This document shows, one piece after another, positions 1 through 64,000 of a stretch of 64,000 nt of DNA. The DNA is from an uncultured delta proteobacterium (lineage in GTDB: Bacteria > Desulfobacterota > RBG-13-43-22). Below the pieces are notes generated by a model that saw only the letters and a list, made by a program, of their open reading frames with translations, was not told the origin of the DNA and did not search any database. Both the position numbers and the translations under genes were made by a program. Positions within the stretch are counted from its first letter, which is position 1, and every line of letters starts with the position of its first letter. Location of the stretch: NCBI GenBank assembly GCA_963711835.1, contig CAVQFQ010000021.1:192001-256000 (forward strand). Reading direction: 5' to 3'.

Positions 1-1875
1 TCATCGAGAGAAAGGGGGCCAGAACAGGGCTGATCACGACCAAGGGCTTCAGGGATGTCCTGGAAATCGGCAGGGAGATGCGCTACGCCCCCTATGACAT
101 ATTCGCCGAATTCCCCAGGCCTCTGATCCCCCGAAGATATCGCATCGAAGTGGATGAGCGGATCCGCAGCGACGGGAGCGTCCTAAAGGCCCTGGACCCG
201 GAAGAGGCACGACAGGCGGTCCGTACCCTCCTCAGACATGGGCGTTGAATCGATCGCTGTCTGTCTCATCAATTCTTTCGAGAATCCGGCCCATGAGCTG
301 ATGCTCGAGGAGATCATCGACGAGGAAGCGCCGGGGATTTCCGTCTCCATTTCCTACCGCGTTTTGCCGCAGATCAAGGAGTATGAGAGAACGAGCACCA
401 CGGTTACCAATGCCTACGTCAAGCCCCTGACGGGGCGGTATCTGTCCAAACTGGCCGGCCGGCTTGAGATCGATCGGTTTCAAGGGCAAGCTCTTTATCA
501 TGCTTTCGAGCGGCGGCGTTACTTCTGTGGAAACGGCGGCCGAGTTTCCGGTCAGGATTATCGAGTCGGGACCGACCGCGGCGGTCATCGCCGGCCAATA
601 CTACGGCAAGCACTTCAATATTTCGGAGATGTTCTGCTTTGACATGGGAGGCACAACGGCCAAGTCGTGCCTGATCCAGAAAGGGGTTGCCGGCGTCGTG
701 CCGACCTTCGAGGTCGGACGCGTCCAACGGTTCATGAAGGGGAGCGGCCTCACCATCCAGGTGCCCGGTCGTCGATCTGATGGAGATAGGTGCCGGGGGC
801 GGCAGCATCGCAAAGGTAAGCAAGATGGGCACGCTTCAGGTCGGGCCGGAAAGTTCCGGAGCAGCACCCGGACCTATCTGCTACGGGAGGGGAGGCACGG
901 ACCCTTGCGTGACCGATGCCGATCTCCTGCTGGGCTATCTGGACGAGGACTATTTTCTCGGCGGCGACGATGAAGCTCGACAAGGAGGCGGCCAGGCGCG
1001 GCGTCGAGGAAAAGATTGCCAAACCGCTCGGGGTCTCCTTTATCCAGGCTATCTGGGGGATCCATGATCTCATCAATGAAACCATGGCGGCGGCCGCCAA
1101 GACCCATATCGCCGAAAAAGGCGGAAACCCCAAGATCGTAACTATCGCCGCCTTTGGAGGGGCGGGGCCGGTTCACGCTTATGGTCTGGCCAAGAAACTG
1201 GGGGCCCCCCGTTTGCTGGTGCCGCCGAATGCCGGGGTGGGTTCGGCTATGGGTTTTTTCACCGCTCCCCGGGCTTTTGATCTTCTCCGGAGCCACAAGG
1301 TTTCCCTGACCGATGCCGCCTTCGCTGAAATAGAGAACATCTTCAAGGGGCTTGGAAGCGGATGCGGCAAAAATACTGAAGAAGGAAGCGGCGAAACGAA
1401 CCGATCCATTTCGAACGGTCGCTCGACATGCGCTTCGTGGGACAGGGTTCGGAAATCAATGTTCCCCTGCCTGCCGGAGACTTCACCAAACTCGAGAAAG
1501 CGAAGGTTCGGCACCTCTTCGATGATGTCTATGAGAAACTCTATGGCCGAACCTATCCTGACTCCGAGGTGGAGTTCATCAATTTCAAGGTGAGGGCCAG
1601 CCTGCCCGAGCGGCTCCTGCAACTGCCCAAACTTGGACGTAAAGAAAGGGCAGTCTCTTGAGACGGCCATCAAGGGAAAGCGTCCGGCTTACTCCCCGAT
1701 GGCCCGGGATTTTATCCCCTATACGGTCTACGATCGATACAACTCTTTCCAGCAGCCCGGTTTTCAGGTCCGGCCATAATCGAGGAGAAGGAGTCGACCC
1801 TCATCGTGGGCGAGGATGCCCGGGTATCCGTCGGATGACTTCGGATTTCTCTGGATTGATCTTAAGGAGGCATGA
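1..1875 (+). CDS. Hydantoinase/oxoprolinase subunit A, 5'-partial, multiply frameshifted
   Basis: Consecutive ORF pieces carry [53 protein letters not shown] and MRFVGQG; about 7-8 frameshifts. Confidence 0.9.
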
Positions 1876-1878
1876 ATA

Positions 1879-3592
1879 ATGGGCCGCGTATTCGATCCGA
1901 TCACCTTAGAGATCTTATGGCGCAGGCTGATTTCCATTGTCGACGAGGCAGACGGCAGCGTCGCCCGAACGGCCTTCTCGAGCCTGCTCCGGGATGCCCA
2001 TGACTACACCTGCATGTTTACCGACAAGTGGGGCCGGGAACTGGCCCAGGGGAGCTTTGCCACCCCCGGGCAGTCGGGGGCTATGGCCCTGGGGGTGAAG
2101 AACGCTCATCAAACAGTTTCCCTGCGACTATTACCAGCCCGGCGATGTCTTTATCACGAATGATCCCTGGGCCTTGGCGGGCCATCTGAATGATGTCTGC
2201 GTCATGAGCCCCATCTTCTACCAAAGACAATTGGTCGCCTTTACGGCCTGTGTTTTCCATCACTCCGATATTGGCGGCCGCGTGGCCTCCGACAACCATG
2301 ACGTCTTCGAGGAAGGCCTTTTCATCCCTCTTGTGAAGCTCTATGACCGAGGGGTCCTCAATCAGTCGGTCCTGGATATGATCCGGTGGAATGTACGGAC
2401 GCCTGATGAGGTGATCGGGGATATCCGGTCGCAGATTGCGGCGAACCACGTCTGTGCCGAAAAGATAGGCCAGATGCTTAAGGAGAGCGACCTTGAGAAC
2501 CTGGACGACCTGGCGGACCAGATTATCGGTCTCACGGAGAAAAGCATGCGGGAGGAGATCGAAAAGATCCCGGACGGTATCTACCGGGCCAAAGGCATCA
2601 TCGAGCAGACGAAGGGCAAGGAGGACATCGTTATCCAGGCCAAGGTCGAGATAAAGGGGAGCGATATCCTCGTGGACCTCGACGGCTCTTCCGGGCAGGT
2701 AAACTGGGGCGGCAACGTGGTTTTCAATTTTACCTATGCCTATGTATTCATGGCCATCAAAAGCATGTTTGCCCCGGATATCCCCAACAACGACGGCTGC
2801 GCCAGGCCGATAAAATTGACCGCCCCTGAGGGGAGTGTGGTAAACTGCAAGTTTCCGGCAGCCGTGGCGGCCCGGATGGGGGTGGGTCATTTCATGACCG
2901 AGGTCATTTACCGGGCCCTTTCCGACGTTTTACCCCGGAAGGTGATTGCCGGATCCGGCGGTACGCCGGCCGCGATGAACGTCTTTTACGGGAGAAGGAA
3001 AGACGGGAAACCCTGGCATTCCGTGATCATCAGGGGAGGCGGCATGGGAGCAGGAGCGGCCAATGACGGCAATTACGTCTACATCTTCCCGGCCAACGGC
3101 GCCAATACCCCCGTTGAAATATTTGAAAGCGACACCCCGCTTATTGTGGAAAGGCGGGAGCTCCTCATCGATTCCGGGGGACCTGGAAAGATGAAGGGCG
3201 GCCTCGGAAAAAGAGAGATTTTCAGGATACCCGACGACGAGTACGCCCCGATCCCGCCGGTCAACCTGGGAATCCAGGCGGGAAGGTTTGTTTATCCGGC
3301 GGAAGGGCTCTTTGACGGTAACCCCGGCACCAGGGCCCAGTTCCTCGTCAACGGCGCGCCGGGAAATTCCTATGGATTAACCCAGTTGAAGCCCGGGGAC
3401 GTGGTGACCATCGATGCCCCCGGCGGAGGCGGCTACGGCCATCCCTTCGAACGCGAGCCCGAGATGGTGGCCGGCGACGTGCTCGAAGGATATGTCAGCC
3501 TGGCCAAGGCCAGGAGCGATTATGGGGTTGAGATAGACCCCACCACCAATGAAGCCGATCTGGTTGAAACGAAAAAGCTTCGCGAGCGATGA
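1879..3592 (+). CDS. Hydantoinase/oxoprolinase subunit B (one frameshift near 2105)
   Basis: DPITLEILWRRL, AFSSLLRDAHD, NDPW..GHLND, HHSDIGG, NTPVEIFE, DSGGPG, PGGGGYG. Confidence 0.9.
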
Positions 3593-3734
3593 GGGCGACC
3601 TACACCACAGCTCCTGTTACTGATCGGACTATTTAGGGAATCGGATTTACGAATCTCAACTGTTTTTGAATTAAAAATATATTCTCAGATTTTATTGGGT
3701 AAAAATTCAACCCAATGACGCAAGAGGTTTTTTT

Positions 3735-5027
3735 ATGCCCCAAACCTTCATGCCGAGTTTCAAATCCCCTGATGAGTTGAAAGCCCATCAGTTAAAGGGA
3801 TTGCAATGGACCGTAAACCATGCCTATCAGGGGTCCTCTTTTTATCGCCGGAAGTTCGATGAAGTAGGAATCAAACCGGAAGATATCCGGACCTTGGAGG
3901 ATTTAAGCCGTTTGCCTTTTCTAACCGCCCAGGACCTTCGGGACGGCTATCCCTTCCCTTTGCTTTCCGTGCCTCTGGAAAAAGTGGTCCGCATCCATGC
4001 CTCTACCGGCACCACCGGCAAGCGCAAGATCCTGGCCTATACCCAGAAGGACCTTGACGACTGGATCTATTTCTTTGCCCGCTGCTACGAAATGGCCGGA
4101 TTGACCCGGGAAGACCGGGTTCAGATTGCCGTCGGTTACGGGGTCTGGACGGCCGGGGTGGGGTTTCAACTGGGCTGCGAACGGTTTGGCGCCCTGGCCA
4201 TACCCATAGGCCCGGGAAACATTGATCTGCAGTGTGAATTTTTAGTCGACCTTCAGTCCACGGTCCTCTGCTCCACAGCCTCCATGGCCCTGCTCATGGC
4301 CGAAGAAGTGGATCGGCGGGGCCTGCGGGACAAGATCTCTCTGAAAAAAATAATCTTCGGCTCGGAACGGAGCAGCGAGGCCCAGCGCAAGAAAATACAG
4401 GCGCTCTTGGGTCTGGAGGAGATGTTCGACATCCCGGGCATGACCGAATTGTACGGCCCGGGAACCGGCCTGGACTGCTCCCGTCACGAGGGGATTCACT
4501 ATTGGGCCGACTATTACCTCCTCGAATTGCTCCATCCGATAACCTTAGAGCCGGTGGGACCCGGAGAAACCGGAGAAATGGTGGTCACTACCTTATGCAA
4601 AGAGGCCGCCCCCCTGGTCCGCTATCGGACCCGGGATCTGACCCGTTTAATCGATCATCCCTGCTCCTGCGGAAATATCCTGCCCCTCCACGACCGCATT
4701 TTAGGCCGTTCCGATGACATGATCATCTTCCGGGGTGTCAATCTCTATCCGGCCCATGTGGATGAAATTCTTTCCCAGACCCCGGGAATCGGCAGTGAAT
4801 ACCAGATCCACTTGAACCGTCTGGAAGACGGCAAAGATTATATGGTCATCAAGGTGGAAAGGGCCGATGCCGCTGATCCCCAGGGGGACCCTGCTTTCAG
4901 CCGCTCCATTGCCGCCGCCATCCGGAAAAAACTGCTGGTCAGCGGCGAGGTGGAGATGGTTTCTTATGGGGCCTTGCCCCGGTCAGAACGAAAAAGCAAA
5001 CGCGTTTTTGATAATCGTGGTTTTTAA
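3735..5027 (+). CDS. paaK: Phenylacetate-CoA ligase family (aryl-acetate CoA ligase)
   Basis: RIHASTGTTGK, GMTELYGPG, PLVRYRTRDLT, GRSDDMIIFRGVN, KSKRVFD; true substrate unknown. Confidence 0.85.
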   Translation: MPQTFMPSFKSPDELKAHQLKGLQWTVNHAYQGSSFYRRKFDEVGIKPEDIRTLEDLSRLPFLTAQDLRDGYPFPLLSVPLEKVVRIHASTGTTGKRKILAYTQKDLDDWIYFFARCYEMAGLTREDRVQIAVGYGVWTAGVGFQLGCERFGALAIPIGPGNIDLQCEFLVDLQSTVLCSTASMALLMAEEVDRRGLRDKISLKKIIFGSERSSEAQRKKIQALLGLEEMFDIPGMTELYGPGTGLDCSRHEGIHYWADYYLLELLHPITLEPVGPGETGEMVVTTLCKEAAPLVRYRTRDLTRLIDHPCSCGNILPLHDRILGRSDDMIIFRGVNLYPAHVDEILSQTPGIGSEYQIHLNRLEDGKDYMVIKVERADAADPQGDPAFSRSIAAAIRKKLLVSGEVEMVSYGALPRSERKSKRVFDNRGF

Positions 5028-5103
5028 GAGGAGGTGATGAGCCGCACCGGCGAATAAACTTGGGAATTTCTTAAAAACAAAAAAAGTTCAATAATTTTCC
5101 CAA

Positions 5104-6156
5104 ATGGAGGAAAACAAAATGAAAAAAATCAGTTTCAGTAGCTGTTCTGCAGTGGTAGCCTTTCTAATCTTCCTGACCTTCTTGACCCTCAACGCCGCAC
5201 CTGCGGCAGCCCAAATCAAACTGACCTACGCCAATTTCCCCCCGGCTTCCACTTTCCCCTGCGTACAAATGGAAAGATGGAAAACGGAGGTAGAGAAGAG
5301 AAGCCACGGTAAAGTGATGGTTCAAACCTTCCCCGGGGGAACCTTGTTGCCGGCTAAAAACATCTTTGACGGGGTTATTGCCGGAACGGCCGACATCGGC
5401 AATCTGGCCATGAGTTACCAACCGGGCCGCTTCCCTGTTTCAGAAGCCATTGACATGCCCCTTGGTTTTACCAGTGCCAAAGCAGCCAGCCTGGCCCTTT
5501 ACGATCTGATTGAAAAATATAATCCCAAAGAATTTGAAAAAGTAAAAATCCTTACCTTGTTTACCTGTCCCCCGGCTGATTTTATGACCAGCAAACCCAT
5601 CAAGTCCTTAAAAGATCTTACGGGCATGGAATTGCGAGTAGCCGGAACGGGGGCTGATATCATCAAACGGCTGGGAGGCATCCCCATTGCCATGCCCCAG
5701 TCCGAAACCCCGGAAGCCATTCAAAAAGGGGTGGTTAAGGGCATGGTTTCTTCGATGGAGATTTTAAAGGATTTTAATTTTGCCGCTTACTGCCCTTTTG
5801 CTACCGAGGCCAACCTTTTTGTAGTTACCTTTGCGGTAGTCATGAACAAGGAGAAATGGAACGCCCTGCCGGACGATATCAAAAAACTCCTGGACGATTT
5901 ACGGCGGGAACAGGCCCTTTGGACAGGGACCTACGTAGACAATCATGTCAAGGAAGCCGTGGCCTGGTCTAAGGAAAAGTATAAACTCCAACTCCTTGAA
6001 TTGCCGGCCGGCGATAAAGCCGAGATCCCGAAACTCTTAAAACCAATGCTGGATGAGTATGTCAAGAGGGTTTCGACGGCCGGACTACCGGGTGATCAAA
6101 TTCTGAAGGATGCTTTTGCCTTAAAAGACAAGTACGAAAAGCAATATAAAAAATAA
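5104..6156 (+). CDS. dctP: TRAP transporter substrate-binding protein
   Basis: Sec signal, FPGGTL, PGRFP, DLTGMELR; followed by dctQ and dctM. Confidence 0.9.
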   Translation: MEENKMKKISFSSCSAVVAFLIFLTFLTLNAAPAAAQIKLTYANFPPASTFPCVQMERWKTEVEKRSHGKVMVQTFPGGTLLPAKNIFDGVIAGTADIGNLAMSYQPGRFPVSEAIDMPLGFTSAKAASLALYDLIEKYNPKEFEKVKILTLFTCPPADFMTSKPIKSLKDLTGMELRVAGTGADIIKRLGGIPIAMPQSETPEAIQKGVVKGMVSSMEILKDFNFAAYCPFATEANLFVVTFAVVMNKEKWNALPDDIKKLLDDLRREQALWTGTYVDNHVKEAVAWSKEKYKLQLLELPAGDKAEIPKLLKPMLDEYVKRVSTAGLPGDQILKDAFALKDKYEKQYKK

Positions 6157-6169
6157 TCCCTCTCCCTTC

Positions 6170-6200
6170 CCTGCCCTCTCCCTCTGCCGGAGAGGGCAGG
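6170..6200. repeat. REP-like GC hairpin (CCTGCCCTCTCC-N7-GGAGAGGGCAGG) after dctP
   Basis: Perfect 12-bp inverted repeat, no U-tract. Confidence 0.7.
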
Positions 6201-6229
6201 TGGAGGGACGGCCCCTTAAGAGGAACCTT

Positions 6230-6712
6230 ATGGACATTCTCGAAAAATTCAATGATTTTTTAAATAAAATCATGCTGATTCTTGGAGGAATCGCCGTCCT
6301 GGCTCTGATGCTCCTGGCCACCAGCAATGTGACCTTAAGAATCTTTCATGTCCCCTTCCGAGGCACCTATGAAATCGTGGGTTTTTTAGGAGCCATCGTG
6401 ATTGCCTTTGCCCTGGGTTATACCCAAAAAAGAAAAGACAACATTGTGGTGGATATCCTCACTGAAAAATTTCCCAAAAAGATTAATCGGGTCCTTAACG
6501 CCATAAGTTACTTTTCCACCATGGTTTTTTTCGCCATCATCGCCTGGCAGGTCTTGGTTTGGGGGATAAAACTGTTTAAAGCCGGTGAGGTTTCCGAAAC
6601 CTTAAAAATCATCTTTTACCCTTTTGTTTTTTCAGTGGCCTTGGGATTTGCGGTCCTGTCTTTCACGCTCCTCATTGATTTTCTGAAAACAGTTCACGGC
6701 CGAAAGGAATAA
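6230..6712 (+). CDS. dctQ: TRAP small permease
   Basis: About 4 TM segments, GTYEIV, NIVVDIL. Confidence 0.9.
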   Translation: MDILEKFNDFLNKIMLILGGIAVLALMLLATSNVTLRIFHVPFRGTYEIVGFLGAIVIAFALGYTQKRKDNIVVDILTEKFPKKINRVLNAISYFSTMVFFAIIAWQVLVWGIKLFKAGEVSETLKIIFYPFVFSVALGFAVLSFTLLIDFLKTVHGRKE

Positions 6713-6718
6713 CCTGAC

Positions 6719-8026
6719 ATGGACGGACCTCTGGTAGGTGTTTACGGCATTATCATCATGTTTCTGGTCCTCTTTCTGTTGCGGATCCCGGCCGGTTTTA
6801 CCATGGCCTTGGTAGGGTTTTTAGGGGTGGCCTATGTTACTACCTTTAAGGCCGCCCTGGGTATGATCGGGACCGATATGTGGAACATCTTCTCCAATTA
6901 CGGCCTGACCGTCATTCCCATGTTCATCCTGGTGGGAGAATTTGTCCACTATGGGGGCTATAATGACGGATTGTACTACGCTACCTACCGTTGGTTTGGA
7001 CATTATAAAGGAGGATTGGCCATCACGACCATTATGGCCTGTGCGGCCTTTTCGGCCATCAGCGGTTCCAATACCGCCACAGCCGCGACTATGAGCACCG
7101 TAGCGATTCCGGCCATGAGGAAATATAAATATCACCCTATGCTCAATGCCGGCTCGGTGGTAGCCGGGTCTACCCTTGGAGTAATGATCCCGCCCAGTAT
7201 CGTTTTGGTGGTCTATGGAATTTACACCGGTCAATCCATTGGGAAATTATTCTTTGGTAATGTGATCCCCAGTGTGATCCTGACCGTTCTGATTGCCGCC
7301 ACGGTAATCTATATCTGCTTTCGTCATCCGGATTGGGGACCCAAGGGACCCAAAAGCACCTGGAAGGAACGCTGGCAAGCCCTGCCCGAAGTGGTGGATA
7401 TCTTGATTCTCTTTGCCATCATTATGTATGCCCTGTTCACCGGGGTGGTGACCGCCACCGAAGCCGCCGCCGCCAGTTGCACCCTGGGACTGATCATCTG
7501 CTTAATCCGGAGAAAGCTTTCCTGGGAGGGATTCAAGAAATCCCTTGTTGATACCCTGCGCATCTCCTGTCTGGTCTTCATGATCGTGGCCGGGGCGACG
7601 ATCTTCGGACGTTTTCTGGCCTTGACCCGCCTTCCTTTTGAAGCCGCCGGCTGGATCAGCACCCTGGATATGCCAAACTGGGTGATGCTCTGGTTTGTCT
7701 TGATCTGTTATATTATCGGGGGCTGCGTCATGGATGCCCTGGCTTTCTTATTGGTTTCTCTACCCATCTTTTATCCCTTGGTCATGTCTATGGGCTATGA
7801 CCCTATCTGGTTCGGGCAAGTCATTACGATCGTGACTACCATGGGCGCCATTATGCCACCCATAGGTATTTGTTGTTATGTAGTAGCCGGCATGGCCAAA
7901 GACATCCCCCTGGCAACGGTATTTAGAGGGGGATTGTATTATATTCCTTCCTATATCATTGCGATTATCCTTTTGATGCTTTCCCCGTATTGGACGGTAT
8001 TGGTCTTATCGAATTGGGTGAAATAA
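6719..8026 (+). CDS. dctM: TRAP large permease
   Basis: IPMFILVGE, AISGSNTATAA, TLGVMIPPS, TATEAAA, PIWFG. Confidence 0.93.
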   Translation: MDGPLVGVYGIIIMFLVLFLLRIPAGFTMALVGFLGVAYVTTFKAALGMIGTDMWNIFSNYGLTVIPMFILVGEFVHYGGYNDGLYYATYRWFGHYKGGLAITTIMACAAFSAISGSNTATAATMSTVAIPAMRKYKYHPMLNAGSVVAGSTLGVMIPPSIVLVVYGIYTGQSIGKLFFGNVIPSVILTVLIAATVIYICFRHPDWGPKGPKSTWKERWQALPEVVDILILFAIIMYALFTGVVTATEAAAASCTLGLIICLIRRKLSWEGFKKSLVDTLRISCLVFMIVAGATIFGRFLALTRLPFEAAGWISTLDMPNWVMLWFVLICYIIGGCVMDALAFLLVSLPIFYPLVMSMGYDPIWFGQVITIVTTMGAIMPPIGICCYVVAGMAKDIPLATVFRGGLYYIPSYIIAIILLMLSPYWTVLVLSNWVK

Positions 8027-8106
8027 AATTCACGGAGCAGGGTTCAAAATGCCAGGTTCCCGAGCCCCGATGCAGGGAAAAAATAAAAAGATTTTGGGAG
8101 GTTGGC

Positions 8107-8980
8107 TTGAAAAAATTTGAATATCTGCAGCCCAGGTCGATCGATGAAGCCATTTCCATTCTGGTTTCTCATGGAGAAAAAGCCCGCTACATCGCCGGCG
8201 GAACGGATGTTATGGTCAAAATCAAGGAGGGAAAGATAGAACCCCTTTATCTGGTCTCCTTACAAAGGGTTTCAGAGCTGGCTTTCATCCAGAGGGACCC
8301 GGAGGGCATCCTGCACATCGGGGCCTTGACCACCCACCGGATGCTGGAGAAGTCCTCATTGATTCGCCGGCACTATCCCTGCATCACCGACGCCGTCGAG
8401 AACATAGGCTCCGTACAAATTCGAAATGTGGCCACCATCGGGGGAAATATCTGCAATGCCGTTCCCTCGGCCGACGGCGTGATCCCTTTACTGATTCTGG
8501 GGGCGCATCTCACCCTGGTCGGCCCCAAAGGAAAACGGTCTCTGCCCTTAAAAAGCTTCTTTCTGGGTCCCGGTCAAACCCTGATCGAACCGGGGGAAAT
8601 TTTAACGGAGTTTTTCATACCCTCCTCTTCCGCCTCGATCCGGCGGGGCTTATATCAAGCACACCCGACGGGAGGCCATGGAACTGCCTCTCCTGGGGGT
8701 CGGGATGGTCTTGTCCCTGGCGGAAGATAACAAGACCTGCCTCAAGGTTCGGATCGGTTTGGGAGTGGCGGCCCCTACGCCCCTGCGGGCCTTTGAAGCG
8801 GAGGCCTATCTAACCGGCAAAGAAATCAACGACACAACGTTGGCTGAAACAGCCCGGGTGACCGTCAAAGAAACCCGGATGCGGGACAGTATCCGCGGCC
8901 GGGCCTGGTATCGCCGCGAAATGGTCGGGGTTCTGATCCCTCGGCTGGGCCAAAGATGCCTTGAACGAATAAAGGGATAA
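8107..8980 (+). CDS. Xanthine dehydrogenase family FAD subunit (frameshift near 8620)
   Basis: TTG start with RBS; IAGGTD, QIRNVATIGGN; C-terminus GVAAPTP in ORF 8678-8980. Confidence 0.85.
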
Positions 8981-9006
8981 TTTTTCCTGCGGAGGTTCAA
9001 TCCCAA

Positions 9007-9504
9007 ATGAATAAAATCGCCTTACAATTGAACGGCCACGACCTTGAGACCTTGGTGGAGCCCCACTGGACCCTGCTGGAATTTCTAAGGGATCGGATGG
9101 AACTTACCGGAACCAAAGAAGGCTGCGGCGAAGGGGAATGCGGGGCCTGCACGGTTCTGGTCAATGGAAAGGCTGTCAATGCCTGTCTCTTTCCGATCCT
9201 GGAAGCCTACGGAACCGAGGTGGTCACTATAGAAGGTTTGATCAAGGAAGACGGCAGTCTTCATCCCCTGCAGCAGGCCTTTATTAATCAGGGAGCGGTT
9301 CAGTGCGGCTTCTGCTCCCCGGGGATGATCCTTTCAGCCAAGGCCCTGTTGGATGAAACCCCTCATCCCACGGAAGATGAGATCCGCACCGCCCTGGCCG
9401 GCAACTTCTGCCGCTGTACCGGCTATGCCCAGATTATTCAGGCTATACAATCCGTCGGCGGCTATGAAGAAAAAGAAGTTTCGGTCATGCCGAGGGAGAC
9501 TTGA
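9007..9504 (+). CDS. Xanthine dehydrogenase family 2x[2Fe-2S] subunit
   Basis: GCGEGECGAC, QCGFC, NFCRCTGY. Confidence 0.93.
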   Translation: MNKIALQLNGHDLETLVEPHWTLLEFLRDRMELTGTKEGCGEGECGACTVLVNGKAVNACLFPILEAYGTEVVTIEGLIKEDGSLHPLQQAFINQGAVQCGFCSPGMILSAKALLDETPHPTEDEIRTALAGNFCRCTGYAQIIQAIQSVGGYEEKEVSVMPRET

Positions 9505-9512
9505 TTAAAAAC

Positions 9513-9581
9513 GTTCGGAGTTCGGCGTTGAGCGTTCGGCCTATGAAAAAGGCTAACCGCTGATAGCTGAAAGCTAATAGC
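9513..9581. repeat. Heptamer-periodic intergenic repeats (GTTCGGN x4; GCTRAHH x4)
   Basis: GTTCGGA GTTCGGC GTTGAGC GTTCGGC ... GCTAACC GCTGATA GCTGAAA GCTAATA. Confidence 0.7.
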
Positions 9582-9601
9582 TTTATCAAGCGAGGAGAAA
9601 T

Positions 9602-11872
9602 ATGGAAGAACTACAGGTGGTGGGTCAGCGCATTCCCAAGGTGGATGCCCTGGATAAAGTCACCGGCCGGGCCAAATACATCCAGGACGTCAAACTGCCG
9701 GGCATGCTTTTCGGAAAAATCCTCTACAGCAAGTTTGCCCATGCCCGCATTGCCCATATGGACATTTCCAAGGCCGAAAAATTACCCGGGGTCCGGGTGA
9801 TCCTCACCGGGGAAACCATACCTCCCCTGCGCTTTGGATTTTATAAAGACAATGCTCCCCTCAAGGCCGGCAAGGTCCGTTCCTTTCGGGACGAGGTGGC
9901 GGCGGTAGCGGCCACGGATCCGGAAATCGCCCGGGAAGCCTTGGACCTGATCGAAGTCACCTATGAACCCCTGCCGCCGCTCTTCGACCCGGAAGAGGCC
10001 ATGAAGGAAGGGGCAGCCCTGATCCATGAAGCCCATAAAACCAATGTCCTGAAAATGCCCTGGAAGTTGATCTGCGGCGATGTGGAACAGGCCCGTCAGT
10101 CTTCGGCCTTCACGGCCCAAGACCGCTTCAAGGTCACCTGGGTAACCCATTGCTGCCTGGGCACCAGCGGCTGCATCGCCGATTTCGACCTGAGAAACAA
10201 TTTAACGCTCCACAGCACCACCCAGATCCCCTCCCTGGCCCAGAAGGACTACCTGGAATTTCTCAAAGGCATGGGCCTGCCTGATTCGCGGGTGCGGATC
10301 ATCCAGACTGCTATCGGCGGGGCCTTCGGCAGCAAACTCGACACCTATGCCTTCGAATACATCGCCATTCTGTTGGCCCATAAAACCAGAAAGCCGGTTA
10401 AGATCCTCTTTGACCGCCGGGAAGAATTCAAGGCCACCTCCACCCGCCAGCCGGCCGTCATTGACATTTCCCAGGGCTGCACCAAAGAGGGAAAACTGAC
10501 CTTCCGGGATATGACCATGATCCTGGACAACGGGGCCTATACCTCCTGGGGAGCCACCACCCCGTCGGTGATGATGATGCCCATTTCCTCCCTCTATCGG
10601 GTCCCCAATGTGCGCTATATCGCCAAATGCGTCTATACCAACAACACCTACAGCCAAGCCATGCGCGGCTACGGCAACCCCCAGGCCACCTTTGCCATTG
10701 AAAGCCAGATCGACATCCTGGCCGAACAAGCCGGGATTGATCCCTACGAATTTCGTCTTCTCAACAGCAACCAGCCGGGTGAAGTCTCGCCTCAGGGATT
10801 TAAAATCACCACCTGCGGCCTGAAGGACTGCCTCCAGGCCGTGGCCGGGGAATTGAACTGGAAAGAAAAACACGGCCAAGGGAAAAGGCGGGGGGTCGGC
10901 CTGGCCTCTCTGATTCATGTCGGGGGCGGGGCCCGAGTCTATAAATCGGACGGTTGCGGGACGATCATTAAAATGGACGACTTCGGCCGGGCCGATGTTT
11001 TTACCGGGGCCACCGAAATCGGCCAGGGATCGGATACGGTCATTGCCCAGATCGTGGCCGAGGAATTGGGCCTGCGCATCGAAGACGTCAATATCATCAA
11101 CAACGATACCGACGTCTGCCCCTGGGATGTGGGGGTTCACGCCAGCCGGACTACCTTTGTTGCCGGTAACGCCGCCCAGGGTGCGGCCCGGAAGGTCAAA
11201 GAACAGATCCTGACCCTGGCCGCCCGGGAAATGGAGGCCAATATCAAAGACCTGGTCCTTCAAGACCGCAAGGTCTTTGTCAAGGGCAGTCCGGACCGGT
11301 CTCTCTCGCTGGAAAAGATCCTGCGCAAGGCCCATTACAGCAACCAGGGTCAAATGATCATGGCGGACTATTTTTACGATCCGGCCAATGAAAATCTGGA
11401 CCGGGAATTCAAGGGAAACCTCTCCATGACCTATGCCTTTGGAGCCCATGGCGTTGAAGTGGAGGTGGATGAAGAAACCGGCAAGGTCAAGATCCTTAAT
11501 TACGTGGCGGCCCACGACGTCGGACGGGCCATCAATCCCATGCTTTTGGAGGGACAGGTTTACGGCGGGGTGGTCATGGGCGTAGGCTATGCCTTGACCG
11601 AAGAGCTTATCCTGCACAAGGGAGAGGTCATGAATCCCAACTTTCGCGATTATAAGCTGCTGACCTGCAAAGACCGCATCCCGATCAAAACCATCGTCGT
11701 CGAAACCCAGGACCCCGCCGGGCCCTTCGGGGCCAAAGGGATCGGAGAGCCGGGCTGCGTGCCAACCGCCCCGGCCATCGCCAACGCCGTCTATGATGCC
11801 ATCGGGGTGCGGATAAAAGAACTGCCCATTACCCCGGAAAAAATCGTGGCGGCCCTGAAACAGAAAAAATAA
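9602..11872 (+). CDS. Xanthine dehydrogenase family molybdopterin subunit
   Basis: GGAFGSK, MRGYGNPQ, EIGQGSDT, ASRTT, GAKGIGE. Confidence 0.93.
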   Translation: MEELQVVGQRIPKVDALDKVTGRAKYIQDVKLPGMLFGKILYSKFAHARIAHMDISKAEKLPGVRVILTGETIPPLRFGFYKDNAPLKAGKVRSFRDEVAAVAATDPEIAREALDLIEVTYEPLPPLFDPEEAMKEGAALIHEAHKTNVLKMPWKLICGDVEQARQSSAFTAQDRFKVTWVTHCCLGTSGCIADFDLRNNLTLHSTTQIPSLAQKDYLEFLKGMGLPDSRVRIIQTAIGGAFGSKLDTYAFEYIAILLAHKTRKPVKILFDRREEFKATSTRQPAVIDISQGCTKEGKLTFRDMTMILDNGAYTSWGATTPSVMMMPISSLYRVPNVRYIAKCVYTNNTYSQAMRGYGNPQATFAIESQIDILAEQAGIDPYEFRLLNSNQPGEVSPQGFKITTCGLKDCLQAVAGELNWKEKHGQGKRRGVGLASLIHVGGGARVYKSDGCGTIIKMDDFGRADVFTGATEIGQGSDTVIAQIVAEELGLRIEDVNIINNDTDVCPWDVGVHASRTTFVAGNAAQGAARKVKEQILTLAAREMEANIKDLVLQDRKVFVKGSPDRSLSLEKILRKAHYSNQGQMIMADYFYDPANENLDREFKGNLSMTYAFGAHGVEVEVDEETGKVKILNYVAAHDVGRAINPMLLEGQVYGGVVMGVGYALTEELILHKGEVMNPNFRDYKLLTCKDRIPIKTIVVETQDPAGPFGAKGIGEPGCVPTAPAIANAVYDAIGVRIKELPITPEKIVAALKQKK

Positions 11873-11934
11873 CCCGGCTCCTGCCCTCTAAACTCGGACC
11901 GAAGGCCATCTTCTCAGATAAAGGACAAAAAGCC

Positions 11935-12192
11935 ATGCAAGAATTGCTTAGGGAACTTAAAATCAAAATCGTCGAGGAACTCCAGCTCCTGGATGTAAAT
12001 CCGGAGGAACTGGCCGATGACACCCCTTTTTTCGACGGGGGACTGGGCCTCTACTCCGTGGATCTTTTGGTCCTGGTAGCCCTCCTGGATCGGGACTACG
12101 GCGTTGAGATCTTCACCCGGGAACTGGGAGAGAAGGTTTTCATCAACCTTTCCACCTTGGCCGCCTATATAAAGGAAAATCGAAAAAAATGA
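11935..12192 (+). CDS. Acyl carrier protein
   Basis: 85 aa acidic; DTPFFDGGLGLYSVD around the phosphopantetheine Ser. Confidence 0.8.
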   Translation: MQELLRELKIKIVEELQLLDVNPEELADDTPFFDGGLGLYSVDLLVLVALLDRDYGVEIFTRELGEKVFINLSTLAAYIKENRKK

Positions 12193-13823
12193 ATAAACCC
12201 TGGCTCAAACACTACGAGAAACACGTCCCTCAGACACTCAGCTACCCGAAAATACCCCTCCACCGGTTCCTCCTGGATACGGTGGACAATCACCCGGATC
12301 ACGTGGCGATTTCCTTTAATGAGATCCATCTCTCCTATGCCGAGGTGAATGATCGGGTAAACCGGTTCGCCCAGGCCCTGCACCGGACAGGGGTGGAGAA
12401 AGGGGAGCGCATCGCTTTACTCCTGGTCAATTCCCCCACCTATGTCTTCGCCTTCTTCGCGGCCATGAAACTCGGGGCCGTGGTGGTCAATCTTAACGTA
12501 GGGATCCAGGGGGAGGAACTGGCCCGCTGTCTGAATGACTCCGCTGCCAAGGTAGTGGTTACCCTGGACCTGTTCGCCCCGAATGTTTACCAGGTGATTG
12601 CCAAGACCGGGGTGAAAACCGTTATCCTCCACTCGGTCTTCGGCCTGGAAAAAACCATGACCTTCGAGCCAGGGGTCCCTCAGCCCCGGCTCTTCCAGGA
12701 AGTGATCGCCTCAGCCGGGTCCGGGGAAGAGCCGTCCTTCCAGGTCTCACCCCAGGACGTGGCCGTCCTCCAGTATACCAGCGGCTCTACCGGAGCGCCC
12801 AAGGCCGCGACCCTGACCCACGCCAATATCCTTTCCAGCGTGCTCCAGACCGATGCCTGGGTGGGGATAGAAGGGGCTGGAAACGCCGCGGTCATTTGCC
12901 TGATCCCCTTCTTCCATGTCTTCGGCATGTCGGCCTGCCTTGTTACTTCGGTCCTCAAAGGGTACCGGATGGTGCTGCTGCCCAGGATGGACCTGATGGA
13001 TATCCTGTCCCTGATAAACATCCTGGAGACCTATAAACCGCTCTCCTTTCCGGCCGTGCCCGGCCTCTGGACAGCGATCCTCTCCCTTCCGCCTGAGGTG
13101 GCCGGGAAACACCTAACCTCCATTCAGGTGGCCATCAGCGGCGGGGCTCCGCTCCCGATTTGGACCGCTGAACGCTTTGAGGCCCTGACCGGGAGGAGAA
13201 TCCTCGAGGCCTACGGCCTATCGGAAGCCTCATCCGCCACACACTTGTCCCCTTATCCCACCGGCGGTCCCTGGAGCTCTATTGGACTGCCGCTTCCTGA
13301 TACCGAGGCCAGGATCCTGGACCTTGAAACCGGGGAAAAAGATTGCCCCATTGGGGAGATCGGCGAACTGCTGGTCAAAGGACCCCAGATCATGCAGGGT
13401 TACTGGAACAACCCGGATCTTACCGCCGGCGCCTTGAGGGATGGCTGGCTCCACACCGGAGACCTGGCCCGCATGGATCAGGATGGTTTTTTCTATTTGG
13501 TGGACCGGAAGGATGACTTGATCATCTCCAGCGGGTTTAATGTCTATCCCAGTCAGATCGAGGAGGTCTTGAAGCGGCATCCCAAAGTCAAGGACGCGGC
13601 CGTCGTCGGCCTGGATGACCGAATCAAGGGCCAGGCGATTTTGGCCCTGATAGCCCTGGAAGAAGGGGCCGAAGGAGACCGGGAAGAATTCCTGAAATAC
13701 TGCCAAGACAACCTGCCCGATTACAGAAGGCCAAAGGCCATCCGCTTCCGAAAGGAAATCCCCAGGGATCCGGCGGGCAAGATCCTGAGGAGGATCGTCC
13801 GCCAGGAGGCCGGGGCGGTTTAA
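12189..13823 (+). CDS. Long-chain acyl-CoA/acyl-ACP ligase (AMP-binding)
   Basis: YTSGSTGAPK, YGLSE, GWLHTGD, GKILR. Confidence 0.9.
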   Translation: MNKPWLKHYEKHVPQTLSYPKIPLHRFLLDTVDNHPDHVAISFNEIHLSYAEVNDRVNRFAQALHRTGVEKGERIALLLVNSPTYVFAFFAAMKLGAVVVNLNVGIQGEELARCLNDSAAKVVVTLDLFAPNVYQVIAKTGVKTVILHSVFGLEKTMTFEPGVPQPRLFQEVIASAGSGEEPSFQVSPQDVAVLQYTSGSTGAPKAATLTHANILSSVLQTDAWVGIEGAGNAAVICLIPFFHVFGMSACLVTSVLKGYRMVLLPRMDLMDILSLINILETYKPLSFPAVPGLWTAILSLPPEVAGKHLTSIQVAISGGAPLPIWTAERFEALTGRRILEAYGLSEASSATHLSPYPTGGPWSSIGLPLPDTEARILDLETGEKDCPIGEIGELLVKGPQIMQGYWNNPDLTAGALRDGWLHTGDLARMDQDGFFYLVDRKDDLIISSGFNVYPSQIEEVLKRHPKVKDAAVVGLDDRIKGQAILALIALEEGAEGDREEFLKYCQDNLPDYRRPKAIRFRKEIPRDPAGKILRRIVRQEAGAV

Positions 13824-13853
13824 GGAAGACCTGTTTTTCAGGCCCAACTCGGG

Positions 13854-14531
13854 TCAACAACTCTTTAGGGTGATCACCTGGCCGTCACCCTCTCCGTGGC
13901 TGACCGGGCCGACCCTCTTTTGATAGCGCATCAGACTCTCCGCCTCGCCCACTCGGACCACCTCCACCTCCCGGATGGCTGTTTCAAGGTCCAGGCCCAG
14001 GGCCTTGGCCGCCGCTTCCTTGATGGTCCAGACGCGCGCTGCAACCCGTTCCGGGCTCAGGCCGGATCTCGAGAGGAGGTCCTGTTCCCGGGGAGACATG
14101 AAGAGCTGCCGGACTCTCACCATCTTGGCTGAAACACATTCCAGATCTACCCCAACGGGGCGAACATGGCCGACCGCGGCTACAAACCGATCCGTATGGG
14201 AAACGGAGCAGTACAACCCGCTTCCGGGCAAACAGGGCTTGGCGGGATCAGGGCCGAGCGTTTCAATAGCCGAATCCGGCCGGTCTTCCTCCACCAGACC
14301 CAGTTGGCGGGCCAGTTGCTTCAGAGCCGCCCGTGCCGCCCTATAGCTTCTCCGTCTCCGGGGCCCTGATCCCTGAGCCTGCAGCGCTTCCCGGGGGGTA
14401 AAGAGACCTTCCTCTAAAGCGGAAATCTCCTCAATCTCCATTAAGACCAGGCCTGAACAGGCGGACCGGATACCTTCCAGCCCCGGCCAAAGGACTGGGG
14501 TTATTGAAAATGTCACAGGTTTTTCCTTCAA
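13854..14531 (-). CDS. 4'-phosphopantetheinyl transferase (Sfp-type)
   Basis: SVSHT, VGVDLE, WTIKEAAAKALG. Confidence 0.88.
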   Translation of the reverse strand: MKEKPVTFSITPVLWPGLEGIRSACSGLVLMEIEEISALEEGLFTPREALQAQGSGPRRRRSYRAARAALKQLARQLGLVEEDRPDSAIETLGPDPAKPCLPGSGLYCSVSHTDRFVAAVGHVRPVGVDLECVSAKMVRVRQLFMSPREQDLLSRSGLSPERVAARVWTIKEAAAKALGLDLETAIREVEVVRVGEAESLMRYQKRVGPVSHGEGDGQVITLKSC

Positions 14532-14640
14532 TAAAAATGTTTCCTTCTCCTAAGCCTTTCTGATAGATTACAGTGTACAACATCATCTTCTCAAGTTCCA
14601 TTTTCATTTTAAGGCCGCAGGACCTTTTTATAGGGATTAT

Positions 14641-15798
14641 ATGGATGCCGATAAAAGCTGCTGTCTATTGCTTTATAATGAAGACTACCTGAAGTTCGAC
14701 TACGGGCCGTATCACCCCCTTCAAGTGGGCAGGTTGAAACTGACCCTGGACCTGATTCAAACCTATGGCCTGCTATCCGGTGAGAAAAGCCATCAGGAAG
14801 AAACCCGCCAGGCCACCCAGGAAGAAACCCTGACCTTTCATACCCCTGACTACTGGGAGGTCCTCCGGCAGGCCAATCAGGGCCATTCGGACCTGGACCT
14901 CTCCGCCTATGGGTTAGGCCCTGGAGATAATCCCATATTCCCCGGGGTGCTGGATTGGGCCCGCTTCTGCGGCGGCGGGGCCATCCAGGCCGGGGAATGG
15001 GTCGCTTCAGGCCGGGGTCGGATTGCTTTTCATATCGCCGGGGGCATGCATCATGCCCATAAGAACCTGGCCTCCGGTTTTTGTTATATCAATGATCCGG
15101 TCCTGGTCATCTTATATTTGCTCTCCCTTGGTAAAAAGGTGGCCTACATTGACATTGATGCTCATCACGGCGACGGGGTCCAGGAAGCCTTCTATCGAAC
15201 CAACCGGGTCCTGACCGTCTCCTTTCACCAGAACGGACAAACCTTGTTCCCCTCCACCGGTTTTGTGCCTGAAATAGGCCTCGGCCAAGGGTTGGGTTAT
15301 TCGGTCAATGTCCCCTTCTACCCCTGGACGGATGATGAGATTTTTATCTGGGCTTTCCATGAAGTGGTGCCGCCCCTCATCAAGACCTTTGATCCGGAGG
15401 TGATCGTCACCCAGTTGGGAGTGGATTCTTTTTACAATGATCCCCTGGCCAATCTTAACCTGACCAGCAGGGGATTCTGCTCGGCAATACGATTTTTCAA
15501 GGATCTCGGCCTGCCCTGGGTGGCCCTGGGAGGAGGGGGGTATCATCAGGTCAATGTAGCCCGGGCCTGGACTTTGGCCTGGTCCATCATGCTGGATCAG
15601 GAACTTAAACAGCAAAGGCTGCCTAAAGCGGTTCGGGAAACCTTGCGGCGTCTGAATTATGATGAAGAATGGCTCCGGGACGAAGACATCCCGGAAGACC
15701 CATTAAAAAAAGAGCGGGCCTTTCACGAGGCCCGAAGGACCGTCAAGGCCCTGAAAGAAACCATTTTCCCTCTGCTATTAAAGGTCTCAAAATATTAG
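14641..15798 (+). CDS. acuC: AcuC-like Zn-dependent deacetylase (HDAC family)
   Basis: GGMHHAH, SGFCYIND, DIDAHHGDG, GGGGY; last codons come from the adjacent repeat element. Confidence 0.88.
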   Translation: MDADKSCCLLLYNEDYLKFDYGPYHPLQVGRLKLTLDLIQTYGLLSGEKSHQEETRQATQEETLTFHTPDYWEVLRQANQGHSDLDLSAYGLGPGDNPIFPGVLDWARFCGGGAIQAGEWVASGRGRIAFHIAGGMHHAHKNLASGFCYINDPVLVILYLLSLGKKVAYIDIDAHHGDGVQEAFYRTNRVLTVSFHQNGQTLFPSTGFVPEIGLGQGLGYSVNVPFYPWTDDEIFIWAFHEVVPPLIKTFDPEVIVTQLGVDSFYNDPLANLNLTSRGFCSAIRFFKDLGLPWVALGGGGYHQVNVARAWTLAWSIMLDQELKQQRLPKAVRETLRRLNYDEEWLRDEDIPEDPLKKERAFHEARRTVKALKETIFPLLLKVSKY

Positions 15799-16077
15799 TG
15801 ACCACCAGGGACCGGGGGGTCTTCTTTTCTGTGGTTGTCCAAAGGGTAACTCATCGCCCTATCCCGGCCCGGACGGCTAAGTGGGTTAGGTGCAGGGCAT
15901 TCACTTAAGTCCATTTCGGGCATTCGTGTAGGCCTGTCTCTGGATTAAATCCCGAATTTGGCCCGGCAAAGAAACTTTAGTCTTGAAGGTGGACAACCCA
16001 GAAAAGAAGACCCCCCGGTCCCATTTAATGCAAGCTCATCAATTTCATGTCAAGACTATGATGAAACTCTTAATAAG
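15777..16077 (+). mobile_element. MITE-like element copy 1 with ~215-nt structured core (15808-16022)
   Basis: Ends TTAA-AGGTCTCA ... TGAAACTC-TTAA; near-identical inverted copy at 54882-55169; long internal inverted repeat. Confidence 0.8.
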
Positions 16078-16108
16078 AACGTAAGGATCATCTCCAAAAA
16101 AGTCGGCG

Positions 16109-17533
16109 ATGATCCGGGAGTCAAGGATGAGGCACACGGATCAGGGAAGGCCTGAAAAAACAAACGGTGTGACTCTGCTGGGGATCTTCGCCTGGTGGTG
16201 GCTAGTTATGTTCACCAATCCGGGCTACGCCGCGGATGCCGGGAGTACCTTCAATCAAGGGAAGGCCTATTTTGAACAGGGAAAATATGGTGAGGCGATT
16301 GCTTCGTTCACCAAAACCATTGAGAAGGATCCCCGGTCTTCCAGCGCCTATACCTGGCGGGGTCGGGCCAAAGTCAGACTCAATGATGACGAAGGGGCCT
16401 TGGCCGATTATTACCGGGCTATCGAACTCGAGCCTAAAAATGATACCGCCTACAATAATCGGGGAACCATTAAAGAGCGGCGGGGTGATGGCGAGGGGGC
16501 CCTGGCCGATTACACCCGGGCCATCGAAATCAATCCCAACAAAAACAGTATGGCCTACGCCAATCGCGGCTTTCTTCGGGCCAAGCGGGGCGATCCGGAT
16601 GGGGCCATGGCCGACTATTACCGGGCCCTGGAAATCGACCCCAAGAATGACCACGCCTACGTAAACCGGGGCTTGGGGAAAGAGAAACGAGGGGATTTTG
16701 ATGGAGCGACCGCCGATTATACCCGAGCCATCGAGCTCAATCCCAGGAATAAAGATGCTTATCGCGATCGGGGACTATTGAAACAGAAACGGGGGGATCT
16801 GGACGGGGCTTTGGCGGATTTTAATCAGGCCATTTCGCTGGATCCTAAGGCGCCTAAATTATATAATTGGAGGGGAATTCTGAAATATAGGCGCGGCGAT
16901 TGGGATGGCGCCCTGGCCGATTACACCCGGGCTTTGGAAGTCAATCCCAAATTTGTGGAGCCGGTTCATAATCGGGGAATCATTGAATACAAACGGGGAG
17001 ACATGGATGGGGCTCTGGCCGACTATAACCGGGCCATTGAGTTGAATCCGAAATTTGCTCCCTCCTATAACGGCCGGGGTCTTATTAAAGTGAAGCGGGG
17101 AGATTGGGAGGGGGCCCTGGCTGACTATAATCGAGCCGTCGAATTGGATCCTACCCGCAGTTTTCCCTACAAAAACAGGGGCAATCTCAAGAAAGACCGC
17201 CAGGACTTACCAGGGGCCTTAGCCGATTATAACCGGGCCATCGAATTGGATCTCAAGAACAAAGAAGCCTTTCTGGGCCGGGGAGAAGTCAGGGAGAAAG
17301 AGAGAAATTTTCAGAGCGCCCTAGCCGACTATCAAAGGGCCCTGGAATTAGATCCGGCTTATCTGGAGGCCGGCCAACGGATTGAGGCCCTTCGGGCAAG
17401 GATGTCGGAGGGGACCAAACGGGAACGGAAGAAAATAATCCCCAAGACCCCGGTCAAGACAGCCCGGCCCCAACCCTCCCGATTGGAACCGCCGGATCAA
17501 ATGGAATTCATGCCGGCCTTCGGGCCCCGGTGA
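16109..17533 (+). CDS. Exported tetratricopeptide repeat protein
   Basis: About 11 34-aa repeats AYxNRG...GD..GALADY.RAIEL.P; N-terminal hydrophobic signal. Confidence 0.92.
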   Translation: MIRESRMRHTDQGRPEKTNGVTLLGIFAWWWLVMFTNPGYAADAGSTFNQGKAYFEQGKYGEAIASFTKTIEKDPRSSSAYTWRGRAKVRLNDDEGALADYYRAIELEPKNDTAYNNRGTIKERRGDGEGALADYTRAIEINPNKNSMAYANRGFLRAKRGDPDGAMADYYRALEIDPKNDHAYVNRGLGKEKRGDFDGATADYTRAIELNPRNKDAYRDRGLLKQKRGDLDGALADFNQAISLDPKAPKLYNWRGILKYRRGDWDGALADYTRALEVNPKFVEPVHNRGIIEYKRGDMDGALADYNRAIELNPKFAPSYNGRGLIKVKRGDWEGALADYNRAVELDPTRSFPYKNRGNLKKDRQDLPGALADYNRAIELDLKNKEAFLGRGEVREKERNFQSALADYQRALELDPAYLEAGQRIEALRARMSEGTKRERKKIIPKTPVKTARPQPSRLEPPDQMEFMPAFGPR

Positions 17534-17982
17534 GGCCCACCACCAAGATGAAAAACGAGAAGGAGCCCCTTTCAAGAGGCGATATGGAAACTCTGTTTCA
17601 AAAGGCCCTGGATCTATTCGAGTGCACTGTCTGTGGCACCTGCTGCCAAGGCGAGGGCGGGATTTTCATGGCCCCGGAGGAAATCGAGCGCATTGCCGCA
17701 TTCCTGAGCCTTTCCCCTCAGGTCTTCCTGACACAATACTGCATTGAAAGAAATGGCAAGATCTATATTCACATCAGGGAGGACGGCTTCTGCCACTTCG
17801 CCAAAGAGGGCCAATGCACCATCCATCCGGTAAAACCCAGCCCCTGCCATAAATGGCCGTTTTTTGATGCCGTGCTGAAAGATCAGGCCAACTGGGAAGT
17901 GGCCCGCAACTCCTGCCCGGCCCTGGCCCCTTTTAAAACATTGGACGATTTCCTATCCAACCGCCCGGCAAATTCAAATTAA
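17530..17982 (+). CDS. YkgJ family cysteine-cluster protein
   Basis: FECTVCGTCC, FCHF, CTIHPVKPSPCHKWPF, SCP. Confidence 0.85.
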   Translation: MRPTTKMKNEKEPLSRGDMETLFQKALDLFECTVCGTCCQGEGGIFMAPEEIERIAAFLSLSPQVFLTQYCIERNGKIYIHIREDGFCHFAKEGQCTIHPVKPSPCHKWPFFDAVLKDQANWEVARNSCPALAPFKTLDDFLSNRPANSN

Positions 17983-18019
17983 ATTTTTCCATCCATTCTT
18001 AGGTTAATCCAAAACCAAC

Positions 18020-18829
18020 ATGCCAACTTCCCCCTTTCCAGGCGTAAACACTGACCAGGTTATGGTTAAACTGACTAACGTCAGCCTCTGGCGGGACCGT
18101 CCCCTTCTGGAAAACATCAACTGGACAGTCTATCACCATCAAAATTGGGTGGTTCTGGGCCGGAATGGTGCGGGCAAGACCCTTCTCTTGCGGATCATAG
18201 CCGGATACCTCTGGCCCAGCCAAGGAGAGGTGGACGTGCTGGGTGAAAGATTCGGCCAAGTGGATCTGCGGGAATTGCGCCAGGGTCTGGGCTGGGTTTC
18301 AACTGCTCTGGCCGAAAGAATACCGGGGCACGACACGGCCCGGGAGGTGGTCCTCTCCGGCGCCTTTGCCACCTTCGGTCTCTATCAGCCTGTATCGGCT
18401 GAACTGCACAACAGGGCCGATAAGCTCTTGGCCGAAATGGGCCTGGCCGCCCTGGCCGACCGGAAATTCGAAAACCTTTCAGCCGGCGAAAGACAAAGGG
18501 TGCTTCTGGCCCGCAGCCGCATGCCTGAGCCGAGGCTGCTGATCCTGGACGAACCCTGCGCCGGTCTGGACCTGGCGGCCCGGGAAAAACTATTGTCCCT
18601 TATCAGCCTCATGGCCGCTGATCCGACCGGACCCACCATGATCATGGTTACCCACCGCGTTTCCGATATCGTTCCCGGCTTTAGCCATGGATTGTTGATT
18701 CACCAGGGCCGCATCGCAGCCGCCGGTCCCTTGGATTTGGTTATGACCGATGATCTGCTGAGCCGCACCCTGGAGATGCCCCTCCATATCACCCGCCGCC
18801 AGGGCCGCTGGCTGTTGGAGGTAATTTAA
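18020..18829 (+). CDS. Orphan ABC ATP-binding protein (YlmA/ModF-like)
   Basis: GRNGAGKT, LSAGERQR, LLILDEP; no permease adjacent. Confidence 0.88.
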   Translation: MPTSPFPGVNTDQVMVKLTNVSLWRDRPLLENINWTVYHHQNWVVLGRNGAGKTLLLRIIAGYLWPSQGEVDVLGERFGQVDLRELRQGLGWVSTALAERIPGHDTAREVVLSGAFATFGLYQPVSAELHNRADKLLAEMGLAALADRKFENLSAGERQRVLLARSRMPEPRLLILDEPCAGLDLAAREKLLSLISLMAADPTGPTMIMVTHRVSDIVPGFSHGLLIHQGRIAAAGPLDLVMTDDLLSRTLEMPLHITRRQGRWLLEVI

Positions 18830-18841
18830 GGAGGCCGAACC

Positions 18842-19630
18842 ATGCAAGTCAGAACCAACGGCATTCTGATGGAATATGAACTTTCCGGCAAACAGGACGC
18901 ACCCATGGTCATGATGAGCCATTCCCTGGGTTGCGATCTGGCCCTGTGGGCTTTTCAATTAGAGACCCTCGAACCTCATTTTCGGGTGCTTCGCTATGAT
19001 ACCCGCGGCCACGGCGGCAGCCAGGCGACGGAGGGAGCCTACACCCTTGAGCAGCTTGGTTTGGATGCCGTTTCTTTGCTGGATGCCCTGGGGGTGGAAA
19101 GGGTTCACTGGGTGGGGATTTCCTTGGGCGGAATGATCGGACAGGAGCTGGCCTTGAACCATCCCGACCGCATCCTGAGCCTGTCTTTATGTGATACGGC
19201 CGCCAACCTTCCCCCGGAGGCGCAGCCGCTCTGGCAGGAGCGGATCGAAACGGTTCGGACCAAAGGCCTGGGGGCACTGGTCGAGGCAACCCTGGAACGC
19301 TGGTTTACCACGGCCTTTCTGGCCGGGAATCCAGCACAGGTCGAGCGGATACGCCGTCAATTTCTGACCACACCGGCTGCCGGGTTTATCGGATGCGTTG
19401 AAGCCATTCGGGGCTTGAATTATCTGGACCGCCTGCCTGAGATCCGGATCCCGACCCTGATTATCGTCGGCGAGGACGATCCCGGAACGCCCGTGGCTTT
19501 TTCGGAGGCCATCCATGAACGCATTGCCGGCTCTCAGCTGGTCGTGCTCCCAAAAGCAGCCCATCTCTCCAATGTAGAACAGAGCCGGGCCTTCAACCAG
19601 GCCCTCTTAGAATTTCTAAAGAAATTCTGA
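18842..19630 (+). CDS. pcaD: 3-oxoadipate enol-lactonase family alpha/beta hydrolase
   Basis: SHSLG, RYDTRGHG, GISLGG, AHLSNVEQ. Confidence 0.82.
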   Translation: MQVRTNGILMEYELSGKQDAPMVMMSHSLGCDLALWAFQLETLEPHFRVLRYDTRGHGGSQATEGAYTLEQLGLDAVSLLDALGVERVHWVGISLGGMIGQELALNHPDRILSLSLCDTAANLPPEAQPLWQERIETVRTKGLGALVEATLERWFTTAFLAGNPAQVERIRRQFLTTPAAGFIGCVEAIRGLNYLDRLPEIRIPTLIIVGEDDPGTPVAFSEAIHERIAGSQLVVLPKAAHLSNVEQSRAFNQALLEFLKKF

Positions 19631-19734
19631 ATATGCCGGTCAAGGAACGCAAGAAACTGTTTTCGGTTATAGTTAGTAATGGGTTCAATAGGGTCAGATC
19701 TGCTCTTGACTCTTGGTCATTTTAAAAACGAGCA

Positions 19735-19960
19735 GGGTCATCCTCGGATTCTGCCCCGACACTATTTCAAAACGCCGGTGGCCGCCACAGAAACGGCGGA
19801 CTAATTCGGTTACCTCTTTGCAGACGTGCTCTATCTCCACGGGCGGCACAGGGGGAAAGGCCTTCCAGGCTGAACTCGATGGCTTGGGTGTCGATTCGGG
19901 TCAGGGTATGATCGGCCTGGCGCCGAGTCAGCACGCCCCCCCTTCGGCGGAGACAATTTC
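19735..19960 (-). pseudogene. C-terminal remnant of a B3/B4 (tRNA-editing-like) domain gene
   Basis: Two frames give RRQADHTLTRIDT..SLEG then PPVEIEHVCKEVTELVRRFCGG, resembling B3/4 protein C-termini (from memory). Confidence 0.45.
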
Positions 19961-19985
19961 AGCGGGGAATTTCCTGGTTATGGGC

Positions 19986-20040
19986 TTGACAGCTCTTTTT
20001 TTTCTGCAATTGTTAACTTTATTTTTTAGTCAGGTTAACT
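19986..20040 (+). promoter_or_regulatory. bioB promoter with BirA operator
   Basis: TTGACA at 19986; TGTTAAC-N16-GTTAACT at 20011-20040 matches the BirA box, directly upstream of bioB. Confidence 0.8.
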
Positions 20041-20054
20041 ACTAAAGGTATCCG

Positions 20055-21047
20055 ATGGAAGCACGTATCGCCTCTTTGGGCAGAAAAGTACTTGAAGAAA
20101 ATCTCCTCTCTCCTGAAGAAGCCCTGCCTTTGACCGGAGTCTGCGAACCGGAAGCTGTTTTTGAACTTCTTTTCTGGGCCAATCGGATCCGGCATCGCTT
20201 CAAAGGCCGGGCCATCGACCTCTGCGCCATCGTCAACGCCAAATCGGGCCGCTGCTCCGAGGACTGCGCTTTCTGCGCCCAATCGGCACGCTTTCCCACC
20301 CGGGCGCCCGCCTACCCCCTGATGGATTTTGCAGAAATGCTTTCCGCAGCTCAGAGGGCCTTTGAGGGCGGGGCCCGTCGCTTTAGTCTGGTCACCAGCG
20401 GCCGGGGCTTGTCCGACCCGGAAGAGATCGGCCGGGTCTGCCGGGTCATTTCCGAACTCTTGACCGGAAAACAAGTCAGCCCCTGCGCCTCTCTGGGCCT
20501 GCTCAGCCCTGAAACAGCCGCCCGCCTGAAAAAATCCGGACTGGTCAGATACCATCACAATATTGAAACCGCGCCCAGTTTTTATCCCTCTATCTGCAGC
20601 ACGCATTCCATAGAGGCCCGCCTGGAAACCATCCGGACCGCCCGGGCAGCGGGCCTGGAAGTATGTTCCGGAGGAATTCTCGGCTTAGGGGAAACCTGGG
20701 AGCAGCGGATCGAAATGGCCTTTGCCCTGCGGGAGCTCGGAGTGGATTCCATTCCCCTGAATTTTCTGAATCCAATTCCCGGCACCCCGCTGGAGGGACA
20801 GCCGCCCCTGCCGCCCCTGGAGATACTCAAATCCATTGCCCTCTTCCGTTTTATTCTGCCCCGGGCCGATATCCGGACCTGCGGGGGCCGGGAAAAGGGC
20901 CTGCGCACCTTGCAGCCCTTGATGTACCTGGCCGGCTGCAACGGAACCATGATCGGCAGCTATTTGACCACTGAGGGGCGAAGCCCGGAGATTGATCTGC
21001 AGGAGATCCTTGATTTGGGACTTGTCCCCAGCCCTAAATCAATCTAA
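20055..21047 (+). CDS. bioB: Biotin synthase
   Basis: NAKSGRCSEDCAFCAQS, YHHNIET, CSGGILGLGE, IPLNFL, YLTTEG. Confidence 0.96.
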   Translation: MEARIASLGRKVLEENLLSPEEALPLTGVCEPEAVFELLFWANRIRHRFKGRAIDLCAIVNAKSGRCSEDCAFCAQSARFPTRAPAYPLMDFAEMLSAAQRAFEGGARRFSLVTSGRGLSDPEEIGRVCRVISELLTGKQVSPCASLGLLSPETAARLKKSGLVRYHHNIETAPSFYPSICSTHSIEARLETIRTARAAGLEVCSGGILGLGETWEQRIEMAFALRELGVDSIPLNFLNPIPGTPLEGQPPLPPLEILKSIALFRFILPRADIRTCGGREKGLRTLQPLMYLAGCNGTMIGSYLTTEGRSPEIDLQEILDLGLVPSPKSI

Positions 21048-21089
21048 TACAGATACGTTAAAAACCCTGGTAAGCCCTTTGGGGGCCAG

Positions 21090-21320
21090 GGCGAAGCTGC
21101 TGACCATGGGGACTTCAGTAAAGCCTTGGGATCTCTGGGCGGCTTTATTAGCGGGGCGGAAGAGATCAGGGATTACCTGCAGAATAAAGCTCGGACCCTT
21201 TTTTATTCCACGGCCCTGCCTCCGGCGGTCTGTGCCTCCATTCTTTCAGCTCTGGATAGTGTTAGAAATCAACCAGATACAAGAAATAAGCTTAAGCAGA
21301 ATATTACCTATTTTCAGGCC
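21090..21320 (+). pseudogene. bioF: Internal fragment of 8-amino-7-oxononanoate synthase
   Basis: MGT(fs)SKALGSLGGF...NKARTLFYSTALPP; N- and C-terminal parts absent. Confidence 0.8.
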
Positions 21321-21494
21321 GGCTATCAGGCCGCCTGCGCATCAGCCTCATGGCCGGTCACACCCGAGAGCACCTGGTCCGACCAGGACCGGCCCGACTC
21401 GGCCAACAAATCGCTGAAGCCTGAGAATCGCCTTTAACAGGTCTTCCTTTTTCTTCTGGCCCTTGACTCTTGACTCCTGTATTCTAACACCCTT

Positions 21495-22928
21495 ATGTCC
21501 TCCACTGCAGATTCCACTTTAAGCCTGACCCTCTCCGGCAACCTTTATCTGGGTCTGTGGAGGAATTTCTGGCCAATGCTGCTGATCATGGTCCTTAATT
21601 TCCTGGTCGGTTTGACTGATGTCTATGTAGCCGGTCTGATCAGTTCCCAGGTGCAAGGGGCCATCGGCTATATCACCCAGCTCTTTTTTCTTTTAATCAT
21701 CCTGGCCAATGCTATCGGCATCGGGACCGTCTCCCTGGTTTCCCAGGCCAGCGGAGCCGGGCAAACCCAGGAAGTGATTCACCTCTCCCGGCAATCCCTT
21801 ATTTTCGGGATCCTGATCGCCTTCTTTCTCAGCCTGGGCGGATGGTTTTTCCCGGATTGGATCGTCCGCTTAAGCGGGGTGCCGGAACCAATCCGGACCG
21901 TGGCCGCCACTTTTTTAAGGATCTTTGCCCTGGCCCTGGGTCCCAATTACTTTCTCATCATTTCCGGGGCTGTTTTCCGGGCTCGAGGAGAACCCAAGAA
22001 GCCGCTTCTGATCATGACTGTGGTCAGCCTCTTGAACATACTCCTGGAGTTCGGACTGGTCTTCGGGTATGGACCGTTGCCGGAATTGGGCTATGCCGGG
22101 ATCGCCGTAGCCACGGCCATAGCCTTCGTAGCCGGGGCCATGCTGACCTTCCTGCTTCTTTTACACCCTTCCTGGCGGCCGGTCCTTCGACCCCCCTTTC
22201 GCCTGGAATGGGGCTTTGTCAAAGTCCTTTCCACCCGGAGCTGGCCCATAGCCCTGCTGCAATTGGTCTGGAATGCCGGCAGCGTAGCCCTTTTTTATCT
22301 GTTGGGACGCCTGGGTCCGGAAAGCATTTTTGCCCTGGCCGCCTTTTCCAACGGCCTCCGCCTGGAGGCGGTTATTTATCTTCCGGCCTTTGCCCTGCAC
22401 ATGGCCGCCTCGGTTATGGTGGGTCAAAACTTAGGGGCGGGATTGGAGGACCGGGCTGCCCGGTCGGGCTGGCAGATCGCCGGCACCGGGGCCGCGGTCC
22501 TGGGGATCCTGGCCGGGGTCATCTATTTTTTATCCGAAATCCTGGCCGGTTTCCTGACTACCGATCCCCTGGTCTTCCGGGAAACGGTCCGCTATTTGAA
22601 GATCGGTATGTTTTCCGAACCCTTCATGGCGGCCAGCCTGGCTTTGTCCGGGGGAATGCAGGGAGCCGGTGATTCCCGAAGCCCGCTCTATGTCATCTCA
22701 GCGGCCATGTGGCTGGTTCGCCTTCCTCTGGCTTATCTCTTCGCCTTTTCGCTGGCCCTGGGTCCTACCGGAATCTGGCTGGCCATGACCATCTCCATGA
22801 TCATCCAGGGCATACTTATGGCCTGGCGGTTTAATTCAGGGCGCTGGAAAGAAGCAGGAAAAAGGAGAGACAGAACCGTGATGGGAATTAAAAAGCCCGA
22901 GAGATCCTATCGGCAGGAAGTTAATTGA
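21495..22928 (+). CDS. MATE family efflux transporter
   Basis: About 12 TM; LGYAGIAVATAI, MVGQNLGAG, GMQGAGD. Confidence 0.92.
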   Translation: MSSTADSTLSLTLSGNLYLGLWRNFWPMLLIMVLNFLVGLTDVYVAGLISSQVQGAIGYITQLFFLLIILANAIGIGTVSLVSQASGAGQTQEVIHLSRQSLIFGILIAFFLSLGGWFFPDWIVRLSGVPEPIRTVAATFLRIFALALGPNYFLIISGAVFRARGEPKKPLLIMTVVSLLNILLEFGLVFGYGPLPELGYAGIAVATAIAFVAGAMLTFLLLLHPSWRPVLRPPFRLEWGFVKVLSTRSWPIALLQLVWNAGSVALFYLLGRLGPESIFALAAFSNGLRLEAVIYLPAFALHMAASVMVGQNLGAGLEDRAARSGWQIAGTGAAVLGILAGVIYFLSEILAGFLTTDPLVFRETVRYLKIGMFSEPFMAASLALSGGMQGAGDSRSPLYVISAAMWLVRLPLAYLFAFSLALGPTGIWLAMTISMIIQGILMAWRFNSGRWKEAGKRRDRTVMGIKKPERSYRQEVN

Positions 22929-23165
22929 CGTATTCGCCGTACCGGACCAGGGCATCCGCCAGGTCGGGTGTTTCAGGCATGTCGGCGATGTTCCTGGTGA
23001 CCTTCAGCCCGAGTATCTCGGGTTCCCTGGGAGTCACAGGATAGAGTATTCCCCCGGAACCCGCCGTCGATCATGTGTTTAAGGGTCAGGAAACCCCATT
23101 TCCCCGGATCACTGGAAGCGCCCACAAAGGCCACCGATCGCGCATTAAATAAAGAAGTTAGTGGT
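22922..23165 (-). pseudogene. N-terminal CoA-binding fragment of ADP-forming acyl-CoA synthetase
   Basis: LFNARSVAFVGASSDPGKWG..GFRG(fs)LYPV; truncated. Confidence 0.75.
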
Positions 23166-23279
23166 GTTGGACTCAGTCTCAATTTTTTCCTTTCCGAATA
23201 GGGCCGACAGCCCCATAATCGCATCATTCCCATGACCTGTTTGTTCGATAGTCTGGTATTACTTTCCAGCAGGCCGTTC

Positions 23280-24386
23280 TTAGGTTTTCGCCTCTTTCTC
23301 CTCCAATATCCTTTGATGTAGTTCTCGGAAAGTCGAGGCGGGCTTTACCCCGATCTTGTCCTCTCTCGCCTTCAAGACCACAGCATCGGTTGGGCACACT
23401 GTTGCACATACACCACAACCGATACACCAATCACGATCGATGATCGGTACGCCGTCTTCCATTTGCACTGCCTCGACCGGACAAATCGTTGCACACTCTC
23501 CACAACCCGAACATCCGTTGGACTCGGTTTCTCTCATGAAGTACGTCGCCATGATGAAATCTCGCGGAATTTTTCTCCTCCGAATGTTGCCCACATTCCA
23601 GCAGGCACAGCCGCAACAGTTGCAGTTGTGTTTGATTTCGCCCTCTGCGTTGTCCACGAAGTGAACCAGTCCGGCCTCTTCTGTTACGCGGATCACGTCG
23701 AGGGCCTCTTCCTTGGTAAGCTCACGGGCTAGCCCTTTATTAATAACGAAGTCGGCCAACTCGTCGAATTTCATGCAAACTTCGGTGGGATGCTCGCATC
23801 CTCTGCCTACCAGTCGGTAGGAGACGCGGCAGGGACAGTGAGCTACGGCGATACGCCTGGCCTTGGTAATGACCTGCTCCATAAGTTGTACTGGGAAGAC
23901 CGCCTGCAAATCAGGTTTGATCGCTTTTCCTAAAGGGATGTATCTGTATTGCTTGCTCTTAGTGCCGTATGCCTCCGAGGTAACCTCCCGGTTAAAGTAC
24001 TTCGCCACCAAGAGAGCCATCTTGCGAGCGTGCGGAGTGTCTTCGCCCTTCCAGAAAAAGGTCTGGGGGAACCCGAATCCCACATGCAACAGGGCGTACC
24101 CCTTTTCACCGGTCGAGGTCGGTCCCACGTACAAGAGCCCTTTTTCGGCAAGACGGTCTAGAGTCGATTCCAATTCCTCTTGGGACATCGTAACTCGGGT
24201 CCCTATCTCGGAAACACAGACAGTTGAAAAAGGGATAACACCTGTAGGAAGCTTCAAAGCGATTTCCGCTTCTGATGAGTTGAAATTTTCTCTTAGTATT
24301 TCCAGCAGCGTTTCTCTGACAGGGTAACCCATGCCGACATTGCTCAAGTGATCGGCCAACCTTTGATAGACATTCTGTTCTTCCAT
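23280..24386 (-). CDS. Fe-S protein with C-terminal 2x[4Fe-4S] domain
   Basis: HCPCR, CNCCGCAC, CSGCGECATICP, CIGCGVCATVCP. Confidence 0.85.
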   Translation of the reverse strand: MEEQNVYQRLADHLSNVGMGYPVRETLLEILRENFNSSEAEIALKLPTGVIPFSTVCVSEIGTRVTMSQEELESTLDRLAEKGLLYVGPTSTGEKGYALLHVGFGFPQTFFWKGEDTPHARKMALLVAKYFNREVTSEAYGTKSKQYRYIPLGKAIKPDLQAVFPVQLMEQVITKARRIAVAHCPCRVSYRLVGRGCEHPTEVCMKFDELADFVINKGLARELTKEEALDVIRVTEEAGLVHFVDNAEGEIKHNCNCCGCACWNVGNIRRRKIPRDFIMATYFMRETESNGCSGCGECATICPVEAVQMEDGVPIIDRDWCIGCGVCATVCPTDAVVLKAREDKIGVKPASTFRELHQRILEEKEAKT

Positions 24387-24813
24387 AGCTTTTTCTCCTT
24401 GAACTGCATTATCCGGGATTGCGAACCGGTAACTCTTGGACCTGTCCCCTTCCCGTTTTTTGATAAGAACTTGCTTTTTGATGGGAGGAGTATAAGACAA
24501 GGAAAAGACAGAATCAAGAAATTGATGCCTTAGAATAGCTGGCGGCCATGACCCCTCATATCCCCGATCACGGGGAATCCCGCAAGCGGGAGTTCTCTAT
24601 TATGGCTACGATAGTAATCTTTCCTGGGGACTTGGTCAAAAGGTGAATCAGGATACCCTCATTCCCTGCTTCCTGGATTTAGATGGAAACCCAAAACCCA
24701 ACTGAAAGTGGGTTAGGGTGATTCATGAACAGTATATGCAATGTATGGCGCAGCAGGTGATATGAGTACACTTGTCGGCACTCCCATAATCTGCATAACT
24801 TCTGTCGACCCTC

Positions 24814-25620
24814 TTATTTCTTCTGTTCCCTCATTAACGGCTTAACAAAACGGGACACCAGCTCAAAGTAACCTTCCCCGCAGCGGGCGAAGATGTCATT
24901 GTGCCCGGCGCCCGGGACCAGGACCAATTCCTTCCGGTGCGCCCCGGATTGCTGGAGGAGGATTTCGGATTCGGTGTATGGGATCAGCTCGTCCCGCTGT
25001 CCGGCGATCAGCAAGGTCGGTTTGGAGATAAAGACGATTTTTTCATAATTTCTGAATCCATCCTCCTCCCGGATTTTCAGGGTTTCCACCGGGATCCCCA
25101 GCAGGTTCAATAGCGGCAGCGAATAAGCGAAGGCGCTGTCCAGGATCAGGGCGGCGATCCGGTCCTTTCGCCGGTAGGCGATCTCGATGGCCGGGGCGCT
25201 GCCCAGCGATCGGCCCATGACCAGAAAGGGGCCGGTGCGCCCTCGATCCCGGCGCCAGTCATTGACCTGATCAAAGACCGCCAGGGCATCCGAAAGCAGG
25301 GTGCTGACGGATGGGATTCCCAGGCTCCGGCCGTATCCGCGATAATCCGCTACCAGAAGACTGATACCCAGCCGGTTGAATCCCGGACCAGCCTCGTCGT
25401 AATCGGAAGCGATTTCGCCGTTGCCATGAAAGAACAGTAAGTCAGGACCGGCCGGGTCGGCCGGGTAAAAACGGCCGCCGATTTCGATCCCGGAATCCAC
25501 CGGGAATAATGGATCTTCGGCTCCGGCAGGAAGCTGGGAGGAGGTTTCAGGACGCGGATAAAAAATCCGCTGATCGATCAGGGAGAAGTCAAATTGGGAA
25601 AAAGGGGAGGCGTCGGTCAT
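24814..25620 (-). CDS. Alpha/beta hydrolase
   Basis: FFHGNGE, DYRGYG, GRSLG, GAGHND. Confidence 0.9.
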   Translation of the reverse strand: MTDASPFSQFDFSLIDQRIFYPRPETSSQLPAGAEDPLFPVDSGIEIGGRFYPADPAGPDLLFFHGNGEIASDYDEAGPGFNRLGISLLVADYRGYGRSLGIPSVSTLLSDALAVFDQVNDWRRDRGRTGPFLVMGRSLGSAPAIEIAYRRKDRIAALILDSAFAYSLPLLNLLGIPVETLKIREEDGFRNYEKIVFISKPTLLIAGQRDELIPYTESEILLQQSGAHRKELVLVPGAGHNDIFARCGEGYFELVSRFVKPLMREQKK

Positions 25621-25712
25621 CAGGGTTCCTTTTTTTGATAAAACATAAGGGAAAGGTTAAAGAATAAAAATGGGTGTACTCTTTCGAGGCGCAAAGTTGG
25701 CTGAGTTATGAA

Positions 25713-25826
25713 TTTTTCATTTGCCTGTGAGAGGCGGGAAAATGAAAAAGCTCGTTTTGCTTTCCGCCCTCTCAGCGGAAAGCAAAAAATATTCTTCTCT
25801 GCGTCCTTTGCGTCTTTGCGGTGAAA
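25713..25826. repeat. Paired hairpins with CCTCTCA loop plus conserved 34-nt tail
   Basis: Tail TCTTCTCTGCGTCCTTTGCGTCTTTGCGGTGAAA identical at 25793-25826 and 43986-44019. Confidence 0.8.
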
Positions 25827-25866
25827 GGTAACATTTATTCGCTCTGATTAGTAGGTGATGGGTGGT

Positions 25867-27042
25867 TTAGAGGTCGGCAATCAAGGCCACCATGTCGCCC
25901 ACGGCTTGTTCCAAGCCGACATAGACGGCCCGGGCAATAATACTGTGGCCGATGCTGTATTCCTCGATTTCAGGAATTCCGGTAAAGCGTTTGATGTTGG
26001 TATAGTTCAGCCCATGGCCGGCGCTGACCAACAGCCCAAGCTGGACACCCAATTGAGCCCCGTTGGCCACCCGATCGAATTGCTTTTGGGCCTCTTTTTC
26101 ATTTTTGGCATCGGCATAATGACCGGTGTGCAGTTCGATGATATCGGCCCCCACCTCATGGGCGGCCCGGATCTGTTCGGGAACGGCGTCAATAAAAAGG
26201 CTGACCTTGATCCGGGCCCGGTGAAAGCGCCGAATCACCTCCTGCAGATTCTTTTTTTGCCGCCGGACCTCCAGGCCTCCTTCCGTGGTCAACTCCTGTC
26301 TTTTCTCCGGCACCAGGGTGACCATATCCGGACGGACCTTCAAAGCGATTCGGATGATTTCTTCGGCGGCCGCCATTTCCAGGTTCAATTTGGTCTTGAC
26401 GGTTTCCTTAAGCAAGGTCAGATCCCGGTCCTGGATGTGCCGGCGATCCTCCCTGAGGTGGATGATGATCCCTTCCGCTCCGGCCAGTTCGGCCAGGCCG
26501 GCCGCCATCACCGGATCGGGTTCGTTAATTTTCCGGGCCTGCCGGACCGTAGCGACATGATCCACATTAACCGCTAAGCGAGGTCGCTGCATACTCTTTT
26601 CCCCCTTCTGGCTGGCCTCTATCTGGGCCATAATTTCCTCAGTCTTTTGATCCATGCGGGCGGCCGCTTGGTCCGATCCTTCATGGTCGAACCCCATTAA
26701 ATGCAGGAGTCCGTGCACCAGGAGAAACGACAAACGATCCACCGTAGAAATTCCGCTGCTCCGGGCCTCGCGCCGGGCGGTTTCGGTGGAAATGATGATG
26801 TCCCCCCAAAGTTGAGGATTAATATCCGCATAAGGGCCTTCCCGCATGGGGAAGGACAGGACATTGGTCGGACCCCGGCGCCCGCGATAACGCCGGTTAA
26901 ACTCGGCCATCTCCCGGTCCTCGACCAACAACAAGCTGACCTCTCCTTCAGGAAAGGCCGAGGCTCTTAGGATTCGCCGGATAGCCTTCTCGATCTCTTC
27001 CGGGTCTATCAATCCCTGACGATTGTTTGTCTGAATCTCCAT
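25867..27042 (-). CDS. ybeY-pdxJ: In-frame YbeY (rRNA maturation RNase) - PdxJ (pyridoxine 5'-phosphate synthase) fusion
   Basis: PTNVLSF and HGLLHLMGFDH, then AVNVDHVATVRQAR, HLREDRRHI, AGHGL, SIGHSII in one ORF. Confidence 0.85.
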   Translation of the reverse strand: MEIQTNNRQGLIDPEEIEKAIRRILRASAFPEGEVSLLLVEDREMAEFNRRYRGRRGPTNVLSFPMREGPYADINPQLWGDIIISTETARREARSSGISTVDRLSFLLVHGLLHLMGFDHEGSDQAAARMDQKTEEIMAQIEASQKGEKSMQRPRLAVNVDHVATVRQARKINEPDPVMAAGLAELAGAEGIIIHLREDRRHIQDRDLTLLKETVKTKLNLEMAAAEEIIRIALKVRPDMVTLVPEKRQELTTEGGLEVRRQKKNLQEVIRRFHRARIKVSLFIDAVPEQIRAAHEVGADIIELHTGHYADAKNEKEAQKQFDRVANGAQLGVQLGLLVSAGHGLNYTNIKRFTGIPEIEEYSIGHSIIARAVYVGLEQAVGDMVALIADL

Positions 27043-29362
27043 TGCTTTTTTTCTTCACGTTGCCGATTTTGGCTGTCGGGTCCGGGTACTCGATCCGGTG
27101 ATGAAAGATGGCGTTTAATATCTTGGTAAAACTGACCTCGATTAAATTCAGGTCTTTTAGGGTCAGACCGCATTCATCCAGTTGCCCGTCTGAAAAGGCA
27201 TTCTGGATAATTTTTTTAACCAGGCCCTGAAGGCGGGACGGCGTCGGGTCCACCAGGGTCCTGGAAGCGGCTTCGGTTGCATCGGCCAGCATAACCAGCC
27301 CGGCCTCGCGGGTTTGAGGTTTGGGGCCGGGATACCGAAAGTCCTGCATGGAGACCTGATTCGGATCTCCCCCTTTCAACTCGACCGCTTTCTGATAAAA
27401 ATAAGAAATTAAACTGGTCCCATGATGCTGATTGATGATATCCACGATAGGAGTCTCCAGTTTAACCTGCCGGGCCATTTCCAGCCCGTCCTTGACATGG
27501 CCGATTAAGATCAGGCTGCTCATGGACGGGGCCAGTTTTTCATGTTTGTTTTCACCGCCGAGCTGGTTTTCAATGAAATAAAGAGGCTTGGGAATCTTGC
27601 CGATATCGTGATAATAGGCGCTGACCCTGGCCAGCAGGGACTTGGCCCCAATGGCTTCGGCAGCCGCCTCGACCATATTCCCGACAATGACGCTGTGGTA
27701 ATAGGTCCCGGGGGCCTTGAGCATCAATTCCCGCATCAGGGGTTGATCCATATTGGCTTTTTCCAACAAGGTCATGTCCGTGGTATACCCGAAGATCTTT
27801 TCCACCAGGGGGCTGAATCCGGTCACCACAATCCCGGCCATGATGCCGCCCAGCAAGGCGAATAGAAGGTTCAGGGGCGTTTCAAACTGGATCAATCTGC
27901 CGTTCATGATTTGGCGGGCCAAGGCGCTGGCCATATTGATCAACCCTAAGGCTCCTCCCAGATGGATCAGATCCCAGCGATTGTGGCAGATATTTTGACA
28001 GCGGGAGGCATAGAGGCCCCCAATGGTAAAGTAGAGGGCCAAACCCGGACCCCCTTCCAGAAATAAAACCACCGGAAAGGCCTGGATCAGGGCAAACAGG
28101 ATAGCCGGCATGGGTCCCAAAACCAGCCCCACCAGCATCGGGGCCGCCGCCAAAGGTATGGCCAGGAGGACATTTTGAGGATTAATATTCGCCAGGCCGC
28201 CGACCAGAATTTGGGAGACGAAGTCGGCGGTCCGGATGCTAAGAAAAGATGCGGCCAGCAGGGACGTTAAAAAAATCAGGTCCCGCAAACTATCGGTCAG
28301 GATCCTCCCCCCCCGCAACACATTATGATAGACCATAAAGACGAACAATCCCCAGAGCAGTGCCAGACCGATCGAGGTGGATAGGGCTTCCCGTCCGGTT
28401 TGGCTTCTGGTGGCCATCCGGATTTTGGCTAACTGGTTCTCATTAATCCTTTCCCCTTCCCGGACAATGACTTCTCCCCTTTTAATTTGAAACAGCACCG
28501 GGCGCACTTCCTGAACCGCCTTACTTTTTCGATCCTGGGTCTCGGCGGCATTTAAAATGAGATTGGGGACGATCATTTTTTGGGCCAGGCCGACGGCGAC
28601 CCTCCTCATGGGCCGATTCTCCCCGGTGAAGATATAGGCGGATCTTTTATCAATCTGATCTCGGGCTTCATTCGGGTCCGGAAATCTTTCCAGTTCTTTA
28701 ACTCGAAGCTCTTGTTTGGAAGGCAACTTTCGAATAATGATCCCCTTCCCCTGCTCGTTCATCAAGAGCATTTTATTATTGACTACTCCTACACCCAAAA
28801 TGGGTTGAACCAGTTGGATCAGGTTTTTTTCAAAGGTCTCGGAGAATCGGTCCCGGAGCAAAGCCGAAAATTCTTCCGGGCTGATTTCAATCCCCCAGAT
28901 TTTCTCCAGTTCGCGGCGCTTCTCTCTTTCTCCGTTGGATAACCCGGAGGCTGTTTTTTGCAGGCCGGCCCGTAAGGCCTGAAACCCTTGCCGGATCCGC
29001 TTGTGCAATTCCTCTCCGGCTCTTTCATCAAAATCATAGAGGACTAAAGTGCCGTGGGCTGTTTCCTGTCGTTTTATTTCGGTGCCCTCCCCATCCTCTA
29101 CCAACATATCCCGGGTGGCCTTGACCTCAAAAGAAACCGTCTCGCCGATCCGGTAGGTATGGGTCGGGATAAAAAGACTGGGGGCATTAACCAGGGCCAA
29201 AAAAAGACAGAAGAGAAATAAGATGAAAAATTTTTCCCGCGAAAGAGAAAGAAGCGTTGTCCAGACCTGTTTTAGTTGATCTTTAAGCGGTACCTGTTTG
29301 GGCCCCGGTAAACGGGGAACCCGGGAAGATCGTAATTTGGCTTCCTTGTCTGATTTTTCCAC
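26948..29362 (-). CDS. 7TM HDIG/HD phosphohydrolase (PgpH-like c-di-AMP phosphodiesterase family)
   Basis: APGTYYHS, YYHDIGK, FIENQ, HHGT, YPGPKP, MLADATEAA; GTG start with RBS. Confidence 0.88.
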   Translation of the reverse strand: MEKSDKEAKLRSSRVPRLPGPKQVPLKDQLKQVWTTLLSLSREKFFILFLFCLFLALVNAPSLFIPTHTYRIGETVSFEVKATRDMLVEDGEGTEIKRQETAHGTLVLYDFDERAGEELHKRIRQGFQALRAGLQKTASGLSNGEREKRRELEKIWGIEISPEEFSALLRDRFSETFEKNLIQLVQPILGVGVVNNKMLLMNEQGKGIIIRKLPSKQELRVKELERFPDPNEARDQIDKRSAYIFTGENRPMRRVAVGLAQKMIVPNLILNAAETQDRKSKAVQEVRPVLFQIKRGEVIVREGERINENQLAKIRMATRSQTGREALSTSIGLALLWGLFVFMVYHNVLRGGRILTDSLRDLIFLTSLLAASFLSIRTADFVSQILVGGLANINPQNVLLAIPLAAAPMLVGLVLGPMPAILFALIQAFPVVLFLEGGPGLALYFTIGGLYASRCQNICHNRWDLIHLGGALGLINMASALARQIMNGRLIQFETPLNLLFALLGGIMAGIVVTGFSPLVEKIFGYTTDMTLLEKANMDQPLMRELMLKAPGTYYHSVIVGNMVEAAAEAIGAKSLLARVSAYYHDIGKIPKPLYFIENQLGGENKHEKLAPSMSSLILIGHVKDGLEMARQVKLETPIVDIINQHHGTSLISYFYQKAVELKGGDPNQVSMQDFRYPGPKPQTREAGLVMLADATEAASRTLVDPTPSRLQGLVKKIIQNAFSDGQLDECGLTLKDLNLIEVSFTKILNAIFHHRIEYPDPTAKIGNVKKKSNGDSDKQSSGIDRPGRDREGYPANPKSLGLS

Positions 29363-29384
29363 GCCGGTCTCTCCCCGCCCCTGT

Positions 29385-30386
29385 TCAATTCTTTTGCTTT
29401 TTTTTCTCCAAGGCTTCATAGGCCTCGATGATTTCCTGAACCAAAGGATGGCGGATGACATCCCTTTTGGAGAAAGTTACAAAAGCAATCCCTTCGACCC
29501 CTTGCAGCAGCCCCTGGGCCTCGACCAATCCGGAAGTCTTACCCTCGGGCAGATCGATCTGGGTAATATCCCCGGTAATGACGGCCTTGGAGCTGAATCC
29601 CAGTCGGGTCAGAAACATCTTCATCTGTTCCGTGGTGGTATTCTGGGCTTCATCCAGAATGACGAAGGAATCGTTCAGCGTGCGGCCTCTCATAAAGGCC
29701 AAGGGTGCCACCTCGATAACCCCGCGCTGAACCAGTTTAGAGGCCTTTTCAAAATTCATCATATCATAAAGGGCATCGTATAAGGGGCGAAGATAGGGAT
29801 TGACCTTTTCGTAGAGATCGCCGGGAAGAAACCCCAGTTTCTCCCCCGCTTCCACGGCCGGCCTGGCCAGGACAATCCGGATCACCTCGTTCTTCATCAG
29901 GGCCGCAATAGCCATGGACATGGCCAAGTAGGTTTTTCCGGTACCGGCCGGCCCGATTCCAAAAACAATATCAAAGTTTCGGATGGCTTCGATGTAATCC
30001 TTCTGGGTCTGAGTCTTGGGCGTGATAATCCGTTTCTGGGAGGTCACAAAAACCGCGTCCAGGAAGACATCCTGGAGACCGGCCTCTCCATTTTCCCGGA
30101 GAAAGCGGATGGCATAATCAATATCGTTGCCGTAAAGCGGATAGCCTTTTTCCAAGAGACGATAGAGTTCGGAAAACAACCTCCGAGCCAGCACCACATC
30201 GGGTTGGTCCCCGCGGATCTGAAGGGCATTGCCTTTGGTGGAAAGACGGAGCCCCAGCCGCTGCTCAATTAATTTAATGTGTTGATTATGTTCCCCGAAC
30301 AGAGTCTGAGCCAGTTGGTTGTTTTCAAAGCTCAGTCTTTCCACAGCCTCGGAATCTCCGATTTCAAAAGTCAACGGCTTTCCCAT
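29385..30386 (-). CDS. phoH: PhoH family ATPase
   Basis: GPAGTGKT, RPAVEAGEKLGFLPGD, MRGRTL, DEAQN. Confidence 0.95.
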   Translation of the reverse strand: MGKPLTFEIGDSEAVERLSFENNQLAQTLFGEHNQHIKLIEQRLGLRLSTKGNALQIRGDQPDVVLARRLFSELYRLLEKGYPLYGNDIDYAIRFLRENGEAGLQDVFLDAVFVTSQKRIITPKTQTQKDYIEAIRNFDIVFGIGPAGTGKTYLAMSMAIAALMKNEVIRIVLARPAVEAGEKLGFLPGDLYEKVNPYLRPLYDALYDMMNFEKASKLVQRGVIEVAPLAFMRGRTLNDSFVILDEAQNTTTEQMKMFLTRLGFSSKAVITGDITQIDLPEGKTSGLVEAQGLLQGVEGIAFVTFSKRDVIRHPLVQEIIEAYEALEKKKQKN

Positions 30387-30736
30387 CCCTTAAGTTTCAG
30401 ATGATCCTAATCAAACCTCCCCAGGAAGGAAGGCCTCATACCCACCGGCCTGATCTGACTGAAAACCGGGGGGCTTTAGGTTAATGATCTGTATTATAGC
30501 ATATTTTTTTTAATCCATATTATTTTTAACCCCTTCGAGCCGACCCGCGGCCGGATCCGGGGGAAGCCCGCCTACTAAAATCCTTGACTAATCGCCTTCC
30601 CTTTGTTACCAGAATAGAAGGGTCCCTTTCATTTGATTTCATCCCGGCGTGCCGAGGACCGGGGGCCCTTGCTTGTTGGGCAAATTCTTAGGGGTTACGA
30701 GGGCACTTCCTCGACAAGAGGATCCGGAAAGGGGTT

Positions 30737-31318
30737 TTGATGAATTTGTTTGATATCGGCATCCTGCTGGTCATGGCCCTTTTTACCGTACGCGGTTTCG
30801 TCCGGGGGATTATTCAGGAGGCGGCCACACTGATCGGCGTCATTGTAAGCTTTTTTTTGGCCGCCTTCTATTACAGTCAGGCCGCCCGTCTTCTGGCCTC
30901 CACCTTTCCCAATCACCATATTTTGCTGTCTTTCTTTTGCTTTGTCTTCCTCTTTGGCTTTTGCTGGCTGCTGTTTCATTTTCTGGGGATCATGGCCAAA
31001 AAGATGGTCCGTTTGACTCTCCTGGGCTGGGTCGACCGGGGCTTTGGCGGGGTTTTCGGCCTCCTCAAGGGGGCTATTATCATCTTTATCCTGGTCTCTC
31101 TTTTGACCTTTTTTATGCCCAAGAGCAAAACCATTGTCGGCAACTCCCGCTTATATCCCCAGGTCCTGGCCATTAACCAGAAGCTTACCCTCCTAATCCC
31201 CTCCCGGGTATCGGAAGATTATTTTGCCAGGAAAAGGGAACTGCGGGAATACTGGGAAGCCAAGGAACAAAATATTCGAAAATTACAGCGACTCCCCCTG
31301 AATGACAAATCCAAATAA
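30737..31318 (+). CDS. cvpA: CvpA (colicin V production) family membrane protein
   Basis: RGFVRGII, DRGFGGVFGLLKG. Confidence 0.88.
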   Translation: MMNLFDIGILLVMALFTVRGFVRGIIQEAATLIGVIVSFFLAAFYYSQAARLLASTFPNHHILLSFFCFVFLFGFCWLLFHFLGIMAKKMVRLTLLGWVDRGFGGVFGLLKGAIIIFILVSLLTFFMPKSKTIVGNSRLYPQVLAINQKLTLLIPSRVSEDYFARKRELREYWEAKEQNIRKLQRLPLNDKSK

Positions 31319-32084
31319 ATCCCCCGTAACCCTGGATGATCTCAGGGCCTTGATGGCCCGCTTGCGCAGTCCGGAAGGCTGTCCCTGGGATCGGAAGCAG
31401 GACCGACATAGTTTAAAAATATATCTCCTGGAAGAAGGCTATGAACTGGCCGAGGCCCTGGATCATGGGGACCCGGAGGAGGTTAAGGAAGAATTAGGGG
31501 ATCTGTTATTCCAAATCGTCTTTCTTTCAGGCTTGTATGAGGAACAGGGGGACTTTGATCTCCCCCAGGTCCTTCAAACCATTTATCAGAAGATGGTCCG
31601 CCGCCATCCCCACGTTTTCGGCGATCAGAGATGGAAAAACCCGGAAGAGGTCGTTCAAGGCTGGCAGGCCATTAAAGCCCAAGAAAAAGACCAGGCGGAT
31701 CCTTTCGTATCCGTTCCCGTGGCCCTGCCCTCTCTCTTAAAAGCCCACCGGATTTCCCAGAGAGCGGCCGGCCTTGGTTTTGATTGGCCTGATATAGCCG
31801 GGGTAATCGAAAAAGTTAAAGAGGAACTGGGAGAATTGGAAGAGGCTATACGGGATAACAACCTGCCGGCCGCCCAAGAAGAATTAGGGGATCTCCTTTT
31901 CACCGCGGTCAATCTGGGCAGGTTTTTAGGGATCCAGGCGGAAAATGCCTTGAGGCTGACCCTGCAGAAATTTTTAAAACGGTTTCGGGCCATGCTCTCC
32001 GACCCTCGTTTCCAAGACAAAAAATCCTCTCTTTCCCTTGAGGAATGGGAGGATTTGTGGAACCGCTCCAAGGAGGAAGGGTAA
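31302..32084 (+). CDS. mazG: Nucleoside triphosphate pyrophosphohydrolase
   Basis: GCPWDRKQ, EELGDLL x2, RRHPHVF, GFDW. Confidence 0.95.
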   Translation: MTNPNKSPVTLDDLRALMARLRSPEGCPWDRKQDRHSLKIYLLEEGYELAEALDHGDPEEVKEELGDLLFQIVFLSGLYEEQGDFDLPQVLQTIYQKMVRRHPHVFGDQRWKNPEEVVQGWQAIKAQEKDQADPFVSVPVALPSLLKAHRISQRAAGLGFDWPDIAGVIEKVKEELGELEEAIRDNNLPAAQEELGDLLFTAVNLGRFLGIQAENALRLTLQKFLKRFRAMLSDPRFQDKKSSLSLEEWEDLWNRSKEEG

Positions 32085-32179
32085 GAATTTTAAATCCACC
32101 AGATGAAAAGGTTGCTCAGTAAAGAGTCTGAAGGAAGAAAAAGTTCTTTCTAAATAACCCGTTGCACCACCAAAGACTC

Positions 32180-32380
32180 TCAGGGGTTGGTGTTGCCTTT
32201 ATCCTTCTCGATTTCCTTGGGGGAAGGGGGATTTTCATCTTCCTGGCCGCTGACGCTGCTCTTGAATTCCCGGATGCTTTTCCCCAGGCCCTTCCCGATT
32301 TCGGGCAGTTTTTTGGCCCCGAAAATAAACAGGGCGATACCCAGAATAATAATTAATTCTTGTGTTCCAAGACCAAACAT
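32180..32380 (-). CDS. tatA: Twin-arginine translocase TatA
   Basis: MFGLG..IFGAKKLPEIGKGLGKSIREFK. Confidence 0.95.
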   Translation of the reverse strand: MFGLGTQELIIILGIALFIFGAKKLPEIGKGLGKSIREFKSSVSGQEDENPPSPKEIEKDKGNTNP

Positions 32381-32422
32381 GGCGTTTCCTTACGGCAAGA
32401 GGTTAACAGCAGTCTTCTATTT

Positions 32423-32599
32423 TTAGTGTTGGGGATTTTCAAGGTCCTTTTTCGTCCGCAGGGATACCACCGTTAAGGTTACCCCCAGAACAACCAGGAC
32501 CAGGTAGGCCAGGCCGAGGAAAAAAGCATGGCCTAAATCCCAGGGTACCTCCCAGGGGATTATGCTCCAAATGCTGTGGGTGCTGAATGATCCGGTCAT
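32423..32599 (-). CDS. Small single-TM protein (58 aa), not in the ORF track
   Basis: Strong RBS GAGGAGGGG; MTGSFSTHSIWSIIPWEVPWDLGHAFFLGLAYLVLVVLGVTLTVVSLRTKKDLENPQH. Confidence 0.7.
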   Translation of the reverse strand: MTGSFSTHSIWSIIPWEVPWDLGHAFFLGLAYLVLVVLGVTLTVVSLRTKKDLENPQH

Positions 32600-32655
32600 G
32601 GACCCCTCCTCATCGCTGTTGATATGAGAGTATTTTTAACAGAAATTTACGGTCC

Positions 32656-32696
32656 TGTCAACTTTTTCTTGACAGAATTTCCGGGTTTGATTATAT
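32656..32696. promoter_or_regulatory. Back-to-back sigma70 -35 boxes (divergent promoter)
   Basis: TGTCAA-N7-TTGACA between the tatA operon and cytochrome c3, followed by TTATAT. Confidence 0.5.
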
Positions 32697-32794
32697 GAGG
32701 TACATTCGAGGGAATATCCGTTAGTCCCTTGTCCCTCGATTCACCTTTACCTAAGGATAATTAACGAGAAATTAAAGAGTTAAGGAGAAGGGAG

Positions 32795-33238
32795 GTGAAG
32801 AGAAGAATGAAAAAAAGCTTGGCTATTTTATCGATTTTAACGGCTTTTGTTTTTTCCTTGGGCATGATGGCCTGGGTCTATGCCGCCGATCAGAAGGCTG
32901 CCGACAGCTTTAAGATTGACAACGATAAAGCCCTTTTTAAGGACGGTAAGCGCACCAAACCGGCGGTGGAATATTCCCATAAGAAGCATGAAGTTGATTA
33001 TAAAATTGCCTGCACCGAATGCCACCATGTCTATAAGGATGGGAAAAACACCTGGAAAAAGACCGACAAAGTCCAGAAATGCAGCGAGTGCCACAAGGTT
33101 GCCGACCAGGGCAAAACCTTGAGCTTACAGAACTCTTTCCACAAGAACTGCAAGGACTGCCACACCAAGATGAAGACCGAAGGCAAGAAAACCGGGCCCA
33201 CCCTCTGCGCCCAGTGCCATCCGGTTGAGAAAAAGTAA
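32795..33238 (+). CDS. Tetraheme cytochrome c3
   Basis: Signal peptide; HKKH, CTECHH, CSECH, FHKNCKDCH, CAQCH. Confidence 0.93.
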   Translation: MKRRMKKSLAILSILTAFVFSLGMMAWVYAADQKAADSFKIDNDKALFKDGKRTKPAVEYSHKKHEVDYKIACTECHHVYKDGKNTWKKTDKVQKCSECHKVADQGKTLSLQNSFHKNCKDCHTKMKTEGKKTGPTLCAQCHPVEKK

Positions 33239-33256
33239 CCGAGGATAGTTAAGAGA

Positions 33257-33300
33257 ATAAAAAAGGCCTATTTGGCGCAATCCAAATAGGCCTTTTTTAT
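33257..33300. terminator. Bidirectional rho-independent terminator
   Basis: ATAAAAAAGGCCTATTTGG-N6-CCAAATAGGCCTTTTTTAT between convergent genes. Confidence 0.88.
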
Positions 33301-33411
33301 TCTCTTCCCGTTATAGGTGGTAAGAATAGCCCCTTAAACAATCATTCCCAGAAGGTTCTTCCCCTCGTCCGATTCGAGGTGGGATCTGGATATCGGGTTT
33401 GAGGATAGATC

Positions 33412-33597
33412 TTAAACTTCTTTTACGGTTATGGCCCCGGCCTCGCAGACCTCGATGCAGCTTTCACAGCCCAAACACTCATCCCCCCGGATGGGAACGG
33501 CCTTGCCGTCTTGGAGTTCATAGACATCAACGGGACAAACTTCAACACATTCTTCGTCGCCCACACATTTGTCGGGATCAACCTCTACCTGAAACAT
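33412..33597 (-). CDS. 2x[4Fe-4S]-type ferredoxin (first motif Cys->Asp variant)
   Basis: CVGDEECVEVCP and CLGCESCIEVCE. Confidence 0.92.
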   Translation of the reverse strand: MFQVEVDPDKCVGDEECVEVCPVDVYELQDGKAVPIRGDECLGCESCIEVCEAGAITVKEV

Positions 33598-33785
33598 AAA
33601 TTCATCTCTTCCTTCATTATAGGGTTTTAACTATGGGTTAGACCATCTGGTGGAGAACTATAAGCTATTGTCAAAAAAAGTGTCAAGCAAAAATGCCGGC
33701 CGACCTCCCCGGCCTCTCTTAATCGAAGAATCCGGGATCATAGGCCGCCGGGTCCGAATAGGACCGTTCCTTAACACATTGTTAT

Positions 33786-34083
33786 CGTTCAAAAGTTGTG
33801 GCATTATATTTGTGATACCCGATGGAAAGGGACCGGGGGTCTTGATTTCAAGGATTGTCCGCCGAAACGCCGGCAGCCTGACCCCGGGCAGGAAGTTTAT
33901 AATGGGGTTAAGAAACAGGCCAACACCAAAGCGATTTATCGGCTTGGGTGAATGCCCGGCTATTAACCAACTTAGAAATTCGGGCCGGGTTGGGGCTACG
34001 GATACCCTTTCGGGCAACCTTGGAATCAAGACCCCCGGTCCCCAAGTCAGTCAATAATACGCCAGTGCCATAACTTTTGAACG
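33786..34083 (-). mobile_element. MITE-like element copy 3: diverged ~214-nt core (33829-34042) inside different 18-bp terminal inverted repeats
   Basis: TIRs CGTTCAAAAGTTGTGGCA / TGCCATAACTTTTGAACG; core shares blocks with copies 1 and 2. Confidence 0.75.
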
Positions 34084-34854
34084 TTACCAAAACACTACTT
34101 GGGCTAAAGGGGCCGCTTCCAGTCCGGATTCTTGTAAGGCCTCTCTGATGGCCTTAGCCAGTTTCCAGGCCCCCGGCGTATCCCCATGGATACAAAAGGT
34201 ATCGGCTTTAAGGCTGATTTCCCGCCCCTCGATGGTTATTAGCCTGCCTGTTTTAAGAATACGGACGACCCTTTCTTTTACCTGTTCCACATCATGGATC
34301 AAGGCTCCGGCCATCGAGCGGGGCGCCAGCCGGCCATCATTTAAATAAGCCCGGTCCGGGAAGGCTTCCTGGGCTATCCTAACCCCGGAAGAGGCGGCCA
34401 TTTGGGCGCCCGGAGATCCGGAAAGCATCACCAGGATCAGCTCCGGATTAAAAATTCTGACCGCTTCAATCACTTCCCGGGCCGTTTTTTCATCCCGGGC
34501 CGCCAGATTATAAAGAGCCCCATGGGGTTTGACATGCTGCAAGATCATCCCGGAAGCCTTTGCGAAAGCATCCAGGGCCCCTATCTGGTATAAAAGGTAA
34601 TTTTTTACTTCACCGGGAAAGGTTTCCAGGTTCCGGCGTCCGTATCCGCAAAGATCCGGATAGCCGGGATGGGCACCCACGGCCACTCCGTGTTCCTTGG
34701 CCAGCTGAACCGTTTTGGCCATGATCATGGGATCACCGGCATGAAAGCCGCAGGCGATGTTGGCTGAGGTGACATACTCGATAATCTTCTCGTCCTCCCC
34801 GATCCGGTAAGAGCCGAAACTCTCTCCCATATCGCAATTGATATCTATCTTCAT
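34084..34854 (-). CDS. pxpA: 5-oxoprolinase subunit A (LamB/YcsF family)
   Basis: DINCDMGESFG, ANIACGFHAGDP, HVKPHGALYN, CIHGD. Confidence 0.93.
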   Translation of the reverse strand: MKIDINCDMGESFGSYRIGEDEKIIEYVTSANIACGFHAGDPMIMAKTVQLAKEHGVAVGAHPGYPDLCGYGRRNLETFPGEVKNYLLYQIGALDAFAKASGMILQHVKPHGALYNLAARDEKTAREVIEAVRIFNPELILVMLSGSPGAQMAASSGVRIAQEAFPDRAYLNDGRLAPRSMAGALIHDVEQVKERVVRILKTGRLITIEGREISLKADTFCIHGDTPGAWKLAKAIREALQESGLEAAPLAQVVFW

Positions 34855-35026
34855 CTCAGAACCCTCTTTAGATCGCGAAAGCGATTGCTGGTTTTGCCCG
34901 GAGAATAGCCTGCCCCGTAGGTATTAATACGGTGTCCTCCGGGCAAAAATAATGGTCCTCCGACGCCTGCCCCGCAAACGCAACTGACCGGGGTCCGTGT
35001 GGGTCGGTGGCAAAAAAATTTAGTTA

Positions 35027-35860
35027 TTATTCCTCTCCCCAAACCCTTCGACTGCGAATTATTTTCTTTTTTACCGTGGCCCAGGTTTTGGTGTTCAAGA
35101 AGGATTCCGGCCAGCGATTTATCATACGCTCGAACATCTCGAAGGGAACGGCAAAGGTGAGTTCGTCGGCCTTGAGAAATTTACGGTCCGAGGGGTCCCA
35201 GCCGCCCAGGACGGCCTTCAGTTTCCCCTGGGAAAGATAGCGCAACGGCCAGGTCACAATATTGGAGCATCCCGCCCCGAAAGGGGAAGAAACGGCCTCA
35301 AAGTCATTGGTTACGAAGGTGGCCAATTGGTTCAGCCCGCAGAGAATTTCACCCCGGGCAAAAAAGATCACTACCTCGGGCTGTTCATCCGGACTGAACC
35401 GGCTAATCCCCTTGAAGACACAATAGCGTTTCGGGGCCGGCCGTGGATCGATGGTCTCAAAGAATCGGCGGGTCACTTCAGCCGACTCCAGGTAGTGCTC
35501 CCCTTCCACCTGGTTGGGGATACCCGTTGAAACATAGTAGGTGATAAATTCCAACTGGGGTTTTAAAAAACCAAGATAAAAAGCCCCGCCCAGACAACCA
35601 AAGCGCTCCCGGTCAAAGGTTGCCGCCTGTTTCATCCGCCGGGCCCGCCAGATGTTCCCGATAACGCATGAGAATTGACCGAAGAGTTCTCCCCAGTTCA
35701 CCTCCCCCCGTGCTTCGGCCTCCGCCGTAGGCAACGATCCGGCCTTTGGTGAAAAGCCTCCCTGAGGGGCCTGGTCGGTATAGAACATACCAAACGGTTC
35801 TTCCGTTAATCCCAGGACTTCCAAAAAGCCGCTCAGACCTTCCTTAATCTTTTCTTCCAT
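35027..35860 (-). CDS. DUF169 family protein
   Basis: GCLGGAFYLG, PFGAGC, GGWDPSDR, ELTFAVP. Confidence 0.7.
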   Translation of the reverse strand: MEEKIKEGLSGFLEVLGLTEEPFGMFYTDQAPQGGFSPKAGSLPTAEAEARGEVNWGELFGQFSCVIGNIWRARRMKQAATFDRERFGCLGGAFYLGFLKPQLEFITYYVSTGIPNQVEGEHYLESAEVTRRFFETIDPRPAPKRYCVFKGISRFSPDEQPEVVIFFARGEILCGLNQLATFVTNDFEAVSSPFGAGCSNIVTWPLRYLSQGKLKAVLGGWDPSDRKFLKADELTFAVPFEMFERMINRWPESFLNTKTWATVKKKIIRSRRVWGEE

Positions 35861-36063
35861 AACTAGTCCTTTCTTCTTTGGATCCCCGGTTATTCCTGAG
35901 TTGGTTTTTTAAGGTCACTCGGTTTTCTTCCACCTGTAGAAGAAAACCGAGTGAACCAAAATTTAGAATAGACCGGGGGAGAAGTCAATCTATTGCGGCA
36001 GTTTCTTTTTATTTGACTTCCCCAAAGCAGGTTTTTAAGATGGCAAAAAAGAGGGAATTATTA

Positions 36064-36993
36064 ATGTCGAACAGGACCCAACAAAAACTTATGTCCCTTT
36101 CAGAAGCAATCGCCCGTTTTGTATCCCCGGGGAAATCCATCACCTTAGGGACCTCTCTGGAAGGGTTGATCCCTTTTGCGGCCGGGCATGAAATAATTCG
36201 CCAGGGCCTTCAGGACCTGACCCTGATCGGGCCTATTTCCGATGTGCTTTTCGACCAGCTCATCGGAGGAGGCTGCGTCTCCAAAATCCGAGCCGCTTGG
36301 GTTGGGAATGTCGCCACCGGCATCGGCTACCACTTCCGAAGGGCTGTGGAGCAGAGTCTCCCCCACCCCATTGAAGTGGAAAACCATTCCAACTTCTCCA
36401 TTGCCCTGGGGCTTCATGCCGGGGCCTTGGACGTCCCCTATTTGCCCTGCCGCAGTCTCTTGGGATCCGACATCATTCGAGACAACCCTCATTTTAAGGA
36501 GTCCCTCTGTCCTTTCAGCGGCGAAAAATTGCTGCTGGTGCAGGCCCTTTGTCCTGATCTGGCCATCGTCCATGTTCAAAGGGCCGATCCCCAGGGGAAT
36601 GCCCATCTCTGGGGCAACATGGGCGTAACGGTTGATGCGGCCAAGGCCAGCCGGGAGGTGATCGTCATCGCCGAAGAAATCGTCGATCCCGAAGTGATTC
36701 GGAGCGATCCCAATCGCACCGTTATCCCCGGATTTATCGTCTCAGCCGTGGTCGAAGAGCCTTGGGGCGCCCACCCCTCGGCCGTCCAGGGGTACTATGG
36801 GCATGATGACCCGGTTTATGTGGACTATGCTCAGCAGACGCGGACCCTCGCCGGGAGCCGGGAATGGTACCAAAAATGGGTCTACGGTGTGATGGACCGG
36901 AAGGACTATTTAAAACTGATTCCGCAAAAGCAGTTAAAGGGTCTTCAGGTCAAAAAATCCGCCCCCGCGGCCTTTACTGAATTCGGGTATTAA
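36064..36993 (+). CDS. Family I CoA-transferase subunit A (glutaconate CoA-transferase-like)
   Basis: KLMSLSEAI, PFAAGHEIIRQG, HVQRADPQGN, GAHPS. Confidence 0.85.
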   Translation: MSNRTQQKLMSLSEAIARFVSPGKSITLGTSLEGLIPFAAGHEIIRQGLQDLTLIGPISDVLFDQLIGGGCVSKIRAAWVGNVATGIGYHFRRAVEQSLPHPIEVENHSNFSIALGLHAGALDVPYLPCRSLLGSDIIRDNPHFKESLCPFSGEKLLLVQALCPDLAIVHVQRADPQGNAHLWGNMGVTVDAAKASREVIVIAEEIVDPEVIRSDPNRTVIPGFIVSAVVEEPWGAHPSAVQGYYGHDDPVYVDYAQQTRTLAGSREWYQKWVYGVMDRKDYLKLIPQKQLKGLQVKKSAPAAFTEFGY

Positions 36994-36999
36994 GGAACT

Positions 37000-38373
37000 A
37001 TGAAAAAGGAAGTCTATAAAGCCCTGGAAAAGATCGTCGGTCCCCAGCACATCTCCGATCGGGATACCGACCTCCAGTGCTACAGTTACGATGCCACCCA
37101 GATCAGCGTTCGCCCGGAGGCGGTGATCTTTCCCGAAGGCGCCTCGGAAATCAGCCGGATCATGGTCCTGGCCAACCGGCATCGTTTTCCGGTTGTCCCC
37201 CGCGGCGCCGGCTCGGGTTTCAGCGGCGGTTCGGTGCCGATTCAAGGAGGATTGGTGCTTGTCCTGCTGCGTCTCAACCGGATAAAAAAAATCGATACCA
37301 GTAATTTCCTGGCGGTGGTCGAACCCGGGGTCATCACTAAAGATTTCCAGCAGGCGGTTGAGGCCCTAAGGCTTTTCTACCCGCCCGATCCCTCCTCGCT
37401 GGCTTTTTCCAGCCTGGGGGGCAATGTGGCCGAGTGCGCCGGCGGAGGCCGGGCCGTCAAATACGGGGTAACCAGGGATTATGTGCTCGGGCTGGAAGTA
37501 GTCTTGCCGACCGGTGAGATAATCAAGACCGGGGTCCGGACCGCCAAAGGTGTGGTGGGCTATGATCTGACGCGGTTGTTGATCGGCTCGGAAGGCACCC
37601 TGGGGGTGATCACTGAAATCACGGTTAAGCTCCTGCCCAAGCCTGAATCTACAAAAACCATCCTGGCCTTTTTTGACCGGCTGGCCCTGGCCACCCAGGC
37701 CGTAGTTGAACTCTTTCAATCCGGTGTCCTGCCCTCCATCCTCGAATTGATGGACCAGCCCTCCATCAAGGTCGTTGAGGAATATCTTCATCTCGGATTG
37801 CCCACCAAAGCCCAAGCGCTTCTTTTGATAGAGATAGACGGCCAAGAAGAATCCATTTCCAGCCAGGCCAAATCCATTCAACAAACCCTGGAACGACTGG
37901 AAGCCACAGGGTTCCGAATGGCCTCTTCGGCCCAAGAGGCGGATGAGTTGTGGAAAGCCCGCCGGGCCATCTCACCGGCCCTCTTTCGTCTCAAACCCAA
38001 CAAGATCAATGAAGACATCGTCGTGCCCCGGGATAAGATCCCGGAGGCCATTGAGCGGTTTCAAGAAATCGGTTCCCGTCTGGGATTGTTGATCGTCAGT
38101 TTCGGCCATGCCGGGGACGGCAACATCCATGTCAATGTCATGTACGACGCCGAAAATCCGGAGGAGGACGCCAAGGCCAAAACCGCTGTCGATGAAATCT
38201 TCAGGACGGTTATGGCCCTGGGTGGGACCCTCTCCGGTGAACACGGCGTCGGTTTGACCAAAGCGCCCTATCTTTCGATGGAATTGGATCCGGTTTCCAT
38301 AGCCCTGATGAAAAAGATCAAATCCCTCTTTGATCCCAACAATATATTGAATCCCGGCAAGATCTTCGTTTGA
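37000..38373 (+). CDS. FAD-linked 2-hydroxyacid oxidase/dehydrogenase (GlcD-like)
   Basis: PRGAGSG, YPPDP, GGNVAE, FGHAGDGNIH, LSGEHGVG, ILNPGK. Confidence 0.9.
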   Translation: MKKEVYKALEKIVGPQHISDRDTDLQCYSYDATQISVRPEAVIFPEGASEISRIMVLANRHRFPVVPRGAGSGFSGGSVPIQGGLVLVLLRLNRIKKIDTSNFLAVVEPGVITKDFQQAVEALRLFYPPDPSSLAFSSLGGNVAECAGGGRAVKYGVTRDYVLGLEVVLPTGEIIKTGVRTAKGVVGYDLTRLLIGSEGTLGVITEITVKLLPKPESTKTILAFFDRLALATQAVVELFQSGVLPSILELMDQPSIKVVEEYLHLGLPTKAQALLLIEIDGQEESISSQAKSIQQTLERLEATGFRMASSAQEADELWKARRAISPALFRLKPNKINEDIVVPRDKIPEAIERFQEIGSRLGLLIVSFGHAGDGNIHVNVMYDAENPEEDAKAKTAVDEIFRTVMALGGTLSGEHGVGLTKAPYLSMELDPVSIALMKKIKSLFDPNNILNPGKIFV

Positions 38374-38430
38374 TATATCAGTCGGCCTTCGTGGCGGCCT
38401 TAGGGCCAGCAAAAGGAAGAGGTTAATGAT

Positions 38431-39363
38431 ATGATGAAAGTGGGAATTATCGGTGCCGGGACTATGGGGCCGGGCATTGCCCAATGCTTCGCCGTCAAAG
38501 GCTGGAAGGTGGCTCTTTACGACCTTAAGCCGGAAGCGCTTCAGACTGCCCTGTCCCGGATACATTCCAATCTGGAGGTCTTTATAGAAGCCGGCCTCCT
38601 GTTCCCGGAAGCAGCCGAAGCCGCCCTGAATCAAATCACCATGAAGGACGATCTTGCTTCCGCGGTTCAAGGGGCTGTCCTGGTCGTCGAGACGGTCAAT
38701 GAGGACCTGGATCTTAAACAGCGTCTCTTGGCCCAATTGGAGGAACTGGTCGCCTCGGATACTATTCTCTTGACCAACACCTCGGCCTTGAGCATTGGTT
38801 CCATCAGCCAAGGTTTAAAACACCCCGAACGGGTGATAGGCACCCATTTTTGGAACCCGCCGCAAATCCTGCCCTGTGTCGAGGTCATTAAGAGTCCTTA
38901 CACTTCAGACGAAGTGTTTAATAAGGTGGTTTCCCTGATGGCCGATCTGGGAAAAGAACCCATCCGGGTTCTCAAAGATGTGCCGGGCTTTGTCGGCAAC
39001 CGCATGCAGCATGTCCTGCAGCGGGAGGCCATGGATCTGGTGGATCAGGGGATTGCTTCGCCCGAAGATGTTGACCGGGTGGTCAAATTCGGCTTCGGTT
39101 TGAGACTGGCCTTGATGGGACCCCTGGAGCGGGCCGACCTGGGGGGCTTAGACATCACCTACCAGGTCCAGAAATATCTTCTGCCTTTTCTGTGTAATGA
39201 AACGCGGCCCTCACCCTTATTGACCCAGAAAGTGGCTGCCGGCCATCTGGGCGCAAAAACAGGCCAGGGCTATTTCCCCTGGCCGGAAGAAAAAAAAGAA
39301 CAGGCGGTCCGGGAAAGAGACCGCCTGCTGCTGAATCTTCTTCAACTCATAAAACAGCTGTAA
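38431..39363 (+). CDS. 3-hydroxyacyl-CoA dehydrogenase family
   Basis: GAGTMG, TNTS, GTHFWNP, PGFVGNR. Confidence 0.9.
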   Translation: MMKVGIIGAGTMGPGIAQCFAVKGWKVALYDLKPEALQTALSRIHSNLEVFIEAGLLFPEAAEAALNQITMKDDLASAVQGAVLVVETVNEDLDLKQRLLAQLEELVASDTILLTNTSALSIGSISQGLKHPERVIGTHFWNPPQILPCVEVIKSPYTSDEVFNKVVSLMADLGKEPIRVLKDVPGFVGNRMQHVLQREAMDLVDQGIASPEDVDRVVKFGFGLRLALMGPLERADLGGLDITYQVQKYLLPFLCNETRPSPLLTQKVAAGHLGAKTGQGYFPWPEEKKEQAVRERDRLLLNLLQLIKQL

Positions 39364-39402
39364 CCCCTTCTGCAAAAATGGAAGGACTTTTTCCCGGCTT
39401 CG

Positions 39403-39984
39403 TTACCGCAAACCGTCTTCGCCCTTAGCCTCTTCCTTTTTAAGCCCCCCCACCCGCGCATGGGGCCGGCCCCCGTCCGTGACGGCCACGGCCAGGACGA
39501 TCTCATCGGACTTGGGGGCATCGCCGATGGAAACCGTCAGGCCGTCGAAATGGGATCGGACAAAGGCCGCATCTTTATAGTGGACCGGGATATCAATAGT
39601 ATCTCCCATTTTTCCGATCTTTTTGACCGAGGGGATGATGGCCTTGCCGCCGCCCACGGCATTCCTTAAGGGTGTGCCCAATTTGGGATGGAGCAGGGCG
39701 GCGGCATGTTCCAGTTCACCTTTTTCCCCGACTATGGCGGCCTTGCCGTAGCTTTCCGGCTTCCGGTCTTTTCCCAGGGCCTCGACCGCCTTCTCGGACA
39801 AAATCCGGCCGATCTCTTCGCTAAAGTCTATTAGAGGATTCAGGTCCTCCTGGTACCTCCCGGCATAAGGATTCTTCAAGACCGCCAAGGCCGCCACCTT
39901 CCTTATCGGTTTTAAAGCCTTTTTTCCGCCGTCTGAAAATATTTCCTCAATGATGGTAACGAGTTTCCTGATTTCAATTTCCAT
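39403..39984 (-). CDS. DUF1185 (amino acid synthesis family) protein
   Basis: NPYAGRY, ESYGKAAIVG..GELEH, RSHFD, GRPHAR. Confidence 0.82.
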   Translation of the reverse strand: MEIEIRKLVTIIEEIFSDGGKKALKPIRKVAALAVLKNPYAGRYQEDLNPLIDFSEEIGRILSEKAVEALGKDRKPESYGKAAIVGEKGELEHAAALLHPKLGTPLRNAVGGGKAIIPSVKKIGKMGDTIDIPVHYKDAAFVRSHFDGLTVSIGDAPKSDEIVLAVAVTDGGRPHARVGGLKKEEAKGEDGLR

Positions 39985-40822
39985 GATCCACCTCCAACTG
40001 TATGGTTTTACTATGGTGTAGAGTGGAGACGATTATCCCTTTAAGAATGATTACGGCTTCGCTGATAGCGCCTTCCAGCTTCAGCCTTGAGGCCGCTTGC
40101 AGACCCTCCTCCAGGGCGGCTTGGACCTGTTCGTCTTTCAACTCCCCAACCTGAACCGTTACCAGCTCATCGGGAATGTCGGTCCGGGGGTCCAGATTTT
40201 CAGCCCTCTGACGTATAATTCCCGGGGCCTTCACATTGGTCCGATTGCAGATAAAAGTGGCGGCCGCATCGGCCAGAGCCGACTTTTCCGCTATAACCGT
40301 TCCCATTTCTGCAATCCCCAGGGTAAAGCTTCTCCCGCCAAATCCGCTGGTAGCCACTCCGAACTCTTTTAAAGCCCCGATCCGAAGGGTATAAGGCAAC
40401 CCTCGACCCAATTGGATATCTCCCAGTCCGATTCGCAGCGTTCTTCTTCTTTCATTCCAGATGGATATGTCGCCGCCATTATTTACCGAAACATAATCCA
40501 AACCCTGCTCCTTGAGATCGGCGACCAGTCGATCGGCCACCGCACCGGCCACAGCCGCCATAGGCGTCAAGGAGCCTTCATCGACCCTCTTGACGGCCTC
40601 AACCATATTTCGCCCGACGGCAGGCAGATGATCCATCTTTTTAATTTTGTATGCCTTTTGCCTGAGGATTGGCAGGCAGTCCCTGATTTCCTCCAAAATA
40701 CTTCGTATCTTCTGTTCCAGGTCATCCCGGGAAAACTCGAAAGGGATCCCCTCTCTTTCCCCGGTGACAACAACGCTGACCGGACCAACTTCAACAAAAA
40801 ACCATAGTGGTACTAGCGGCAT
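39974..40822 (-). CDS. UPF0280/ApbE-like flavin transferase
   Basis: TPMAAVAGAVAD, NNGGDI, ATSGFGGRSFTLG, ADAAAT. Confidence 0.85.
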   Translation of the reverse strand: MPLVPLWFFVEVGPVSVVVTGEREGIPFEFSRDDLEQKIRSILEEIRDCLPILRQKAYKIKKMDHLPAVGRNMVEAVKRVDEGSLTPMAAVAGAVADRLVADLKEQGLDYVSVNNGGDISIWNERRRTLRIGLGDIQLGRGLPYTLRIGALKEFGVATSGFGGRSFTLGIAEMGTVIAEKSALADAAATFICNRTNVKAPGIIRQRAENLDPRTDIPDELVTVQVGELKDEQVQAALEEGLQAASRLKLEGAISEAVIILKGIIVSTLHHSKTIQLEVDHGN

Positions 40823-40831
40823 AGCTGCAAA

Positions 40832-40950
40832 AAATCCGAAATATCGAACTCCGAATTTCGAAAAAATTCAATGCCAAGACACGAAGTCAATATCATTGTT
40901 TCGAGTTTTAATTGGCAATTGAACTGTTTCGAAATTCGAATCGGATTCCA
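40832..40950. repeat. Palindromic heptamer-periodic element (CGAAATT type)
   Basis: AATCCGAAATATCGAACTCCGAATTTCG ... TTTCGAAATTCGAATCGGATT. Confidence 0.6.
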
Positions 40951-41000
40951 ATTATGCTCTGTCCACTCTAAAGCGGCTTTACAACACTATCTCACACCCA

Positions 41001-42503
41001 TCACTTTAATACTTCCTCCACCGGCCGAACCGCTTCGATATGACCGCCGATCTTCTTGAAAGTCTTCAGGGTCATAGTATATTCAATGGGGAGGACGAAG
41101 GAAGGTGTAGGGGTCAAGTAAATACTTCCGTATTTTATCCGGGCCACATCCACCAGAAAATTGATTCCGCCTCCGGGAAAGATGAATGGCCGGGCTCCAC
41201 CGATGGTGACCCTCACGCGGCCTTCATGAACAGCCCGGGTCAGCTTAATCGGATTCTTGGTCACACCGGCCCGGGCCGATCCACCCACACCGGCAGCAAA
41301 GACGGCGCTGACTGTGGACCTTTCGCAGGAATTCCGCAACACCTCAATGAATTTTTTGGCTTCCGGCGAGGCTTCTTCCTTAACCAATCGGCCGTTTTTC
41401 ATCCGGTAAAAAGCAAATTTACGCCCTGTGGTCTCCGTAATAAGCAGGGTCATCCCCTCAGCGCATTTATGGGGATCAATATCTTTGATGACCTCGAGGG
41501 GATTTTCGATATTCGTCCCTCCCCATCCGCTGCCTTTCTCGAGGAAATAGCGCCCATCGGTGCTTTTCCGTCCCTTGATGGCGATCCCGGACCTCGGTTT
41601 GTTCAAATAGCGTCCTGAAAAGTGTTCGCTGAATAATCCGGTAATGTGGCCGTCAAGCACCACCACTTCATCAGCGGCCTTGAACATATAGGGGGCAAAA
41701 AGGCCGGTGGTGGCGCTTCCGCAGCCCACCCGCATCTTTTTCTCAGAAAGGCCGTTTACTTTCGGGGCCTGGCCCAAAGCCAGTTCCACCACGGCGCCAT
41801 CCTCGACCTCGAACCGGACTTTCTTTCCCTGCAAGATTTCAAAAATAGTCTTGGCGGCAAAGAGCCCATCCGAAGAGGTTAGTATGTTAACACCTCCCAG
41901 CGAGAGCATCTTGGACCCGTATTCCTCGGTACAGAGGTGGCCCACCTGCCTTTTGCCCCGTCGCCGGACATAGACCTTCTTGCCTTCCTGTCCCAGGAAA
42001 AGGTCGGTATCGATTTTTAACTTCAGGCCGCTGTAACTCAGCGGGGCCTCGGTTACAACCGTAATGATATCCAGGCCATCCCGTACCCCACTGACGATTA
42101 AGGGAGAAGGTCTAAAATCAGGATAGGTCGTTCCCGACCCGATCCCAGTGATCAAGGGTTGCTCGATGGTTTTATCGTCTGTCCCTTTGACTAGTTCCGC
42201 CACTTCTTCAAAGGTATGCACCCGGCCTTTCCGGGTGATCAGACCTTTTTCATTGCTGTAGCGGAGGCAAGCCCCCAAGGCCCCGTCTGGAATCCGGCAC
42301 ATGATGGGGCAGGCTGTACACATGGGCTTGTCTTCTGCCGGTTCAGGGCTTAGAACCCCTTCGGGACAGACCTTCATGCAGGTCCGGCATTCGACACAGC
42401 CTTCATGGATTTTTATTTTTTTATTTTCAACAGCGATCAGACCGAGAGGGCAGACTTCCTCGCAAAATTTGCAGCCCTTGCATTTTTGAAGGTCAACAAT
42501 CAT
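41001..42503 (-). CDS. hnr: 6-hydroxynicotinate reductase
   Basis: N-terminal 2x[4Fe-4S], CTACPIMC..GAC.RY, GSGTTYPD, MRVGCGSAT, GGSARAG, PGGGI; next to enamidase. Confidence 0.85.
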   Translation of the reverse strand: MIVDLQKCKGCKFCEEVCPLGLIAVENKKIKIHEGCVECRTCMKVCPEGVLSPEPAEDKPMCTACPIMCRIPDGALGACLRYSNEKGLITRKGRVHTFEEVAELVKGTDDKTIEQPLITGIGSGTTYPDFRPSPLIVSGVRDGLDIITVVTEAPLSYSGLKLKIDTDLFLGQEGKKVYVRRRGKRQVGHLCTEEYGSKMLSLGGVNILTSSDGLFAAKTIFEILQGKKVRFEVEDGAVVELALGQAPKVNGLSEKKMRVGCGSATTGLFAPYMFKAADEVVVLDGHITGLFSEHFSGRYLNKPRSGIAIKGRKSTDGRYFLEKGSGWGGTNIENPLEVIKDIDPHKCAEGMTLLITETTGRKFAFYRMKNGRLVKEEASPEAKKFIEVLRNSCERSTVSAVFAAGVGGSARAGVTKNPIKLTRAVHEGRVRVTIGGARPFIFPGGGINFLVDVARIKYGSIYLTPTPSFVLPIEYTMTLKTFKKIGGHIEAVRPVEEVLK

Positions 42504-42586
42504 AAAAAGGCCCCATAATTTTCCTTAGCTTCTTTCTTTACCGAGTTTTAGAATTTATTTCTAACATTGGGACCGACATAACCTTT

Positions 42587-42704
42587 AAATCCGAAACAAG
42601 CACGAAGGTCCAAAATTTAAATTACCAAAACAAAAACTTTTAAAATTTTGAGATTTGGTCATTTGAATTTGTTTCGGATTTCGATATTCGGGTTTCGAGT
42701 TTTA
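42587..42704. repeat. Palindromic heptamer-periodic element (CGAAATT type)
   Basis: AAATCCGAAACAA ... TTGTTTCGGATTTCGATATTCGGGTTTCGAGTTT. Confidence 0.65.
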
Positions 42705-43850
42705 AGTCGCTTTTCTATTTGGAGGCGGTGTATTCCGGCTCACCTGGGTCTTTATAAGGCCATCAATCAAGACCATGGCGATCCCCGGGATATCCCCGGC
42801 CTCGATGGCCTCTTTGGCATCTTTCCCGACCGAACCCATAGGGGCGTCAATAATCTGCAGATCGGCTTCGTCCCCAGCCTTGATCCTGCCGTGAGGCAAC
42901 GAAAAAACGTGCTGGGTGTTTCCCGTGGCCAGGCATACAGCCGCTTCCGCCGGGATATCGCCCAAGGCCGAGAGAAAATTGACCATCCTCCAAATCCCCA
43001 AGGGGATGACGCCGGTGCCGGAGGGCGCATCATTGCCGAGGATAAGCCTGGATAGGATCTCTTTCTCTTTCATATACCTTGCAATTCCAAGGGCCGTCTT
43101 GGGATTGCCACAATGCACAATCTCTATGGCACAGCCGGTCTTATCAATCACCCGTCGGGCCTCATCCAGAGAGATACTCGTAGGCCCCCCATTTAAATGA
43201 CAAGCCACGGTAGGATTGGCTGTCAGGACATCATCGCAGGTAACGGTGGCGCTGCCGGGAATGGAGGTGCCGCCCACATGCATCAGGACCTTCATGCCGA
43301 CCTTCTTGGCCCATTCTACCATGATTTTAGCCTCTCCGGCAGCCTTTACGCTGCCGAGGCCAATCTCCCCCACCAGCCAGACACCGTTTTCGGCGAGCTC
43401 TTTGAAGTCTTCTTCGATCAAGCCCTTTTCCAGAATCAGGGCCCCGCCGTAGACCTTCACACCCGAGGGTCTCAGTTTGGCAAAAGATTTCTGGGCCAGG
43501 ACGGCCAGGGCCTTTGTTCCGGCCCGGTCAGTGGGCCGCCCGGGCAGATGGACCTCCCCGGCTGAGATCATGCTCGTGACACCGCCGTGCAGGCTGCTGT
43601 CGATAAAACTCAACTGGTTCTGCCTGGGGGTAAAGTCCCCGAAGACCGGATGGGCATGGGAATCAATGAAGCCCGGGCAGACTGTCATCCCATTGGCATC
43701 AATGGTCTTTCCCGCCTCGAAGGAATTGCCTCTTCCAATGGCTTTAATTTTCCCATCCTCGATGAGAATAGAGGCCGGCCCTTCTATCAATGGATTGTTC
43801 AAATCGCCGGTAAAAATGGTCCCGATATTCGTGATGCTTAAACTGCTCAT
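42702..43850 (-). CDS. ena: Enamidase (amidohydrolase)
   Basis: PGFIDSHAHPVFGDFTPRQ, SAGEVHLPGRP, HLNGGPT, GNDAPSGTG. Confidence 0.88.
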   Translation of the reverse strand: MSSLSITNIGTIFTGDLNNPLIEGPASILIEDGKIKAIGRGNSFEAGKTIDANGMTVCPGFIDSHAHPVFGDFTPRQNQLSFIDSSLHGGVTSMISAGEVHLPGRPTDRAGTKALAVLAQKSFAKLRPSGVKVYGGALILEKGLIEEDFKELAENGVWLVGEIGLGSVKAAGEAKIMVEWAKKVGMKVLMHVGGTSIPGSATVTCDDVLTANPTVACHLNGGPTSISLDEARRVIDKTGCAIEIVHCGNPKTALGIARYMKEKEILSRLILGNDAPSGTGVIPLGIWRMVNFLSALGDIPAEAAVCLATGNTQHVFSLPHGRIKAGDEADLQIIDAPMGSVGKDAKEAIEAGDIPGIAMVLIDGLIKTQVSRNTPPPNRKAT

Positions 43851-43943
43851 CTTCACTCCTTTTAAAATGTTTTTTTGACCGTTTCCCCAAAAAGGCTGAA
43901 TCAGATTTGCAGCCACCTTTAATTTCTCCCGAAGGGGGAGCGG

Positions 43944-44019
43944 TTTTCCCTTGCCGGCCCTCTCACCGGCAAGGGAAAAAATCTATCTTCTCTGCGTCCT
44001 TTGCGTCTTTGCGGTGAAA
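43944..44019. repeat. Hairpin with CCCTCTCA loop plus conserved 34-nt tail
   Basis: TTTTCCCTTGCCGG-CCCTCTCA-CCGGCAAGGGAAAA, then a tail identical to 25793-25826. Confidence 0.8.
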
Positions 44020-44032
44020 AGATCTGTTTCTC

Positions 44033-46189
44033 CTAACACGGCCTGTTCTTTTTCTTTTCCAGCAGCCCTTTCAGCCTTTCCATGTCGCACGGCAGCTCAA
44101 AGGGCCTTACACCCACGGCATCCTTAATCGCATTGATGATGCTGGCGGCCTGAGGGATGAGAGCCGGTTCCCCGACGCCTTTAGCGCCGAAAGGACCGCT
44201 CGGTTCTTCATCCTCGACGATAAAGACCTCCATCTCCGGCATATCCAAGGCCGTCGGCAGGTAATAGGTATTAAAGGACTCCGTCTGGAAAGGCTTGTAC
44301 TCCTCCATCAAAGCCAGCCCAATCCCCATGGCAATCCCACCATAGATCTGCCCCTGGGTGGCCTTCACATTGATGGCCTGGCCGACATCGTGAGCCGCGT
44401 AGACCTTGGCAACCCTGCAAGCACCGCTGATCTCATCCACCTCCACTTCGGTCATGTGGGCGGCAAAGGCATAGGTGGCATAGGGGCTTCCCTGGCAGGT
44501 CCGAGGATCGAGGGCTGTGGTAGGCGGGTCAAAGAAACTCTCGAAAATCAATGAGCGGCGGTCTTTCATAGAATTCACAATCTCCTTCAATCGCCGTCCC
44601 TGATAATAACCTTCCGCTTCCAAAAAGACCCTCAGGTCCTTAGCCGCATTAAAAACGGCCCTTCCGGATATGTAGGTCTGACGGCTGGCGGAAGATGAAC
44701 CGGCATCCCGCGATGTATCGGTATCCCCCCGGACCAGGTTAATTTTTTCGCCTTCCAATTCAAGAACCCGGCAGGCGATCTGGGTCAGGACCGTATCGGA
44801 TCCCTGTCCAATCTCGCAGACGCCGGTGTGCAGGGCCACCTGGCCGTCATCGGTCAGAGAAAGCGTTGCGCTGGAAGGATTGGATACCCCGGTGTTGCCG
44901 ATGCCGTAGAACATACTGCCTAATCCAAAGCCCCTATTATCCACGGTCTTTTGCCGCTTTCTCCAGAAGGGTTCGATCCGTTTCAGGGTTTCCAAATAAC
45001 CCACGCTATTCTCCAGAACCTGGGAGGTGGCGGTCAGGGATCCTTTTCTCAAACCGTTCTTGATTCGAAGATCCAGGGGATCGATTTCAAGGGCGGAGGC
45101 CAGCTCATCCATCTGGGCCTCATGGGCAAAGGCCAGTTGCGGCACGCCGAAGCCCCGCATGGCCCCGGAGATGGGGTTATTGGTGTAAAACATCCGGCTG
45201 TCCACCTGGACATTCGGCACCTCATAAGGGCCGGTGGCATGAATAGCAACCCTCAGACAGACGGTTTCACCATAGGAAATATAAGGGCCGGTATCTCCGA
45301 TAATATGGACCTGAACAGTTGTCAAGGTCCCATCCTTCTTGGCGCCGCTCTTGTATTCAATATGGAGCGGATGCCTCTTGGTCTGGGCCAGGAAGCTTTC
45401 CTCCCGGGTATAGCGCATGGCCACCGGCTTCCCGGTATGATAAACGGCCAGGGCCAGAAAACCCTCCACCGTCACATCCAGCTTGCCGCCGAAACCGCCT
45501 CCGGTCGGCGCCTGGATGACGCGGATATTCTCCTCCGGCATGGCCAGGATTCGAGAAATCTCCTTTCGCTTGTAATGTACATTTTGAGTGGAAGAAATAA
45601 CGGTCAGGTGTTTCCGATCATCCAGGAAACCGATGCCGGCCTCGGTCTCCAGATAGGCATGATCCAGCCAGGTGGTTCTGTACGTATGCTCGATGATGAT
45701 ATCGGAATCCTGAAAACCCTTTTCCACGTCCCCTTTTTTCAATTTTCGGTGGCTGAGGAGATTGCCTGTATCATGGATACATGTCTGTGAATCCCGGGAG
45801 GCGAAGGGATCCAAGATGGCCTCGATGTCTTCAAATTCAATCCGGACCGCTTGGCCGGCCCTCCTGGCCGCAGCTTCATCCCTGGCGACGATGATCAGGA
45901 TTGGTTCGCCTTGATAGCGGACCCGATCCTTGGCCAGAAGAGGTTGATCCTTCTTGATGGCCCCGAAAAGGGGCTCTCCGGGAATATCTCGGTGGCTCAA
46001 GACCCTGACAACCCCTTCGGAGGAAAGAACGCCCCGGAGATCGATATGGCGGATCCAGGCATGAGGCCTTGGGCTGCGAAAAACATAAGCAAAAAGCATA
46101 TCATCGGTTTTCAGATCATAGGCAAAGGCGGTTTTGCCCATGACCTTGTCGCGGGAATCCACCCTGTCCATATCCGAATGGAAGGCCAT
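44033..46189 (-). CDS. Nicotinate dehydrogenase-like molybdopterin subunit (NdhL+NdhM equivalent in one chain)
   Basis: GGGFGGK, GAMRGFGVPQ, YGIGNTG, SSASRQT, GAKGVGE; context. Confidence 0.85.
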   Translation of the reverse strand: MAFHSDMDRVDSRDKVMGKTAFAYDLKTDDMLFAYVFRSPRPHAWIRHIDLRGVLSSEGVVRVLSHRDIPGEPLFGAIKKDQPLLAKDRVRYQGEPILIIVARDEAAARRAGQAVRIEFEDIEAILDPFASRDSQTCIHDTGNLLSHRKLKKGDVEKGFQDSDIIIEHTYRTTWLDHAYLETEAGIGFLDDRKHLTVISSTQNVHYKRKEISRILAMPEENIRVIQAPTGGGFGGKLDVTVEGFLALAVYHTGKPVAMRYTREESFLAQTKRHPLHIEYKSGAKKDGTLTTVQVHIIGDTGPYISYGETVCLRVAIHATGPYEVPNVQVDSRMFYTNNPISGAMRGFGVPQLAFAHEAQMDELASALEIDPLDLRIKNGLRKGSLTATSQVLENSVGYLETLKRIEPFWRKRQKTVDNRGFGLGSMFYGIGNTGVSNPSSATLSLTDDGQVALHTGVCEIGQGSDTVLTQIACRVLELEGEKINLVRGDTDTSRDAGSSSASRQTYISGRAVFNAAKDLRVFLEAEGYYQGRRLKEIVNSMKDRRSLIFESFFDPPTTALDPRTCQGSPYATYAFAAHMTEVEVDEISGACRVAKVYAAHDVGQAINVKATQGQIYGGIAMGIGLALMEEYKPFQTESFNTYYLPTALDMPEMEVFIVEDEEPSGPFGAKGVGEPALIPQAASIINAIKDAVGVRPFELPCDMERLKGLLEKKKNRPC

Positions 46190-46192
46190 ACC

Positions 46193-47578
46193 TTATTGAC
46201 TCCTCAACACCTTTTCCAGCATTCCTCGCGCTACTGGAATCTTATAGGCAAAGGAAGGCCTCATGCCGGTGATTTCCCTGATTTCCTGAACCGCCATCTC
46301 AGCCGCCTCGATGATGACCTCCCTGGTTTTAGGTTTTCCCTTCAAAAAGGCTTCTGCTTTTCCGGCTCGAAAAGGGATGGGGGTACAGGAGCCGACGGCC
46401 AACCTTACATCCCGATAAATCCCTTCTTCCTCTTGAATAGCCCAGGCAAGAGAAATCCTCGAGATGGCCCAGGCCGCCCGTTTAATCACCCTCTCATAGC
46501 CCTCGCGATACCCTTCCAGGGACTCCAACTCCACTGCGGTTACTAATTCATGGCGATCAATTCGGCTACGATAAGGGGCTGTGATAAAATCCTTAAGCCG
46601 GCAGGTCCTTTTTCTAGCCCCGGTTTCCAGGGTAAGCCGAGTGTCGTGGATAAGAAGGGGGGGAATGGTGTCGGCCGCCGGAGAGGCATTGACCAGGTTG
46701 CCACCGATGGTTCCCATGTTGCGGATTTGCGGGGAACCGACCCAACCACAAGCCAGGGAAAGACTTCGGGCTTTTGCCTTGATATCCGGATCTCTATGGG
46801 CTTGGGCATGAGTGACCGCAGGCCCTATTTCAATCTTGCCATTGGCCGGGGTGATCCTTTTAAGCTCATCCAAAAGGGCTATATCCAGGAGGGACTGTTT
46901 CTCCTCGGACTTACGAAGCCTGATCAGGAGATCGGTCCCCCCGGCAATGACCGCAAGATCCTCATGGGCAGAAAGAAAAGCCAGGGCCTCGGCCTTGGCC
47001 TTGGGGACCAATACCTGAGGCCGCAACTTGTTGGAAATAACCGTTGCCCTTTCAATAGATCTGGGTTGGTTTGAAGAAACCAAATTGTCGGTAGTTGGCT
47101 TGCCCCCTTCCTGTTTTTGCATGACCCTGGCCGCGTCTTCAATGGCTTCGACGACCTGAACATAGCCGGTGCAGCGGCAGAGATTGCCGCTGATGGCCTC
47201 TTTGATTTCCTGCCGACTGGGTCTTTGATTCTTCAAAAGCAGGCTGTAGGCTGAAAGCAGCAGGCCCGGAGTGCAGTAGCCGCACTGGACGGCCCCCCAA
47301 TAAACAAAGGCCTCCTGAAGGGGATGGAACAAGCCGTCCTGGCTCAGATATTCCACGGTTTTGACATCCCGGCCCTGGACTTTCGAGGCCAGGGTCAAAC
47401 AGGCATAGTGAGGTTCGTCGTCGATCAGCACCGTGCAAGTCCCGCATTCCCCGATGCCGCAGCCTTCCTTGACGCTTTTGACAGCCAGTTTGTCGCGCAA
47501 GGCGGAGAGTAAAGTCTCGCTGCCCGACACCTCCAGGGTTACTGCTTTCCCGTTTAGATGAAAATTGATTTGTTGCAT
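46193..47578 (-). CDS. Fused 2x[2Fe-2S] + FAD subunit of the Mo hydroxylase
   Basis: GCGIGECGTC, QCGYC, CRCTGY, then IAGGTD, QIRNMGTIGGN. Confidence 0.88.
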   Translation of the reverse strand: MQQINFHLNGKAVTLEVSGSETLLSALRDKLAVKSVKEGCGIGECGTCTVLIDDEPHYACLTLASKVQGRDVKTVEYLSQDGLFHPLQEAFVYWGAVQCGYCTPGLLLSAYSLLLKNQRPSRQEIKEAISGNLCRCTGYVQVVEAIEDAARVMQKQEGGKPTTDNLVSSNQPRSIERATVISNKLRPQVLVPKAKAEALAFLSAHEDLAVIAGGTDLLIRLRKSEEKQSLLDIALLDELKRITPANGKIEIGPAVTHAQAHRDPDIKAKARSLSLACGWVGSPQIRNMGTIGGNLVNASPAADTIPPLLIHDTRLTLETGARKRTCRLKDFITAPYRSRIDRHELVTAVELESLEGYREGYERVIKRAAWAISRISLAWAIQEEEGIYRDVRLAVGSCTPIPFRAGKAEAFLKGKPKTREVIIEAAEMAVQEIREITGMRPSFAYKIPVARGMLEKVLRSQ

Positions 47579-47608
47579 GACATTTTTTGCACCGCCCACT
47601 CGTCACGC

Positions 47609-48916
47609 CTATCTGCCCATCTGGGCCGGAAGGATGGTTGCAATCACCGGGAAAATAGTCAAAATGATGGTCACCGCAAAAATGGCCAGGAGAAAAGGCA
47701 TGGCCCCCTTGAAGACCTCTTTCATCGGCACATCCCGGATGATGCCGGCAATGGTATAGACATTCAGTCCCACCGGAGGAGTGATCAGACCGGCATTCAT
47801 CATCAGGACGCAGATGACCCCAAACCAGATGGGATCGAACCCCAGACCCACTATGACCGGAAAAATCACCGGCATGGTCAGGACCATCATGGACACGGCA
47901 TCCAGGAAACAGCCCAGGATCAGGTAGATGCCCACCACAATGGTCAGGACCAGGTATTTGGAAACCCCCAACCCGGCGATCCAGGTTGAAACCGCCATGG
48001 GAATGGTGGACAGGGCCAGAAAATAGCTGAACATATTGGCCCCGGCTACCAGAAAGAGGACCATGGCCGACACCCGGCCCGTTTCAAAAAGGGAGCCGAC
48101 AAAATCTTTCCAGGAAAGGGCCCGCTTCAAGACCGCGATGATCAGCAGAGAGATGGCGCCGATACCGCCGGCCTCAGTCGGGTTCAGATAACCCAGGTAC
48201 AATCCCCCGATGGTCAGAAAAAAAACCAGCAGGGTCTCCCAGATACCGCCGAAGGCCAGGAGCTTTTCCTTCCAGGTGGTCCTTCCCGGCGGGGTCGGGG
48301 CAACATCCGGGTTGATCTTGACCCAAAGAACAATGATGGCGATAAACAAGGCCGAAAGCAGCAGACCCGGAAGCATGCCGGCGATCAGGAGCTTTCCGAT
48401 GGACTGTTCGGTGAGCATCCCATAGACCACAAAGCCGATGCTGGGAGGGATGAGAAAATCAATGGTGGCCCCGGCGGCTACGATCCCTGCGGCGAATTTC
48501 GGCGCATAATTAAAGCGCCGCATCTCGGGGATGACCGTCTTGGCAAAGGCCGCCGAGGTGGCCACCGAGGAGCCGCTGATGGCCGAAAAGCCTGCGATGG
48601 CGCCTATGGTGGCGATGCCCAGTCCTCCGGGAAATCGCCGGAACCACTTGTCAAAGGTATCATAGAGTTTGGTAGTGATCCCGGAATTGTCGGCAAAGCC
48701 GCCCATGATGACGAAAAGCGGAATAATGCTAAAGGGATAATAGGAGACCGTACTGTAGAGGGTTTGGGCGACCATGGGAAGCGCCGCCTCCAGGGAGGCC
48801 AACTTCCAGACTCCCAGGAAACCGACCAACATCATCACAAAAGTGATCGGCATTCTTATGAAAAGAAGAACGACCAGGAGAAGACAGCCTAAAAAACCGG
48901 TGGTTATCGGGTCCAT
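47609..48916 (-). CDS. dctM: TRAP large permease
   Basis: IPLFVIMG, AISGSS, LIPPS, PTEAG, ITPPVG. Confidence 0.93.
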   Translation of the reverse strand: MDPITTGFLGCLLLVVLLFIRMPITFVMMLVGFLGVWKLASLEAALPMVAQTLYSTVSYYPFSIIPLFVIMGGFADNSGITTKLYDTFDKWFRRFPGGLGIATIGAIAGFSAISGSSVATSAAFAKTVIPEMRRFNYAPKFAAGIVAAGATIDFLIPPSIGFVVYGMLTEQSIGKLLIAGMLPGLLLSALFIAIIVLWVKINPDVAPTPPGRTTWKEKLLAFGGIWETLLVFFLTIGGLYLGYLNPTEAGGIGAISLLIIAVLKRALSWKDFVGSLFETGRVSAMVLFLVAGANMFSYFLALSTIPMAVSTWIAGLGVSKYLVLTIVVGIYLILGCFLDAVSMMVLTMPVIFPVIVGLGFDPIWFGVICVLMMNAGLITPPVGLNVYTIAGIIRDVPMKEVFKGAMPFLLAIFAVTIILTIFPVIATILPAQMGR

Positions 48917-49407
48917 GCTTCTCCTTTGGTAAGTCCTTTGATCGAATCTAATAGATCAAAGAGAAGCTGCAACCAGAGCAACCCTCCGCAGAGACCTACC
49001 AGTATTTTAAAGGGCGCTTTGGAGATTCGTAACTGATCTGTAACCTCCGTTTCCCCGATCCCCAGAATAAACCCTTGCCAGACCACGATACCGACGATCA
49101 CCAGGCTCAGGACCGTGGTGACCACTTGTAGGCCTTTCTGGATTCTCGGGCTGAATCGGGAGGTGACAAAATCAACGGCAACATGGCCCTTGACCTGCTG
49201 GGTGTAGGCAGCGCTTAAAAGGATGATCACGGCCAGCATAAACTCGGATAGTTCAAAAGTGCCGGCCATCGGTTTATTGAAGAAACTCCGGCCGACCACA
49301 TCCCCGGTGGTCAGCAGCATCAAGGGGATGACGAAAATCATCCCGCAGGCCGCGGTATAATAGATTAAACGTTCTACGATCCTTCTAAGACGTTGAAAGG
49401 GTCCCAT
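48904..49407 (-). CDS. dctQ: TRAP small permease
   Basis: About 4 TM, GTFEL, HVAVD. Confidence 0.9.
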   Translation of the reverse strand: MGPFQRLRRIVERLIYYTAACGMIFVIPLMLLTTGDVVGRSFFNKPMAGTFELSEFMLAVIILLSAAYTQQVKGHVAVDFVTSRFSPRIQKGLQVVTTVLSLVIVGIVVWQGFILGIGETEVTDQLRISKAPFKILVGLCGGLLWLQLLFDLLDSIKGLTKGEAWTR

Positions 49408-49424
49408 GAAATTTCCTTATAGAA

Positions 49425-49451
49425 TATCCCCTCCCTTGACGGGAGGGGATA
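49425..49451. repeat. REP-like hairpin TATCCCCTCCC-TTGAC-GGGAGGGGATA after dctP
   Basis: Perfect 11-bp inverted repeat. Confidence 0.7.
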
Positions 49452-49463
49452 ACGAGATTTTTA

Positions 49464-50546
49464 TCAGACTTTCTTGAATTCCGGCGGACAGGCCACCAGC
49501 TTGATGTTCCTCTTTTCGCATTCCTCGTTCATGATGGCCACGGTCTTTTTGGCCGGCAACCCCTTGGCTTCCAGATCGGCCACCCATTTTCGGGTGACGT
49601 CACGGAATTTCTCATACCACTGTTCCGCTTCGGCCTGAGGGAGATCAACCAGTTTGACACCGGCCTTGGTGATGTCCTTCATGATCGCTTCGTAATCATC
49701 GCTGGTCAGGCCGCCGGTTGTTTTAAAAGGATTGGTGCAGACCTGGTCAATAACCTTCTTCTGATCGGCGGTCAGCTTGTTCCAGCTATTCATGTTCATC
49801 ACCGTCCCTTCCGAAACACAGCCGAAGGTCAGGACCGTTGCGAATTTGGCCACCTCATAGAGTTTGAAGGCCAGGATCAAGGGCGGGCAGGTGACAATAC
49901 CGTCCACCGTTCCGGTTTCCACGGCCATATAGACATCCCCCAGGGGCATGAAGATCGGCTCGGCGCCCAGGGACTTGATATAGTTGGTCTGGTGGCCGCC
50001 CGGGGAACGCAGCTTCATTCCTTTCAGATCGGCCATTTTCGAGACCGGCTTCTTGGTCCAGATAAAGGACTGGATGCAGCCGTTCAACTCCAGGACCTTA
50101 ACATTCTTGAACTCATCCTTAAGAGCCCGGTTGTAAACCGCATTGCCGATGTCGGCCGCAATGTCTTTTCCGTTTACCCAGACTGCCATGGAAAGGACAT
50201 CGGTCAGAGGGAAACGCCCCGGTGTCCAGGTGGCGGTAAAATACCCCAGGTCCGACATGCCTTTGGCTACGATGTCAAAATGCTCCGGCCCCTTGCCCAA
50301 AGCTCCGCCGGCATACATGGTATAGGCCATCTGGCCGCCGCTTCTTTTCTTGACCTCCTCCATCATGGGAATCCAGACTGTTTTAACTTCCCGGCTCACC
50401 GGTACATGCCAGGTGCTGAATTTGAGATTTGCGGCCTGGGCGTGCAGCAGGCTGCGGTCAAACAAACCCAGTCCGACGGCCGCCCCGCCGATGGCCGCCC
50501 CCTTCAAAAAACCCCTCCTGGTTAAGTCTCTGCATTCTTCACACAT
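49464..50546 (-). CDS. dctP: TRAP substrate-binding protein with Tat signal
   Basis: LTRRGFLK signal; PGRFP, DLKGMKLR. Confidence 0.9.
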   Translation of the reverse strand: MCEECRDLTRRGFLKGAAIGGAAVGLGLFDRSLLHAQAANLKFSTWHVPVSREVKTVWIPMMEEVKKRSGGQMAYTMYAGGALGKGPEHFDIVAKGMSDLGYFTATWTPGRFPLTDVLSMAVWVNGKDIAADIGNAVYNRALKDEFKNVKVLELNGCIQSFIWTKKPVSKMADLKGMKLRSPGGHQTNYIKSLGAEPIFMPLGDVYMAVETGTVDGIVTCPPLILAFKLYEVAKFATVLTFGCVSEGTVMNMNSWNKLTADQKKVIDQVCTNPFKTTGGLTSDDYEAIMKDITKAGVKLVDLPQAEAEQWYEKFRDVTRKWVADLEAKGLPAKKTVAIMNEECEKRNIKLVACPPEFKKV

Positions 50547-50635
50547 GGGAATACCTCCTTATTTATTTTCTTTATATTCGCACTTCGGATATTCGAATCA
50601 TTAAGTTTCTTGTAAAGATTATAAAGTGCGGGTTA

Positions 50636-50752
50636 CAGGTTGATCAAAAGTGCCCAGATGCAAGGCCCCCGAAGTTCTGAGGAGTGAGGCGTACATAAAC
50701 GTACGCCGCAATCCCGCCTTGGCGGGACAGATGGGTGTTTTGGATCAATCTG
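50636..50752. mobile_element. ~117-bp MITE-like palindromic element with TTA flanks
   Basis: TTA|CAGGTTGATCAAAAG ... TTTTGGATCAATCTG|TTA; internal GGCGTAC/GTACGCC and TCCCGCC/GGCGGGA hairpins. Confidence 0.7.
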
Positions 50753-52243
50753 TTAGACCCATCTCAGAGTCACCGTCTTATCATCCAAAAACAGATTGAT
50801 CGAATCCATCCTGGATTTGGCGCTGCCGAAGAAAGAGTCTTTTTTAGAGCCCAGTCCGAAGAAGGCATACGGCTGAGGGATGCCGGCATTCACCCCCACA
50901 TTGCCGACTTCCACTTCCCGGATGAATTTGCGGGCCTGGATGCCGTTTTTGGTGACGATGCAGGCCGAGTGACCGTAGTTGGAGCTGTTGATCCAGGCGA
51001 TAACCTGATCCAGGTTATCGGCCCGCATGAGATTAGCCAGGGGACCGAAAGCCTCCTCTTTGGCCACTTCCATGGCCGGGTCAACCTCCTCGAAGATCGT
51101 CGGCGCCAGAAAGTAGCCCTTTTCATATCCCGGCACCTTCACGCCCCGCCCATCAAGCACCAGTTTGGCCCCTTCTTTGAGGCCTCGTTCAATGAACCGC
51201 TCCACCTTCTCCTTTCCCTGCCGGGTAGTCAGGGGGCCCATTTCCACCGTCTTATCCAGCCCGTATCCGAGTTTCATGGTCTGGGAGGCCGCGATAAATT
51301 TCTCCTTCAGCTCGTCATAGATGCCGCCCACCACGGCCACATTATCGGCCCCCAGGCAGCGCTGCCCGGTCATACCGAAGCAGCCCCGCAGCAGATACTG
51401 AACCGCTTCATCCGGGTCGGCATCGGGCATGATGACGATCGTGTTCTTCCCGTTCCCGTTCAGCGAAGAACGCTTGCCGTGTTTGCCGCAGAACTCGAAC
51501 AGCTCCCGGCCCAGTGAGGTCGAGCCGATCAGGCCTACTCCCTTGACCCGGGGATCGGAGAGGATCTGCCGGTTAAGATCACGGTCCGGCCCGGTATGAA
51601 TGAGGTTGATCACCCCGGGAGGCAAACCGACCTTCTCGGCCACCTTCATGACGGCGTCTGCGGCTACCGGATTCTGGCGACTGGGCTTGACGATTACCGT
51701 ACAGCCGCAGGCCAGGGCATAAGGGACAAAGGAAGACCAGGCGTGCATGGGGATATTGCCAGGAGTCAGGATGAGAAAAACCCCCACCGGCTCCCGCAGC
51801 CGATAGCAGTCGATGCCGGTAGCCAACTGGTCCACATGCTCTCCGCGATAATAGCTGTACATGGAGCTGCCGGCGGCCTCGATATTCTCAATGCAGCGCT
51901 GGATCGTGCCCACGGCCTCGTCATAGGTCCGGCCGTGATCCTGGACCAGGATCCGCGTCAGCCAATCGAAGTCCTGCCGGAATTGCTCCCGGAGGTTGAA
52001 GACCAATTCGGCCCGGTTGCGAAAAGGGACATTCCGCCATTTCTGGAAGGCCTCATGGGCCGCGGCAACAGCCTGGTCCACCTGATTTTTGCCGGCTATC
52101 GGGGCTTCGGCAATAACCTCGTCCTTAGCCGGATTGGTATCCTCGAAATAGTGGCCGGTTTCCGGCTCCACCCATTCACCGTTGATATAAAGTTTCAGCC
52201 GGCCGTAATGACCGGCCACTTCAGGCAAAAATGGCATGCTCAT
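50753..52243 (-). CDS. CoA-acylating (methylmalonate-semialdehyde-type) aldehyde dehydrogenase
   Basis: LYINGEW, GKRSSLNGNGKN (no catalytic Glu), GQRC, EEAFGP, GVNAGIP. Confidence 0.8.
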   Translation of the reverse strand: MSMPFLPEVAGHYGRLKLYINGEWVEPETGHYFEDTNPAKDEVIAEAPIAGKNQVDQAVAAAHEAFQKWRNVPFRNRAELVFNLREQFRQDFDWLTRILVQDHGRTYDEAVGTIQRCIENIEAAGSSMYSYYRGEHVDQLATGIDCYRLREPVGVFLILTPGNIPMHAWSSFVPYALACGCTVIVKPSRQNPVAADAVMKVAEKVGLPPGVINLIHTGPDRDLNRQILSDPRVKGVGLIGSTSLGRELFEFCGKHGKRSSLNGNGKNTIVIMPDADPDEAVQYLLRGCFGMTGQRCLGADNVAVVGGIYDELKEKFIAASQTMKLGYGLDKTVEMGPLTTRQGKEKVERFIERGLKEGAKLVLDGRGVKVPGYEKGYFLAPTIFEEVDPAMEVAKEEAFGPLANLMRADNLDQVIAWINSSNYGHSACIVTKNGIQARKFIREVEVGNVGVNAGIPQPYAFFGLGSKKDSFFGSAKSRMDSINLFLDDKTVTLRWV

Positions 52244-52425
52244 CTCCTTTTAAAAATATTCTCTCCACCAAATCGAATTATCCCTTTTTCGTTCATAGGC
52301 GACCTGAGCTTAAATACTATCGAAAAAATTTATCAAGAAAAATGTTTATGTTAAAATTGGACAACCAACTATGACCTCCCTGCCGTTTGCTTTCCCCCCA
52401 AAAACAGGGTATACTATTTCCCCTT

Positions 52426-53316
52426 ATGAAACAAAAAAATCCTTTCGAACTATTAGGCATCGCTCCGGAAATGGTTCGTTCCCTGGAAGGCAACGATTTG
52501 TTTTCCCTGGTCAAATCCTCCTACCGGGCACTTATGCTCATTTATCATCCCGACCGAAGTCCTTTAGGCGACCCAATTCTTCAGAACCAGAGGACCCGGA
52601 AAGTGGCTGAAATCAATCTGGCTTTCGAAAAACTGGACCATGACCGCCGTCCGGAATCCTTAGCGCACTGTAAGGAATTGTATCTCCGGCGGATTGGGCA
52701 GGGCTGGAGAAAAACCATCAGGCAGTTAAACCGCGATATTTCAGCCTTGAATTCCCAAAATCAGACCCTTTCTCAAGCCTATCTCCGGCATTTGATGGAA
52801 CCCTGTTTCCGCCACAATCAAGAGCCTTCCACCGGGACGGCCACAATTTTCAACCTCAATAACCGGCAAATCGGACTTCAGGATATTGCCATCAACCATA
52901 ATGTGCGTTCCGTGAACTGGAATTTAGGAACCAATTACAAGGAAATTAAATTTGATGCCGAGGGGAAGATGTTTTATAAACTCCCCTGCCGCAAACGGTT
53001 TATGCAAATCAATTTCATAACCCTCTTAGGTTCGGTGGACAAAAGCCGGGTGGATCTTCTGCCCATACTGGATCGGGTGCTCCCCCGGGATCAAGCCCTG
53101 GAACAAAAGAAATGGAAAAAGGCCTCAGCGGAGAATCTAAAATACTTTGATCTGCTGAACAGTTTGTCCCTCGATGAATTCCGGGAGCATTGCCTGCCTT
53201 TTTTAAAGCCGGAGTTGGAGGAAGGGGCTTTTCTTTTTTCCATCCATCGCACCCGTCCCCAACCCGACCGTATCAACCTCGAAGGGCTCATCATCCGCAT
53301 CCACCCCCGGAGTTAA
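52426..53316 (+). CDS. J-domain protein with uncharacterised C-terminus
   Basis: NPFELLGI...KSSYRALMLIYHPDR...EINLAFEKL. Confidence 0.7.
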   Translation: MKQKNPFELLGIAPEMVRSLEGNDLFSLVKSSYRALMLIYHPDRSPLGDPILQNQRTRKVAEINLAFEKLDHDRRPESLAHCKELYLRRIGQGWRKTIRQLNRDISALNSQNQTLSQAYLRHLMEPCFRHNQEPSTGTATIFNLNNRQIGLQDIAINHNVRSVNWNLGTNYKEIKFDAEGKMFYKLPCRKRFMQINFITLLGSVDKSRVDLLPILDRVLPRDQALEQKKWKKASAENLKYFDLLNSLSLDEFREHCLPFLKPELEEGAFLFSIHRTRPQPDRINLEGLIIRIHPRS

Positions 53317-53811
53317 TCAGGGACCCGAAGGGCTGGGACAAATAGGAACATTTTCGTGAAAAACCCAGATGCGGGAAGTCTTTCCGGGTATCCTTTGGCC
53401 TTGGCCATAGCGTTTTCTAAGCTCAGGATCCCGGGTTAATCCCAAGGCATGATAGGGGCGATTTTTTTTATACCGCCCCAGGTATTCTAAGGCGGCATAG
53501 TGGCCCCCCCGGACGTTTTCATGGACTTCATAATCAATATTCCATTCCTCCTGCCAGCGGATAAAGACCGGGCTCAGACCGGGAGGACTTTGGTTGTCAA
53601 CACCGTCGGCAGGGTAGCATCCCCCATGATCCCCGGCAAAAGCCTCCAAGGCCGAACCGATCTCGTTGGCCCTGGCGATAAATTCCCGGTAAGGGGCTTC
53701 CCTCCCTTTAATGGTCTGGTTGACCGCCAGGAAGGTCACCAAAACCATCAGGGTCACTGTGATCCCCAATTCCCAGCGGGACATCCCCAGGATATTTTTT
53801 TTTACGGACAT
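53317..53811 (-). CDS. Pseudopilin-like hypothetical protein
   Basis: N-terminal GMSRWE followed by a hydrophobic helix, resembling a prepilin site; D.GG.YP. Confidence 0.5.
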   Translation of the reverse strand: MSVKKNILGMSRWELGITVTLMVLVTFLAVNQTIKGREAPYREFIARANEIGSALEAFAGDHGGCYPADGVDNQSPPGLSPVFIRWQEEWNIDYEVHENVRGGHYAALEYLGRYKKNRPYHALGLTRDPELRKRYGQGQRIPGKTSRIWVFHENVPICPSPSGP

Positions 53812-53888
53812 AAGGGATTGACAGGCATGAAATATTTTTTTTATTTATATCGCCTTGACAGGAAAAAGGGAAGGAGATTCTAACCGTT

Positions 53889-54854
53889 ATGGAACCCGCT
53901 TATCTGGACCTCTGGTCCAGGGGAGAATTAAAAAAAAGGACGGAACAGGCCCGAGAAACCCTGCTTTCCTGCACCCTCTGCCCCCGGTCATGTGGGGTAA
54001 ACAGGGCGGATGGAGAAAGAGGTTTTTGCCGGCAAGGATCCCTGCCCAAGGTAGCTAAGGCCCTGCCCCATTTCGGAGAGGAACCGCCCCTCTCAGGCTT
54101 TAAAGGGGCGGGGACGGTTTTTTTTTCAGGCTGCGCCCTTCACTGCCTGTACTGCCAGAATTACCAGATCAGCCAGGAAGGATTGGGGGAAGAAATAACC
54201 CCGATAGAACTGGCCGACCTTTTTTTGGATCTTCAGGATCAGGGCTGTCATAATCTGGACCTGGTATCACCGACCCCTCATCTCCCTTTTATTCTCCAGG
54301 CCCTGGAATCGGCCATCCCCAGGGGTTTTAGACTGCCGCTGGTTTACAACACCCATGGCTATCTCTCCGAATCCACCCTTGCTCTTCTGAATGGGATCGT
54401 GGATATTTATCTCCCTGACCTCAAATATGGGGAAGATCGCCAAGGCTCCCGGCTGTCTCAGGTCGAGAATTATACCGCCTGCGCCCTGAAGGCCATAAAA
54501 ACTATGTTCGGCCAGGTGGGGCCTTTGAGGATTGACGAAAAGGGTCTGGCTTACCGGGGGCTGCTCATACGTCACCTGGTCCTGCCCCAAGACCAATCCG
54601 CCAGCGGAGAAGTCCTAAGGACCCTGGCCTCTTTTTCTCTCCGGATCCCCTTGAGCCTGATGGCCCAATACCGGCCCTGTTATAAAGCCCTCCAGGTCCC
54701 GGAGATCAACCGTCCTTTAGAGGCTGATGAATACCAACAGGTCGTTGACTTGGGAATCCAATTAGGCCTGGAGGAAATCTTTATCCAGGAACTGGAGAGC
54801 GCGGAAATCTATAGCCCGGATTTTGCCGCAGAGGACCCCTTTCAACATCTCTAA
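53889..54854 (+). CDS. Radical SAM protein (PflX-like)
   Basis: CTLCPRSCGVNR, HFGEEPP, CALHCLYCQN, DIYLPDLKY, RHLVLP. Confidence 0.9.
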   Translation: MEPAYLDLWSRGELKKRTEQARETLLSCTLCPRSCGVNRADGERGFCRQGSLPKVAKALPHFGEEPPLSGFKGAGTVFFSGCALHCLYCQNYQISQEGLGEEITPIELADLFLDLQDQGCHNLDLVSPTPHLPFILQALESAIPRGFRLPLVYNTHGYLSESTLALLNGIVDIYLPDLKYGEDRQGSRLSQVENYTACALKAIKTMFGQVGPLRIDEKGLAYRGLLIRHLVLPQDQSASGEVLRTLASFSLRIPLSLMAQYRPCYKALQVPEINRPLEADEYQQVVDLGIQLGLEEIFIQELESAEIYSPDFAAEDPFQHL

Positions 54855-54881
54855 CGATGGACCATCCCTATGAACCCTGGA

Positions 54882-55169
54882 CTTATTAAGGGTCTCATAA
54901 TTGAGGAGCTTGCATTAAATGGGCCCGGGGAGTCTTCTTTTCTGGGTTGTCCACCTTCAAGCCCAAAGCTTCTTTGCCGGGCCAAATTCGGGATCTAATT
55001 CAGAGACAGGCCTACCCTAATGCCCGAAACGGTCTTGAGTGAATGCCCTGCACCTAACCCACTTAGCCGTCCGGGCCGGGATAGGGCGATGAGTTGCCCT
55101 TTGGACAACCCCAGAAAAGAAGACCCCCCGGGCCCTGTTGGTCACTATTATTTTGAGACTCTTAATAAG
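54882..55169 (-). mobile_element. MITE-like element copy 2 with 215-nt structured core (54921-55135)
   Basis: CTTATTAAGGGTCTCA ... TGAGACTCTTAATAAG termini; reverse complement of 15777-16077. Confidence 0.82.
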
Positions 55170-55295
55170 GTCGTGCAGACGGAAGGCCTTTTTTATTCTT
55201 GACATTTTTTTAATCATCGCCAATTAAAAATAGAAGAAATTTTTTTAATATGAGATTATGGAAATCTACCGGTCGGCAGAAAGGAGTGATCTCGG

Positions 55296-56009
55296 GTGCT
55301 GAGAGGAATTTGCCGGAGGGACTCGGCTTGGTTAAAAAAAATGGGTTCTTTGGCCCTGATCGTGTGCCTCTTTTTAGGCTTGTTTTCCTGCCGGCCGGCC
55401 CTTCCGCCGGTCACGGTCGCCCTGCCCGGCCCAGCCTCTCCACCCCCTCCTTCCGAGCAGTTCCCTTCATCCAGTGAGATCGCCAAAACCGCCAAGACAG
55501 CGGAAGACCTGCCCGAACCGGTCTTGATGCCCCATCCTTCCGAGTTGATTCCGACCCTACCGCCCTGTCCCCCTCCCCTGCCGCAAGGAGACTGGGGCAT
55601 CATCGTTAAAAAACAGAAGCGGAAATTGGAACTTTATCAGCGTTGTCAACTGCTGAAAGTCTTTCCCATTGACCTGGGTGAAAACCCCAAAGGTCCCAAA
55701 CTCTTTCAAGGGGATATGAGGACTCCGGAAGGCTTATACCAAGTCATCGAAAAAAAGGATTGGGGGCAGACCAAATACTATCTGGCCTTCCTATTGGACT
55801 ATCCCAACAAACTGGATCGAGCCCGATACGACCAGGCCCTGCTCAAGGGCACCATTCCCAAGGAAACCGGCATCGGGGGGCTGATCGAAATTCATGGGGA
55901 GGGCAAAGGCCTGGATTGGACCCAGGGGTGCATCGCCTTGCACAACCCGCATATGCAGGAATTATTCGCCTCCATCCCGGTGGGAACCCCGGTCTGGATC
56001 GAACCTTGA
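55296..56009 (+). CDS. L,D-transpeptidase family lipoprotein
   Basis: Lipobox LFSC, Pro-rich linker, GDMRTPEG, IEIHG...WTQGCIAL. Confidence 0.88.
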   Translation: MLRGICRRDSAWLKKMGSLALIVCLFLGLFSCRPALPPVTVALPGPASPPPPSEQFPSSSEIAKTAKTAEDLPEPVLMPHPSELIPTLPPCPPPLPQGDWGIIVKKQKRKLELYQRCQLLKVFPIDLGENPKGPKLFQGDMRTPEGLYQVIEKKDWGQTKYYLAFLLDYPNKLDRARYDQALLKGTIPKETGIGGLIEIHGEGKGLDWTQGCIALHNPHMQELFASIPVGTPVWIEP

Positions 56010-56031
56010 TGATTTCAACCCGGGAAGAACC

Positions 56032-56250
56032 ATGATGGCAACACTAAAAAAATGGGGGAATAGCCAGGGATTGCGGTTTTCTAAATCCCTGCTTGAAAAG
56101 GCAAAGATGGGTGTCGGCGACCAGGTGGAGGTCATCGCCGAAGAAGGTCAGATTATTGTTAAAACCCCGCATCAAATCAGGGGAAAATATAGAATCCGGG
56201 ATCTGGTAGCTCGGATGCCCAAGCATTATAAACCAAAGGAAATTTCCTTT
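56032..56250 (+). pseudogene. AbrB/MazE antitoxin, 3'-truncated, toxin missing
   Basis: LKKWGNSQGLR; the family C-terminus is lost at palindrome 56235-56250. Confidence 0.8.
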
Positions 56251-56487
56251 CGATCCGCAATGGAAAAGACCTCGATCTCCTTACTGGAGTCCTTAACCAG
56301 ATAGAGTATCCGGTAATTGCCAACCCTAATTCTGGCGCCTTCCCCGGCCATGAAGCCTTTTGACGTTGCGGAGATAGGGGTTCTTTTTTAAGGCAAGAAT
56401 GGTTTTTATGATTTTGTCATGGATTCTTGGGGGAAGATCATCTAATTCTTTTTCTGCCGATCTTTTTAGGTTGACCGTATATGGCAT
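56227..56487 (-). pseudogene. RelE/ParE toxin with one frameshift (G run near 56343)
   Basis: MPYTVNLKRSAEKELDDLP...KRLHG(fs)RIRVGNYRILY...ADRKEI; TAATG overlap with the antitoxin. Confidence 0.8.
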
Positions 56488-56696
56488 TATCTGCCCTTTT
56501 TCTTCCGGACTGATAGATAGTCGTCTAAGCTTCGGGAGGGTTCCTTGCGACGTTGCTCGATAATAACGGTATCGATCAAGTCTTCAAGAAATTCCTTGTC
56601 GCTCAGCATTTTATCAACGACAGCCTCTCTGGTCTTCTTTGGCAAAGCCCGAAAAGCTGTCAAGAAGACCTCGGACGTTGCCTCTATGGTAGTCAT
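56487..56696 (-). CDS. Putative antitoxin of the RelE toxin
   Basis: Small acidic protein (EDLIDTVIIEQRRKEPSRSLDDYL) coupled to relE. Confidence 0.75.
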   Translation of the reverse strand: MTTIEATSEVFLTAFRALPKKTREAVVDKMLSDKEFLEDLIDTVIIEQRRKEPSRSLDDYLSVRKKKGR

Positions 56697-56803
56697 GGCA
56701 AGCACCTCCATTTCCTTTTTTTATTATAACAAATGGTCAAACGATATCAACCATCGAATACGCAGTCCCTTTTTACAGAGTGCCACCGCCGGAGGCCGGG
56801 TTC

Positions 56804-56875
56804 TTTTCAACTGGCGGTATCTCCCCCCGGTTGAAAAATATTTCATCTCTGCGTCTTTCGCTTCTCCGCGGTAAA
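56804..56875. repeat. Diverged hairpin-plus-tail repeat
   Basis: TTTTCAAC..GTTGAAAA hairpin, then TCTCTGCGTCTTTCGCTTCTCCGCGGTAAA. Confidence 0.6.
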
Positions 56876-56894
56876 TACTGTATTTGGCCGGCCG

Positions 56895-57135
56895 GCCGGG
56901 ATTATTCCGGGATTCCTCCCGTCCTGCGATCCAGACCTTGAAAGTCCGGGGATCGGCCTCTTCGATCTGGTCGATCAGCCAGTCCTTGACTTCCAGGACC
57001 AGCAGGCCCTGCTGTTTGCCGAAAAGAACGAAGTCGGGCTCCTTGCCCTGTTCCCCGATGGTTGGCTCATACCAGCCGATAAAGTCGTTATCCGGCCGGG
57101 CCGCTTCCCGGAGGAACCGAAATACTTTCCGACCC
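56895..57135 (-). pseudogene. NERD nuclease-domain fragment A
   Basis: RKVFRFLREAARPD..WYEP..EPDFVL..GLLVLEVKDW..NP. Confidence 0.8.
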
Positions 57136-57303
57136 ATCGTTCAGGACTTAATAAGCCTGCCCCGGCTGGTAATCAGCCTGGGGGATCCAGCTCTTAAAGC
57201 TGTCCCATCCACATTATATCCACCTTTTAAAGGCCAGCCCCTTCTCCATAGGAACATGGTTTTCTGTCCAGGGTCTTTGCCTATTCTTTTCCAAATAAAT
57301 TTC

Positions 57304-57344
57304 TTGACAACAAAAATAATAAAGTTATACTTTTCATAATAAAG
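57304..57344 (+). promoter_or_regulatory. Sigma70 promoter of abrB-vapC with ATAATAAAG direct repeat
   Basis: TTGACA-N16-TATACT; ATAATAAAG occurs twice. Confidence 0.6.
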
Positions 57345-57354
57345 GAGAACTTTT

Positions 57355-57606
57355 ATGGCCCTGGCACAAATCTCCCCCAAAGGTCAAATTTTACTCCCCA
57401 AGAGGATTCGAAATAAATACGGAGTGCGGCCTGGGGGAAAAGTCCATCTTCTGGAACAAGCCGACGGCATTCTTATCAAGCCGGCCCCCCAGGATCCTGT
57501 AGAGACCGCCTGCGGGTTTCTTAAAGGCGATTTTCCCCTGACCAAAGATCTTCTCAAGGAACACCTCAAAGAACGGCGCCATGGAACAACCCGTCATCCT
57601 CGATAG
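57355..57606 (+). CDS. AbrB/MazE-family antitoxin
   Basis: ISPKGQILLPKRIR..G..PG. Confidence 0.88.
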   Translation: MALAQISPKGQILLPKRIRNKYGVRPGGKVHLLEQADGILIKPAPQDPVETACGFLKGDFPLTKDLLKEHLKERRHGTTRHPR

Positions 57607-57997
57607 TTTTGCGTTAATCAGCCTGTTTCACCGGGAACCCGGCTGGGAAACAGTCCATTCCATTCTAAAAGACCTAGCCCAAAAAAAGAAGAAGGCCGTT
57701 CTATGCCGGATTAACTGGGGCGAATTCTACTACATTGTAAAAAGGCGCGTCGGCCAGACCAAAACACTGGAGGCCCTGGCATTGATCGAACAATTGCCCA
57801 TAGACATTCTTTCGGTGGACGATCCGCTGATCAGCGAAGCGGCAGAAATCAAGGCCGATTATCCCATCGCCTATGCAGATGCCTTTTGTGTGGCTACGGC
57901 CAAGAGAATGGATGGCCTGATAGTGACCAGCGATCCTGAATTTAAGGCTGTGGAAAAATTGATTCCGGTACGATGGATAACCGGCCGGAAAAAATAA
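57581..57997 (+). CDS. vapC: VapC PIN-domain toxin
   Basis: VILDSFA, INWGEFYY, YADAF, TSDPEF. Confidence 0.9.
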   Translation: MEQPVILDSFALISLFHREPGWETVHSILKDLAQKKKKAVLCRINWGEFYYIVKRRVGQTKTLEALALIEQLPIDILSVDDPLISEAAEIKADYPIAYADAFCVATAKRMDGLIVTSDPEFKAVEKLIPVRWITGRKK

Positions 57998-58039
57998 TCC
58001 GATTTTTTCCACACCAAGAAATCCTCTTTTTGATAACGT

Positions 58040-58140
58040 AAGACCTTCCGTTCGCCCTCGGTGGCGCTTGCCAGGCCTTCGATATCCTCGGGGTGCATGC
58101 GGGCCATGTCAATTTTATTCCACGAATTCAAGAACGTCCC
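58040..58140 (-). repeat. NERD gene 5' stub B (leader plus MARMHPEDIEGLASATEGERKV)
   Basis: Near-identical to 59381-59481. Confidence 0.85.
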
Positions 58141-58195
58141 GGACTTTGAAATAATCCTACTTGATTTTTTCCACCACATAGTGTAAATTTTAACC

Positions 58196-58528
58196 ATGAA
58201 GGTGGTGGAAAAGGATAGGTTAGTCGACGGCATGCTTCAGGAAGAACTGAAGCGGTGCCACGATATGGTCTCTTCCCTGGAACAGGAAATCGTCCGCCTG
58301 CCTAAAGGGTCTCTCCACGTTCGGAAAAAACAATATAAAAAAAAGCGATACCGATATTTTTATTTGAAATACCGGGAAGGAGAGAAAAGCGTCAGCCGTC
58401 ATGTTCCTGCGCCTCAACTGGAAGCTTTAAAAAAAGAATTGGACAAACGGAGGGATATCGGAAAGGAAATCAAAGCCTATCAAGACCGGATTAAGTACCT
58501 GGAGAAAGTCCTTGGATTAAAGGCTTAA
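58196..58528 (+). CDS. Small basic coiled-coil protein (DUF6788-like), partner of the nucleotidyltransferase
   Basis: LPKGSL....Y.YLKYREG.K.VS. Confidence 0.65.
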   Translation: MKVVEKDRLVDGMLQEELKRCHDMVSSLEQEIVRLPKGSLHVRKKQYKKKRYRYFYLKYREGEKSVSRHVPAPQLEALKKELDKRRDIGKEIKAYQDRIKYLEKVLGLKA

Positions 58529-58534
58529 GCAATC

Positions 58535-59221
58535 ATGGAAGTAGCCCTTAAAAATAAAACCGTTATTCCTAAAAATGTGGCGGACATTCTTCGCTCCCTC
58601 TCCTTGGCCGATTTCTTTTCTCAGGGGTTGCTGGTCGGGAGCTGGGTGATGCTGCTCTACAAGGAAATTTTCAGGATCCGTTATACACTGAGGACCTTCG
58701 ATATAGATTTTGCCCTGGAAACCATCACTCCGGTATCCGGAAATTTTGTGGATCTCGAAAAGACACTCACCGACCTGGGTTATCTGGTGGTTACCGACTA
58801 CCATACGGGTTTACGGAAGTTCACCAGGGAGGGTTTGGAGGTCGAATTCCTGATTCACCGTAAAGGCGGCCGGGACGTCCCAAAGATAGAAGTTAAGCAC
58901 CTGAACGTCAGCGCCCTTCCGCTCCCGCATGTCGACATCCTGTTCTTATTTCCGATAATCGTTGATTTCGGAGATTATAAAATCCGCATCCCTTCTCCGG
59001 AAGCCCTATTTCTCCACAAATTGATTATTGCCCAGAAAAGAAAAAGTGAGGCCAAGAAAGAAAACGACCTTGCCCAGTGCAAAATTTTATCAGTCGCCCT
59101 TAATTCCGAAAAACTACGACAAATTTTTATAACTTTAAAATTCAGCATGAAGACCCGTGGTTTGATAGCTACCTCCTGTAGGGCCATCAATTTTCCACCA
59201 CATTTTCTTGATTTCAAATAG
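58535..59221 (+). CDS. GSU2403-like nucleotidyltransferase-fold protein (AbiEii-like putative toxin)
   Basis: LVGSW, RTFDIDF, VEFL, PSPEALFLHKLII..R....K..DL.Q. Confidence 0.75.
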   Translation: MEVALKNKTVIPKNVADILRSLSLADFFSQGLLVGSWVMLLYKEIFRIRYTLRTFDIDFALETITPVSGNFVDLEKTLTDLGYLVVTDYHTGLRKFTREGLEVEFLIHRKGGRDVPKIEVKHLNVSALPLPHVDILFLFPIIVDFGDYKIRIPSPEALFLHKLIIAQKRKSEAKKENDLAQCKILSVALNSEKLRQIFITLKFSMKTRGLIATSCRAINFPPHFLDFK

Positions 59222-59319
59222 TATGTGGTGGAAAAAAACCTTCTGAACTTGGGCTTCACCCCCCTTCGAACTTTTCACCTTTTAGGACTTACCTTTGAGG
59301 GTCCGACCTCAAATCACAA

Positions 59320-59481
59320 CGTTGGTTCATACCAACCGATAAAATCCGAGTCCGGCCGGGCCGCTTCCCGGAGGAAACGAAAGACCTTCCGTTCGCCCTC
59401 GGTGGGGCTTTCCAGGCCTTCGATATCCTCGGGGTGCATGCGGGCCATGTCAATTTAATTCCACGAATTCAAGAACGTCCC
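59320..59481 (-). repeat. NERD gene 5' stub C
   Basis: MARMHPEDIEGLESPTEGERKVFRFLREAARPDSDFIGWYEPT overlaps both stub A and stub B in sequence. Confidence 0.85.
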
Positions 59482-59549
59482 AGTCTCCATGCTAATTTTT
59501 TCTGCACTCTCGGAACGAACGTCCCCTATTCCAGGGAAGGGCTAAGGGA

Positions 59550-59873
59550 TCAGGAAAAGATTTTTCTCGGGAGAGTTTTTATCTCCAATATTTCTGTTGT
59601 TTTCAATTTCCCCAACTTTCTCAATATAAACCGTTTTTCTATGGTGGCTTGTTTGCTCAACCTTATAGTCGAGGCAGCAAGTAATCCACCTTTTTCCCAA
59701 TTAGATATTTTATAATCCGTTTCGGAGCTATAGTCCTGAGTCGTTACCCTGGCAACAAGAACGTCCTGATCCCCTGAATCATATAAAACGAACGCCGGTC
59801 TTCTGGTTATTCCTTCCAAATCCGAATGAGGGAATCCGATAAAAACGATATCTCCAAAATCATAGGTCATCAT
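59550..59873 (-). CDS. PemK/MazF family toxin
   Basis: GDIVFIGFPHSD...RRPAFVL...ARVTT. Confidence 0.88.
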   Translation of the reverse strand: MMTYDFGDIVFIGFPHSDLEGITRRPAFVLYDSGDQDVLVARVTTQDYSSETDYKISNWEKGGLLAASTIRLSKQATIEKRFILRKLGKLKTTEILEIKTLPRKIFS

Positions 59874-60090
59874 AGATGGCGTCCTTTTCGGTATACCCCC
59901 TTAAAAACTCGGACATCACAAAATTATTCCAATCTGATTCTTCATCTCCGATTAAAAGCGTTACTTTCACTTTGGTCTTTTGACGTAATTTTTCTTTTAG
60001 CTTTTCCGGGACAGAAAGATGCCCATCGGCTAAAACTTCGGCCACATATTCATAAGTTTCCATTTTAACCTCCATTCTCGCCATTGGCAT
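59860..60090 (-). CDS. Putative antitoxin of the PemK toxin
   Basis: DGHLSVPE..., acidic tail GYTEKDAIYDDL overlapping the toxin start. Confidence 0.75.
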   Translation of the reverse strand: MPMARMEVKMETYEYVAEVLADGHLSVPEKLKEKLRQKTKVKVTLLIGDEESDWNNFVMSEFLRGYTEKDAIYDDL

Positions 60091-60240
60091 GTCGAGATGG
60101 CAAATTGATCGGGACGTTTTTTTATTTTATTCCTGTCATTCACTCCTGTCAACCCGCGGTTCCCGACTATCCGGCCGGTGGCAGGATCGGCGTCCCTGTC
60201 TGGCCTCGATCCCGATTTAGATATAGCTACCTCCCCAGTT

Positions 60241-60562
60241 AAATGACCCCCGGCAAAGCCGGGGGCTTATCTTTGTTAGCCCCCCAAGGGGGCCGTTTCA
60301 TGAGTCCCATGAAGGGGACATACTTCATATTCAGACTTGGGAAGGTGGAGACGCCCATCTTTCTTTGTTTGTTCAGGAGTATATTTCTTAACGATTTTTA
60401 TTCCTGACCAATGGGCATTTCCAGAATATTTAAACTCTTAAAAGATTTTTGGTTTAATCTCCGAGTGCAAAATTCAGCGATTTATATTGGTGGTTTTTAC
60501 TATTCTATTGCCTCACACGGTCAAACCTTTCGGAGTCCCCCGGCAAAGCCGGGGGTTTACCT
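60241..60562 (-). mobile_element. Internally deleted IS200/IS605-family element
   Basis: Same subterminal hairpin CCCCCGGCAAAGCCGGGGG at both ends; only degraded tnpA-like sequence between. Confidence 0.75.
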
Positions 60563-60570
60563 GTTAGAAA

Positions 60571-60705
60571 TTATGGAAGTCGTTGGCAAAGGCGCATAGG
60601 GATGATCCGCTGCGTAGGCTGTCCGCTGGCATCAAGCTCCCAGTGACGTGCTGGGTATTCGTAGGGGGAGTTTAGGATCGGCTTTTCGAAGACACGGTTT
60701 TCCAT
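60571..60705 (-). pseudogene. N-terminal stub of a type III restriction (Res, BPTD_3080-like) gene
   Basis: MENRVFEKPILNSPYEYPARHWELDASGQPTQRII; truncated next to the IS end. Confidence 0.75.
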
Positions 60706-60761
60706 TTTTATGTTCTCACCGATAGTCTATTTTATTAATTGCCTTGGCAAAAACCTATAAT

Positions 60762-60940
60762 GGGACCCGTTGGTGCAGGAGTTGCTTCTTTCAGCTACCA
60801 TTTCCGGCCTCAACAAAAACTCCAGGTCCCTGAATCATTTCCTGCCATATTTAGCCCGGGGCTCCCTGGCCAGAAAGCCGATTTTCTTTCTGGGCTGCTC
60901 CGGCGGCGTCATAAGCTGCCGGATGGCCTCAAAGACCACC
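60762..60940 (-). repeat. ORF6N-domain gene 3' stub plus trailer, copy 1
   Basis: VVFEAIRQLM.PP...RKKIGF; homologous to 61714-61891. Confidence 0.8.
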
Positions 60941-61043
60941 CTCAAAACAGTATTCAGGAGTCAGGAGCCAGAAGAGGATTGAAACTCCTTTTTTACTTCC
61001 CCTTCACAATTGCAATATCAAATCCGCCGGGCAAACCGGAACG

Positions 61044-61400
61044 CTATGCATTTTCGGACCGCAATCGCGCCCTGATCTCTGAGAGCTTCTGTTTAAAGGC
61101 CGGTATATCCCTAATGAGTATTTCCCAGATCATTTCGACATCAATATCAAAGTAATCATGGACAATCCGGTGTCTCAAACCGATGATTTTGTGCCACTGA
61201 ATTGCAATATGATGATCTCGAAATTCTTTCGGCAATTGATTGGCTGCTTCCCCCAGGATCTCAAAATTTCGCACCACCGAATCAATCGTTTTCTCGTCCT
61301 GAATAAACCTCTCCCGATCAAAACCGGCAGTATAACGTTCAACTTTTTCGACCGCCTCCCAAAGGTCTTCGATTAACAGATCAACCGATCTATGTGACAT
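61044..61400 (-). CDS. HEPN (DUF86) RNase toxin
   Basis: RNFEILGEAA, IQW..I.GLRHRIVHDYF (R-x4-H). Confidence 0.9.
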   Translation of the reverse strand: MSHRSVDLLIEDLWEAVEKVERYTAGFDRERFIQDEKTIDSVVRNFEILGEAANQLPKEFRDHHIAIQWHKIIGLRHRIVHDYFDIDVEMIWEILIRDIPAFKQKLSEIRARLRSENA

Positions 61401-61683
61401 CGATCAAATCCTCCTGGATAATGGTCCAATACCTTGCCTTGATAGCGCGACTGGAAACGACATCCGTCGGTACTCCCAGGGCAGTCTCAATTTCTTCGGC
61501 CAAGTCCACAAATCGGAGTCCAATGGCCGGATCCACCTCCACAAGAATATCCACATCGCTGTCTTTCGCATAATCCCCCCGGGCATATGAGCCAAAGAGC
61601 GCCAGCCGGGAAATGCCAAAACGGTTGGTCAAGTCAGGTTTATGCTCCTGTAGAATTTTTAGAATTTCTTCCCTGGTTTTCAT
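61390..61683 (-). CDS. MNT nucleotidyltransferase antitoxin
   Basis: LFGSYARG....SDVDILV. Confidence 0.92.
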   Translation of the reverse strand: MKTREEILKILQEHKPDLTNRFGISRLALFGSYARGDYAKDSDVDILVEVDPAIGLRFVDLAEEIETALGVPTDVVSSRAIKARYWTIIQEDLIDVT

Positions 61684-61713
61684 AAATAGATCTCCTCATT
61701 AAAGGATTTAGTG

Positions 61714-62120
61714 GGGACCCGTTGGTGCAGAGATTGCTCCTTTTAGCTAACATTACCGACACCAAAAAAAACTCCAGGTCCTTGAATCATTTCCTGCCGT
61801 ATCTGGCCCTGGGCTCTCCGGCCAGAAAGCCTATTTTCTTTCTAGGCCTTTCCAGGGGCTTCATGAGCTGCCGGATGGCCTCAAAGACCACCCGGAACTG
61901 CTCATCATATTTCTCTTCAAGGGCGGCCAGCTTACGGGCCAGATCCTTGTGGGCAGGCAACCGTTGCCCTTAATCTAACAAAAACCCGCATGATCTGGAT
62001 ATTTACCTCAATCGCCCGGTCGCTATTCAGAATCCCGGAAAGCATGGCAACCCCCTGCTCGGTGAAGGCAAGAACATTTGGAGCATGCTTTATTTTTGAA
62101 CATATCACAATTTGTGATAT
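61714..62120 (-). pseudogene. ORF6N-domain gene fragment plus trailer, copy 2
   Basis: [34 protein letters not shown](fs)...YDEQFRVVFEAIRQLM. Confidence 0.82.
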
Positions 62121-62392
62121 GTTCCGGAATCTCTTCCCAGGGGCGTGGTCCCGGTTGGCCTGGTAGTAAAGGACAAGGCCGGACGCCTGGAGTATAAGCT
62201 TCAGGATGCCGAAAATAAAAAGACCCTGCTCTTCAAGTAGAAGGCAGGGTCTATAAGTTTCATTCATCCTCCGGGTTTAAGGTTAGATGATAAAAGAAAG
62301 GTAAATTTAATAGGATAGGCTTCAAATAGCATGTATTAAGAACGTTGTCAATTTATGGAAACAGGACCTTATTCTGCCCCGGTTAAATGAAT

Positions 62393-62581
62393 TTAACATT
62401 GAGGACGGCCCTCTCCTCTGACCTCGGTGATTTCCACCAGGGCCTGGTTAAGGGCTTCCTCCAGGGTAAGGAAGTCCGGCTCCCCGGTTTCAGGGGCAAG
62501 AAGCGGGAAGAGGGTCAGGTTTTTATGGGACTGGGGGTGGGCGACCTTGACCAGGTCGAGAAAGGTTTTGATGGTTTCCAT
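62393..62581 (-). pseudogene. N-terminal stub of an ARPP-1/DUF6569-like gene
   Basis: QSHKNLTLFPLL....DFLTLEEAL....VEITEV; truncated. Confidence 0.6.
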
Positions 62582-62898
62582 GGGTTATTCCTCCTCATTT
62601 TTCGATTTTAAGGAGGAGCCTAACACCCGGCATTGTCAGATCAGGACAAATGGAGGATTATTTTTTTTGCGTGTAATACCAGTTCGGATCCAGGTACCTT
62701 CCCAGCTTCTCCTTGAGTTCTGAGGGAAACTCTTCAACCTTCTCAGTCAATAAGGTGTTCGTTTCCTCGTCTGTCAAGGGGACCTTGTCGAGAAACTTGG
62801 GCTTGACTATAGAATTTAAAGTGGTTAGATTATTACTTAAAAATCCCCCCATCTCAGTGAGAAATAGAGATGCTGGGGGTTTTCCGTTGGAGGGAAAG

Positions 62899-63108
62899 AT
62901 GCCAATATATGAATATCGCTGTCAGGACTGTGACCAGATCTTCGAAAAGATTATCTGGAATACCGATAAGGAGACTGTTTGTTGTCCAAGTTGTAAAGGA
63001 GATAAGGTCCTGCGGCTTCTCTCGGCTTTTTCTTCGGGCAGTCCTCGGGGAGGCCAGGGAGTTTCCCTTCCTTCTACCTGCGGACCTTCGTCGTCAGGAT
63101 TTTCGTGA
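62899..63108 (+). CDS. FmdB-family zinc-ribbon protein (possible C-terminal Sec, read-through to 63117)
   Basis: MPIYEYRCQDC...CPSC...LLSAF...CGPSSSGFS-TGA. Confidence 0.88.
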   Translation: MPIYEYRCQDCDQIFEKIIWNTDKETVCCPSCKGDKVLRLLSAFSSGSPRGGQGVSLPSTCGPSSSGFS

Positions 63109-63154
63109 GCCTCTTAATTGGAAATGAGAACCGTGGGTTCTTAAGGAAGGAATA

Positions 63155-63304
63155 ATGAAAACCATTTTCTGGCTGTTCATCATCGTAGCGGTCTGGTTTG
63201 CTTTGAATCGCTGGGTCTTTCCGAAATTCGGAATTCAGAGCTGACTCTCCCCCACCTCCTGCCAGGTTCCCGGGCAGGAAAAAGACAAGGGCAAGAAACT
63301 ATAA
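63155..63304 (+). CDS. Small membrane protein, candidate selenoprotein (in-frame TGA at 63242)
   Basis: RBS AAGGAAGG; MKTIFWLFIIVAVWFALNRWVFPKFGIQS-U-LSPTSCQVPGQEKDKGKKL; hairpin 63257-63279. Confidence 0.6.
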
Positions 63305-63901
63305 CTCCTCGGAACTTGTTCGAAACCCGTTCGGTTCAGAGCGAACATTATAGCGGTTCATGGCGGCCGAGAGCCCTTCTTCAATAATCGCTTCTATGGC
63401 TTGGGAAGCTTTTTCGGTTATCCGGGGAAGTTCTTTTTTTTCAGTTTCGGAAAAAGGTTCTAAGACATAGCCTTCGGAAGACAGGCCCTGAGGCGGCCGG
63501 CCGATTCCCAAGCGGACTCGGATAAAGGCTTCCTCCTGGAGGTGTTCCATGATGGAGAGGATACCCTTGTGGCCGGCAGCGCCTCCTTTGGAGACAATAC
63601 GCAGACGAGCCCAGGGTAGATCCAGATCATCCTGAACGACAATCAACCGGTCCGGCAGCAGTTTATAAAATTGGAGCCATTGTTTTAGGGCCAGACCGCT
63701 CCGGTTCATATAAGTACGGGGTTTTACGAGAAGGACCTTTTCCCGGCCTATTTGCCCCGTTCCAGACCGGCTTTCGAATTTCTTCTTTTCAAGGGAAATA
63801 CGATGGCGTTGGGCCAGGGTTTTCAGCGTCTGGAAGCCCAGGTTGTGGCGGGTAAACTGGTATTCTGGTCCGGGGTTTCCTAAACCGGCGATCACATACA
63901 A
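63299..63901 (-). CDS. pth: Peptidyl-tRNA hydrolase
   Basis: GLGNPG..Y..TRHNLG, KPRTYMNRSG, DDLDL, GHKG, RLGIGRP. Confidence 0.96.
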   Translation of the reverse strand: MYVIAGLGNPGPEYQFTRHNLGFQTLKTLAQRHRISLEKKKFESRSGTGQIGREKVLLVKPRTYMNRSGLALKQWLQFYKLLPDRLIVVQDDLDLPWARLRIVSKGGAAGHKGILSIMEHLQEEAFIRVRLGIGRPPQGLSSEGYVLEPFSETEKKELPRITEKASQAIEAIIEEGLSAAMNRYNVRSEPNGFRTSSEEL

Positions 63902-63907
63902 GAAGGG

Positions 63908-64000
63908 TTAGCCTTCCTCTTCCGTCTTGGGCTTGCCCTTTTTCGCGACGACCTCCACTTCCCCTTCGGCAGGGGCTTCTGCGACCTCGGGCTTTTCCTC
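63908..64000 (-). CDS. rplY: 3' end of ribosomal protein bL25/Ctc (partial)
   Basis: Acidic tail EAPAEGEVEVVAKKGK..EEEG immediately upstream of pth (conserved order). Confidence 0.7.
   Translation of the reverse strand, partial: EEKPEVAEAPAEGEVEVVAKKGKPKTEEEG

What the first reader, a model, noticed from the sequence alone, without database searches (positions are those of the whole stretch)
33786..34083. A ~215-nt covarying structured non-coding core in three copies, inside two different inverted-repeat shells
Seen: three cores of almost equal length at 15808-16022 (+), 54921-55135 (-) and 33829-34042 (-). Each is closed by a ~30-bp stem. Copy 1 is GGGACCGGGGGGTCTT-CTTTTCTG..TTGTCC / GGACAA..CAGAAAAG-AAGACCCCCCGGTCCC. 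Copy 2 changes an A-T pair to C-G (GGGCCC/GGGCCC). Copy 3 rewrites the middle of the stem on both arms (GATTCCAA/TTGAAATC). Interiors keep colinear blocks (AAAGGGYA, CCCGGCCCG, CTAAGTKGGTTA, GGGCATTCAC, GGCCTGT, GCCCGG) despite heavy divergence, and share no reading frame. Copies 1/2 sit in GGTCTCA/TGARAC ends; copy 3 sits in unrelated CGTTCAAAAGTTGTGGCA ends. Inference: selection acts on structure and fixed length, pointing to a functional RNA or ssDNA module. It may move on its own into small palindromes or be carried as cargo by different MITEs (e.g. a guide-like RNA of an unseen autonomous partner). I do not recognise it as a named RNA family.
Basis: partly seen in the sequence, partly recalled or inferred. 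Interest (0 to 1): 0.82.

Follow-up and report, generated by a model that had tools for sequence, protein, structure and literature searches.

The report
Invertible cargo shared by unrelated mini-transposons
The three look-alike stretches are copies of a 215-base DNA cassette that sits, in either orientation, inside at least six different gene-less mini-transposon shells of an uncultured sediment bacterium and its relatives; it is likely a DNA element that helps these parasites jump, not a new RNA gene.

Summary
The genome has 106 near-full cores in four main shells; relatives add two more. Shell B (copy 3) has ISH6-type ends and 8-bp target duplications. Shell C (copies 1, 2) duplicates TA, from an empty orthologous site. 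The core lies in both orientations in all four shells and is practically never found without one. No transposase-bearing version and no Rfam match were found. The RNA reading is not supported: compensatory changes are confined to the terminal arms, interior folding is weak and strand-neutral, and orientation ignores transcription. Template switching between arms can explain both matched arms and flips. What stays unexplained: six near-invariant blocks spaced about 31.75 bp, three helical turns. Best reading, inferred: an exchangeable double-stranded DNA scaffold that aids end synapsis. The scan noted this family earlier elsewhere in this genome, and similar shared cores in other genomes.

The parts
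33781..34088 (.). Copy 3, whole element: shell B MITE, 308 bp, ISH6-type ends
   Evidence: Termini lie 5 nt outside the CGTTC anchor, the offset that maximises the 8-bp duplication across 26 copies; sequence
33773..33780 (+). Left 8-bp target duplication of copy 3 (decayed; 6 of 8 match the right copy)
   Evidence: family statistics
34089..34096 (+). Right 8-bp target duplication of copy 3
33781..33828 (+). Shell B arm Y (terminal repeat plus spacer)
   Evidence: arm profiles
34044..34088 (-). Shell B arm X; its terminal repeat supplies the stop codon of the LamB/YcsF ORF 34084-34854 (-)
33829..34043 (-). Core of copy 3 (215 nt), majority orientation for shell B
34012..34043 (-). Terminal arm 1 of the core, including block 1
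33829..33860 (+). Terminal arm 2 of the core, including block 6
33982..33988 (-). Conserved block 2 (CCGGCCC)
33947..33960 (-). Conserved block 3
33916..33927 (-). Conserved block 4 (imperfect mirror of block 3)
33884..33894 (-). Conserved block 5 (imperfect mirror of block 2)
15778..16073 (.). Copy 1, whole element: shell C MITE, 296 bp, flanked by TA on both sides; holds the stop codon of the histone-deacetylase-domain ORF 14641-15798
   Evidence: A relative's contig joins 15773 to 16073 with one letter between, so a net 298 bp is missing = element + TA
15808..16022 (+). Core of copy 1 (215 nt)
54886..55165 (.). Copy 2, whole element: shell C MITE, 280 bp (16-bp deletion in one arm); boundaries by analogy with copy 1
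54921..55135 (-). Core of copy 2 (215 nt)

Best explanation
The core is a 215-bp cassette carried, in both orientations, between the ends of several unrelated MITE families, and it likely acts as a double-stranded DNA scaffold that helps a transposase supplied from elsewhere bring the two ends together. SHOWN: the mobile unit is shell plus core. Shells B and A have 8-bp target duplications. Shell C duplicates TA, shown by one empty site. The core is flipped in every shell, is shared between shells, and is not found alone. INFERRED step 1 (about 0.8): DNA-level template switching or recombination between the 30-bp arms keeps them matched, flips the interior, moves cores between shells that share the inner arm, and now and then deletes the core. 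INFERRED step 2 (about 0.5): the six near-invariant blocks spaced three helical turns apart are binding sites for an unidentified host or element protein on one face of the helix. They would bend or loop the 300-bp element into a synapsis-ready shape whatever the transposase family or the core's orientation. This would explain why unrelated shells keep the same cargo.
For: Unit of mobility. Shell B: 8-bp duplications with at most 1 mismatch in 21 of 26 copies (identity 0.90 against 0.52 for mismatched flanks); shell A: 14 of 21 (0.88 against 0.47). B ends and target match ISH6/ISDesp5. Empty site for copy 1. Both orientations: A 18/3, B 23/3, C 13/3, D 10/7. Recurrence: one well-supported pair holds one D copy of each orientation, and one well-supported clade holds 6 A-shell cores and 1 B-shell core. 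Arms are 96% identical within a copy but 70% between copies. Template switching is published as giving both arm homogenisation and spacer inversion (PMC8604942, abstract). Not solo: 172 of 220 cores have the same shell motif on both sides and 215 of 220 on at least one; background 2.7%. Conservation peaks at period 31.75 bp, reached by 0 of 1000 permutations at each of four block sizes, and repeats in both halves of the data: 31.75 in 19 cores of this genome, 32.0 in 25 others. Eight multi-copy length classes fall near multiples of 10.5 bp (best period 10.55, p about 0.002). No codon periodicity (p = 0.996). No orientation bias to transcription (35 vs 32, p = 0.81). Core-less shells arise with varied junctions yet remain the minority. 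Precedents: helical phasing between transposon ends (PMC3464196, passages) and a MITE interior that raises transposition (PMC3660474, passages).
Against: No binding protein is identified and no activity was measured. The same spacing is what a symmetric fold-back rod would give, so the 31.75-bp period does not separate double-stranded from single-stranded use. The phasing test is post hoc: I assigned the classes, and two are compounds of others. The 7 single-copy classes are off phase, and all 15 together give p = 0.23. The common +12 to +14 class is 2-3 bp off phase. Phasing could reflect the shells' own looping constraint, not the core. No 10.5-bp bending signal in GC or AA/TT content. Variants lacking one or two blocks occur in 7 and 5 copies, so the full array is not required. 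Shell E and an A-like shell also spread with other hairpin cargo. The trees are mostly unresolved, and 7 shell-C rows were mislabelled in one of them. No full-length IS with exactly matching ends was found for any shell.
Confidence: 0.5

Rival explanations
1. Passive cargo: the core is a stack of old nested MITE ends. Only total length and the ability to fold back matter; the blocks look conserved through shared ancestry and gene conversion among about 100 copies.
For: The interior is three nested imperfect inverted repeats. MITEs and small hairpins do nest here. Other hairpin cargo fills shell E at a constant 121 bp. Blocks 1/6 and 3/4 resemble ends of IS4- and IS1595-family elements of the same family of bacteria by eye; a profile search of four IS1595 ends found no match.
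Against: Blocks stay near-invariant, mismatched positions included, across 44 cores of 64% mean identity while spacers change freely. Length stays within a few bases. Arm copying diversifies the terminal stem instead of freezing it.
Confidence: 0.2
2. The core is a single-stranded DNA fold-back recognised by a TIRYT-type HUH (Y1) enzyme, which cuts and rejoins at the arm base, flipping it or moving it between shells, in the manner of REPINs and RAYTs.
For: 12 Y1_Tnp matches in the genome, several flanked by terminal repeats that share GGTCTT plus a T-rich run with the core arm (by eye only). The inner helices keep invariant single mismatches, a feature described for REP hairpins (10.1101/279083, section 12). 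The TIRYT end consensus GGGGWSAS (PMC3733652, passages) is one mismatch from the B and C arm start.
Against: No core within any of 38 Y1 loci. No solo cores. Arm starts of shells A, D and E do not fit the consensus. The arm-to-TIR likeness was not tested statistically. No GTAG foot.
Confidence: 0.18
3. The core is a functional structured RNA (guide-like, decoy or regulator) spread by MITEs.
For: Fixed length, a strong closing stem and conserved interior sequence. Invariant helices cannot show covariation, so the test has little power there. Contigs of an RNA library cover core sequence. One shell-C arm has a TTGACA box pointing into the core.
Against: The only pair at E<0.05 and all five pairing hits at E<1 lie in the terminal stem. 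16 of 18 compensated pairs are in the terminal arm and none in the two interior helices. Interior folding median z is -0.7 on both strands. Arm mismatches show no G-U excess (14 G-T against 21 A-C). The core flips against any shell promoter and against host transcription. No variable guide-like segment and no partner gene. The RNA-library contigs cannot show strand, ends or transcription.
Confidence: 0.1

Closest known systems
ISH6 family (p-MULT 2), e.g. ISDesp5 of uncultured Desulfobacterium (PMC3942029, passages and Table S1 rows)
   Same: Shell B ends start GGTA.CGT as ISDesp5 does; 8-bp duplication; target consensus fits AANATNTT, and one copy has the very duplication listed for ISDesp5.
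   Different: No transposase; the match to ISDesp5 fades after about 8 bases; the interior is the shared core. No cognate IS found in the family searches.
TA-duplicating IS630/Tc1-mariner-type MITEs (TA rule recalled, not read here)
   Same: Shell C has terminal repeats flanked by TA, and the empty site lacks element plus 2 bp.
   Different: Cognate transposase not searched for by IS630 profile and not identified; rests on one empty site with two substitutions beside it.
Bacterial hairpin MITEs: Correia/NEMIS, Chunjie, bcr1 (PMC10969869 and PMC3184786, passages)
   Same: Size, intergenic position, long fold-back, high copy number. Correia elements invert; bcr1 shows compensatory changes.
   Different: In the passages read, each has one type of ends. 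Here one interior is shared by six shell types and flips inside them.
REPIN/RAYT and TIRtron/TIRYT systems (10.1101/279083 sections 12 and 14 part 1; PMC3733652 and PMC5581495, passages)
   Same: Palindromic non-coding repeat in a genome rich in subclass-2.1-like Y1 genes; arm resembles their ends by eye.
   Different: Always inside shells, two of them with 8-bp duplications; never beside a Y1 gene; no GTAG foot.
Stowaway MITE Ost35 internal enhancer of rice (PMC3660474, passages); Mu gyrase site and Fis enhancer (recalled)
   Same: An internal sequence that raises transposition or synapsis in cis is what the core is proposed to work like.
   Different: Those are shown by experiment and serve one system; here the role is inferred and would serve several transposase families.

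Membership tests
MITE (non-autonomous IS derivative) | Terminal inverted repeats | tested here: met
   Shells A, B, C, E, F; shell D shows none
MITE (non-autonomous IS derivative) | Target-site duplication | tested here: met
   B 21 of 26, A 14 of 21; C by empty site; none detected for D (17 copies)
MITE (non-autonomous IS derivative) | Short, non-coding, many dispersed copies | tested here: met
   about 280-330 bp; 106 near-full cores; 0 of 104 placed inside a called gene; no codon periodicity
MITE (non-autonomous IS derivative) | Cognate transposase acting in trans | tested here: inconclusive
   No IS with exactly matching ends in searches of 21 family genomes for IS256, IS1595, IS1, DDE_Tnp_1 and UPF0236 profiles; only the loci returned were read
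ISH6-type ends (shell B) | GGT-starting ends, 8-bp duplication of AANATNTT | tested here: met
ISH6-type ends (shell B) | ISH6 transposase between such ends | tested here: inconclusive
   None found; no dedicated ISH6 profile was used
IS630-type ends (shell C) | TA duplication | tested here: met
   one empty site, net 298 bp; TA flanks in the consensus
IS630-type ends (shell C) | Ends match an IS630 element | not tested
   no IS630 profile search run
REPIN / TIRtron repeat | Copies flank the cognate Y1 gene | tested here: not met
   0 of 38 Y1 loci hold a core
REPIN / TIRtron repeat | Moves on its own, free of DDE-type ends | tested here: not met
   215 of 220 carry a shell motif
REPIN / TIRtron repeat | Cut by the HUH enzyme as single-stranded DNA | not testable with these tools
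   needs biochemistry
Structured ncRNA family | Match to a known model | tested here: not met
Structured ncRNA family | Covariation in interior helices | tested here: not met
   low power because the helices are invariant
Structured ncRNA family | Discrete stranded transcript | not testable with these tools
   only assembled contigs were served
Composite or autonomous element enclosing the core | Longer copy with a transposase, recombinase or RT gene of its own | tested here: not met
   The one long copy is an unrelated IS inserted with its own ends and a 9-bp duplication

The most novel reading that the evidence does not exclude
The core is a second-order parasite: an orientation-independent transposition enhancer made of six helically phased protein sites. 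It has no transposase and no ends of its own, hops between the MITE shells of unrelated IS families by recombination at its arms, and makes whichever shell carries it spread better. Shared cores noted by the scan in other phyla would then be independent solutions of one general rule of MITE success.
Probability: 0.3. Interest if true: 0.78.

Novelty: new variant of a known kind. Interest (0 to 1): 0.5.

Why it matters
How gene-less MITEs out-multiply the insertion sequences that feed them is an open question, and the usual picture is two ends around junk. Here one interior is kept by six end types, flips inside them and is swapped between them, with a sharp three-turn spacing of conserved blocks. 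That makes the idea of an interior enhancer directly testable in bacteria with a small construct: scramble it, shift it by half a turn, or move it between ends. It is also a caution for RNA discovery: covariation in long terminal stems of repeats can come from DNA copying between arms. I found no description of such a shared, invertible MITE core in nine literature searches, which cover open-licence papers only.

Tried and rejected
Rfam: nothing on a core. The transposase between two core halves at G000:C10:53696-55861 first looked like the autonomous parent; it has its own ends and a 9-bp duplication and interrupts the core. Relic of an IS4 transposase reading frame: one translated stretch looked like it (motif recalled), but the anchors were out of frame in the one row printed and there is no 3-nt periodicity (the script stopped after that row). 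IS256, IS1 and UPF0236 profiles: no match in this genome; IS1595 none; its two IS110 genes showed no shell ends by eye. IS4-family ends in relatives resemble shell A but duplicate 9 bp, not 8. No shell-A end among the p-MULT elements of PMC3942029 Table S1 for five exact strings. Shell-A end outside the family: 12 of 387 genomes match with one mismatch, near the reversed-pattern control; one is a real MITE with other cargo. Viral contigs: 0 cores; 44 shell-B-like hits, none paired; two further viral scans did not complete. Terminator role: convergent gaps 15 of 104 against 277 of 2067 (crude gene calls). Intrinsic curvature: no 10.5-bp signal. One search used a mis-registered structure and is disregarded. 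Expression: RNA-library contigs cover the core but cannot show transcription. The copy-3 site in relatives is a partial deletion, not an empty site. Supplement file 1 of PMC3942029 was not searchable, and bioRxiv supplements are closed; either could list matching ends.

Full report
Observation. The three cores, their closing stems, the paired changes and the two shells are present as described. Copies 1 and 2 are 93% identical; copy 3 matches copy 1 at 73% over 134 nt. The host genes around them are ordinary: a histone-deacetylase-domain protein, a TPR protein, LamB/YcsF, cytochrome c3 and a radical SAM protein. Named records that hold the core are uncultured delta-proteobacterial (Desulfobacterota-type) genomes.

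A large family. Iterated nhmmer finds 160 hits in the 3.9-Mb genome, 106 longer than 170 nt. The larger subfamilies are 88-99% identical inside and 58-84% between. With a probe from a relative, 14 of 21 family genomes match: this genome, 12 of 14 in the sister genus, one weak hit in 2 genomes of a third genus and none in 4 of a fourth. A covariance model gave strong hits in all 5 family genomes scanned and only single hits of at most 15.4 bits in 6 of 146 other genomes of the phylum. It gave 0 loci in viral contigs, and a similar pattern gave 109 in metagenomes.

The shells are MITE ends of different kinds. This genome has four main shells, A to D; relatives add E and F, and one decayed E copy is here too. 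Shell B (copy 3) shows an 8-bp duplication with at most one mismatch in 21 of 26 copies, and shell A in 14 of 21. The B ends and target consensus fit the ISH6 family and ISDesp5 (PMC3942029: passages; Table S1 rows; my consensus); the lead came from an earlier scan note. For shell C (copies 1 and 2), a contig of a related organism spans the copy-1 site and lacks a net 298 bp, which equals a 296-bp element plus TA. TA duplication is the IS630-type signature (recalled). Shell D shows neither terminal repeats nor a duplication. So the two shells in the window are not ends of one IS family.

The core flips, swaps and is lost, but does not travel alone. It lies in both orientations in A (18/3), B (23/3), C (13/3) and D (10/7) (only copies with both anchors were counted). 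Trees of the interiors are mostly unresolved, but one well-supported pair holds a D copy of each orientation and one well-supported clade holds six A-shell cores and one B-shell core (seven C rows were mislabelled there). Of 220 full cores with enough flank, 172 have the same shell motif on both sides and 215 on at least one; four of the other five are decayed shells by eye (11 cores with short flanks were set aside). Core-less shells exist (A 3, B 4, C 4, D about 10). They keep a stub of the arm and have varied junctions, as recurrent deletions would. No longer version with its own enzyme was found: the only long pair of ends around a gene is an unrelated two-ORF IS that inserted into a core with its own ends and a 9-bp duplication. 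None of 38 Y1-transposase loci holds a core.

RNA or DNA. Forty-four non-redundant cores (from 129, cut at 88% identity) align over 216 columns at 64% mean identity. A phylogeny-aware covariation test gave one pair at E<0.05 and four more pairing hits at E<1, all in the terminal stem. In 17 cores, 16 of 18 compensated pairs are in the terminal arm and none in the two interior helices, which are invariant and each keep one mismatch. The interior folds only slightly better than shuffles, equally on both strands (median z -0.7; 7 and 8 of 44 below -2). Orientation relative to flanking genes is 35 against 32. The arms are 96% identical within a copy and 70% between copies. Polymerase template switching between inverted repeats is published as causing both arm homogenisation and spacer inversion (PMC8604942, abstract only; yeast), so the stem covariation needs no selection on RNA. 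No Rfam family matches.

What is left to explain. Conservation along the interior peaks at a period of 31.75 bp, three helical turns; no permutation reached it at block sizes 1, 5, 8 or 10 (0 of 1000 each), and it repeats in both halves of the data. Block centres are at columns 32, 61, 92, 127, 156 and 186. There is no codon periodicity. The eight length classes seen in more than one copy (-53, -22, +10, +13, +44, +53, +62, +93) lie near multiples of 10.5 bp (p about 0.002), whereas seven single-copy classes do not, and all fifteen together are not significant. This test is post hoc and may reflect the looping constraint on short transposons in general (PMC3464196, passages) instead of the core itself.

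Mechanism. Shown: shell plus core is the mobile unit, and the core is invertible, exchangeable cargo. Inferred: arm-to-arm copying drives matching, flipping, exchange and loss (about 0.8). Inferred more weakly: the phased blocks are protein sites that help bring the ends together, which would make the core worth keeping for any shell in either orientation (about 0.5). An interior that raises transposition is known for a rice MITE (PMC3660474, passages). Rivals are passive nested relics (0.2), a single-stranded substrate of the genome's TIRYT-type enzymes (0.18; 10.1101/279083 abstract, section 12 and section 14 part 1; PMC3733652 and PMC5581495, passages) and a functional RNA (0.1).

Novelty. 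As mobile DNA these are MITEs. The shared, invertible, phased core is the unusual part. Nine literature searches (listings only) and passages of two reviews (PMC10969869; PMC3184786) showed no such case. The scan has met this family elsewhere in this genome and similar shared cores in other genomes; those notes are unchecked leads, not support. Verdict: a real feature, a new variant of a known kind, interest 0.5.

Noticed in passing
L032:307-2471 (G000:C10:53696-55861): A two-ORF insertion sequence (190-aa HTH-type ORF and a DDE_Tnp_1 ORF joined at an A-run, likely by frameshift) with its own ends and a 9-bp duplication, inserted into the extra hairpin of a long shell-B core. The DDE ORF matched no NCBIfam family.
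   Followed up: partly
L001-L008 (e.g. G000:C17:498282-499148): About ten diverged TIRYT-like Y1 genes (30-75% identical to each other), many bracketed by terminal inverted repeats; similar numbers in five relatives.
   Followed up: partly
L142:1495-1851: In another family of the phylum, an A-like shell with an 8-bp duplication carries a different 345-bp fold-back cargo that contains a DnaA-box-like 9-mer (box consensus recalled).
   Followed up: partly
G000:C15:49332, C17:370401, C21:303436; L075, L211, L219: Shell E also wraps several different REP-like doublets, nearly always at 121 bp between anchors; in L321 one such element is interrupted by an IS1634-family gene.
   Followed up: partly
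window 34084-34086 and 15796-15798: The shells of copies 3 and 1 supply the stop codons of the upstream ORFs.
   Followed up: no
window 33717-34028: Related organisms in two runs lack this stretch but keep the right end of copy 3, so the insertion predates their split and was partly deleted.
   Followed up: partly
L035, L060, L061, L074, L243, L269 and G000:C17:14428-14695: Cores collect small GC-rich hairpin modules at fixed points, stacked up to +144 nt; the same hairpin replaces deleted parts in the short variants.
   Followed up: partly
L219:843 and L255:200: A shell-E element inserted inside the end of a shell-C element: MITE-in-MITE nesting is common here.
   Followed up: no
G000:C14:19398-19614: The most diverged core in the genome, with flanks matching none of the six shells; possibly a seventh shell.
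   Followed up: no
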